Of a stretch of DNA of 64,000 bases, positions 1 to 64,000 are shown piece after piece. The stretch's first letter is position 1; each line of letters opens with the position of its first letter. Under the pieces are notes generated by a model that was not told the origin of the DNA, searched no databases, and saw nothing but the letters and a program-made list of their open reading frames with translations. The stretch is from Isurus oxyrinchus (lineage: Eukaryota). A program made the translations under genes and the position numbers. The stretch spans positions 51,150,001 through 51,214,000 of the forward strand of contig JANJGN010000008.1 in assembly GCA_026770705.1 (NCBI GenBank), in the 5' to 3' direction.

Positions 1-84
1 ACTGGGGAAAAAGGGACAAGAAGGGCATAAGGCCCTTTTCAGCTTAGAGCTATCATACATAGGATACTTCATCGCACCTGGCAT

Positions 85-1160
85 TTTAAAAAATTCATTC
101 ATGGATTGTGGGCTTCGCTGGCTGGGCCAGCATTTATTGCCTATCCCTAGTTGCCCTTGAGAAGGCAGTGGTGAGCTGTTTCTTGAACCACTGCAGTCCA
201 TGCGGTATAGGTACGCCCAAAGAGCTGTTAGGAAGGGAGTTCCAGGATTCTGACCCAGCAACAGTGAAAGTATGACAATAAATTTCCATGTGAGGATGGT
301 GAGTGATTTGGAGGGGAACTTATAGGTGGTAGTTTTCCCATGTGTCTGCTGCCCTTGTCCTTCTAGATGGTAGTGGTCACAGGTTTGGAAGGTGCTGTCG
401 AAGGAGCCTTGGTGGATCTCTGCAGTGCATCTTGTAGATGGCACACACTGCTGCCATTGTGCATCGGAGGTGGAGCGAGTGAATGTTTGTGAATGTGGTG
501 CCAATCAAGTGGGCTGCTTTGTCCTGGATGGTGTCAAGTTTCTTGAGTGTTATGGGAGCTGTACTCATCCAGGCAAGCGGGGAATATTCCATCACACTCC
601 TGACTTGTGCCTTGTAGATGGTGGTCAGGCTTTGGGGAGTCAGGAGGTGGGTTACTCATCGCACTATTCCTAGCCTCTGGCCTACTCTTGTAGCCACAGT
701 GTTTACATGGCTAGTCCAGTTCAGTTTCTGGTCAATGGTAATCCCCAGGATGTTGATAGTGGGGGATTCAGCGATAGTAATGACATAGAACATCAAGGGG
801 CAATGGTTGGATTCTCTCTTGTTAGAAATGGTCATTGCCTGACACTTGTGTGGTGCAAACGCTACTTGCCACTTGTCACCCCAAGCCTGAGTATTGTCCA
901 GGTCTTGCTGCATTTGGATATGGACTGCTTCAGTATCTGAGGAGTCGCGAGTAGTGCTGAACATCAGCGAATATCCCCATTTCTGACCTTATGATGGAAG
1001 GTCATTGATGAAGCAGCTGAAGGTGGTTGGGCCTAGGACACTACGCTGAGGAACTCCTGTAAAGATGTCCTGAAGCTGAGATGACTGACCTCCAACAACC
1101 ACAACCATCTTCCTTTGTGCTAGGTGTGACTCCAACCAGCGGAGAGCTTTCCTCCTGATT
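85..1160 (-). mobile_element. 3' portion of a CR1/L2-group LINE (RT C-terminus plus 3' tail), degenerate
   Basis: Minus ORFs QQDLDNTQAWGDKWQVAFAPHKCQAMTISNKR, INILGITIDQKLNWTSHVN, MEYSPLAWMS..LKKLDTIQDKAAHLI are typical LINE RT/post-RT motifs. Tail aataaatgctggcccagccagcgaagcccacaatccatgaatgaat. Confidence 0.85.
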
Positions 1161-1622
1161 CTGTGGTATACAAACTAAAATTTAATTTTGAAAGGAATGG
1201 AATAAATATTTGAAAAGAAAGAATGTAAAAAGATCTGGGGGAATAGCACCAACACCAGTGGTCAAATGGCTTCTTCCTGGGTTGTAACTTCTATAATTCC
1301 ATAAAAATTGTCCTTTATTGAGCTTATAAAACTGTCCACGGTCCTTCAATTTTCCAGAAACTGTAAAAAAAAAATCAACCTGAGCATCTGTAATACTGGT
1401 AAACAATCGTAGGTAAACAGGTCTAGTAACACTGCCCAATTTAAGGTTATTTGTGGTCACCTCAAATGGAGCGGAGGTAATTTTATTATAATTCTCTGGT
1501 GGGCTATGATAGAATGTTTTCACATCCAAACCTCTGGTTGCTGCTAAATCTGCTTGTGATCGATCATCCTGCTTTTCTGGCAATCGGTGGGCATTTTGCT
1601 AATCATAGTGAGTGTCACGTAC

Positions 1623-1711
1623 CTGCAATTGTAGGGAGCCCAGTTGTGGGGCAGGAGCCAAGTCTTGACGGTCAACGGTGCAGTCTTCCCAACACAGAGA
1701 CTGGCAACGTT
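1623..1711 (-). other. Candidate 89-nt internal exon (no ATG, probably 5' UTR)
   Basis: Long minus-strand pyrimidine-rich tract ending ttatttcag|aacg at 1711 and donor gcag|gtacgt at 1623. The interior is GC-richer than its flanks. Confidence 0.35.
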
Positions 1712-2430
1712 CTGAAATAATCAGAGAATCGGAGCAAACGGAATGGCAAAAGTAGAGCAAGAGAATACAAACGAATAAAAGCAGACAGAGGACATTAAAA
1801 TCTTGGAAAGATTATTGAGACACTGAAATAAAATAAACCAGGTTTACCATAAAACGTTCAAAATCTAGTGAACATCCCAAAAAGGAAATGGGAAAACAAA
1901 ATGAAATGGTATATTAGGCACTCTGGTGGTGTAAACTGCTCTAGTGAAGCTGTATGTTAAATATAAATTAACATTAATATCTTTATCTTGAATGTAACAC
2001 ATGAACATCTTGTCAGAGGACGCTTGAGAATGTTTCGTTATAGTAATTATTATTAGTGGTCTTTAGGCATTCTGCCGAAGACTCACTCTCCCAAACTAAC
2101 CTTGCTAATTCTGATGATATTTAATAGATATAGGAAATAATTAAAAGTCTTTCTTGAAAATGTGGTCTTTGTCTGATGTCATCAATTTTGGCTTAATCTC
2201 CATAATTGACAAACGTGTCTGCTGCTGATATGGCTAGGTTCCTTGAAGGTCAAGCTATATGATAAAAGAACACTTATATCGTTAATTATTGATTTCAACC
2301 CAAAGCTGAATCTTTTACACAGCCAACATCAAGTAAGAGTAAATGCAGCACAGATAAAGATAAAATACCTACCATGGCAGCTGTTGGTTGAGCACGCATA
2401 GGGCTCTGCTTTAGCCAGTGTGACCCTTAG

Positions 2431-2600
2431 TAATACTGGAAATACTCAGCAGATCAGGCAGCATCTGTGGAGAGAGAAACAAGAGTTAACATTTCAGGAG
2501 TTCTAACCAGAGGTCATCTGAAACATTAACTTGGTTTCTCCCTCCACAGGTGCTGTGTGGCCAAGTATTTCCAGCATTTTCTATTTTTGTTTCACAGCAT
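2431..2600. repeat. Degenerate palindromic Penelope-LTR-like repeat
   Basis: Arms ctggaaatactcagcagatcaggcagcatctgtggagagagaaac / gtttctccctccacaggtgctg...agtatttccagcattt; homologous to the palindrome at 35615-35796. Confidence 0.7.
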
Positions 2601-2607
2601 TTGGATT

Positions 2608-2890
2608 TAGGGTAGCATGCTGGTGCAGTGCTGCCTCACAGCTCCAGGGACCTGGGTTCGAATCTGACCTCGGGTGTGTGTTTGTGTGGAGTTTGCAAGT
2701 TCTTCCCGTGTATGTGTGGGTTTCCTCCCGGCGCTCCGGTTTCCACCTACCGTCCAAAGACGTGTTGGTTAAGTATGGTAAATTGTCCCTCAGTTTGTGT
2801 GCCCTGTGATGGCCTTGTGTACCATCCTGGGTGTACCTTGGCTGTTGGGATAGGTTCTGACTCCCCATGGTTCTGGAGAAGTGAGTATTT
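2608..2890 (+). mobile_element. V-SINE (HE1-like) tRNA-derived SINE
   Basis: tRNA-like head (gctgcctcacagctccagggacctgggttcgaat) followed by the V-domain tgtgtggagtttgca..ttcttcccgtgtatgtgtgggtttcctcccggcgctccggtttcc..ccgtccaaagac. Confidence 0.85.
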
Positions 2891-3639
2891 TGATATTTCC
2901 ATAATATTACTCTTGGAAAACTTGAGTCGATTTTAACTTTTTTCTGGTTGGAGACAACTGGTTGGTAAGGGATGCAAATTTGAGTTGGCAGTGTTTTCCA
3001 CCCCATTAACCAGGTCAATGTGGCTTTGGCCAGTTGAAAAGACTAGTATGGCCTGGCACCCAAAGCGCCAGTCAATTTCAGACGATAGGCATGTTTCAAT
3101 ATGCAAATCAGCCAGAAGACTTGAATTGCCTTTCTGGGCTGAAAATAATCAGAGCAGATAATTTCCATGGGCAGAATAGGCTTAGCGTAGTTAAAAATAA
3201 TTTAATCTTGTGGCCTGGAAAAACAGGAACACTCCTCTTAACCCAAGAGAAATAAACTGGCAACCCGGGATTCCCCCACACCCCCATGATCAAAAACCCA
3301 ACATACCTTCCTTTATAGTGGCCAAGTAAGTCCAATATTGGCCAGCCTTAATCTGCCAAGCTGCAAGCAAACAGCCCCTTGGTACGCCACAGCTCTCTGA
3401 CCAGATGCAAATGAGGCTGGGACATTAAAACAGTGGCCATCTCTTTGCCATGACTGAACTAACAGAAAGGAAAATTGGGTGGCATATAAAACAGGCTGCC
3501 GTTTCGCTATCAGACATTGTTCACTAAAGCCAAAGACCAATCCCATCCATTTGAATTTAGCAGAAATTGAGCTCTTTATGCTTGCACCAAGCTCTTTCCT
3601 GATCAGAGTCTCACTTGGAAACAGACAATTTTAATTAAA

Positions 3640-4092
3640 GTACTAGGTTGATTTCTGGGAACGAAGGGATTGTCTTATGAGGAAAGATTGAGCAGGTTGG
3701 GCCTATACTCACTGGGGCTTAGAAAAATGAGTGCTGATCACATTGAAACATATACGATTCTGAGGGAGCTTGACAGGGTAGATAGAACTCGGGGCACCAT
3801 TTCAAAATAAGGGGTCTCCCATTTAAGATGGGGATGAGGAGGAATTTCTTCCCTCAGAGAGTTGTTCATCTTTGGAATTCTCTACCTCACAGAACAGGGG
3901 AGGCTGAATCATTGAACATATTCAAGACTGAGTTAGACAGATTTTTGATCTACAAGGGAGTCATGGGTTATGGGGATTATGCAGGAAAGTGGAGTTAAGG
4001 CCATAATCAGATCAGTCATGATTTTATTGACTGGCAGAACAAGCTTGTGCCAAATGACCTACTCCTGCTCCTATTTCTCATGTTCTTATGTA
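3640..4092 (+). mobile_element. CR1 LINE 3' fragment
   Basis: gggattgtcttatgaggaaagattgagcaggttgggcctatactc (GLSYEERLSRLGLYSL) and CR1 tail ...gacctactcctgctcctatttctcatgttcttatg. Confidence 0.85.
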
Positions 4093-4539
4093 CTGTCTAG
4101 GCTGGAACTAACTTGACTGTTGTCGCAGACTGGCAGCTACATAAAACTGTATCCCAAGTGAACTCAATTCAGTGACAAACAACTTAGATAATGGCCTGGA
4201 TTTTGCAGTCAGTGAAATGATGTTGCTTGGCACTGATAATGAAGAAAGTTGCCCACAAAGATCTAGTGTCCACTTTGGCATGGATTTCCCCTTTCTCAAT
4301 GTCAGTTTGAATCTGGAGCCAAGCCAAAGTGTTCTTCAGACATCCAACAACAGTGATATCATCAAGCAGGGTAAAAACCAATCGCACTGAAGTATTCTCA
4401 CAGACAGTAAACCAGAAAGTAAACTGCACTGAATTTTTCACTTTTCATTAAAAGGTCACCAAGAGCACAATAAATGATTGGGACTTAAACAGGTGGTCGA
4501 AGTAGAAGCTGAAATATCAAACTGAAAAAATTAAAATGC

Positions 4540-7500
4540 GCATTTGAGAAATCTGACATTCCACAAACATAAAATTAGTTTTTCAGACCTAGTGAAACTG
4601 TTTATCAATAATTATGAACTTAGTGTGATATTAAAAACCCGGTTACACCTCATTCAACAAGATGTAATTTTTGAAGGGGGGGGGGGGGGGGGTTGGGGTT
4701 ACGGCGAGACTCAAAAAGGGACGTTCTTGTCAATTGATGGGTTTCTCCTTGATTGCAGCATGGGCGGGCTTCAGACATCTTATGGGGAAACGTAGAATCA
4801 CTGACCCCAGTTTCTGCTTTTAACTTACCTGTGTGTGGGCTGCAACTGTTGCAGTCAGTTTCAGCGGAGTAAAGATGGCAAACGCTGTCGGTGTCACTAC
4901 CACCCTAAAATTCGGGTCCATACAGAAACCTCCTGAAATTGTCAAATGCAACGTTCGGTTTTTTTGTTCGATGTTTTGAATGCAGTTTCTTTTCCTTTGA
5001 ACGATGTGAAATTTTAAACAAATGCGCGACTCTTTTGGAGAGGGGTGTGATAATTCTGGAGACCCCTTTACAAAGTTTCCAGTCGTCACCCGATTATGCA
5101 CAATTCCTAAAAGTGAGTTTATTCAAACCCTTTTTCAGCAACGAGATAAAAGTCCACAGCATGGTCAGTCAGGATCCTCTGATCCATGTCCCCTGCACCT
5201 TTATTATCCCTTTTGCTTCCCGTTGATATTTTGCTTTACTTTATATCACTTTTCGATTTTTTATATTGCGGCATTGTCTCGTCACCTCCCCATGCCTTAT
5301 AATACATAACTAGTTACTCTACATTTTTAGTCAGTGTCGATCTTACTAAATGCTTCTGAATGAATAGGCAGGCAGACAATTCGGCGAATGGCGCATTACC
5401 TGCCACTGATTTGCATGGGGCCAGTTATATCCGATTAAGAAATGACGATGAAATTATAAACTGTTGCATTGCTGCAAAATTCTTATTAATAAAACAGATG
5501 TAATAGAAGAACCGATTTTGACTGAACCGAGAGTTACAAAACAACAGTTTTTGTCTGTTCTGGGTCAACAGGGTTAAACGAAGTAAAATTTAAGTAGAAT
5601 TTTAAAGAGACTCCGCAGGAGGAAATGATGCAGAGGTCGCCGACTAAATAGAAGTTTAAAGTGTAAAAAAAAAGCGTGCCTTCCTCTCCAGCTTATCAGA
5701 GATGTGGTATTCCAGCCTCTGACAGCCCGAGAGCCGGGTTACACTTCGCAAGCTTTGCAGGCCGGCTCCACAGGCTGAAGCTGTCAGCCCGGTGCTCATG
5801 GCGTGCACTCTCACTGCTGCTGCACCGAGTGAATAACACACACTAAACAAAAATCCACAAGATGGAGTCTAGCGAAAAACAGAGATTCAAAATGGACAGA
5901 ATATAAATGGCACACACAAAAAAAAAAATCATGCCCATTCAGCTGGTCGGGGACTGCACTTCAGCGGAGGGCCGATTCGATCATCACATTCGTTGTAAAG
6001 AGAACTCGGCTCAGATATTGGGGAATATTACTCCCCGCGGGACAGGACACATCTCGAACACTGATAAATGCTGAGATTTAATGGTTCCGAAACTCCATTC
6101 ACCCACATTCCACTATCACGAGTCAATGTTATAAGGGGAAGAATGATTTATGTTTAAAGCATCAACGGGTTGAAGGTTTCCAGAAGCCCGCTAATATTGG
6201 ATGTATGTATGTGCCAAATAACATTTTAAGCTACTCACATTGTATCTGTGTAACTCACTACATCAGTCCAAACGTTTTTAACGTTTGTTTCCATGATGCA
6301 TTAAGAACAATATCCTAGAGAGGATTTCCGATCTAATTTTAAAATCCTAACCTTGGTCTAATTTTCATTACGGAGAAACATGATTAGGCGGTTGTAGCGA
6401 AGGAACCTCCGAATTGCAGATGCTTAAAGAGCAATCCTCATCCGGCAAATTATTTTCAGGATATTCCGAGCTGTTTAGTTGCAGAGGCGACAATGGCAGT
6501 TCTGACGATGTTACCATGGTTCAATCAATAGTCAAGGAAGACTATGAAATGATCAAAAATTAAAGTTTGAAAACTTAATCCGTCCTTAAATACATTTTGC
6601 AGAACGATTGTAAAAGAGGACAAGGGCAATTTAAATATGGGCATGCAATGGTGAAACAGGATCACATCAAGGTAGTGTAGTTTTACCTAGCTGAGATCGC
6701 CAACACTGGCCGGAAGCATTCGTATGCGACCCGCCGACTACATGACTGGATCACCTGACGTGCAAATATACATCTCCCTTTCAAAGGCTGGGTCCCCTCT
6801 GTCCGATAGCTTCGCTTGTGGTTTCGCGTCACCGACTGTGATGCCAGTGGTCACGAAAACCAGGCCCCGAGAGCTCAGGAAGGGAAACCGAAATATGTAG
6901 GAGGGGTTTGCAGAGGGGAAAGCCGAGACAGGAAGAAATGATCGCACCGCTAACTCACTGAAATTACACTGATAGGTAATAGTAAGACTGCTAACGCTCA
7001 GATTCCCTGCACTCCGCATGCCAAAATCAGCCTCACAAGCTGACCTGAGCCAAACTGAGAGATCGCTCAAAGGACAGTATTTGGGACTTTCTTACAGGAC
7101 TTAACTCAGCTCAGCACCAACATTTCTAAACCGTTCCCACGGCTCAAACTCAACAAATGGTAGAAATGGCAACATTGGAGGAAGTCATCTGACCGCTGAG
7201 GCATATGCTTTTTCCTATAATCACTATCTATTCCTCCTTTTCAAACATTTATCACATTCTATTTTACATGATGTTCGAATCACTACCTGCAAGGTCACTT
7301 ATGGTGAAGCACCCCATGGTATAGCGACTTTCAGTTCAAGAACCTTGCCTTCTCGGTTCTTCCAGTGAAAATCCACTGTCTCCATCTACTTGTTCCCCAT
7401 TCACTCACAGTAAAGTCTCCAGGTTTCATTCACCTCTTTACTAGCTGCATCTCTCACCGCACTGCTTCCATTCACCATTCTGCTGCTGCAGCAGCGGCTG

Positions 7501-8300
7501 TTGTTCCCCCCGCTTTAGAGAATACTGATGCCTATGTTCAATGCTCCCTGAGAGCTGTGCAGCCACCTGGAATATACTGTACTGTGCATCAAACAGGCCG
7601 CGCACAGCCCATAGTCCCATCAAGAAGCGCATGTGTGCGGCTTCATAGCAATCTTAAAGGGACCGCACAATACAAACAGGCTGCGGACAGCAACAAAATT
7701 AAAAGGGGACTTTGATCAGGACACCCTTCCCAGTCGCCAGCGTTCCTCCCTCCCCAAACCGTCCAACCCTCAGCCGTCTTCTCCCCCACCGAGCCTGCAT
7801 TCAGTTTCCTACTTTCCCTGACCATGCCGGAGTCTCCCTCTGCCCCTGATCTTGTAAGTCTGATGTCCCATTCCCCAACTGGTCTTTTCTGTAACTCTTT
7901 CGAGTACAAACACGTTTCCATCTGTTTCAGATGAAGTTACATTGTTTCATAGTTTGCCATTGTGAGATTTGAACTCTTGATCTTAGGGTTACAAACCCAG
8001 TACCATAACCACTTGGCTATTTATGCCAAGCTTGGTCTTTTCTCAATTCCCAGTGACTCCTAATTGTTTCTTGCTCTGCAGGGGGACTGGGTGGGGCCGC
8101 GCGGTTACAGAATTCAGCCCAGTCTCGAGGTGTCCCCAAGTGGAGTGGAGAGGGGGCGGATATGGTTCTGATCACAAATTTAAAGCAATTCCAGTAGGAT
8201 TCTCCTAGTCAATCAAGGAGGGTAGGCAACCCTAAGCTCTAACAATGAATTTGACAATTTTCAGCACTTTAAGTAACCCGCGGATACCAATACAGGATTA
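4540..8300. promoter_or_regulatory. CpG-enriched promoter-like region with a strong minus-strand donor at 4829/4828
   Basis: CpG density is visibly higher than in the flanks. Consensus donor CAG|GTAAGT (plus-strand acttacctg, 4823-4831). ETS-like CCGGAAG (~6710) and CRE-like TGACGT (~6756). Confidence 0.5.
7891..8032 (-). mobile_element. Short (142 bp) tRNA-derived SINE with 11-bp TSD
   Basis: Pol III A box TAGCCAAGTGG (8009-8019) and B box GTTCAAATC (7966-7974) on the minus strand. Flanking direct repeat tggtcttttct at 7880-7890 and 8033-8043. Confidence 0.8.
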
Positions 8301-8984
8301 CATTACCAAACACAACTTAAATTTTTATGCTTTTTTTGAGCTGAGGATACTTAAATATATCTATGTTTTAAAAATAATACAAGTCAAAACAATCCAGTAA
8401 TGGGTCATTCCTTTTGAGATTAATTTTTGGTCAAACTGTAAAAACTGAACTATTGTCCTTTATTTTAATTGGGTATCTTGGAGACATTTGGTGTATATCC
8501 TTACAATATACTGATAGAAACATCTAGAAGTTAATCCTGGAACATGAACACGTGCATCCATTTTCCCTCCTCATTGTACAGAGGTTGCACTTGCATCATT
8601 AACCACACAGGAGACATTTTCTTACATTAGACTTGGTAGTAAATCGAGCATTAAATGTCACCTCTAGATTTAGACTATTAGTTTGAGAAAAGGGAAAAAG
8701 ACATTTTTTGGATGTTTAAGGCTCTTGCAAGTTGATTAAAGGTGTGACTTATTTTTGGAGCATGAGTGATATTGAACCAGTTGTAAAGTATTCAACAATG
8801 ATTTCCAATAGTGAGCAGATTTTCTCAAAATATAATGTAGAATCTAACTTTTAATTTTTTTAAAAAGGAAAACCCTGGCAATTAACTTTCAGGAACCTGT
8901 TTTTCAAATATTCTCCCTTCAAAGAGCACCCTTGATTCATGACTCTCCACACATTTCTATCTCTAGCAATCTTTGCCATGATAT

Positions 8985-9102
8985 CACAATGAGGCAAGTA
9001 GAAGAGGCAGGCCCCAAGAACTACCTCAGCTGGTACAGGAGCTGAATTCGCACCATCGGCACCATTAAGCACTGCACTCTAGCCATCTGAGTTAATTGGC
9101 CA
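8985..9102 (-). mobile_element. Degenerate short tRNA-derived SINE
   Basis: Minus strand gggccaattaactcagatggctagagtgcagtgcttaatggtgccgatggtgcgaattcagctcctgtaccagctgaggt resembles a tRNA-like head. Confidence 0.45.
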
Positions 9103-9169
9103 TAAGCTTTTCAAATTAGTAACACTCAATGGTTCCACTCGTGGATATTGGCACTGTGATGAATCCTAG

Positions 9170-10690
9170 AGGAAGATAGGAATACGAGTAAGCTAGTCAT
9201 TCCCTCAAGCTGCCTCCACCATTTTATTAGATGACAGGTGATCACAACTCAACTCTATTTACAAGTCTTTGCTCCATATTCTGAGATACCAGTCTCAGGC
9301 TTGAAGATTTTTGTTGATCCAGCATCTAGGAATCCTTTTTGAGAGATAATTTCCCAATTCTACTAATCTGTGTGGAAAACATTCTTCCTAATTTCACTTC
9401 ACAATTCTAAGATTGTGCACCCTGGATTTTCCCACCAGAAGAAATAGCTTCATTCTATCTACTTTATTGTTAAATTCTAAAGTCAAGGGAATGCAATACA
9501 AGTTTAAGCAATATGTCCGTATAATTTAATCCTTTAAACCCTGGTAGCATTCTGGTGCCTCTGCGCTGAACCCTATCCAAAGCCAATATATCCTGTGAGG
9601 AACAGAAAGAAGCTGCAAAGGGATATAGGCTGGTTAACTAATTGGGCAAGAAGGTGGCAGATGGAGTCTAACATGGGGAAGTGTAAAATTATCCATCTTA
9701 AGTTTGGAAAAGCAGAGTATTTTAAAAAGGTGAGACACTAGTAAATATTGGTGTTCTGAGAGGCTTATATGTCCTTGTTCACAAATTGTAGAAAGTTAAC
9801 ATACAGGTGCAGCAAACAATTAGGAGGCACATGGTAACGTCCTTTATTGTAAGGAGCAGCAGTATACACAAGATCGCATTGTATAAGAGTAAGAAAGCCT
9901 TCTTGCAATTATATAGAATTTTGGTGAGACCACAACAAGTTCTTTGCATATTTTTGGTTTCTTTACCCAAGAAAGGGTATATTTGTCTTTGAAAGGCTGT
10001 AACAAAGATTCACTGGATTGATTCCTGGAATAAGAGGGGTGTCCTATGAGCAGAGATCGAGTAGAATGGGCGTATATTCTCTTGAGTTTCGAAGAATGAG
10101 AGGTGATCTAATTGATACGTATAAAGCTTTTTCTACAGAGGGCTTGACAAGGTTCATACTGGCTGGACAGTCTAGAAATAGGGACAGCTTCAATATAAGG
10201 GCTTGGAGATGAGGAGAAATTTCTTCACTCAGAGGTTCATGAATCTTTGGAATTCTACCCAGTGGGCTGTGGATGCTGTTTTTGTGTTTATTCAAGACTG
10301 AGATTGATCGATTTTTTAGGCATGGAGGGAATCAAAGCATATGGAGATAGGGTAGCAAAGTGGATTTGATGTATGAGTTCAGCCATGATCTTATTGAATG
10401 GTGGAGTCAGTCTGAGGAAGCTTATAGCCTACTCCTGCTTCGTCATATGTTCTCATCCTTCCTGAAGTGCAGCACCCAAATGGAATGCAGTCCTCCAGAT
10501 GAGATTCGACAAAAGTTGCATACAACTGAAGACAAGCTTCGTCCCTTTTGTATTTGAACCCTTTTGAGAGAAAGGCTAACATTCCATTAGCCTTTTTGAT
10601 TACTTTTGCACTTTCAGTAATTTGTCTACCAGGACATCCAAATCCCTTTGCTGCTACACCAGCCCTAGATTCTCACTATTAATAAAAATC
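9170..10690. mobile_element. Nested CR1 LINEs: a plus-strand CR1 3' fragment (9595-10454) inside an older minus-strand CR1 (9170-9594, 10455-10690)
   Basis: Inner copy: LQRDI..L.NWARRWQME, LQLYRILVRP, IPGIRGVSYEQR..RMGVYSLEFRRMRGDLIDTYK, and the CR1 tail. The outer copy continues across the insert (gccaatatatcct / atccttcctgaagtgcagcaccc). Possible 5-bp TSD atcct (9590-9594, 10455-10459). Confidence 0.75.
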
Positions 10691-13600
10691 CCCCCAATTA
10701 CTAGAGTCCCCTATTTCTTTTCTGCAGTTTGCCTCCTTGTATTGCCTCTTGCTCTACCTTCCACTGGTTAGCATCCTGATCATCCTCCCCATAGCTTTCT
10801 TTCTTATTCCCACAGGTAGAAAGTATATCATACATAATGGACAAGATCAATTTCTGGAGTCCCATCTTCTCTGCCTCCACTAGGTTCTCAATATCCTACT
10901 GTCAGTCACACATTTCTCTTTCTGTACCTCGCTACATAGTTTACTTCAGAATACCGTCATGCTATCTCAACATTTCTCCACCTCCCTTTTGTGTGGGAGT
11001 GTCTCTAACTCATGCTCCAGCTCAATGCCTCTGAGCCAACGTGATTCAGAATCAGAAATTTCCCACATTTTCATCAGGGATAAACTCACTGTCCACAATT
11101 CCTACATTCTGCAGCCCTGACACATTGCTTGTACTGCCATTATCACTATATTTATTTGTTTATTTTAAAACAGTTATTTATCTTTATTTTCTGATTTGTT
11201 CTCAATACTAAATCATAATTATCAGATGGATGAACTGGTTTCCAATACTTATTATATTTCTCAGTTTAGTATATTAACCAGTTACATCTATTTACTTAAA
11301 GCAATTAGCTTAGTTTTGGTCTTGCCATTTGCACATTCATTTAAAAAAGTTTCATTTAACCTATATATGGTTGAATATTAAAACATGAATAAATAATCAA
11401 ACACTTAGCTTTTATTCCTTGGACTGCTACTCCTTCCCCTGCATTGGCTATGGAGTCAAATTCTTCATTTTGTTTAAAAACTGCCGTACTTTTTAAAAAT
11501 ATTCTTTCCAGGAACTACCCATGATGTTCCAATCTGTCACTCTTTTGTTGAGCTTTGCAGTTATTGTACCATGGATAAATGGCACTAATGGATTTACACT
11601 GTTGGTAGAGACAACTCCTTCCTGCTTGTTCCAAGATGGTGCATGGTCAGGTTATAAGGCCTTGACAGCTAAAATAGAAATTGTCTGCACAAAATACAAC
11701 ACTTTTGTGAAGTCATAATATATGGATTTTATGCAAACCTAAATACAAGTTTGAGTCAGCATTGGATGCTAACACAATAAATACTATTAGCGATAAAGTT
11801 ATTTTTAATTTGCATATTGTAAGCCAATGCATGGTTACCATGTAAAATATTAAATAGGAACAACATCCTTTTATAAAACAGTGCTACAAGTGTTACGATT
11901 ATATACCTTAGGACAGCACTCATTTCTCAGTGTCAATCCTACCACTCTGGAGGCCTCATGCCTGGTGTTGCATGACTTGTTCAAAGACAATGTTGTCCAA
12001 TAGAAATTGCTGACTAGCCATAGGTATGGCTACAACACTTTCAGTGACATGCACAAGTTTACTAGAAAATATTTTACACAAAATACAAGTAAATGTACTT
12101 CATATGTTTTGGTTCAAAGCCTTGCAATCTTTCTCTTTCATCAAAGTTTTGAATTCTGGCATTAATATAACAGACAAAGCACATTTTAATGAAGGCTCCA
12201 GATCGTGTCCGGGAGTTGTAGGTGGTACTTTGAATGCCAGAGTGATTACCAAGTAGTTTGACTTGCACAATGAGAAATGTTGGAGATGCCACTGCTCTCC
12301 CTCCAGAATATGGTTGGATGTGGCTGCCCTGTTGCAGCCACTTGTTACTGATTAGGCATACTGAGTGAACGATTATTCCAACTGGTTGAACTGACCATGG
12401 TCATAGCTCTTCTCTCCATATTATAGTGCTGATATTTCAATGGTGCTGAATTCTGCCATTTTTCCCTGTGTTGCATGCCATTTTAGCTGATAATCAATAA
12501 ACAGTAACCAAGCATGGAAAGCACATGCAATGATCAAAAGGCTCCCTCACTCTGCTTTCCATTTTTACCAATTTATGCAAAAAATATTAAAAACACATAT
12601 GCTTACACCATAAGTACTGAGATGATATGGTGTCTGTTACTCATTTTTACCTACTAATCAGAATATGGCTCTGTGACATGGGTTAGTTTATTGAAAGAAA
12701 ACAGTTGGTATCCGATATCAGGAAACTGAACTGATTGAGCCAGGTGCCCTAGAAACACACACGACTGTTCAGCATTTTGATCCATGGGTTCTGCAAGCTT
12801 CCCAGGAACTGGAATGCCTTTTGATACTGACAGGAGTTGGGCATTTCCTACAGAATGGTGTGGATGGAAGAGTATAAACTACATAGATGCTCAGTTATGC
12901 TCGGAAAGCAAACAATGAAGGTGCAGCAACATTTCATACAATGTTTAAATTCCATCTATATCTTCTAGTTTTCAGAAACCAAAAAAATGGACAGAGAGCA
13001 GGAGTAAAGGTTTTCTTCACTGCAGGGATAGATAAAAGAACCAATGTGCAGCCCAAGGACATATCTTTTAAGATGCAGCAAGGAATTATGTGGCTGCCCC
13101 AACCTCATCAACATGGCCATTTATTTATATTGATTAAGTCAAATTCCATTTTCATTACGCGAATCTGAGATTTTTATCCATGTTGTTATTCTATCTGTTT
13201 ATAATTAAAACCACTGATATGTAGTGAGGGAGTTAGATTCCATTTTTATTGCAAGAGATTCTGGGATCTTTACTAAGACTTTGGGAACTGAATTCTGAGA
13301 TTCTATTTTCCCTGTGAAAATTGTAAATAAGTGGCCCTGCTCATCAGCATCTTAAAGATACTACATCCATGGTGATTTTCTCTTGTTGACTATTTAGGCA
13401 TACAAACAGCATCCTGAATGATTCATTTGAAAACTGTCCTTTTTGTATCACTGAAGTTTAAGTTCATATGTTGTGTATGTTCTCAATTCTAATTCAAAAA
13501 AGTGTAGCCCAACAAAGGAGAGACTGTACCTTTAATTGTATAAAATTTTATTTGAATTTAATGAGCTGGAATTAAACAGTTCAGTAATAGGTATACACCA

Positions 13601-14814
13601 AACACAATATTTTAATATTTATTTAGTGCTGATTTGATTAGATTTGTATTTTATAAATAATCATTCCCCTTTTCAGTACACAACGCTACAAGATTACAAT
13701 CAACTCTGTAAGATATACTTATTTTCAGATAATCTTCATAAAATATCCCATGCATTCGGTTCAAAATAAAATGTGTCCATTTGCAGTAATACTGCTTTAT
13801 ACAGTACCTTAGTGCAAGATGTTTATCAATGTTTGAAAAATGTAGAGATCAACCTATTTTTAAACAAACTTACTTAGCTGTAAGTCAAAAATGTTAAAAT
13901 ATGATTTTTGATCAATTTTTTTTTTGAGTAACTGTCTTTCATCTCTAGTCTAGTTCTCCAAGATGCACAGTAGACCTTGGGTCAGGTCAGCACAAATGTA
14001 ATGTCACATAACTGTTATTCCCACAGCCAGTACAGCATTATCTTTAAGTGCTGTGCATATACAAATCGTGATGAGTAAAGTTTTAGTTATACATACTTTT
14101 CAAATGTTAATGACAATAATATTTGTATATTAATTATCTTTTGTACGGTGGCATGCACCTCCTGTGTCACAAATTCACATTGTTAAATGTTATGCAAAAA
14201 TTTCTAATGGGAAATACAATGTTTAAATGTCAATACTTACCTGCAACACTAAATTGTAATGATCTGCTATGCCACTAGGTGGTACTTTATCTTTCCCTGA
14301 AAAATCATTCAAAATGCTTTCTGGGACTGAAATTTATAATTCTGAAATATGGTTTAAACAAAATTTTGAAAAATGTAATTACATATCTCACAATCAAGAT
14401 CAAATTTGTCATTTGCACAGTCTTTGATTGTCTTCATTAAAGTTTTTAAAGGCGTAATCGCTCCTGGAAATCTGGATTTAAACTGATGTTCTGCCCCGAA
14501 CCAGGCCTCTGTTACTGAAGGCAGATTGTGTTGTCTGATTATGTGCAGTGCATCCAATTTCCCATGATGCATCAACAGCATTTACTCAGCTGAACCACTG
14601 GAACATTCTTTAGCATCTAGCAATTCCTGCTCAGTTGTTTTTCAAAATTATTTCAAGGCCAGCAAAATGACAAATTTTGAGATTCTTTTTAAATGAAGAG
14701 AGTATGTGCTTCTGAGAGAGGAACAGGAAAGACAAACTGTATTGATTACACTTCAATTGTAGATTATATTTTGCATATTTTTAATTTCAAAAAGCATATT
14801 AGAAACACAAGAAG

Positions 14815-15003
14815 TGGCGTTTTTTCTCAGTTTGCCAGCCAGGCATAAAACTGAAGTTACTGATGGATTACATATTATAGAAACCTCTTGATTTTCATTT
14901 CCATTGAACTTAATGGAAAATAAAATTGGGATATTTCTAGAATGGGCAGCTGATCCATTTTATCTAAATTTTATACCTAGCAGCAAGTTGAAGATCTACT
15001 CTA
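14815..15003. repeat. Degenerate palindromic MITE-like element
   Basis: Central hairpin tttccatt-gaactt-aatggaaa (14898-14919) with imperfectly pairing flanks. Confidence 0.45.
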
Positions 15004-15342
15004 GTGTCTTTCCTCAACCTAATATGAGTTTTTTTAAGCATAGTTAAATTCTAAAGCAAATGGAATGCCTTCTGTCATCATCCATGTTTTGTTGCTGGTT
15101 AGAAACTTTAAATATATTAACTATATAAAGTTGTCAGACAGAGATGGTGGAAGGAGAGATTTTTCTCATTTTAATTTCTGAGTTCTTTCAAATTGGAAAA
15201 AATGCTGTAAAATTTTTAAAACAAAAAGTAAAGTTAATAATCACCAGATCAGTTTTGAGAGTGGGTTGAATATTTAGATTTTCTTATAGTGATGATGGAA
15301 CAGACGGACATTGAAGGAAAGGGTGGGGGGGGGGGGGCATGA

Positions 15343-15501
15343 GAGAGAGGGGGAGGGGTAGCGAGAGGCGGAGAGAGGGGGAGGGGTAGCGAGAGGCGGA
15401 GAGAGGGGGAGGGGTAGCGAGAGGCGGAGAGAGGGGGAGGGGTAGCGAGAGGCGGAGAGAGGGGGAGGGGTAGCGAGAGGCGGAGAGAGGGGGAGGGGTA
15501 G
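15343..15501 (+). repeat. 28-bp purine-rich minisatellite (gagagagggggaggggtagcgagaggcg)n running into an assembly gap
   Basis: Period 28 (gcgagaggcg at 15361, 15389, 15417...); at least 5 identical units are visible before the Ns. Confidence 0.95.
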
Positions 15502-16428
15502 NNNNNNNNNNNNNNNNNNNNNNNNNNNNNNNNNNNNNNNNNNNNNNNNNNNNNNNNNNNNNNNNNNNNNNNNNNNNNNNNNNNNNNNNNNNNNNNNNNN
15601 NNNNNNNNNNNNNNNNNNNNNNNNNNNNNNNNNNNNNNNNNNNNNNNNNNNNNNNNNNNNNNGAGAGAGTAAGACNNNNNNNNNNNNNNNNNNNNNNNNN
15701 NNNNNNNNNNNNNNNNNNNNNNNNNNNNNNNNNNNNNNNNNNNNNNNNNNNNNNNNNNNNNNNNNNNNNNNNNNNNNNNNNNNNNNNNNNNNNNNNNNNN
15801 NNNNNNNNNNNNNNNNNNNNNNNNNNNNNNNNNNNNNNNNNNNNNNNNNNNNNNNNNNNNNNNNNNNNNNNNNNNNNNNNNNNNNNNNNNNNNNNNNNNN
15901 NNNNNNNNNNNNNNNNNNNNNNNNNNNNNNNNNNNNNNNNNNNNNNNNNNNNNNNNNNNNNNNNNNNNNNNNNNNNNNNNNNNNNNNNNNNNNNNNNNNN
16001 NNNNNNNNNNNNNNNNNNNNNNNNNNNNNNNNNNNNNNNNNNNNNNNNNNNNNNNNNNNNNNNNNNNNNNNNNNNNNNNNNNNNNNNNNNNNNNNNNNNN
16101 NNNNNNNNNNNNNNNNNNNNNNNNNNNNNNNNNNNNNNNNNNNNNNNNNNNNNNNNNNNNNNNNNNNNNNNNNNNNNNNNNNNNNNNNNNNNNNNNNNNN
16201 NNNNNNNNNNNNNNNNNNNNNNNNNNNNNNNNNNNNNNNNNNNNNNNNNNNNNNNNNNNNNNNNNNNNNNNNNNNNNNNNNNNNNNNNNNNNNNNNNNNN
16301 NNNNNNNNNNNNNNNNNNNNNNNNNNNNNNNNNNNNNNNNNNNNNNNNNNNNNNNNNNNNNNNNNNNNNNNNNNNNNNNNNNNNNNNNNNNNNNNNNNNN
16401 NNNNNNNNNNNNNNNNNNNNNNNNNNNN
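15502..16428. other. Assembly gap(s) (N runs 15502-15662 and 15676-16428)
   Basis: Runs of N. Confidence 1.
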
Positions 16429-16514
16429 ACTGCATGAACTCCATCCAAGCTCTGTGTAATACCAAGCCATTTCCTATTACCACCAAAGCCCAACACATGC
16501 TTTCAAAGTGCTGA

Positions 16515-16715
16515 AAGCAAAATACTACATAGATACAGGAAATCTACATTTTAAAAATGAAAATGCTCAACCATTCACCTTATCACACAGCATTAGTTGA
16601 GAAATTAAAGAGTTTAGGTTAGTGATTCACATCTAGACTTGAAGTGTTAATCTTTTTTCCTCTCTGTACAGATGTTCCCTGACCTGCTGTATGTTTCTGC
16701 ATGTTGTGTCTCATT
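16515..16715. repeat. Highly degenerate Penelope-LTR-like palindromic repeat
   Basis: aaagcaaaatactac..agatacaggaaatct... and ...tctctgtacagatgttccctgacctgctgtatgtttctgcat resemble the arms of the 35.6-kb family. Confidence 0.5.
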
Positions 16716-19079
16716 AGAGGACTGTCCTCCAAATATAGCTAAACACAACTCCTTTTCTCCAGCATTTCCAAATGTCTGAGATCTACCTGCAATCAGTGTA
16801 AGTTGTGTACCATCTTTCTGTGTATACTTGGCTTTAAAAGTAATCAGGGATTAAGATTTAAATTCACATCAGAATATCAAAATGAAGAATACACATTTAT
16901 GATTTTCACAGAATAATTTCCAGAATTGAATCCTCAAAGCACCAGTAAAAATGTCAATTTAACAGAAATGAAATTTGACTTGTTCAGTTGCTGGCCCTGA
17001 TGTTGTGCCCTGCATAGCATAAACATCCTCAAGAGGTTTCTCTGAATCATCCTATGAAAGCCAACAGTTGATCTACCATGATATAATAGGATTGTGACCA
17101 TTTATGCTCAAAAGCATTTTCTGGGTCTGTATATCAAAGTTAGTCAGACTAAGTATCTGGCCATTACTATCAGATTCATAACCTCCTGCCTAAAGTAGTT
17201 ACCATTTGCTTTCCCCCTCAGTAAATATCTCCAACTAAACCATAGTGGTTTCAAACTTGTCTAAGGTTATGAATCCTGCAGCCGCTCAGCTGAGGGCTAA
17301 ATGGTACAATTACCGTGTGAAATTGAGACTAGGTTCTCATGTACTTGCTAATCATGTATTTACAGAAACAGGCAGTGAGGCAAACATAGTATTAGCTGCG
17401 GATTTCCCCTGCTAAAAAACAGGCAAACAGGAGGATTCCCAACTTTGGAAACAGATGGAGTGGTTGTTTGAAGCAGCATTGAGTACAGGAAGAGTGGTCA
17501 GAGATGGAAATGGAAAGGAAGGGAAATTTGACAGACATGAAGGCGTAGGAGTTCCGAGATGGATTAAGTTCAAAATAAAGGAGGAAGTGGATGCTTGAGG
17601 CATATTCATGAGAAAGTTATGTCTCAATGAATGAGACTCATTTTGAAAAATTCTCACTAATCTTTGTTAAAATTTTCACACCTGTTTCAAGCATAATTAC
17701 CCTAGTGATTATGTGTCATAATAAAGATTAATTGTAATTTTGTTATATGAAGGAGGGGGAGAGAGAAGGAATGAAAGCAAATATGCAGTGAGGGGTAGAA
17801 AAGATTACACAAGCAGTGAAAAGATTGGGTATAGTTTTAACAATTTCATCTGCAAGTGATGATGTTACCCTAGGTACCAGTGAGAGGGAGCAGTGCACCC
17901 ATATATACCGGTGGGAGGGATCAGTGAGGAAGAGGTACTGAGTGTGACAGAAATGGGTAGGGAGATACCTATCAGGAGTACAGGCTGATGAGAATAAACT
18001 GTTCTTTCCAATCAGCATAGATTTTGAACCTTAAATTTTTATTTTAACTATTACGACTGAAAACACTAAAATTTTCTGTCCCCTTATCAAGGTGAAAATT
18101 TCCAAACCAATTCTTTACTAAGCACATTGGTTGCTTGACATTTTTTAAAAAATAATGATAGGTGGTTACAAGGAGAAACCTAACTGAGTGTTTTCAGAAT
18201 TCACATTAACCCACCAGTCAACTTGAATACTACAACATTTTAAACAAAATACAGAAAGTGTATATGAATCATATTTTATTATATTGAGCTTTGAGAAATA
18301 ATCCAGGATTGGAAGTTTTTAGATAAGATATTTGAATTTGTTGAACACTGAAAAGCTAATTCACTCATATTAAATGTTGCAAGGTCTAGATAGTCGTCAC
18401 TTGCACGAATTGTGTATTTTAATTAAGAGGAACAGAAACATTTTACAGCATATCAGAAATTTTAGGCACTCGATTTGAATCATTCAATACCTCACTGCTA
18501 AAATCTCAATGTGTACAGCAATATTAATACAATGAACTAAAGCTGATCTATGACAATTGTTGTAGTATTATCAGAAAAGCCAGTTTGTCATCTGTGCCTT
18601 AAGTACAAAAGAAGATGTAGTTCATTGTAACAAAAGCATAAAGTCAGACCTCATCTGTATTTCTTTTAAAGGAATGGCATTCAGCTTCTTTTTCATGTTT
18701 ACTAATCTTCTCAAAGCCCTAAAAGGTTCTTCTTTTGCACATATACAATAAACTGTAGGCCTCCACAGCAGCTGATCTTTAATTTGTTTTTGTCTTCCAT
18801 TTTTTCTAATGTATTATTGTTTTAAATATATTAAAATGAAATCAAAGGTCAAGTTTAGCATCACTTTAAGGTTCTGTAGAAATCCTGATCACATGATGGA
18901 ACATTATTCAACAGAGATTAAAATATACATGAAATTATGAAACTACGCTCCGTGGGTTACACATTTCTTCTAACCTTCAACTTAATGATAAAACTGTAGT
19001 TGAATTAGAAGCTATGCTATACTCATTAATAAGTTTTAAATAATTGGACCATACAAACATTCCAAAATGGTCATGCAAC

Positions 19080-20300
19080 AAACCATAGAAAATTACAGCA
19101 TATAAGACACCATTCAGTCCATCATGTCTGTGTCAGCTCTTTGCTAGAGAAATCTAAAACGAATCCCATGGTACTGCCCTCTCCCCTTTGCCCTATAAAT
19201 TCCCCTGCCTCAGATATTTACTGAATTTTCCTTTTTTAAAAGAAAGGTCTCTGCTTCACCCACTAGCTATGCCAAAGTATTGTACACTCCAGCAACCTTC
19301 TGTCCAAATAACTTTCTAATGTATCTCCTCATTCTCAGTGGTTATTTTAAATTTATAATCCATCATCACTGGTTCCCTAAATGGGAACTTAATTTATTTA
19401 CTCTTTCATACCTCTTCATAATTTTTATAAGTTTGATTAAATCTCTCGTTCGCCTTCTCTGCTGTAATAATAATTATCCCAATATGTCAATTATTTCCAA
19501 ATAACTGTAAGTTTCCCATCTCTGATATTGCTCTGGTGAATCTATGCTAAGTGGTCTATATTGCATAGCTTAACCTGAAAATGCCTTTTTTATAATGGGC
19601 TACCCAAAATTGCACGCAGCATTCTTGTTGTCGTTCGTGTAAATTCACCTTTACTCTAAACATAATTTTACAGCTTTATTTACCTGCATTTTCAGGCAAT
19701 TGTATATTTGAACCTCTGTCTTCAGGCACATCTTCAGGTTTTTTATAATGAAGTGTACGCTTCCACCCTTTGCTTTTTGCCCCGAAACCTCACGTTTCCC
19801 ACATATAATTACATTTCTCATTTGTTTACTCTGTTGACCAATCCATGTCTTCTTGACCTTTTACAGATCTGCTTACTGTTTGCCAAATCTCCTAACTTTT
19901 TTGTGCTGTCAGCAGACTTCAAGATTGTGCTCCATATAGCTAAGTTCAAAAGATCTATACATATTTAGGACAAATCTGGACCCTCCCCTGAACACTACTT
20001 CCAACTCTTTTCTAGTCTGTTTGCCCTAGCCCTTTATTACACGTTCATTAAGACGACTTTCCATTCATGCTGCTACATAGAGGCAGACTGACAAGATGAA
20101 AAAGATTTTCCGAATGGTCGTTATGAATATTTCCGTAGTGCTTTATTGCCGACACCCTCTTTTTTCCGGATTGTGTAGAATCCGCGCCCTTTTATTCCAC
20201 CCCTGCTGCTGCATTTCCTGTTAAACCAAACGCCTGGATTTTTCTAATCAAGCTTCTCATGAGATACCTTAACAAACATTTCTAAAACAAAAACCCATCT
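19080..20300 (-). mobile_element. Old CR1 LINE 3' fragment
   Basis: Reverse-complement CR1 tail (catagaaaattacagcat..caccattcagtccatcatgtctgtgtcagctct) followed by decayed ORF2-like text (ataatttttataagtttgattaaatctc; ttgtgctgtcagcagactt = KSADST, a YADD-like motif). Confidence 0.65.
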
Positions 20301-22260
20301 ACAACATTCCTTTAACTATTCACACTTCTTAAAACGAAAGCAAAGCGGTGCAAACTTTTAATATTACCTTTAGCATTGTTAGCCTAACTTTATCATATAC
20401 CTCCACTTTAAGTTGTTTCGTTTTACTATATCTATCCACTTGATTCATTCTCTTATGTGAATATTGAATTTGCACTCACTGCAGCTCGTATTTTCCCACA
20501 CCTGTTAGCTATTTGGTTTTGCTCGGATCCTTTCCTATTTCACTGAATAAGCTGTTTTCCAGCCCAGTACCCTTACCTTTAGCTTTTCGAGCGGTAACTT
20601 ATTTGGATCATCTCCCTTGCCGCCTTCGTGGAGCGCCAAAAAAATCTCAAAATTACTCGTTGACAGCTAAATGCAATTCTTCGACATTTGCCACAATTTA
20701 AATATGAAAGCTTCTTCCAAAACGTTTCACTTAGTTGTTTTTACTCAACATCAGGGCCAGTAAAGACGGCCGTACAAAAGCCAAACAATATGGATACACA
20801 TTGGAACACAAATTTCAAAACAACTGTTTTAAAATAAGTATAATGTAATTCTCAAGGATAATCCCAGTTTGGAGAAAGCTCTAAACAAATATGGAGTGAA
20901 CACAGTCCCTGCTCGCCAATTCAGTGTAACCATACTGTCGGGGTTAAATTGCAGTGTTGTCCATCATATTCACACACAGGAATGTTTATAGGCTTCAATT
21001 GTTAAACTAGAATTGCCAAGTTTCGTCAGAAGGCTGTTGCTTCCTTAAACAAAATTTAGTCCGAAGATCGCTTCGAGAACTTTACATCGGATATAAAACG
21101 TTAGCATTTGGAACTTAGGATATTCTTTTTTTAAATGGAAAAAAAAAATCCTGGCTAAAGACTAAGGAATTCGTTAACTTTTCCAAAGCAGAGACCACGA
21201 CAGCATCACTGCCCCTAACCAGAGTCCTTCTATACTTCTAAATTCAGTCAAAGGATGTCTTCTTTGAAATCTGGGGTTCTGCAATCTTAAATCACCTCAT
21301 GTGCCCTTGATGTGTTTTTTTTCTCTGAAACTGACATATTAGCCCTAGCTCTGATTAATGTCTTCTTCAAAAACGTTTAGGTGCTGAACGAACAGGTGAC
21401 ATCATTGATTATTGCTTGTTTCTAGTGTTCTATGATTAAACAGGCCAATTGTCGATGGGTTGTAGTTGGTCGGATTGCGGTTAGGCGGATCGCGATTAGT
21501 CGGTCCGGCAGTTTATATTGCTTATGCATTTATTATAAGGAATGAAATCAGAAACAGAGGTCCCACATTGTATCCAGTTTTCTGTTGGTCCTTGAATTTA
21601 AGCATTGCAACTCTCTTCTGATTACTGTAACAGCACATTACATATATGTTTATAGTATATATATATATATATACACACACACATATGTTTTTATGTATAT
21701 TGTAATATATATTGTACTCTTGATTCGCAGCATGAAGTTGAACATTTACCGATCGGAATCAGGTGATACTGGTGGTATGAAAGGGTGTTTCCTTGTAACA
21801 AAATCCAACAGTATTTTTAAACTGGAGCTTTCGTTTATTTCCACTCGTTCAAAAATGACAGTTCAAATAGTAGGATAGTTAGAACATTTGTTCCCTCGAT
21901 CGGTTTCAGCTTTTAGCCATTCTGATTATATTACGTTTGCTTTGTGCTTAATGTCTGTGTTCAGACTTAACGTGGAGACTTGATCAAATGCTATTCCATT
22001 TGCAAAGTAACCTATAAAAAGGGGGAAAAACAAACTGTAGTGATGATCTAACCCCATGTTAAAATAGGTGAAAATTACATAACGTTACAACAACCTACAA
22101 CATTGCATTTCATGGGTTTCACATACTGACAGTTTCATTCACCATAAACATCCACCGAAAAAAAATCGAGAAGTTGCAGCTGCGTGAAAAGCTTAACTTT
22201 GTACATCGCACTACCGATAACACGTCACTTCAGGATTTCGTAGACAAGCGTTATCTTTTC
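20050..22260. promoter_or_regulatory. CpG-enriched promoter/enhancer-like region
   Basis: Raised CpG content. CCAAT (21445-21449), ACTACAAnCCC-like ZNF143/THAP11 motif on the minus strand (21457-21467), ATCGCGAT palindrome (21489-21496) and minus-strand donor AAG|GTAAGG at 20577/20576. Confidence 0.4.
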
Positions 22261-22267
22261 AGCAGTT

Positions 22268-22606
22268 TTTTAAAAAATTCGTTTACAGGATGTGGGCTTC
22301 GCTGGCTAGGCCGGTATTTATTGCCCATCCCTAATTGCCCTTGAGAAGGTGGTGTTGAGCTGCCTTCTTGAACTGCTGCATTCCATGTGGTGTGCGTACA
22401 CCCAGGGTGTTGTCAGGGAGGGAGTTCCAGGATTTTGACCCAGCCACTGTGAAGGAACAGCAATATATTTCCAAGTCAGGATGGTGAGTTACTTGGAGAG
22501 GAACTTCCAGGTGGTGGTGTCCCCATCTATCTGCTGCCCTTGTCCTTCTAGAAGATAGTGGTTGTGGGTTTGGAAGGTGCTGTCAAAGGAGCCTTGGTGA
22601 GTTTCT
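22268..22606 (-). mobile_element. LINE 3' end (same family as 85-1160)
   Basis: Colinear with 85-425: tgtgggcttcgctggct..atttattgcccatccctaattgcccttgagaagg...gggagttccaggattttgacccagc. Confidence 0.85.
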
Positions 22607-22889
22607 GCTCATGGCTAGAAGCCACTAACTATATCTTACAGTTACCAATTGTGCTTCTTAATGAGTGTGCTTTAAAGGAATTAGTGGCTAAATTCAATAG
22701 TCATCGAAACCAGGCACAGAGATTAACTCCCCCCCTACTGTCTGCAAGGCAGGCTATTTACTATGAGTGCACTGTCCGGCCAGCATTAATTGCCTAAGCA
22801 GAGGGTGAATATTGAGAGTGGCTAGCACCAGGTAAAGCTGAGCTGCATCTCTTAAAGGGAATGCTTTGTGACCTGGGAGAACAATGGCA

Positions 22890-24580
22890 TAACATGACAG
22901 AGTAGGATGCAAAAATTTCAAAGTGCACGGAGACCTTGGTGGAGGAGAGTTGGAGATATGTCCTACATTTGCAGCGACCTAGGAGGCCCTCCAGGCACAC
23001 AGTCAGAAGGAAGTAGGAACAGATAGCCCTGGAAACCAATGCCAGTACTCAAAATCAGGGGACCTTGGTGCAGTACAGCAAAAAAGTTCAAAGAACTCAC
23101 ACCTGTGATCAAGGCTAGTGATGTACCTTCAAGTGCCATATCCTATCAGCTATACCACTAGCCTCAGACATTCCTCAATTCACCCACCTACAATCTCCAA
23201 TCAGGGCTCATCTATCATTTATATGTCACACAATTAGCACTGCTGCAAAGTGCACTCACACCCACATCTCAGCTTACACATACTGCCAGCTATTCAAACA
23301 AGATAGCCACATCTGCCAAACAAGTTGCACGCCACTCTGTCATACTTCCTTCTCCCTTGTAGGAGATGATGATACACAACTAGTGGGGCAAGCCCACCTA
23401 ACATATCCTGATCCTGGAGAGGAGACTGTTCTAGCCACTACTGAGATGCCTGTTGCTGAGACATGGCCACTGCTGTGTACTGAAACTTTCAAAATGCTAT
23501 CTTCATACCTAATCCTTCTCCTCACATTCCACCCATTCTCCTGATTTGCAAGCTGCAGGTGGAGTAAGAATGCACCTCTTCCTTTACTCCTCTCTGCACC
23601 TCAACTTTACGTCCAGGTATCTGAAAGACAGACAAGAAATGCAACTTGGCTAGGCAGTGGAGGAACAGCAAGACAGTGATGATCAAGACACAGTGCTATC
23701 ACTTGACTTGACACTTACAGCCAACAGCTCAGTTATTCACTCTGTATGCAATTTAGAGAACAGAGACAGGATCTGTACCTGGTGGGACACTGGGCATGAG
23801 TGACCTGCAGCCAGGCCAAGGGCAAAGATAGTGCAGGTAACAACTCTCCAGGGGATGAGGTCACACAAGAGTTCTGTTGCAGAGCACACAGATGAGCACT
23901 TCAATAGAGCAGGGTACAGAAGGTGGCTGATGGGAATGTACAATGAAATCCTTGGTGTATTGGGGAGCCTGTCAGAAGGATTGTGGTCAATGCCAAGCAG
24001 CATCAAAGAGAACAGCATCAACAGCCCAGGGCTTTGTGCAAAGCTTTGAATTAATCATTTCAAGCATGTAAATGGCAGCCAAATTCATGAGCACACTTGT
24101 GGAGCCAACCATGTTGTGGCGTCTGAAGGCCAATGTTGCAGCTTCCACCAGAAATCTGAATGCTGCAATGAAAATTCAGCTTGCAATTCATATTGGCTTG
24201 CAAGATGTCACAGCAGTCCAGCAATCCGCCCTCCAACAAATTTCCAGGATTGCTGACGTGCTGCATGGACAAGTGGCAATCGCTCCATGGAGCACAAACC
24301 TGCTGTCCTCAGAAAAAGAAAATTCATACTCCCATTGCCGCCATTCTGCCAGTGCCCTAGCTGTTGATTGTCAGCCAGCCAGTCCAGTCCATGTGACATG
24401 ATGCATGTGACAGCTTGGCCTTATTGACTCAAAGCTGCCCTCCCAGGCTATCTGCAGTCTCCTCTATTGAAAAGTCAGCAGCCAGGCATGCTGCAGCACA
24501 GATGCAGCAGTGTGAAGAAGTATCAAAGCTGGCAAAGGCTCACAGAGGACAATCACTAAAGGAATGCACAAGGGTGATTA
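22890..24580 (+). pseudogene. Harbinger Myb/SANT-like DNA-binding protein remnant
   Basis: ETLVEE..RRPSRHTVRRK*EQIALETNAS..TLVQYSKK/KFKELT motif (22890-23115), typical of Myb_DNA-bind_5 ORFs. Retained acceptor cttccttctcccttgtag| at ~23361. Many stops and frameshifts. Confidence 0.6.
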
Positions 24581-24739
24581 GATGACTTTTGTATGCAATG
24601 TGATTTGATTCTTCCATTTGGTTTGGAATGTTTATTTTGTGATGGCATTTATTTTTGTATTTTGGCCAAGCAAACACTGCAATGGTCAGTGACAGGGGGA
24701 AGGTTAAATGTAAGACTGCTGGTCGTGATGAAGTGGGTT

Positions 24740-25600
24740 GCAGGTACTAATATCGAACTCGGATGAGTTCTTCACAGACAGCCTGACCATAAAGGGGCCT
24801 CCTTTTCAGCTGGTCACCGTATAGTTGGTGACAAGGGTTGTACCAACACAATGTCAAGAATGTGCAGGATGCAGCAGACTGTCATGAGTCTTGACACACT
24901 CTACAAGTACTGCTGGGCTCCTCCAGAGTCGTCAGTGGAGAGCCTTTCTCACCCAGTAGCTATCCTTTGATTTGCTATATTACATTTAAATGCAACTGAT
25001 ACAGCCGGCTACCACAGAAGGAAGGCATCATCACTGATGCCAGGGTTTTGGCCTGCACAATTCTCTGCATATGGCCACACAGCAGCTGGATGTTGACGGA
25101 GTAGAAATCCCTTTCTATTGTGTCACTGTTAACATGCAGCACCCAGAAAGCTGTGTGTGCAGTTAATGGCAACCAACACCATGATGAAGCTTGCTATTCT
25201 ACTGAATACATGTGCTCACTTGGCTTGCTTCTCTCTAGTGAGAGAAAATATGCAATGCAGTTAGCTCTCAATGAATAGAATGTCCGTGACCTCCTTTATG
25301 CAACAGAGGATGACAAATTGCAAAATGTTGCAAATATCTTCAGCACAGCCTGGAAGGAATTAGATATGTAGAAGTTCATTGCCATGGTTACCTACATAGC
25401 CATTGGCAATGCAGTCCTTGCCTTGCTCGGAGGTTGCAGTTGTGGTTTCAGCAATGGCAGACTTAAATGACGATGTCCTCATTGAAACACAGATGTTGCA
25501 TACATTGTTCCTCACTGAAGTTCATACTGGAGAATCACTCCCTGAACATCCTGGGTGGATATGGTGTCCCACCAGGAGCCCTTCCTTCCCTCCTCCTCCC
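24740..25600 (-). pseudogene. Harbinger (HARBI1-like, DDE_Tnp_4) transposase remnant
   Basis: Minus-strand fragments YPPRMFRE*FSSMNFSEEQC, RTALPMAM*VTMAMNFY..NSFQA, NRKGFYSVNIQLLC (frameshifted), G*LLGEKG and SGGAQQY..VSRLMTVCCILHI match HARBI1-family motifs (NRKG.HS.N.Q.VCD; WLLGD; GALQY..ACCVLHN). Confidence 0.85.
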
Positions 25601-26189
25601 TCTTCCATCAGTTTATTCAGTTTTGCATGTCCTCTGTTCAATCACTTAGTCATTCCCTTAGAATACATCATGACTATTCGTGCCCCAATGCCTGGGAGGA
25701 ACTGGTTTATGCAGAAGCCTTGAAGTCAGCTAAAGCTCCTTCAGTACCAGCTCCTTCAACATACAATTCCCTGTAGACTTTGGCAACTTGAAACATCTGT
25801 AGAAAGCAAACAGTTGTAAAATTGAAGCCAGAGAGAAAAAGAAAAAAAAAATCAACTAGCAATTAACCTGCAAGTAATTGATGATTGCTTTAAGTACTGC
25901 TGGTGGGTGTGGGGGGGGGGGGGGGGGGGGTGTCGGTCTTTCCTGCTGTTGAATGTGTTCAGCTGTGAGAGGTTAAGACGGCGTATTAGCTGGAGTACTA
26001 AATGCCAAAAAAATCAATGCTGGCATCAAATCAGTGTTGCATGCTGATTGAGGTCATGATCTGCCTGCTCTGTTTACTTGTAGCAGGGGTTCACTGCACC
26101 TGTGCTAATTCTTTCACCAATACAGGGCCCAGCACGGGTCAATTCAAAACTTTGCATGCAGCCACGGACATCAAACAATAGCTGCAATA

Positions 26190-26690
26190 CTCAACAACAT
26201 ACTTATTTAGCACCTTTATAAAACTATACAACACCCAAAGGCACTTTACAGGAGCATTATAAAACAAATAAGACACCGAGCCACGGAAAGATTAAACAAC
26301 AGGGACTAACAATCTGAATTTCACATTGCTTGAATTTATATAGCATCGAATCATGTTCTCAGGAGGTCCAAAAGTGCTTTCTAACCAGCAGATTATTTCT
26401 TAAAGTGCAGTCTCTACTGGCAAACATCTCATGTAGCATAGGACAAGATAATTTTGCATTTGTTGAGGAGGAGCGAAGGCATTAAGAAAATGTTACTCTT
26501 CTTGGTTAAGAGCCCTGGGATCTTTGACTTCCATTTGAACAAACAGGTGGACCCTCAGTTTAATATCTTACGTGAAAGAAGGTATCTCTGACAATGCATC
26601 ACTCCCTCAGCAATGTTCTGTTAAATCTAGACTATGGAGGAGAGCTTGAACTTACTTTCTGACAGAGGGAGAAAGTTACCAGTCAACACC
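26190..26690 (-). mobile_element. Deu-type (SacSINE1/AmnSINE1-like) SINE remnants
   Basis: gggatctttgacttccatttgaac..cagtttaatatct..gaaagaaggtatctctgacaatgcatcactccctcag; homologous to 30445-30900. Confidence 0.6.
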
Positions 26691-28824
26691 TATTGCTTAA
26701 CATATAATTAGGTAATATATATGATTAATGGTGGGGCTGGTACATAGTCATATCTATTTGCCAAGAAAATTTAGAAGCAGAGTCTGCTCAAAGAACAATT
26801 GTTTGCTGAAAAAGTACTTGAGATTTCAGACAATTGCTTGAAGGATATTGCTGAAAATTGGATGTGAGAACATCGAATCATACAGCACAGAAGGAGGCTG
26901 TTTAGGATATCATGCCTATTCCAGCTCTATGAAAGGGCTATTCAATTAATTCCATTCCCCTACTGCTGCCCCACAGCCCAATAAATACTTCCTTTTTAAG
27001 TATATTTCTTAACACCTTTTGAAAGTTACCACTGAATGTGTTTTCACAAGACTTTCAGGCAATGCTTTTCTATCATGATAACTTGTGTTGAAGATTTAGT
27101 GCCTGCCATGACAAACGGCTGTTGCTCTAGCTCTTCATCTCCTATTGGTGGCGCCACGATTTAATAAGATCATGTGCCTGCCCATGCAGTAGTCAGGATA
27201 ATGGCAATGCACTCAAATTTTACATGGTTCATGGTCCTGGTGTACTATACACCAAGCAGAAGTTCAAACTCCACTCAGTATCTCATGACCAACTATTGAC
27301 TATTTTGCTTTGGGGGTGTGGGGGGAGGGTGGTGTGTGGTGTAGTGGTTGGAGGAGGAAGGGAAGAAAAGCTTAGCAGGGTCTTTTTGGGAGTTGGGATG
27401 GCTCCAAGTTGAAGTATCCAGCCATGTAAGTGTAGAATTAAGTCGTCACTGTGGCAGATTCAGTCAACTGATACCTAAGCCAGGTAGGTCTGCAGTATGC
27501 CAGGGTTCTATTGATGGTTACCCAGTGAACCTAACATAATAAAAAAAGTGGAGGGTTAGATCTGCCACTGTTGGCTGGTATTGTCTCACCTCAGACTCCA
27601 ATAACTTATGAAATCAATAGCCTAAGCAGTAGAGTGATCTTGTCTTGACAACTGTCAGAAGTAGTTTTGTTCATCATAGAAGATGATGTAGGTGCTAGGA
27701 AATGGAATTTTCCATTGCAGGCACATATTAGCTCTGGCTTTAAATCCAGAGGAAATCCTTTTTACAATCAATCTCTAAAATCTTTTTCTTTTTAAATTTA
27801 GTCCAAACTTTTGCTTTGCATCTGTTACTGTTATTCTGTAATTGCTGAGAGGCCTAGTGCTGATTTAACTTGTTATTTTGCTCCTTGTTGCTGAGAATTT
27901 AAAACTGCTTTGCTGTGAAGTAAAGTGAGCAGTATAACTGGTTTACTCCTTCCAGAAATTAATTAAGAAAGGATGAATTTGCAAACATGAGCAATCAAGT
28001 AGGCAATAAATGCTGGCCTTGCCATCTTGATACCCACATTTCCATGAATGAATAATAAAAAGAAAACTAATTTCAATGAAATGGGCTCATCCTAACCTCC
28101 AACTATCTAAAGTTTTCATTTCACTTCTTTAAGTGAAAGGCTAGAAAATGCCAGCCTTTTCTCCATACTTTCTCCAAGATTAAGAAATGATGAATTAACA
28201 AAATTTAATATTGCAGGAAAAGACCATTACCACTATTTTACATCTCATTACTGCTTCCCACTGCCCCACAACCCTAATGGATCTCATTTCCAGCAAAATA
28301 GCTGAACAGTGGGCAGATCGTAGGGAATAACAACTCGGAGCTCAAATTTAGCATACAATATTCACCATGTTATTTTACATATTTGAACACATGAACAGAA
28401 GAAAGGTCATATGTGCGGGATAAAATAGCACAAACTTACACTAGGAATGTATTTTGGTTTCAAAAATATACTTTACCATTTAAAATCTCATTTTTCACTT
28501 GAGGAAAATGTCAAAAACTGTAAATGCGGAATAATAAAAATAAAGTCAATTAGCATATTCAAGTTATAAAACTTACAGACACAAGAACAGAATTTTGTTT
28601 ATGCACAATTATATTCAATACAAAATTGGTTAACAAAAATATGCTAATGATAAATGTTGTTTAATCATTAACATTTCTCAAAATTGTAAAACTACTATCT
28701 CTATGGGCTTTATCTCCAGCCTCACGTGTATCTTGCAAGATTTACACATATAAGTTAAATTTTCCTTATCCTGACTGACATTTTAGCTTCTTTTTGACAC
28801 CACTTTATGATAGTACAGATATAA

Positions 28825-30400
28825 CACAAAGGAACAGAGAAATTCATTCTGCCCTGAGCCTTTTCTGCCATTTAATTAGATCATGGCTGATCTATAACTC
28901 AACTCCATTTACCCATTGTTGTTTCATATCCCTTGATATTCTTATTTAACAAAAATCTATTGATTTGAGTCTTAAATTTTAAAATAACCCAGCACCCACA
29001 GTCTTTTGAGAGAGCAAGTTCCAGATTTCCACAATCCTTTGTGTGAAAAATGCTTCCTGATTGTGCTCCTCAATGTCCAAGCTCTAATTCTAAGATTATG
29101 CCTTTTTGTTCTGGATTCTCTCACCAGAAGAAATAGTTTCTGTATTTGTCATATTGAATCCCTTAATCATATGAAATATCTTAATTCGATCACCTCTCAG
29201 CCTTCCCAGCAATATAATCCACATTTATGCAACATGTCCTCATCATATGGCTTAACCGGTTAAATTATCATCTACTGAGTGCTGCACCTTTTCCACGATC
29301 AATAAATCTTTTCTAAGGTTCGGTTATCCAAACTGAATGTTATACGCTAAACCGGGTCTCTCAAAAACGTTACATTTCTTTTTTTTCATTACTTTTTGTA
29401 TCCGTGCACAAGCTTTTCACTGATTTATATGGACATCTAAATCCCTTTGCTCCCCATAGCTCCTACTTTCTCACACTTAATATTCTAGTTTGTCTTTCTT
29501 AGAAAGAAAGTGGATGCCCTGAAACTCTTCCACGTTGAACTCCATTTGCCATAATTTTGGCCAGTCTATTTCATCTTCCTGGTCCAATCACATATCTTAC
29601 TATCTCTCCTAAATTAGTGTAATCTGAAAATTTGGATATACAACACTATTTCCTCATCCAAGTCATTGATTTAAAAGGTAAAAGCTGTGTTCCAATTACA
29701 GATCCCTGTCACATCCTGCCAATTGGAGAATGAACCCTTTATCCCTATTCTATCTTCAACCTCCCAGAAAATTACCAATCCATGTCACATGGTTATCTCT
29801 AATTCCAATGCACTAATTTTTGGTAACTTTTCCCTTCCGTGGAAAATTATCAAATGCCTTCTGGAAGTCAATATAGACGATATCCATACATTTGCATATC
29901 CATCACGGTAGCAATCTCTTTCAAAAAAAATCAATCAACTAGATGATTCAGACGTGACCTAGCCTTCACAAATCCATCCTGACTTTGATCGGTTCATACT
30001 TGTCCTAGTGCTCAGTCACGCTGATAAATTACAGCATTTTCCTAACAATTGATATTAGTCTAACTACAGACCCAGTCTAATAGGTCTATAATTTCCTATT
30101 TTTTTCTCTCCCACACTTTTCTTAATTAATAGGGAGACATTTACAATTTTTCAATTCAAAGACACAATTCCTAAACCACCAAGTTTTGGAAAATCTGCAC
30201 TTTCCTCAACTACTTCTTCTAATATTCTGGCCTGGAAATCATCAAGTCTGTGTGAACTGTATTTTAATTCTCATCATTTGGTTACTTTTCTCCCACCATT
30301 CATTAAATCCACTAAGTTTGTCTCCTTATAATTTTTAGGTTTAATTGTACTGCCGGTATTTTGTCCTTAATAATTTTGTCCTCAAGGCATCCAATGGTCT
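28825..30400 (-). mobile_element. Old CR1 LINE ORF2 3' fragment
   Basis: Reverse-complement CR1 tail (gccatttaattagatcatggctgatct) and RT motifs on the minus strand (DIVYIDFQKAFDN; SKFSDYT). Confidence 0.75.
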
Positions 30401-30444
30401 ACTCCTGCTCCTATTTCATATATTTGTATGTACTTTGTAAAAAA

Positions 30445-30900
30445 AGAAAGACTTGCATTTATATAGCATTTTTCATACCATCAAAAGTCTCAAAGCATTT
30501 TGCAGCCAATTAAGTACTTTCTTGGGGGTAAGTGTGGTCACTGTTGTAACAATGTGACAGTTAATTTGTGCTCAGCAAAGTCCCAAAAACAACAATGTGA
30601 AAAGACTAGGTAGTCAACATCACAAAAAAAACTGATTGACGGATAAACATTGGCCAGGGCATCAGGATTAACTCCCTTGCTCTTCTTCAAAATAATGCCA
30701 TGGGATCTTTTACATCCACCTGAACAGGTAGATAGTTTAACATCTCATCCAAAATGTGGCACCTCCGACAGTGCAATGCTCCCTCAGTACTACACTGGAG
30801 TGTCAAGCTCGATTTTTGAGCTCAAGCCCTGCAGTGGAACTTGAACTGGAACCCTTGTGATTCAGAGGCGAGTGTGCAACCAACTGAGCCACAACTGACA
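30445..30900 (-). mobile_element. Deu-type SINE (SacSINE1/AmnSINE1-like), near full length
   Basis: Minus strand: tRNA-like head (tgtggctcagttggttgcacactcgcctctgaatcacaagggttc), Deu-like core (aaagatcccatggcattattttgaagaagagcaagggagtt..ctggccaatgtttatcc) and tail (gctatataaatgcaagtctttc). Confidence 0.8.
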
Positions 30901-33900
30901 TTGTATGATATTTTCCTTTAATTGTGTATTCAACACAATCTGACCTATTGAAAATGCAATCAAATTAAATTGCAAATAGAGCAGAACTCTCTATTTGTTT
31001 TGTATGACATTAATAAGTGTTCTCCAGGATAAATCCTCATAGCAGCATTAAGAACTTATATTAAGAATTTAAGAACTCCCTTCAAATAACATCTTAAAAA
31101 AATTAACCCACATCAAGAATTTTGGCATCCTAAATGGAGAGTGCATATTTGAGGTTGGAATATGGAAACCTAATGTTTCATCAATGGACCATGGCTTATT
31201 GAACCCATTCACAGTTCATTAAAATTAATGCGAAGTGGACATTAACAGGCACTGAGCTAAGAAATGGAAAGTTATGGTTACATGCACCAGTCTTGGGTGG
31301 AAAGGTGTCTCACCCAAAACTGAACTAATTTTTAAAAAACTTTTTAAATTAAAAAGATGACCATCCTTTTAGGTCACAGTCAAGGATTTTCAAAAATTTC
31401 TTCCAAGTTCTAAAATGTTGCTCTTTGTGATTTTTCGACTCCTTAAGTTGAGTGATAATTAACAATAGAAATAGAACACTTTATTTTGAGGATCCAGCAT
31501 CAATATCAGTATCAAACATTCTCAACTAAGATGTAGCGTGATTAGATGTTACCCTTTGTGCTTTTGCCCTACCCCAAACTGACCATTTTTTTCTCACTTT
31601 TTCATATCAAAACCAGCCATACCACAGCAGGAAACTGGGTTGAAACCAAATTTACTTCACACAGGATCTTTACAGCCAACCCAAGGTAGTTCAACTTAGC
31701 TAGAGCCAAATCCGCATCTTAGGTTAGTGTGGCAATTACACTGCGCCACCCAATTTCTCAAACTAGAAAATGTTTTGAATTTTATTACCCAAAACTCTTA
31801 TATCCCCAGTTTGTGCATAATTTGATCTCAATTAGGGCACTTTTGGGACACTACAATTGACTCGTGGGATAATTAACTAGGGTTTCTGTTTTTCATAGCT
31901 ATTTAGTTATCCTGACTGGAACTGCATGTTTTGGAGCACCCGGCAAGAACAAGATCAGGCTCAGCTTGATGCCCACTGCATTTGAATAGCTTATGCGAAT
32001 ACTATCAAAGCTTAAATAATGATCGAGATGGGGATGGGCGATGAGAATGAGAAGACAACATTCATGGAAGCATACCCTAAAGAGTCAACACCTTCTCAGG
32101 GGAGGCAAGGAACTCCAAAGCTTTGACAACGCCAGAAGCTTGGCAACGTTATCTTTTTATATGTTTGGCCATCAAAGATTTAAAACTACGTACCCATTGT
32201 CCTACCAATGTCAACTACAGGAGCAGAACTCCATGAATACAGCAATAGTAAGTCAGCTGCTAAAAGCAGCCCAGTATTACAGCATCAGACTCTAAATCCA
32301 GGGGCTGTGTATGAATCTCATCTTGACTGGTTTGTATTAAGACATCTTGGCTAAATTGCTGGACCACTGCATGACAACAAAAGTTAATCATCCACTGGTA
32401 TCAGAAGGAGGAAAAAAATGACTTAGCTCATAAAAGGTGCAATTCTTGTCAGTCAATCACACAAGCGAAGCATGTTGGTGTCCACAGATAATCCTGTGGC
32501 TCAAACCATTTCCTCATTACCAGCGAGAAGACACATAGGTACAGTAGGTAGCAGCAAGATATCCAAGTCATTTTCTTCTATCCTCCTTCAGGATGCATTT
32601 TAACTAGTCCCACTGACAGCATGGAGGAAGAAAAATGACTATTTTCTTTGTCCAAATTTTCTATCTTAGTTTATTGCAGCAATGATGTTTGAAATATTCT
32701 ACGCCTTAATCATATTACTATTATGTGATGTGTTCCCTAAAATAACATCTTATTCAAGTTTACAAGGGTGCATAGAATGGAAAAGTATGTTTTTTTGTTG
32801 CCTTTTCTTGCTGATAGCTGGTATAGAGCCATTGCACAGTGGGAAAATAATTGGGACTGGGTCTGTCCAAGAGTTTCATACTATAAGGATACATGATATT
32901 CCATTTCCCATTCTACATTAAAACCTAGCTCGCAATACCATTTTCGGTTTTCTTTTCTTGTTCAGCTGGAAGATTTTACTTTCTCAGTAGGATCAGTTCT
33001 AAATCTTTGCTTTGGAATCTGATTATTCCAACTTGTGAAGCTTTGACATCCTCTGTTTCTGTGTTGATATATTGTTTTTTCCAATTAAAAGTGCTCCACT
33101 ATATGCTCATACCAGGCTTCAAATATTGCACTTCCTGTTGTGGGCTTTGCTGAACACAAGAAGTTTTTGCAGGATGCACCTGAACTCACCAGGAGTCTGT
33201 CTTCAGTCCAAACCTAAAATGAAGCACAAACACTCCAGGTCAGAGAGATTCATCTAGTACTGTAAGAAATTGTAATTGGTTGTACCATCGACTGTTTCAA
33301 CACCCATGAAACCAGGTTGTAAACTGTCTTTTATGAAGTATCAAGAATTTCCAATGACACAATTGTCTTCCCAGTTCTTGCCTCAATACCTGAGTAGACT
33401 CTGGTAATACATGGTGTCGCAGTAATCTCAGCAGATGTTGAAGACAGCCCTTGTACTGTATAGTGCTGCAACATCTGCTATTAAGTCTTCCATGATTGTT
33501 CCAACCACCACCTTGATCAGGAAGGTGTCATCAAGAGGAACCTCTGACCTGGATCTATAGTTTGCCCGGCTAACACTCATGAATCCAGGTAGGTCTTTGA
33601 CATAGTCGCCTCTGCTCCGGCCAACATACATGGACCACGAGCAACATTAGAGGTTCTCTGCATTCTCTTGAATTCTTTATCTTATGGGAAATCTTTTTGC
33701 CTGAAACAGACCTAAAGCTGTTGGATCATGAAAGGCTTTACTCTGGCAAGTTCTTGGATGAGTACCACCCTCGTTTGAAATCATCCACCATGAAATTAGA
33801 CTTGATATCGCTATGGCAGCCCAGAGTGTTGTTTTGACTACAGGCCTTGATTTCAACCTTTGCTTCAAAAAGGTGACTGGTATTAGTCTTGGATGGTGTC

Positions 33901-35569
33901 CCAATTCAGTTGTCTTTGTCAGCTGTATTGGTTGTTCAGTTTGCTTTGACCAAATTACTTATTGGTCTCAAGGATTTTGCTGACTCAAGACAACTCTTTG
34001 AAATCTTCTAATTCAGAATGGGGGGTATTACTAGCATTTGGCACAACACCTCCAAGGCAGATCTTGCTTGTTCAAAATATGTCTAACAGAAATGGTTTTG
34101 AGTGTAAGCCTTCCTCTATTATCCCTTTTGCTTTAGTTCATGGGTCAGTCCTGAGTCTATTGAAGTTATCTACCTCATGTGGTTTTCTGTATTTCCCTTT
34201 ACACCAGCTCTATGGTTGACTGTAGATTTGCTTTGGAAGGACAAGCACAACTTTCCTCAGGCAGAGTGGACAACATTACAGTTCCAACAGCCAAATAAGC
34301 CATTTTTTTCTGTCTTGGATTCTTCACTGATGTTCCAAGTACTATACAGGACTGATATTTTTCAGTTTGAAAAAAAAAAAGTGTTGTTGGTACTCTTCAG
34401 GAAAGGGGGTGCAGGAATGCTCTGCTGCCTTGGATATCCTGTTCAATATACTGAACTAGTTTTGTATTTCACAAATTTCTGCGCATCTTCAGATAAAACT
34501 GCTGGGGCTCCCTTCCATGAAAAACACTTTCTGGAACAGGATGAAGAAATGTTTGAATATTTTCAGCAAAACAAAAACAAGATATTGATATTTATTTAAA
34601 AACATACACCAAAAATAGAAAACCATCCAAGAAGTGGTCCCAAAAGGTGATTAGCTCTAAAGTTGGAAAAAATTCATTGAGGAAAAATGTATTTACTTTA
34701 GGGTCAAAGCGATCACAATAGAGATCTGGGCCTAAGTAATCCACACAGAGCATCAGTAGAGCAGTGGGACTAAAACTAACCTTTTTTTTTCACGTTTTTC
34801 CCTCAGAACTAAGTATGAGAAATCATATTGTCCAAAACTAGAAGACCGTTTTAAACATTGTTACTTTAAAGGGATGGTTCATCTAAGATCAACTAGAAAA
34901 TAAAGAAACAGTATGTAGATGGCCAAAAAGATAAAAGGTCATGCTAATAACATTCTGTAGTTCTCAAACTGATGAGTCACTACTGACCCATTCTTCATCC
35001 TTTTCAGCATCCAAAATGATAACCTCAAATGGTTAACAAAGTTAGACAACCCTAAATGGTCTCAAGGTTCAACATTTTCATAAAAAGAGAAGAACATTGA
35101 TTAGTCAGCATGGATTTCAAAAGGGAAAATCTTGCTTGACCAATCTTAGCAAATTTTTGAGGTGCTAACAGAGAGCGTCGACAATAGGAATGTAGTCAAT
35201 GAAATTTATGTGGTCTTTCAAAAGGCCTGATGAGGTTCCCCATAATAGACTAATGAATAAGGTCAGAGAATATGGAGCAGGAGTCAAATGGCAGAACGGA
35301 TTGCTATCTGGTTTCAAGACAGAAATCAGAGTGAAAGAAAAGGGTAATTACTCAGAGTTGCAGAAGGACCACTTGGGAACACTGTGCTTGGGACCACTGC
35401 CATTCACAATTTACATTAATGATTCGGGCTTTGGAATCAAAAACACAATTTCTAAATTTGCATATGACATCGAATGTGGGTTTGAAGGATGGTATGCGTG
35501 GGGTTTGGGGGGTTGGTGAGGAAGAGAGATGGTCAGTACAAAAGAGGACTACAACAAATTAAGAGAGGA

Positions 35570-35796
35570 TAAAACAAAGAAAACTGCGGATGCTGGAAAT
35601 CCAAAACAAAAACAGAATTACCTGGAAAAACTCAGCAGGTCTGGCAGCATCGGCGGAGAAGAAAAGAGTTGACGTTTCGAGTCTTCATGACCCTTCGACA
35701 GAACTAGTTCTGTCGAAGGGTCATGAAGACTCGAAACGTCAACTCTTTTCTTCTCCGCCGATGCTGCCAGACCTGCTGAGTTTTTCCAGGTAATTC
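35570..35796. mobile_element. Young Penelope-LTR-like insertion containing a perfect 182-bp palindrome; 15-bp TSD
   Basis: 35615-35705 is the exact reverse complement of 35706-35796. TSD caaattaagagagga at 35555-35569 and 35796-35810. Confidence 0.9.
35706..35744 (+). ncRNA. Minimal type I hammerhead-ribozyme-like motif (mirror copy on the minus strand at 35667-35705)
   Basis: AGTT-CTGTCGA-A-GGGTC-atgaa-GACTC-GAAA-C-GTC-AACT: helix I AGTT/AACT, helix II GGGTC/GACTC, GAAA core, palindromic ACGT at helix III and a GUC cleavage triplet. The core differs from CUGANGA at A6 (U). Confidence 0.55.
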
Positions 35797-37695
35797 AAAT
35801 TAAGAGAGGACATTGATAAACTTGCAGAATGGGAAAATAATTGGCAAATGAAGCTCAACACAGACAAATGTAAGGTAGTACATTTTGTTTGGAAGAATTG
35901 GGAAGTAACAATACTTGAGGTACAAGCTAGGTGGGGTAGAAAGGGTCTTGGAGTATGAGTACACCAATCACTAAAATGTGGTGACTTAGCGAGACCATAA
36001 AAAAAGCAAACCAAGTACTAATGTTTATTTCTAGAGCGAGAGAATTGAAAATTAGCAAAGTTATGCTAAACCTGTATTGAACCTTGGTTAGACCACATTT
36101 AGTGTGCAGTTCCGATCGCCATATTATAAAAAGGATATAGAGGCATTGGAAAGGATGCAGAGATTTACAACTATGATACCAGAATTGCGAGGGTATACAA
36201 AAACAAAGGATAACAGGCTGGGTCTCTTTTCTATTGAAAGAATAAAGCTAAGGGATAACCAAATAGAGGTATTTAAAATTATGAAATGTTTTGATAGAGA
36301 TGATAAAGAGAAAATGTTTCCTCTTATGGGGAAGAGCATAACCAGAGGCCATCAATAGACAGATAGCCATCAAAACATCCAAAAGGAAAATCAGAAGAAA
36401 TTTCTTTACCCAAAGCGTGTTGAAAATGTGGAACTCACTATCATAGGGTGTAGTTGAAGTGCATTGTATAGATGCATTTAAGGGGAAATTGGACAATCAA
36501 ATGAGGGAGAAAGGAATAAAGGGTTACGATGGCAGATTTAGATGCTGAAAGATGGGAGGAAACTTGTGTAGAGCATAAACACTGGCTTAAATCAGTTGAA
36601 TTGAAAGGCCTGTTTCTGTGCTATTTATCCTAAGTAACCTTAGGTATGTAAAAACATATGGTCCACAATCAAAAATACTTAAGCAATGTACAGGATATCA
36701 GCCACTAAAACCTACAATACTCAGTTGATTATTCTTTAGCATGTTGTATGTTAGACATCAAAGTTTCATCTTATTTAAGAAAGCTGTTGGGATCATGGCT
36801 CATATCCTTTATAATATATCAAGCAGTAACAGGATCTTTACAATAGAAAGTCAACAAAAGTCATCACTTTAGTGACTCTTCTTAGGACTTATTCCACCGA
36901 GTTTAAGTGATAGCTTAGGTTGACTTTCAACTGTAAGGATTCTCAGTTGCTCCTAATGGATTGTACAGCAAATGAGTTCAAGTTCTAAACAGGGCTAAAT
37001 TAATCTCTACTAATTTAGCATTTGACTCTTAAAAAAGGGAAGTTTTATTCCAGAATACCATAAGGATCCAGTCCCTCACTCAGATTGCATCTTTTATAGG
37101 TATAACATAGCAAATTATACCTGAAATAGTCAGAACTGCATTTCTTCAAATCTCTGACAAATTTGCAATTATAATGCTGGCAAATACTCTAGAGTTTTGG
37201 ACTGAAGAAATTATTCCCTTCATGACCCAGCACCCTGGTGATTCTTTGAAAATCTCTAAATGCAGCACTGTTGATTCCATAAAGGCCAACTTCTCATATC
37301 AATTACAGCTAACATCTCTTGAACTTCTAATACTTCCCCCACAAGCTGGGTTCACTGTTGTAGAACAATGGTAGAACCTGTCACAGTTCCTTGCAGTTAA
37401 CCTCCACAGATGATTTAGCTCTTGAACACAAGAATATAGGCAAAGGATGAGAATAGGCTATTCAGTCTCTTGAGGTTCACCTCTCAATTCCATTAACTCC
37501 AATCACGGCATTCAATAGCATCTTGAATAATCAAAAGGTTTTTGCTTTTACTACATTGGTTGGTAGATTGTTGCAAATACTCACTAAGTAGAGAAAATGT
37601 TCCTTATGAGTTTTAAATTTACACCTGTCTTTCTTTTTTGGTGCACTAAAAAGTGCTAACCTTGGTTTATTGTATTCATACCACTTCAATACTTG

Positions 37696-37726
<31 letters not shown>

Positions 37727-38469
37727 TAATTACAAACAACAAAATCATTAAGGATCACAAATTATGTTGCAATACTACGATTTAAGTTAAAATTATAAGC
37801 AATATGTGTAGAAATTCATGCAAATTAAATTCTTACAAAAAGGTCACATTTAATCTAATATTTTATATTTCTTTTTCAGATGCTGAGCAGCCTAATGTGC
37901 ATTTACATCATGTAAAATAAAAATAATTGACTGATGCACTGCTTTTGCTAATCTAAAACAATTTGAACATTTTGAGGGATTACTCTGCAGTACACAAACA
38001 TCACTGTCTCGGTATGCAACTGAAGTACCCAAATAAGAACAGACCAGTAAATAAAATTCTTCTAACATTCTGGTGGATGTACTCTTGTCAAGAAAATCTG
38101 CCTTCTAGTCTCCATCCACTTTACAGTCAGATAGTTTAAGAAGTCTTTCTTTATTTCCAACAGTTGTTTAAACAAAGCTATGAACATTGTTACACCAAGA
38201 ATCAGTGGCCATTTAAATCCTTTCACCCTTTATAGATAGGATGTTGAGGTGCATGAAAGAAAGTTGAAAGTTTTAAACTTTTGGAACTTTATTATGAAAG
38301 GGTTTCTTCTTAATCCACATAGGTATGCACTGCTTACATTTTTGCGAGATTAAGAAAGAGAATTTACCACATAGATGTTTTAGAAACTTGTAATATACAA
38401 ATAAGTCCACAATTATTCACTCCACTTGTTGGGTAATACCAGAGCCAAACAATATTTTTTCTTTATTTA

Positions 38470-38850
38470 TTTTATTTTTCTTTATTCTTTCATGGGATGT
38501 AGGTGTTGGTGGCGAGGCTCATTCTAACTGCCCTTGAGCTGAATGACTTGCTCAGCAATATCAGAGGGCAGTTAAAAATCCACATTGCTGTGGGTCTGGA
38601 ATCTCACATAGGCCAGACCAGGTAAAGATGGCGGTTTTCCTTTCCGAAAGGACATTAGTGAACCAGATGGGTTTTTACGATAATCGATCGTGATCACCAT
38701 TATCGAAACTAGCTTTATATTCCAGATTTACTTATGAATTCAAATTCCACCAGCTGCCGTGGTGAGATTCAAACCCATGTCCCCAGAAAATTCACCTGGG
38801 CCTCTGGGTCACTAGTCCAGTTACATTACTACTGCACCACCATCTCCCCC
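38470..38850 (-). mobile_element. tRNA-derived SINE (same family as 44745-45110)
   Basis: Reverse complement of the core aaaacccatctggttcactaatgtcctt..ggaaaacc.ccatctttacctggtctggcctatgtgagattccagacccacagcaatgtgg, plus head ggggagatggtggtgcagtagtaatgtaactggactagt. Confidence 0.8.
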
Positions 38851-39156
38851 TGGGATATAATATGATTGACTAATTAAGAGTCAGGGGTAGGGGTGGCCAG
38901 TCAGATGATGCTCATGTTTTGTGGCAAGAAAACATAATGCACAAAAGAGTAACTTCTACTCAAAATGAAGTCTATAGGCTAAAGCTCCAATCATAAAACA
39001 TCCTTTTGATACACTTCTTTTGCTATTATTGCCTCCTTTCCCAAACTCCTTGCTTCACAAGTTTCCAAACTCCATTGGTCAGATGTTTGTTATCTATGTT
39101 CATTCAAATGCTGTCAAAACTCAATTACTGACCAATGCAATTAACATTTTCAGACA

Positions 39157-39359
39157 TCATTTCTCTTGCTCATCTCTATCAAAACATTTCATAATTTTAA
39201 ATACCTGAATCCAACTCTGATTCCTTTTGGATGTTTTGATGGCTATCTGTCTATTGATGGCCTCTGGTTATGCTCTTCCCCACAAGAGGAAACATTCTCT
39301 CTCTATCATCTCTATCAAAACATTTCATAATTTTAAATACCTGAATCCAACTCTGATTC
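39157..39359 (-). repeat. Inverted local copy of LINE segment 36267-36394 plus a 54-bp direct repeat
   Basis: 39217-39342 equals the reverse complement of 36267-36394 with 3 substitutions and a 2-nt deletion. 39170-39223 is identical to 39306-39359. Confidence 0.9.
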
Positions 39360-41379
39360 AATGGATATGTCATCTAAATTGTATTTAGCGTGTGTTTGAG
39401 AGAAACTTGAGTGAATTGCTGCAAATAAATTGTTTAACAGGGAAGAATTTTTCAAGAACAATATCTTCTTTCTAATTATTTGAAATTACCACAGGATCCA
39501 ACACATCAAATTCAATAAACGTGAGCTTCCTGAAAAGATTGTCCATAGCTTTCAACAGTCAAATATACAAGTGTACAGATTACCATAACATGCACTAACA
39601 CTCTTTTACTCTTTCTGCCTTGTGTACCACCAGATATATTTTAAACACTTCTAAAAATTAGGCCCTTATCAGAAATCAAGCTTACACATTTGTTTGAAAA
39701 TACATATGGTACATATACACTTTAGACTAATATGGTTGTTGATCCACCAGTTTGCAAAATGAAAACCTCTCTGCAACCTAGAGCAATTAGATATGATAAT
39801 TTTGAGTCACTCTGGGGATCCACCTGTAATTCAACAATGTGAACCAATCCTATTAAGCAATGTCAAAATATTCCAATTGTTTCTTTTCCCTAACACATTA
39901 ATCCACAAAGTTTTATTGCATAATTACAGGCAAGCTACTCCATTTGGGTGCTATCATTCTAATACTTGGGTGATTAAAAAAATATATTTAAAAAGATTAT
40001 CCGTGTGCAGACCTCCTTGTTCTTTGGGTGTTCCTCATTGCCCTTCTTCTCGGGTTCTACATTTGATGAGGCTGCTTGATATTTAATTGCAGAAATTTGC
40101 TTCCTTCACATCAAAGCTAAACTGCTAGGGACAGGCTATGAAGAACATCCTACTGACAGTCTCTCTCTAGATTTATACATGAGAGAACGGTTACCTCAAC
40201 AAAGTGCCTGAGACCTAGCTACTAGCATGCCAGCAAGACGCACCACACCTCTAAGGAAGAAGAAAATTGTGGGGAGTGGGAGGGCATAGGAATTGAGATA
40301 GATCCTGCAAAAAGTGGAATTATACCAATGCACGTGCAGAATAAACTAAAGAGAAAACAGGATGGTATTTCTGAGGTAGGTAAGCATCCTGCAAGTGTTT
40401 TCAAGACATTTTTCTATCCAGTGCAGTTTCAGTACAATACATATGAAAACACCCTTCCCACTTTCCAAGTTATTAGTTGTGCTAAAACTATTAAAAGAGT
40501 CTAGATATTGAAACTCAAGGTTGAGTAAATTTAAGCCACTGTGCATATAAAGTACATATACATATGAGCAAATTGGAGGAAATCATCAGCTTTATCATTT
40601 CTTCCAGAGTTGAGAACTATATCTATAATATATTCAAACATCTTGCATCTGTTGCACTGTCAATTATTTTCATTGTAACTTCTGATTCCAAGTTTATGCT
40701 GAAAACTATGCCATGCTGTAATTTACACCCTTCATCTCCCCGACCCACTGCCAACATCCCACCCCCAAAGGGGTTTGTTTTTACTGTTGCACACCACAGA
40801 GATAAGGAGCCCATTCTGCTGGATTGTACTTATCAGATAATTACCGACATATATTGTGGTCTTATTAGTTTCTTTCCTTTTTTTGCTATCACCCCCCCAC
40901 CCCACCAATACTCTCCAAAAGTTAGAAGAGAAACATAGCGAATGGGGAACTGGGACTGAACAAATAAAATTTGAGCACAGCAGTTTCTTTGACAACAACT
41001 CCATCCTCAGTTGAAGCATACACTAGATTGTAGCAGCTTTATCATTAAGTTTATTTAACATGCTACAACCAATATGATATAGATTTTTAAAAAAAATTAA
41101 ATCATCGATTCAAATTTGTCTGAATACCAACACGTTTTCTCTCTGCTATTTTATTACTCCCACCAGGCACAATCTAAGTTTAGATGGGTAGAATTTAGAT
41201 TCGTAATCAAGGGTTTGCCCCCCCCACCCCCCATTTTAAACAGATGTGGTAGAAAACATTTCTCTGCCCGCCAATATACTTTAATAAAATCTGTGTGACA
41301 AATCACTATGAAAAAGCTTAAAAGCGTACAAAAACAATAATCATATCAATTTCTTGTTGCGATTTACTAGATTTCTCAA

Positions 41380-42475
41380 CAAAGCAGACTCATGACCAAG
41401 GTCAGAACATGTGGAATCAAGAGATGAATAGCAGAATGGATAGCAAGCTTGCTACAATACAGAAAACAGTAGGAGCTTGCAGTAGTTTCTCAGATGGTAA
41501 AAAGGAGCAAATCGATGCTTGTACCACTATTGTTCACCATTTACGTAAACAACATGGACTCAGGAATCAGGTGGATAATTTCAAAATTTGCAGATCAACC
41601 CAAATTTTTGGGGGAGGGGGTATAGTTAATACAGAAGCAGACTGTGACAAAATACAGGAAAACATTAATAAACTGCAGAATGGTCATGTAATTGGCAAAC
41701 GAAATTCAATATAGATATGTGTAAGGTGTATGTTTTGGATTTTGGTGGGAGGAGTAAAGGAAACCGCATATCCTTTCAAAAATAAGAAACTAAATTAGGT
41801 AGAGGAACAGAAGCAAGAATCACGAAAGCAGAGATGCAAGTTAATAAAGTCATGAAAAAAAATCACTGGGGTTCATTCTAGAGGGATAGAATTGAAAAGC
41901 AGAGAGGGGATGTTAAATTCCTACAGAATCTTGAATAGACCGCACTTGAAGCACTGTGAACAATTCTGGTCTCCAAAAGGATATAGAGGCACTGGACAGG
42001 AAGAATAAAAAGATTTACCAGAATGATAAGTATAACCTCTCAGTTGTGTTATCAGGAAAGATTCAACAAGGGGTCTGGTTCAATCTTTCTCCAGCAAAGA
42101 TTGAATCAGGACTTGATAGGGATCTTTAAGATTATGGAAGGGTTCAATTCATGGAGAAGCTGTTTTCATTTGCAGGGAAGACCAGAAAAAGGATCTATAA
42201 ATATAAGATAGTCATTACTAAATCCAATAGGGAATTCAAGAAAAATGTTTTTACACAGAGTGGTTAGAATATGGAACTCCCTGCAACAAGGGGCAGTTGA
42301 GGCGACTAGCATTAATGTGAGTAAGGGGAGGCTAATAAACACTTGAGGGAGAAAGGAATGGAGATATATGTTGATCGGGCTAGGTTAAAAAGGGTGGGAA
42401 GAGGCTTGTGTAGAATATAAACACCGGCATAAACCTGTTGTGCCAAATAGTCTGTTTCTGTGCTGTAAGTACAAC
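41380..42475 (+). mobile_element. Old CR1 LINE 3' fragment
   Basis: SKFADQPKFLG-like RT motif, DCDKIQENINKL, LNSYRILNRPHLKHC.QFWSP, and CR1 tail gccaaatagtctgtttctgtgctgtaa. Confidence 0.8.
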
Positions 42476-43559
42476 GTAATAGTGCACATTTCTAGATAAT
42501 GGAATCATTCGAATTCTGTTAGCAATAAAGTATGTGTTGAAGCTTCATGCAATGCTTTGACTATCACACTTATGTGCTAAAAATCAAGTACTGAATTTGA
42601 CCGGTGTTTGGAAAAGAAAACATTTGACATTAAAAAGCACTAGCATTTTTCTTTAAAAAGATAGCTTTCCTTTAACTAAGTTTCCAAAGGAAGAATACCA
42701 TCATCCTACATTTGGAATAATTAAGCTAGTTATTTTTAGGTGTGCTTTGGTTTGTTTGAAATGTTAATGTACACAGCTCAGACAAAATTATAGTTCCTAG
42801 TCATGGTCTGGTATGAAGCCCAATCTCAGGGATTGGGCAACTGAAGCCAGCAATTTAAAGACATTACCAGGTGCTTTCCAAGGAGTAAATGCTGAACACT
42901 TTGGTCTTGGGGGAAATAATTTCATTTTCAAAGGAAAGTTCATCCTTATAATGAAAGGCCCCTTATGATCTTCAGTTCTCTATTTTCCTTTTCTGGTAAT
43001 ATGTGTTTGAAGGCAATAGGGGTTCCACGAGGAATCATCTCACGTAACTCAGAGTATATGTTGCCTTCAATTTGCTGGGAAGAGACTCTATGAAGTGCCT
43101 TTCTGTGAAAGGGTATATTTAACCAATTCCAATTCTATGTATTAATGTTATTGTCATCAGTAAACAAATCTAATACTTTAACTTATGCGCAGCACTGTAG
43201 TCTAATGGTGATATGTTTCCACCTTCAAAAATGATGGGATTATTTAGTATGGATTTTCCAGTAAACAAGTTTAATAAATTTGGGATTAATTGTTAAACAT
43301 GCACTACACTTGCTGGGGCTCCAGTACACAATGCCAAAGAGGGGGATGTTTTTGAAAAATAAGTGAATTCAAATTCTCATTTTTTTCATGATATTTGAAT
43401 TGAAATTAAAATGAAATTAGGCAAAAGCCAGAAAACATCCTTTCTATTCAACCATGACAACTCCATATGCTTTTGAATCCTCATTAGTTTATTAATGTAC
43501 AGATCTTCTCAAGCTGGGACCTTCCTTTCTTGTCTAAAGTAATAATCAGATTTAAAAAA

Positions 43560-44012
43560 AAAAAATTAAATGGTTCTACTTTACACTGAGGCAGTCCCAC
43601 CAGAAATTACTAGACAGCACCTTGTAAAGTCCAATTTTTCCTATCTTGTCTTCCACCTCCAATTTGATAGAGAAGGCATGCATCCATGACAGAACCAGTT
43701 GGTAAAACCTGATTAAGTGCTGCTAGATGGTGGCTATTCTCTTTTCTCCTGCCTACCCTTTCAAGTGGGTGTGAACAAAAGAATTCCATGCCATTAGTCA
43801 AGGTAGGCAAAGAGAGTCCCTCCCAGCATCCTGGCCAACATTTACTCTGTTTTAGCATTGTTGCTTGAAGGCTCTAGATTTTGCTGCGTGCACTAAACAG
43901 CTGCCATGTTTGCCTATAAGTAATTATACTTAAAAAGTAACTAATTGACTGTGAAGTCCTTTGCGAAATATTGAGGGCACAAAAGAATACATATAAATAC
44001 AAGTTCTTCCTT
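43560..44012 (+). mobile_element. Deu-type SINE remnant
   Basis: gtgggtgtgaacaaaagaattccatgcc..gagagtccctcccagcatcctggccaacattt..gctgccatgtttgcct..atataaatacaagttc. Confidence 0.6.
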
Positions 44013-44139
44013 ACTCCTCCTCCATAATGCAGATTTTAATGCACAAAAATAAACTAAAAAGCAGTTAAGAATATAGCGAGACATTTAACGTGCAGGCTGG
44101 CATCAAATTATTTTAGGGTTTTTCCTCCTTGACTATTTT

Positions 44140-44440
44140 TTACTCATTCACGGGATGTGGGCTTGACTGGCTGGGCCAGCATTTATTGCCCATCCCGAAC
44201 TGCCCTCGAGAAGGTGGTGGTGAGCTGCCTTCTTGAACCGCTGCAGTCCATGTGGTGTAGGTACACCCACAGTGCTGTTAGGAAGGGGGTTCCAGGATTT
44301 TGACCCAGCGACAGTGAAGGAACGGTGATATATTCCCAAGTCAGGATAGGGAGTTACTTGGAGGGAACTTCCAGGTGATGGTGTTCCCATCTATCTGCTG
44401 CCCTTGTCCTTCTAGAATGTAGTGGTCATGGGTTTGGATT
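44140..44440 (-). mobile_element. LINE 3' end (same family as 85-1160)
   Basis: ORF remnant FTVAGSKSWNPLPNSTVGVPTPHGLQRFKKAAHHHLL plus the shared tail; colinear with 85-390. Confidence 0.85.
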
Positions 44441-44744
44441 GGACTTGATTAACAATGTCCCTGCATAATTAATTCCCAACTGCTAGATTCCAGAAAAGAT
44501 CCTAACATTTAGTTTAGGCAAATGTTGCAATCATGTGGAATATCTATCTAACATGACTTACTCTGACTTATTTACTATATCAGAAAAATTATTTAAAATT
44601 CTAATTTGAGATCAATATTGCAAAGGGTTAAAATACTGTGTGTGCCTCTCTGGGGTATGGGATTTAAAGCAGCCCCATCTGATAAAAGCATTTTCCTCCC
44701 TTGGCTGAAAGAGTATGAAGAGTTTGAGTTGCATCAGGGGGACA

Positions 44745-45110
44745 CTATAATGTAATGGGCCAGAAGTCCAGGTTAAGGTTCTGGGGGCAGGGGTTCAAAT
44801 TTCAATATAGCAGCTGGTGGAATTTAAATTTAATTAATAAATCTGGAATTGAGAGCTAGTCTCAGTAACGGTGACCATGAAACTAATCATTGATTGTCAT
44901 AAAAATCCATCTAGTCCTTTAGGGACGGAAATCTGATGTCCTTACCCGTTCTGGCCTACGTGCGACTCCAGACCCACTGCAAAATGGGTGACTCTTAACT
45001 TCCCTCTGAAATGGCCTAGCAAGCCACTCAGTTCAAGGGCAATTAGGGCTGGGTAAAAAATGCTGGCCTTGCCAGTGACACCCACATACCATGAAAGAAT
45101 TTTTTAAAAA
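44745..45110 (+). mobile_element. tRNA-derived SINE whose 3' tail matches the LINE at 85-1160
   Basis: B-box-like gggttcaaat; core aaaatccatct..tcctttagggacggaaatctg..ccttacc..tctggcctacgtgcgactccagacccac; tail aagggcaattagggctgggtaaaaaatgctggccttgccagtgacacccacataccatgaaagaat. Confidence 0.8.
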
Positions 45111-46499
45111 GCCATGCTCCTAGGGACCTAAGGCCACAAGTCAAATTAGCAATTTCACAAAACAAGGGTGATTATCGTTAGCAGATGCAAAATTAATGCT
45201 GGTATTGTAGGGGATGCACTTGAGTTTCAGTAAGGGGAGCTTTGCTCTGCAGGTGACTGTTGTACCTGACCTCTCAATTCTTAATATTTACACTCACTAT
45301 ATGAAAATGAACATATATAAAAATTTATCCCCAAAATTGTTCAATTCCAAATATAATTTCTGATTTACTAAGGATTAAAACAAATATAGGTTGCTCATTT
45401 AATAGAAGGTAATGAGGTAAACATTCTTTATGATTACATATACTTATCATCAACCACCAGTATTGAGCTTTTGTAGCAAGTCTAACTAAAAACCAAAATG
45501 TCATAAATACACCTTTTGCTTTGGGTTCAGAATCTTGCACTGCTACAGTGATAAAGTCCTAGTCAAAGGCACAGTGAAATATTAAATTATAAAGCAGCGG
45601 ATCAGGACACAAGATTTCCAATTTATTATAACTATAGCATAAGGAGGGATTTTGTCAAAAGAAAATAAAATCCAAATATACAAAACCATCAAACAATAGT
45701 GAAAATCCTGAAATCCTCTGTAATAATTTGGGCACTATTATTCAGTGGTCCTAAAAAGACGTGGTTGGAATCGCTGAATGTGATCCGCAAAATACTGATA
45801 AAAATCTCAGCATAACAGAATAGCAGAGGGTAACTTACTTGATCATCGTAAAAATAGTTTCTGATCATCAAATATTTTGATTGAATAAAGTAAAATTTAA
45901 GTTAATTATTTCATTAGCAAAAATGAAGAACATCTTCAGGAGTAGGGGGAAAAGTATGTCAAAAGCCTAAGGCTAATAGAGAAAATGCTGATGAAAACAT
46001 GAAAGCAACACCGACACAAATCTGGCATCAAATTGCTTACCTGTTTTATCAGGTAGGCACAATACAAGAAGAAAATAAATATTGAATCAAACAAGTGATA
46101 AAGCATCTGTAATAGTATTTGATTTAGGTAAATATTCCAATATTAAAAAGTGCAGCTAATTTAGTTTTAGTTTTCAAATGGGAGTCCCTACAATACTAGA
46201 GAGACACAATACAATTAAGCTGGCCATATTGATAGAACACAACCCTTTCCATTATCTCAGTGGATTGGGCAAACTTGGAGTTAAAGCAAAGACGCTTCCT
46301 CCAGCACAGGGAAAAATCCCAAGGACGAGAAGCTAGGCGCTCCCACGTATCACCTTCTAGCTAGCTCAAGAGAGGTGACAGGCCAGGGAATGGATCATTT
46401 ATCCTCTTGTCCAGAAAACTGTGTGCATCATAAGTAGGACCTAGAATACATTGTTTTAAATGAATCTTCACATGTTGACTCTGCTAGAGAATGGGCTCT

Positions 46500-49400
46500 A
46501 TAAGAAGATATAATACAGGAGAAAGTACTGGAATAGTATAATTTAATTCTGAAAATTTAAGTGCACTTGATTGTTTTTCATACATATCTTGCTTTGTACA
46601 AATTTGATTCTTTTGTCTCTTACTAGAATGCATCAGGTTGTTCAGACTGCATTACCACAAATTAAATCATAGATTCACAACTGATTTGGAATTGTTGGAA
46701 ACTGGACTTATCTATGCATAGTCAGTGGAGCAAACAAATGAGATATTTCAATTCTAAACTACACACATGATTACCATCTGTCACTCTTTAAATGAACATT
46801 TAAGTTATCTACATTAAATACTTCAAGAGCAAGATGTGAAAATGTAGAGCATTTAAATGTATTATAAATTGCTAAGAATAGAAAAACCTGTTGCCATTTT
46901 TAATTCTTCCTCTTTTGACAGAAATCTTTACTTGCAGAATGAGCAACACAAGGTTAGAAAAAGTTCTGTTCATTGTGATGCACTCTTAACCTCTAAACCA
47001 GTTAAAGTTTACTTTAACTGTGAAAATAAATTGTCGTGATTGAATCTTAAACAGGCAACTGCAAAGGGTTAGTGTTGCTTAGATTAAAATTAACATATTT
47101 TGCTTTGAAGAAATTTATTTTGTACCAGTCAGGGTTTTATGGTAACTTGTCTACATCAGTTATTATTACTGCTAGATTGGGAATATCAAAAGACATCACT
47201 TTTTCAAAACTCATTTGAATGATGCAAACTGATGGAAGAAATTAATTGAGACAAGATTTGACTGCCATGGAGAGCTCCTTCTGAAATTCAGATTCTTACG
47301 GAAAAGTTTAATATCAATTATATTCAGACAGATTAAGATATTCTAGCAATGACCTGTCTCAAGTTTATAGGTACAGGAGGTATTGCAAAAGTTAGGCTTG
47401 AAATAACTAAAAAAAAAATCAGAATGGGAATATTAAGTGTAGGCTGCTTCAGGGCTCTACATAAAATAATTGCCATGTTGCATGGGGTAAGTAGTAATTG
47501 TCTCTGTGAACTTTCGTTTTTGATTGGGGAAGCGTGACGCAAAACAGTAAATGCCATCTTCAGTAATTGTATTGATATTATTACTAATAATGATTTAAAT
47601 CAACTGATATGTCCATCTGCCACTACAATAGGACAAAAATTCATTCACCTATCCCATTACAGTCCACCAATAATATTCCAAAGTGTGTGAAGTATTATCA
47701 TCTAGAAATAATAATTACTCACTTAATCTTTAAGCATGCAATAATACTTCCACTTCAGCAACAAAAACTACAAGTTTTATTCTTAAGGATGTCTTGTAAA
47801 ATTTTAATTTGGGAATTTTCTCAATGCTACCAAACTCTACATAAATTCCATTAAGTTATTATGCAATGGGAAGTTGCAAGTGTATATGGCCAGCAAATAT
47901 CACTGTTGTGGCATTTTTATATTATATTTGGATAATCAAAAAAAATCTGCAAGCCATTTGCATCTTAAAAGAACATTCCAACAAAATAGTCTACCACGAA
48001 AGATTCTCAAAAGGAATTTATTAGGATTGTGAAAATACAACAAAAAATATTTCTAAAACTTCTAAAATTAACTTCATTTCTGACAATTAAAAATTAAATC
48101 AGCACCATGCTTAATTGATAGTAAATGGCAGTAAATCAGTCAAATATTTTAGGTAAAAGTTTTGAAACAGACTGGAAAGGTAATAATGGTATCACATTTT
48201 GACACTTAGCGAGTTTTACAAACTGAGACTTTAAACTTAAAGCGAAGAAACTTACTAGCATACTATTTTTGGTTTTCTTTTAATTGGTTCCTACTCACAT
48301 ACTGTAAACAGTAAATTAATTCCAAATTTGACTCCTTGCCAAAAATGCATTTCTTTATGCACTAGCATTTTTTTTTGATAATAAAAGTGCCTTGCTTCAA
48401 AGAAGTTGGTAAAGGTTGGATTTACCAATTCGAACTTTAACTAGTGTATAGTCAGGCTCGCGGAGGAAATGGGGAAGAAACAAAAAGTACAAATATTTAA
48501 AAATCCCAGTTATTGCACATCACTCATCTACTAAATTTAATCACGACACCTTTTAAAATCTGTGGCACCTTGCAAAATGATGGCTATTAACGTAGCAGGC
48601 TACTATTCTTAACTTTTACTCACAATTCAGGCCATCACTAACTGCTTGGCTGCAAGTCAAATGTACTGCAAAATATAAGGTTGTGTTTTCAAACAGGTAG
48701 TCCTACTCTAAAATTCTGCACAGATTTAAATCTGAGAAAAGTCATTTTCTGGAATATTTTTGAGCCATATTAGTTGCCAATCCTTGAATGAAAATAGCCA
48801 CATTTGAGGTTTATCATCATTGAGAATATGGTGGAATTCAGACAAGGCAGAATGGCTTTCAGTAAATATCTTTGAAGCCAGTATCCACTGGTCTGATTAA
48901 AGCCAATGAATCTTCGAACTACTGCACTGCAAAGCTGCTGGCACTTGAAGCAAACTGGCAAGCACACAAATTCAAAATCATGTACAATATATGAGTGGAG
49001 GTGGGGCAGATTTCAGGTCACTACTTAAAACAAGGGCTGCCACAACAATTGTTGTATAGGCTGTAAATCATTCAATAATGTACTTTCATGAAATAAGTAA
49101 TTTATCATTGGGATTTGTATGAAATGTATAGCATATACTTCTAGTTATTAACCTCTTCTACATTCTTGGTTAAAATCAAGTAAAATTACATTTGATTGCA
49201 TTTACCGATCTTGTCCTGCTGTCATTTTGTTTTCGAATTAAGTCTCCACCTGTGTGAAATCTGTTATGGTGTGAGCTGGATTACTTATCCTGGCTTGGCA
49301 GTAGTATTGGATAAATGAGATTCTGCATGACTTGTTAACACCAAACATGGGGGTGGAAGTGGGGGGGGGGGGGGGGGGGGGGAGGAGGAAAGAGAGGGGG

Positions 49401-51574
49401 ATGGTTAGGAGGCATCAGTGAATTTGGAAGGCTGATTAAACTTTGTGTTCTAAAGCAATTGCCTATTCTATATAATCAGATGTAATATAAACATTTTTTT
49501 TATACAGGAAAATTTGTGTAAATATATCTGATATTCAATACTTCTAATATATTGATCTGTATAATTACAATTGAACAGTGATAGGGTTAGTGATATTTAT
49601 TGCCCAGTTTCACACTAGTTACAACACCGCTGCTGAAATGTTGTGCTACATGAATATAACAACTCTCAGATTACAGTAGCACCTAATTGTTTTTGCAAGT
49701 AGTAAAAGGCAACTGGCAGGGCAAGTACTGGCAATGGCTGTTAAACACAGCATTATAAAAAAAATACAAAAAAAAGCATCAAATGTTACAATAAAAATTC
49801 CTTAATGTTACATTGTCATTTGCACCGAATCTTGGAAACCCTCAAATGGTAGATGAGAAATATCTAGGTTCACAACTATCAAGAAATGCCTACTATAAAT
49901 GGCTAAACTTTTCTGCTAAACAATGAAAAATGAATGTGCTTAACGGTAATATTTAGTACCTCATGTATACATTTTACTGTACAAGGATTTAAAACATTTC
50001 TTATGCAAAGTGCAGCTCTGATTTAAATGACTTGAGCCAGGAATTATTGTTTACACATGTTTAGATCAAAGCAGCCCTTGCTTTACTCACGACAGGAAAG
50101 CATAGTTCTGAAAACTTTACCACAATGCTTATAGAATTCTATAAACAAACCACACAAAAGCCAAATAGTCTAAACTATATAACAAGGAGTTTTATCTCTA
50201 CATAATCCCAAATAACAAGGTCACAACTGACTGAAGAACTACAGAAAGAAAACTGGGAAAAACCCAGAAAGAACAAAACAAGACCTTTACAGTGATTAGT
50301 GACCTAGAATGTATGTAATACTTTCAACTTGCCAGCAACAGATAATCCACATGAATGCAACAGTCACTAGCAACCAGTAAGACATAAAACATTTTTATAG
50401 GTTGTACAACAAAAAGGAAATCAAATTATGTATATAGTGTTAATACTGTGATATTATAAAGTGCAGAATAATCTGTGCCTTTAGAATGTTCTAAAATATG
50501 ATATTAACCAAACAGGAAATGTAATCTGGAAGAGATGGCCCCCGTAAAATGTTGTCATTGACATGTCACTCGCTCAGATTCCCACTCAATATTAGGATGA
50601 CCCTTCCCCCTACAAAGTAAATAAATGCAATTTCCTCTCTTTACAGGTAACAGTAATTCAGGCAATAGCTTGCTACATGAATGCACTCACATTAAAAGTT
50701 CCCTATCAATTGTTAATTATGTACCATCTGATAGAATGCATATAATTTGACAACTAATCTAAATACATTAAATACCAGTAACTCACATTCACAGTTAAGA
50801 GCAAAATTATCATAACCTAACTTAAAATGTGCTACTTGCTTTGTTAATCATAGGTTAACATTTGTCTGTAAAAATCAAACAACTTTGCAGTTCATTTAAA
50901 TGCCTTTTTTAATAATTTGCTTCATGTTCACAGAAGTTCCACTGACCAGTTTTATATGTTTAAGGTCCAGATGCAATGCATATTGTATAAAAGAGAGCAC
51001 TTCTTAATAGTTTTACCTTGCATGAATAAACCTATGTACCTTTTAACTCTACAGACTTCTGCANNNNNNNNNNNNNNNNNNNNNNNNNNNNNNNNNNNNN
51101 NNNNNNNNNNNNNNNNNNNNNNNNNNNNNNNNNNNNNNNNNNNNNNNNNNNNNNNNNNNNNNNNNNNNNNNNNNNNNNNNNNNNNNNNNNNNNNNNNNNN
51201 NNNNNNTTATTTACGTGTTCTTCTAAAATATCTCTCATTTTGTGCTAAGTCAAATGTTAGCTCACATGAAAAGGACTTATTTCATTATAATTCAGCATAT
51301 TATCTGACGATTGCAAACACTTTTAATAGCTTGAACGTGTACAAAAGTCTTGGTTAATTAGGGAAATAAACACTCAGTTTTTGTTTATCAAGTAGGAAAC
51401 ACAGTTCATAATGTTATTACTTAGCAGCTGCTTACGGTTTACACGGTTGATAAGTGGACGAACATCCAGCGATGGGTGACAAGTCGAACTGTCAGTTGTG
51501 GAGGTTTGGTGGGTGGTGCTCCCTCGTAGTTAAACAGTTACAGTTTTACAGGAAGTGTTTTTATTACAGTTTTA
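46500..51574 (-). other. Probable long 3' UTR region of PURA
   Basis: AT-rich sequence directly downstream of the stop with no recognisable TE. Candidate minus-strand AATAAA signals (plus-strand TTTATT) near 49596, 48018 and 47114. The true end is unknown. Confidence 0.5.
51064..51206. other. Assembly gap
   Basis: Run of N. Confidence 1.
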
Positions 51575-52510
<936 letters not shown>

Positions 52511-55500
52511 TTTACAACCTCCTTACCTCCCGGTCTGCCTCCAACTGCTCAAGTATCGCAGAAAAGCAGCTGATGTCTGCCCTCGACAAAGTGAGACATT
52601 GAACACCGATAATAGGGGTAAAGTGATGGGACAGCATTTGGTCTCCATTCCATCACAACAAGCATTTTTAATCATTCCAATTTCGCTACCCTAGCTAACT
52701 GTTCAGTGCTCTTGAAAGTCTCCCACATTAATAACATAATATGCTAATTTTATAGTAGGTATTTATTACCTAACAAGCCAATTTTGATAAACATTCCGAC
52801 TCAAAAAATGTTGAAACATAAACACAATGCGGAACATAATGCAACTTATGTTGTTTTAGTGCATATAAATAACAGCAGTTGATAAGCAAAATGGCTGCAT
52901 TCCCTAGCAAATGCATAAAGCTATTACAAACATAGTAAATAAATCAGTGGCACTTCATATGCTGGAGTGACACTTCGTTTAGTCACTATTTTGTTTTGCA
53001 CATTAAATATTTTGCATATCTCAAACCAAACGGCACTAAAATACATTGCTCTTACTAGAAACTGGAAAACAATAAAGAAAATTCAAATTGTAAGATTTAA
53101 ATTTTTCTTTTTACTGTAAATCAGGTTGATTTAAATGGGGGAAAATATGGATAATCCCCGAATTTAGTACATTATCTTCACAATAATTTGTAACCCTTCC
53201 ACATAATTGATGAAATGTGTACTTTTCTCTGATAATTTGTCAATATTTTATATGAAATTACATTGCACTAAACGATTGTTTGTGCATTGCGAATTTGTTT
53301 TCACTAAGTATCAATATGCAATAATTATATTTAACATATTTTGAAGAGTTATCCCATATTCCAAGCAAATTGCATTTTCTACCAAATTTGATTGAAAATG
53401 AATATCACGAGATAAATGAAAATGATCGACATATTACTAATGATGTTACAAAAATATAACTAAAGAAAAGCCTGCTAGCACAGAATTATATTGTGATCTT
53501 ACTGTCCGTTTGGTACTGCCTGCATATTGTTGGTTAAAAGGAAATGTAACAAGAGTAGTTTCGGGTTTCAAGCTTTTTCAAATCATTACAATATAAATCT
53601 TTACATAATCTATCTGATCATTTATAAACGCATCGGATCTATAACAAACTTAACTTTTATGATATTTGTTCAAACATGTACTACTAACTAGAAACCATCG
53701 CTTTCTCAATATATTCATGACTAACACAGAATGCAACACGAAATGCTCCTAGAAATGATAACAGTTTGAAACTCAAAGAAAAATCGACACATTATAAAAC
53801 CTTCACAAGGACGGCATCAAGAGCTAGGAATATTAATTTCGATAAAGTATGTTGGTGATTAAAAGTAATAGAAACAGCCGTGTATGTAATCAGTGGTTCT
53901 TCAAAATCTATATATTCGTAGTTCACACGGAAATCCAAATGCTCACAGGACATTACATTTATCAGTTTTATTTCCTACGTCGTAAGTGAAGTTATACAAA
54001 TAAACCCAGGTCTCTATTCTGTAAGGTGCGATTGAACTTCTTATGTGATTCATTCAGCAATCATAATAATATTATATTTAGAAAAAGTACCTTGTATACT
54101 TGCTTCGTTTTCTCTTGTTAGATGCGTGAGTATTTTGTTCGCTATAGTTAACATTGGCAAATAAAATCACAGCCCATATGGCAATCTATGTTGCATTGTT
54201 TCAGATTAAATGTTTCAATATGTTAAAACCATAAACTTTTCCTTATTTCAAGTAACTACTGTCTCTACTTTTAATAAAAACATTGCATTTCATAAACAGT
54301 TGGTAACATGGTTGCTGTTGGATAATGGTGTACTGATCGTGATACTTCGGACCTCACGACTGTGTGGGGCAGTATTAATGGGCCAGATGGGTTTTTTTTG
54401 CCAGGCTGTCACTTTCGTATGTTCGTATGATCTTGAAGTTTTAATTAATACGTGAACGTGATTGAAAGCTAATTAGGAAAGAGAACCGATTTGAAAACAA
54501 AACGATCACGGTGTCTAGCAAAATAAACTTCTGAAAACGTAATAACAAACCGGTTAACAAGCAATAATTAACGCTTTCTAAGGGGGCTTTCGGAAAGTCT
54601 TATTTCTACACTACAGTCAACATTCTCAATTTTACCCGCAGAATAAATCATTGTTTCTAATTTACATCAGATCCAAATGGAAAATATGCTTTAAAACCCC
54701 CGCGAAGAGATTCGCCATCATTTGGAATAATTTCATTAACCAGCGGAAACGAAATTATTCAAACTGAAATATGTAAATAATGTGAAATATTTCCATTCAA
54801 GCTTTTTATAACGGATTTATTTATTTCAGATAACATATACAGCATTTGCACTTAATTAACTTAAATCTTAAGCGGCGGTTGATCGTGACTCCGTTTATTT
54901 TTTTCCGTTAATAGGCAATATCCTCGCTGGATGGAAACTTTAAATCTTTTCAAAATAATTCAATATTCAAAATGTTAATATTAAAATGATTTAATTTGCC
55001 ATTTTTTAAATCCTTAAATTGTTCATTTGATTTCAGTAAATAGACTAAAGTCAGAATTTTGCAATGACCAAAACATTGTCATTATAGCAACCTCCAACCC
55101 CAAACTCGATCAGGACTTGTTTCATCCCAAATCGATCAGGTAAAAGAACGTGCCCAAACCATTGCAAGTATAATGCTAGTAATGTGTTAAGCTTCATTGT
55201 AAATTGTTGGGACAGCAGCGGTTTCAAGGAAGGGATACGCCGCATTGAAGAACGATTGTTCTTCATCAGCGCTATTTTTCTCCCACCATTCGTCAAACTG
55301 ATCTAGTCAATAAATTTGACTTTTATGAGGAACTTCAGTTTTATCCTTTGGAGACAGCGAGCAAGGAGTGCAGTTTTTACTGCGTTAAAAACAATTAAGT
55401 CAGAGTTGTCGCTTAAATAAAATGAGTTTTTCCTTTGGTCAAAATCTTAACTTTTCTTAACGGCCGAAAAGATTAAGAAAAATTATGTTTTCACTATCTT

Positions 55501-55607
55501 AAAACCATGCTTTGGTAGCTTTATTTGAACGTTCATCTTATTGTGAGCTCTCCGCCAGTGATTTTACCTACAACGTCAAACTCCAATTAGTTACCCCGAA
55601 TTATTAA

Positions 55608-56072
55608 AATAATGAAATAAAAACAGAAAGTGCTGGGAATGCTCAGGCATATTCGATTCTCAGTCCCTTAGAACTAGGGGGGTCACTGTTTAAAAATAAG
55701 GGGTCGCTCACTTAAGACAGTGATGAGTAGAATTTTTTCTCCCAGAGGGTTGTGAGTCTTTGGGAAAGGCTGGTGGAAGCAGAGTCTTTGAATATTTATA
55801 AGGCAGAGCTACATAGATTGTTGATTAACAAGGGGGTGAAACGATATGGGGGGTAGGCAGGAATGTGGTGTTGACGTTACATTCAGATCAGCCATGATCT
55901 TATTGAATGGCGGAGCAGGCTGAGCGGCGGTGTGGCCTACTCCTAATTGTTATGTTCATATTGGACTCCAAGCGTTAACCCTGTTTCTCTCTCCCCAGAT
56001 GCTGCCAGCTCAGGTGAGTGTTTCCAGCAGTTTTATTTCAAATTTCTAGCCGCCACAGCATTTTGCTCTTAT
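55608..56072. mobile_element. Penelope-LTR-like palindromic repeat split by a CR1 3' fragment (55654-55956, +)
   Basis: Left arm aaataaaaacagaaagtgctgggaatgctcag; right arm gttaaccctgtttctctctccccagatgctgccag..gagtgtttccagca. Inner CR1 tail cagatcagccatgatcttattgaatggcggagcaggct..ggcctactcct. Possible TSD catatt (55648-55653, 55957-55962). Confidence 0.75.
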
Positions 56073-57728
56073 TAAAATGATGCACGGGCTGTTTTCAATA
56101 TTCTACAGCAACATCAGACCAAGTGGTGTAGGCTTTTTTGCTTATATCAGAGCAAATAGTGTAGGCTTTTTTTGACTATCAGTGGAATATTGGGACAGAA
56201 ATGGGACAAAAAGTTCTTTTTTAATGAATAGCTCATGTGAAAAGTGTATGATATTTTTCAAAACAGATTATCTGTAAAATATGAAGAATAATCAGTCTTC
56301 AAAATAATCGAATGTTACGTTACTTTCGAATAATTGAAAATGAACCTGTTCTATCTACTTAATGCAACAATCTTTAAGCTTCAGGTTTGATAAACAATTT
56401 CTATAAGCAACTCCTCATTTGTCCCTCAAAGGACGAGCAGCGTGGAAATTTTTTCTACAGGAGTTATATAAAGTCAGGTTTCTCAATCACAATGCCCTTG
56501 AAATGCGTTTTTGAAGCAAATGTGCACTTTAGGTACTACAGTCTAAAGGGAAAAATAAGAAGTTATTCATTACGCCCTTTACATCCTGAAACTACTTGAA
56601 CAAGTCATATAGCTTGGGAGTTGCTTTTCGTCACTTGGCATGGTAATGTCTCACCTTTGTCATTGACGCATGACAAAAGTGCATACGCGATGATAGCGTA
56701 TCTTTTTCACAGGATACAGAATAAGTTAACAAGGGGCATTTTTCGAATAGCCACAGAAACCAACGTCAGGCACTTTGGCGAAAGAACATAAAATTGTGAC
56801 CAGCACCCGAAGCAATCAGAATGCGTTCTTCTGTGGTTTAGTGTTTTCTTAATGAGAAATGTCACCCGAGTTGATTATGTATATAGTTGTGTCTTGATAT
56901 GTATGTGTATCTATAATATGTCTTTAAATCTTTCGGCCACGCACAGAAGAGATTGCTGAGCGCGCTGCTGTATTCCAAAATGCAACACAATTCACGCTCC
57001 ACGTTTGTCAAACTAGTTCACTGCATTAATACTTCCAATCAAAACTAGTAAATCAGTTGCGACAAATTTATATCTGGTTCTAAACATTTTTACAAGCTGT
57101 CAGATATCAAATTTTTCACATAAAGAAGGTTAGTGATTTTCCTCATTGTTTGTCAACTGTTAATACAAATATTGAAACAACATAATGAAAAAGGCCCATG
57201 GGTTATTGATAGTTTATTTTATTTACACAAAGAGGATATTTTATTAGATTACAGATTGTGGTTTTATTCATAGAGATAGGAAGATAAGGAATTTCGCAAT
57301 TAAAAGCCAGAAGTGATAGCCAAAGCAAAACATGACCAATGCTTAAAACATCAGAAATTAATGTCTTATCTGGATGTTTTTACAAATTATGTTCTATTAA
57401 AATCTGCAATCAAAGTATTGTGAGAATTTGCTTTTAAGTCTAACCCATTTCTCTTAAAAAATTAAAACCTTTTTTTCTAAAATGCAGCATTTTTTTTATA
57501 TTGATAGTCTGTTGATCTTAGCACAATATATTGACACCAAAACACTGACAGGCGTTTCATTGAAGCAGAGCTCCTTCCACCAATAGGATGGGACTTTTGT
57601 AACCCAAAACTGAGCTAGCAATATTATTGACAATATAGCTGCCTTAAAAAAATGAAGGAAATGTACAATGCCCACTTGACATGCAGAAAAGATCATTAAA
57701 ATAATAAACAGGAGGACTGCGACCTTAC

Positions 57729-57980
57729 CCTGCAGCTTTTCTGATCGCAGACTTTGCAGATCTAGGTGTGATTACCTGTCAGAACTATGATGGCCGAACA
57801 GTGAAGTGCAGTTTATTAGGAAGGCCTGATCAGAGTGCTGCCACCTTGGCACAATCGATGGTGAGAGAAGAGAAAGCGACTCGTCTCACGACATCACGTT
57901 TTCCTGCGTCCGACACGATCTCCAGTACGTCAGGGCAACGCACTGCATGGTCCCGGAACTTCCATCAGGAACCGTGGAGT
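57729..57980 (-). promoter_or_regulatory. Putative distal promoter and non-coding first exon of PURA
   Basis: Local CpG cluster, ETS-like CCGGAA (57953-57958) and CRE half-site ACGTCA (57927-57932). Strong minus-strand donor CAGG|GTAAGG (exon end 57729), compatible with the acceptor at 52422. Confidence 0.5.
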
Positions 57981-59767
57981 CAGAAGAATTGGTGCTGATT
58001 TACTCAGGAGGTCATTTGTAACGACAAGGGAGTATATATATATATATTTTTCCATTCGCTCATCATAACGCTACATTTGTATGTTTTTTTTGCAGAGAGG
58101 GCACCCGTAGAGACCGAACGCGATTGGAAAGTAGCTACTGCATTTCTCATTGTCAAAGCCTCCATAATGTGCTCTGCCAGCGGTGTTTCTTTAAACCCGC
58201 GATTAAATGCTTTTTATCCTGTAATGTCTTAACGGTGTTTCTGGTACTTTTGTGGGTTCCTCAGTGAAGAGATTCTCATACATTATAAGAAAACTGATAT
58301 TTAGGGAGTTGTGAAATGTGCCTCTTCCAATACTATATGGTTAAAATGGAAGCCCACCAGAGGAAAAAAAATGTAATTTTTTTTAAATTCAACCCCAACA
58401 AGGGACTAAGGCTTCTGCAGGTAATTTTCCAGTTTCACGTATTATTGACATTACAGCAATCTGTCCTTTGTGTTAAATATCCTTGAATATTTATGTACAT
58501 ATACAACTTCACTATATAACATTTAAAAATGTTTTTCTATACCGGCACATCGTAATGGTCACAAAAATCGCTGTTTGAATGTACTAATTGGCGGAGTTGG
58601 CTCGAATGGCCTGTTCCTACTCATTTTTTACGTTCTCATGTGGGTTGATTGTAAGAATCACGTTTACAAAATCAGTATTTTCATGGCCGCGTAGATCTGG
58701 GTGTTTTTTGTGTATACTGTCGCAAGGAAGATAATTTGTAAATCGTGAAAATGGAAGAGAGTAGCAATTTAAAGGCTACTAAAGTGGATTCAGATAGTGG
58801 AATTGTCAGGAATGGACTTGGCAGGTATCTTGGAGCAATATGTGCTGAACTCGGCAGGCGAGACACCACAGCAAGAGGAAAAGGCTAAAGTTGAAGGGAA
58901 TAAGGTAAACCGGGATGGTGAAAATTATATTGGCTCAAAGTTCTAGGAAGTTACACAAGAGGAAAGAAGGGGGAAAGAAAACAATTGGATTCCATAAGGG
59001 ATGAGTGATTACTAGCCAATAGGCTAGCATGAATTTAATAATCTGTAAAGAAATGCTGGATCTAGCCTCCAGAAACAATCAACACGAGGAAAAAAATTTT
59101 CTTTACTTACTGTGCTTATACGGTATACGAATGCTTGAACTAGACAGTTGAAGAGAAGGTATCTATAGTGATAGGAAGTGAACAAAACCTAATTCGAATG
59201 GATGAAAATGAATAGAGCATAGTAGGGGTACAGAATGCTCAGGAAGGACAGAACACCTGACAGCAGACCTGACAGGAAGTGAAACATCATTTAGCAAAAT
59301 AATCTGGTTGGAGCTTTCTCATGCAGTAAGAAATTCTAAAATTCCATTGAATAGGTCATTCTAGAGGGTAACACCTAGACAGTTGAAGTTATGGCTGCCA
59401 GTGGTGAAGCAAAGGAAGAGGATTCACAACAGGCCAAAGTCAGAATAATGCTGAGTTCTGACACGGAGGGGTGTGTAGTGCTGGTGGAGATTCTAGGGAT
59501 AGGGAGGAGCAAGGATTTTGTGATCATTATCATTAACATGTTTCTGTTTGTTGGACCATGCTGTGGTCTACTTCAAAAATGCTTCATTGGATATTAAGTG
59601 CTTTGGGATACTGTGAGGTTGTGAAAGGCAATTTTAATGTAATTAAACAGGGAACCTATTCAGCAATTCTAATATACTAACCAATCTTCTCTGGCATTAC
59701 TCATAGGACGTTGGAGAATAATATGGTATAATGGAGAATGTGTAATTGTAAGCAAAATTGAAATTAT

Positions 59768-60497
59768 GATGGCCAGATTTTTCTATCAAAATAGCAGTGA
59801 GGCTAATGGTATTCCTTGTTATGTATGCATAAATGGCACAACAACTTCAGACAAAGGATGGATGCAAAGCTAAACATGAAAATCCAGAGGTTGCTCTTTG
59901 GGCTGCACTGCTCTGCCATTAACTTTGTGGAAGTGACATCTCACAGACTGTCTCACCATTGAAATGCATTGAATTGCATGAAGTTATGTATTGGCATTGT
60001 AGGTACAAATTAAACTCACTACAGAAAGTTAAGTCTTGTTATCTCAAGTCTAAGAACACATTTAATGGCGCGATATGTGTTAATTACTGCCAATCAACCT
60101 TTCTGGTGTGAAAAAATAACTTCTAACTGTGGAGTCTTATTCCTTCAGGTGTTAAATTTTTGGAATGTTAAAATGCAAAATTTTAAGTTTAAACATTTTA
60201 TTTCTTTTCTGCCTCTTTTTCTCTCAATCCAATCTTTTGTTCTCTTTCTGTACCTGATTTATCAATTCACTCACTCTAATTTATATTTCCTTTTCAGTCC
60301 TTGTTTATTTCAGAGTCCTTCAATCTGATTTGTTATGGAGCTACAAAGTTGCTTACTCTGTGCACGCAGCTGCTAGATGCCCTGTTTCCCTTGCTGTAAT
60401 ACTATCTTGCAAAAAATGTAAAAATCTAAATGTGCAAAGCTAATCTCACTAATGGCAGACACTGTTCAATAGCCTGCTAGAGTAAATTGTGAGCCAA
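59768..60497. mobile_element. Probable non-autonomous DNA transposon (MITE-like)
   Basis: Imperfect terminal inverted repeats ggccagattttt / aaattgtgagcc and non-coding interior. Family not verified. Confidence 0.4.
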
Positions 60498-60694
60498 ATA
60501 AATAATGGTAAGAAATTGAAAATTGGGATAAGATGTACATTTAGAAAATATTTATGTAATAAAAGTTTGTGGAAAATGAGGGTCATAATGCATTCTAAAT
60601 AATCAGATATATTCACAACAACAACTTGTGTTATGCTGTGCCTGTATTGTGAAACATTATTCCAGGCTTCTCGGTTGCTATTGCAGGCTTCCGT

Positions 60695-61080
60695 TTTTTA
60701 AATTCATTCATGGGATGTGGTGTCACCAGCAAGGTCAGCGTTTCCTTCCCACACCTATACAGCTGAGTGGCTTGCTAACACATTTCAGAGGGCTGTTAAG
60801 CATCAGTCACGTTCATGTGGGTCTGGTGTCACATGTAGGCCAGACTGAGTAGGGGCAACAGATTTCCTTTAAAGGATAGTAGTGAACCAAATGAGTTTTT
60901 AAAGCAATCTAGTATTTTTATGGTCACTATTACTGCTTTATTTTTATTCCAGATTTATTTAATTAACTAAATGCATGTTTAACAGCTGCAATGGTAGGAT
61001 TTGAACTCATAGCTCCAGATCATTAGTCCAGGCCCCTTGGTTACTTTTCCAGTCACATAACCACTATTCTACCAGACCCT
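60695..61080 (-). mobile_element. tRNA-derived SINE (family of 38470-38850 / 44745-45110)
   Basis: ttcattcatgggatgtgg..ctgagtggcttgcta..catttcagagggctgttaag..tgtgggtctggtgtcacatgtaggccagact..tagtgaacca..ggatttgaactcat. Confidence 0.75.
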
Positions 61081-61229
61081 GATAATACTTTTAAGATACA
61101 GTAAACAGTGTCATTGTGGCTCTACATTTTCAGATATAGTACTCTGAGAATTGATACAGCTATTGCAATTACTGGTTTACAAAAATGTAGGTTTTTAAGC
61201 TTGGAAATTGTATGGTATAAAGGGGGAAT

Positions 61230-61307
61230 ATTTCTGCAGGGTATTTCTGATCTTTAGCCATTTCTCTAGGAGTTCCACCATTTCCAGCTGGAGGACCCTG
61301 CAGAAAT
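61230..61307. repeat. Small MITE-like element with a 13-bp inverted repeat
   Basis: atttctgcagggt (61230-61242) / accctgcagaaat (61295-61307). Confidence 0.6.
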
Positions 61308-62724
61308 TCCAGGCAAAAAACTAAAGAATGCTTGATGAACTTAAAATATTGCCATGTAAATTATATTGCTGCCCTATCCAGTCTTCAGCATATTAAAGCA
61401 ATTCTTTCTAGCCACATTAAATAACTAATTATTAGTTAAGATGCTTCACCTAGCCTCTTAACAGGTTTCAATAATACTGCGAGGTAGATGTTTAAAAGCC
61501 TTCCACCATGCATAACTAATGAAGTGCGTGTTACAGCTTCTGCTTTCTCTCAAAACTTTTGTGTTTATAGCAAAAAGGCGGTTTCCAAAGCAGACCAAGT
61601 CTCCTCTGAACTGAAATTCGCCAGGTCTGAGATGATGTGCCTAGCATTAATAATCACCCTTTCATTGTGAAATCGGCCATTGAAGATCATGTGAGTTGTC
61701 CACAAAAGGCAGAAAATGCCACAATGTCAAATTAAAGCATTTCAGCTGAAATTAATAGTTTTTTCTAAATGGAATAAATAGACAGCAGTAATAAATCATA
61801 GCCACGGGTAACTTCTGTGGAGGCTTTCCTACTATGACTTTAGCAGAAAACAAAAAAAAATGTTATGTAGGGCGTGTCACATTTCGGGGCTAGTTCCTGA
61901 TCTTTCTGCCCCATTACCGCATCCTTATGTGTACTCACTGACCCTGATGGAGAGAAGGAACATCAGCTAGGATCCCTGCTCATAATCCCATCCTGCTGCC
62001 CTGGGAAACCCAAAGCAACAACATTAAAAACTTGTTTTTGCCACTTTTTTAGTGCTTTCACTGAGCTGCAACTAAAGTTACAGACGGAGCTTATAGAATG
62101 CCTGTGGAAATTCAACACAAGCATATTCATTTACGTGCAGTACATGAAACCATTGACTGAATCCTCACGTGCATTCTCCTGGGCTTCCACTGTAACCTGG
62201 GTAGACTTGTGGAGAGAGGGCATAGGCAATTAAAAACATCCACTTGTAGCATTTCTCTTGGGGCTCATTTGATATTCCAACAAAATAATGGTAGGATTAG
62301 GAAGAACCCCATGGAAATTCTGGCCCAGTAAGATTAATCTATAAGGGATTAAAATATTCTTTTTGGAATATATTTCTTACAAAATCTTTCATAGACCATC
62401 ATGATGTGAATGATCTGAAAATTCTGTAGGGGTTCTCCTGATCCTTTTCATAACTGATAGCATATCTCGAGTTAGAATTGAAATTTTTGAAGATAAATGG
62501 CTCCTAATCACCACGAGCCCCATCTTGTAATGTGGAGTGTTAATGGCAGGACAGTTTTTTCTCCAAAATCTTAATCCCTTAATGATACAGCCATCAGAGA
62601 TTAACTTTGTCTATTCAAATTTTTAAAATATTGTAAAAGCCCTGTTTCTTTTGCTCCATTCTGTTGTATTCCTCCCTTATGACAGTAGGATCCAAGAGTA
62701 TCCCCATAAATTACACATGCTAGC

Positions 62725-62835
62725 GATCAAAAACAGAAAATACTAGAAATACTCAGCAGACCAGTCAGCAGTTGTGGAGGAAATTGACTAATTAAGAACT
62801 ATAATTCAATGTTTCCGGCATTTTCTAAGTTTATC
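62725..62835. repeat. Internally deleted Penelope-LTR-like palindromic repeat
   Basis: aaaaacagaaaatactagaaatactcagcagaccagtcagca..tgtggag / tgtttccggcattttct. Confidence 0.55.
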
Positions 62836-64000
62836 TATTCCTATGTTGATTCTCGCACATTAACATTTCAAAGAGATTGCCAGCCATCCAGTAACTTTGA
62901 GCCAAGCAAAGATCAATCAAAGGAAGTCCTTTCAGAATGGATAATTAGAGAATAAGTAAAGTATATTATCACTCTTCTACAGAAACAATAAGCTCTCTTA
63001 GAAATACTAACATAGATCTCTAGCTAAGAGGTGGCTAGAGAGCAGTCGGTGATTTCAACTGCATGGAAGCATAGACTGCATGCCTGGAAATAATAGGAGA
63101 TGAACTGAAATGAAGAAACAATTGTAGGTTTCTGCCTTTGGCAACCAGTATGGCTGTAGGTTTTCAGGATCAGATAGTTGCCATTAGACCCCACTGATTA
63201 GTGGGCGTATAGATCCAGGGCACAGTGAATTGGAAATGACTGGTTTCCACATGACTGATGGTGTCGTCTCACAGGAAAGTCGTTCATGTCATTCCTTTTC
63301 CTTCCCTCACAGAGCACCTTGCTAATGGAATGTAGAGATGAGACCAAGCTGCAGAGATGAAACCAGGAGTGCTTCCCTGCTAAGAGCAAATTTCATAATA
63401 CAGGGCCATCTCCACCCCACACACTTTCTGTAGGGCATGAGCAACCGACTACCTTGTGATCCATTCTCTCAGATCTCTCAGAATCACAAAATTTTTAAAA
63501 AAGGCATGTCTGATACCCATGGGAGCATGACAAGAAAAAGTAGACTGATTGTGTTCATTCACCGTGAGAAAATAGAATGTGCACTGACATGGGGGTTTTG
63601 CCATTGATGGAGGTTAGAGTTCTGAGAGGAATGGATACACTTATGTGATGCTGAAGATGATTGGCATGGTTAGGTAAGGAAAAAGAGGGCTTATGCGTTG
63701 TCAAGTGGAAGGGCAGCAGTTTGAGGGAATGTCCCTTTATTTGATAGGATAGAAGAAAGGGTGGTAAGTCTGTATTATCAAAGGTAAACTTTGTTCCATG
63801 GAAGAGAAGACTTCGGAATGGCTCTTGCACTAAATGTTGTCAGTGTTCCCTTTGCTTCAGCCTGTGGTGCCTTCCGTCTCCATGATAACTAGATATAAGA
63901 ATATGCCCATGTGGAATGCCATATCTGCTCCTGACTGTAGGTGCAGGATGGCAGGTCTGAAAGTCTGCTGATGACCTTGCCTCCTAGTAAGCAGTAAGAA

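Follow-up and report, generated by a model that had tools for sequence, protein, structure and literature searches.

Several described systems provide a framework for interpreting inverted copies of Penelope-like elements (PLEs). Terminal repeats (pLTRs) lying head to head have been published as a layout of these retrotransposons (PMC3846280; PMC8557442), inverted repeats are reported for Penelope of D. virilis (PMC2377424), and paired hammerheads on opposite strands have already been noted in Schistosoma (PMC4209133). For an Anolis PLE that is predicted to act as a dimer, both DNA strands are reported to be nicked and extended; copying begins at two sites, one at each boundary of the tail, and insertion goes ahead on uncut RNA with no cleavage by the hammerhead (PMC11167929). 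As to the origin of PLE inverted repeats, self-priming has been proposed in one case (PMC3846280) and extension of both strands seen in vitro in another (PMC11167929). In the literature searched, a keyword search for head-to-head pLTR layouts of Penelope found only PMC3846280, a search for twin priming with inverted Penelope returned only unrelated work, and no report was found of hammerhead Penelope elements in the elephant shark.

The locus examined here lies in a 64,000-nucleotide stretch of Isurus oxyrinchus DNA (the window). Two arms, at 35615-35705 and 35706-35796, are exact reverse complements of 91 + 91 nt with zero spacer, and pairing ends beyond them, exactly as the perfect 182-bp palindrome had been described in a first-pass annotation of this DNA. 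The 15-bp target-site duplication proposed at the same time also holds: the direct repeat CAAATTAAGAGAGGA is present at 35555-35569 and 35796-35810 (plus strand) in copies that are 100% identical, with base 35796 common to the right arm and the second copy, which leaves 226 nt of inserted DNA (35570-35795). The stretch without a partner, 35570-35614, had been called a leader of about 45 nt. Its length is indeed 45 nt, but it is not a separate leader. Because the long arm matches the parental pLTR plus tail at 97% over 135 nt, this stretch is the PLE tail, which forms the 3' end of the long arm on the minus strand (element positions +91 to +135). The paired part of the long arm (35615-35705) has its sense on the minus strand and covers element positions 0 to +90, and the short arm (35706-35796, plus strand) covers the same positions and shares its last 1 nt with the duplication. 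The palindromic unit very probably consists of two stubs, joined head to head, of the terminal repeat in which an abundant, ORF-bearing Penelope-like retrotransposon carries its hammerhead. The unit has no ORF of its own and is likely inert. A read-through RNA of the whole unit is predicted to form a 91-bp hairpin (-182.9 kcal/mol), which supports an expectation stated earlier. Elsewhere in the window are an intronless Pur-alpha family ORF (51575-52447, minus strand; PF04845, E 4.8e-107), of which the palindrome lies about 15.8 kb downstream, and an old related pLTR copy (55963-56027, plus strand) that is 78% identical and has lost the hammerhead core.

The unit interrupts an old, decayed host LINE on the plus strand (approximate limits 35100-36480), recognised in translations as a CR1-like reverse transcriptase and C-terminal region with stops, frameshifts and a weak RVT_1 match (E 0.019). 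The host frame reads ...TKEDYNKLRE before the unit and KLREDIDKLAEW... after it, and a single host reading is restored when the unit and one repeat copy are taken out. Thus, the claim of an insertion into a CR1 whose reading resumes stands as regards the frame, and the name CR1 is a presumptive one, given on the basis of motifs. Related LINE copies have the target word once (at window position 41662 and in public-run contigs), which identifies the 15-nt repeat as a target-site duplication.

An autonomous partner with a reverse transcriptase plus GIY-YIG domain was looked for and found. At one locus (L061), units of 3,353 and 3,340 bp lie in tandem; an unbroken 918-aa ORF is present in one of them, and the motif lies around the ORFs at 1713, 5066 and 8406, giving a tandem pLTR layout. 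The protein matches RVT_1 (E 6.9e-8) and, slightly below the Pfam cut-off, GIY-YIG (E 8.9e-4; 20 bits versus 22.6). It carries DKG (PADKGG), YIDD and a CX4CXXC linker (CPRKRCNTC), and its GIY-YIG region has two cysteines inside (VYCIRCSQCGLLYIG) and then EHL and CHF, which make up a CCHH finger. The DKG motif, the CCHH finger, a CX2-5CXXC linker and the clade definitions for endonuclease-bearing (EN+) PLEs have been set out previously (PMC8557442), and by those definitions the parent is classed from its sequence as an EN+ PLE of Neptune or Nematis type. There are 813 homologues of the ORF, many with PF01541. The closest named one is an uncharacterised protein of Chiloscyllium punctatum (69% identity over 65% of the query), and no match was found among solved structures. 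The ORF starts about 170 nt after the hammerhead motif, and a shared 3' UTR lies upstream of many arms. The arm is therefore the pLTR of an element with reverse transcriptase plus GIY-YIG, in keeping with the Penelope-like origin first suggested. The accompanying idea of a non-autonomous unit that spreads as such is not borne out, since an element with an ORF has this very arm as its terminal repeat.

Two further features of parental copies can be mentioned. At L061:5040-5061, an AG follows a pyrimidine-rich stretch at the 5' side of helix I and may be a 3' splice site; in D. virilis Penelope, an intron end has been placed at this side of helix I (PMC4209133). At L063:2321-3516, a pLTR stub (-7 to +115) is joined to the first 800 nt of the ORF in a unit starting at -3, which is followed by an inverted stub, and the arrangement suggests a switch of template on reaching the 5' end of the RNA.

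Minimal type I hammerhead-like motifs start at the axis on both strands, as had been reported. The plus-strand motif (35706-35744) has a predicted cut after 35740, which had been correctly placed, and its mirror on the minus strand (35667-35705) has a predicted cut after 35671. The plus-strand motif consists of stem I (AGUU/AACU), the core CUGUCGA (35710-35716), an extra A, stem II (GGGUC/GACUC), GAAA and a palindromic ACGU. Stems I and II, which match those of sister subfamilies with a canonical core, are present together with the extra base after A9, the G10.1-C11.1 pair, GAAA and the palindromic helix III region, but the core CUGANGA lacks its A6. A 33-nt piece of the motif, with U6, has 68,093 exact genome matches (control 0), versus 137 matches with A6 in the same context. 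Of the two readings that had been offered for the A6-to-U change, a family-wide variant is thus borne out. Sister subfamilies with CUGAUGA or CUGAAGA cores and the same stem II have 1,892 matches, including the 137 with A6, and show greater divergence, with medians of 0.91 and 0.85 for pairwise identity versus 0.96 for U6 (from 14 copies per sister subfamily and 60 U6 arms found with different seeds). Because these sisters keep A6, share stem II and are more diverged, the motif is a true homologue of the pLTR hammerhead, as proposed, and U6 is probably a later state of the core. The cores CUGUUGA, CUGUGGA and CUGCUGA are also mirrored in both arms of pairs, so that several subfamilies have U or C at position 6 and differ from one another at position 7. 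Stems I and II are almost invariant across copies; one diverged copy has a compensated stem I pair, and the CUGAAGA subfamily has a stem I mismatch.

Computational evidence for the ribozyme fold was also sought. An Rfam scan of the unit gave no hammerhead family at E up to 10, and microRNA matches from Rfam were dismissed because they fall below gathering scores and reflect the hairpin alone. When single arms are folded, only stem II is stable, and no more so than in shuffles (z +1.2 to +1.4), with the hammerhead fold at -6.0 versus -7.4 kcal/mol. A position 6 change, A6C, slows cleavage in Mg2+ (PMC3088659; PMC7151607), and the hammerhead inherited from the parent is likely to be slow or inactive with its U6 core. 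No cleavage rate for A6U was found in the literature searched, where supplements may list more core variants.

The window unit has many relatives. The identical zero-spacer centre occurs 308 times and the reversed control pattern 0 times, so the zero-spacer palindrome is not a product of chance. Close head-to-head pairs number 11,237 (9,912 + 1,072 + 253) by patterns that also take in related subfamilies. A DNA search with the unit gave 40 near-full-length copies with 97-100% identity (40 of 1,010 candidates scored), hits selected by their likeness to the query. The description of the unit as very young can be kept in a relative sense only, because many sampled copies are likewise perfect. At least three subfamily types are represented among zero-spacer copies, in proportions about as in all arms; the centres of close pairs are highly varied, and arms come in a continuous range of lengths, the longest being kilobases in size and including ORF sequence. 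The window unit is the minimal member of this continuum, which reaches several kilobases, and not a family of its own. As a separate case, the zero-spacer palindrome is found at least five times within an 18-nt tandem satellite (L151, G000:C3:11408000-11417000), where it has apparently been co-amplified.

Clear rules emerge when individual insertions are delimited. The first 100 motif matches on contig C1 were taken as a sample, and 98 of them were assigned to 72 insertions. Of these, 41 are inverted, 29 have a single orientation (one of them truncated by the limit of the sequence taken) and 2 are complex, in line with the inverted pLTR layout noted at first. The 98 arm 3' ends fall at a short site (44 at +95 to +110) or a long site (44 at +125 to +156), with 10 elsewhere. 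Inverted insertions combine a long with a short arm in 40/41 cases, two long arms in 1/41 and two short arms in 0/41 (P 1.6e-11 for this excess if ends are independent). Duplications of 11-16 bp, most often 14 bp (18 cases), flank 39/41 of them, which supports a true duplication of about 14-15 bp. A second sample was drawn from 48 of the first 50 among the 308 zero-spacer places (two copies from the initial search were left out), giving 45 loci, of which 4 complex ones were dropped and one is shared with the contig C1 sample. All 41 zero-spacer copies analysed join a long to a short arm; their duplications measure 9-17 bp, and their short arms end anywhere from +39 to +117. Because they derive from several subfamilies and their short arms end at such different positions, zero-spacer copies look as if they were built anew at each insertion. 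Among single-orientation copies, five stop at the short site within a duplication of their own (11-14 bp), as three do at the long site (10-14 bp), so that either site can serve alone as an insertion end. Arm starts lie within 6 nt of the axis in 41/97 arms, although starts beyond +6 are invisible with the seed used.

The two arms of a pair appear to share one source. An A/G marker in loop 2 is the same in both arms of 10,984/11,237 pairs (97.7%) and differs in 253, compared to 2,141 discordant pairs expected for independent templates. A neighbouring site used as a mutation control (one control site only) gives 135 discordant pairs, or about 150 when scaled, which leaves an excess of about 100, or about 5% of the independent expectation, that may reflect two templates or site-specific mutation rates. 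Over 5,062 sites in 72 pairs, 30 differences are mirrored and 131 are unmirrored (alignment noise included), which argues that the arms were not homogenised afterwards. Across 38 pairs, the positions of the two 5' ends are correlated (rho 0.67), with rho 0.74 among the 17 longer ones, and a long arm is joined to an axis-length arm in only 1/38 pairs. Of 37 pairs, 14 have a short arm that reaches further 5', 4 have a long arm that does so, and 19 are tied (p 0.03); a looser threshold gives 14 versus 6 (p 0.12). The same 37 junctions show overlaps of 1-9 nt in 15 cases, approximate values taken from BLAST ends, blunt joints in 3 and extra bases in 19. A recurrent 2-nt deletion was tried as a marker of reverse transcription errors and set aside: it is found in one arm of 215 pairs and in both arms of 20, and it is probably later slippage, since it affects short and long arms alike (16 and 13 of 30, plus 1 long + long) and its carriers are more diverged (2.27 versus 1.66 mismatches, p 0.017). 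Two arm junctions (G000:C1:587211 and G000:C1:1504840) hold 50 and 42 extra bases, and at 587211, at least, these are element-derived repeats, as in templated repair patches.

A single event probably produced the palindrome, with reverse transcription of one element RNA primed from both DNA strands after nicking. The GIY-YIG nuclease would nick the two target strands about 14 bp apart. Of the resulting 3' ends, one would start copying at the tail (about +135) and its partner at the short site (about +100, and +90 in this unit). Each would proceed along the same uncut RNA to the 5' end of that RNA, which probably lies near the axis, and the two cDNA ends would be joined by end-joining repair and then filled in. 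Cutting by the hammerhead is likely not needed for insertion, and both arms span the predicted cut site, which indicates that their templates were uncut there. These steps are reconstructed from finished insertions, with in vitro support by analogy from PAc, an element of the Poseidon clade and not of the parental one (PMC11167929). Priming by both strands on one RNA would explain why long arms pair with short ones, why single copies occur with either end, why markers are shared and starts correlated, why the short arm leads and why junctions hold untemplated bases. Long pairs that often differ by hundreds of bases at their 5' ends count against a single RNA, and marker sharing fits both one RNA and two RNAs from one source locus. 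Priming on two separate RNAs, nearly always of the same source locus, fits the long + short rule and the duplications and explains both the excess discordant pairs and the long pairs with unequal 5' ends, yet independent RNAs should truncate independently, and the correlation among longer pairs and the near absence of long arms joined to axis-length arms make such an origin rather improbable. An artefactual fold-back of the assembly has almost no chance of being correct. It is left some room by contigs from four public runs, none of which spans the palindrome locus (35470-35535 and the junction are uncovered). No empty orthologous site was found in these contigs, a result of no weight given the gaps, and RNA runs contain only small portions of the window. 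A 15-bp duplication, a restored host frame and conformity to the long + short rule are not what an artefact would produce, and the same contigs show many head-to-head joints as well as loose ends at 35602-35605, which is the short end.

The main rival to both-strand priming on one RNA is a published scheme in which antisense RNA folds back at its 3' end and primes itself, after which the hairpin is inserted in one piece (PMC3846280). This scheme is unlikely here, although under it a single template would yield arms lying head to head, variants mirrored between them and 5' ends that correlate. It also predicts the lead of the short arm (14 versus 4), can use the 15/37 junction overlaps, and suits a small inverted repeat, GAACT-CA-AGTTC, at the parental axis of one subfamily. 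It does not explain the sharp short end near +100 or the short-ended single copies with their own duplication, and the 4-6/37 pairs in which the long arm reaches further 5', the 22/37 junctions without overlap and the 308 loop-less centres speak against it. A different fold-back, in which the tailed first cDNA snaps back and is copied into the short arm, shares with the preceding scheme the single template, the mirrored variants and some junction overlap. It always needs the tailed arm to reach further 5', which is true in only 4/18 unequal pairs, and a snap-back from a short cDNA cannot make the tail, while short + short pairs are found in 0/41 cases. As a general route, it is largely refuted by the direction of the 5' bias, and its likelihood is very low. 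Even less can be said for a non-autonomous palindromic element or retrozyme spreading as a unit, which is highly improbable. The 308 identical centres and the 40 near-identical full-length hits, picked by query likeness, suit such spread, but the several subfamily types and scattered short ends of zero-spacer copies, the varied centres and the continuum of arm lengths to kilobases with ORF do not, and the satellite L151 is the only complex tandem case.

Overall, the palindrome is a real but ordinary product of a known class, and the family itself is a new member. The locus is one of thousands and probably inert, so that the interest lies in the genome-wide insertion rules and the fixed U6. A broader proposal, which we put forward tentatively and consider somewhat doubtful, has two parts. 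The mirror insertions would be the trace of a dimeric protein that starts copying one uncut RNA from both strands, at two fixed sites. The family that is youngest and most abundant would have done this with its hammerhead core fixed as A6U, so that either a vertebrate PLE burst could do without efficient self-cleavage or U6 functions as a natural variant. If true, priming of both strands by a dimer would settle the origin of PLE inverted repeats. The genome offers more than 11,000 short pairs and an intact ORF for testing both models of that origin, and the fixed U6 of the least diverged subfamily is relevant to the question of whether cutting by PLE hammerheads is required. If transcribed, the thousands of near-perfect palindromes of 100 bp could also be a source of double-stranded RNA.

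The closest parallels in architecture are Pen2a_Av/Pen2 of Adineta vaga (PMC3846280), the scheme in PMC8557442 and D. virilis Penelope (PMC2377424), with which the shark insertions share a head-to-head inverted 5'-truncated copy, a junction palindrome, a tail confined to one arm and a single duplication around the unit. The window unit differs from these insertions in having no ORF body between its arms and a tail of about 35-45 nt, and the duplication is about 14 bp here versus 8-10 bp in A. vaga (PMC3846280), in a genome with a very high number of close pairs (11,237 counted). The Poseidon element PAc of Anolis carolinensis resembles the shark element in its hammerhead near the pLTR-ORF junction, its two discrete 3' ends bounding the tail, and a template copied across an uncut hammerhead, the shark case being known from sequence alone (PMC11167929). 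The shark ORF has a CX4CXXC linker that is absent in Poseidon, and it starts well after the motif rather than in stem II (PMC11167929).

Comparison can also be made at the level of the ribozyme. Like the minimal type I hammerheads of metazoan PLEs, the motif has a 4-bp helix I, an extra base between 9 and 10.1, a G10.1-C11.1 pair, a palindromic helix III region and dual motifs on opposite strands; in contrast to those hammerheads, its A6 is replaced by U family-wide, its helix II has 5 bp, and it lacks an Rfam match (PMC4209133). A natural change at core position 6 is also known from the phage Bcep176 A6C hammerhead, which is reported to be slow in Mg2+ and active in Mn2+ (PMC3088659; PMC7151607), whereas here the change is to U in a minimal animal motif identified in genomic DNA. 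Finally, animal non-LTR retrozymes (bioRxiv 10.64898/2026.07.22.740005) are likewise ORF-less, related to pLTRs and equipped with type I hammerheads. Membership among them was considered and rejected, since retrozymes form head-to-tail tandems with a ribozyme in each unit, whereas the shark insertion is a head-to-head pair with a tail and a duplication.
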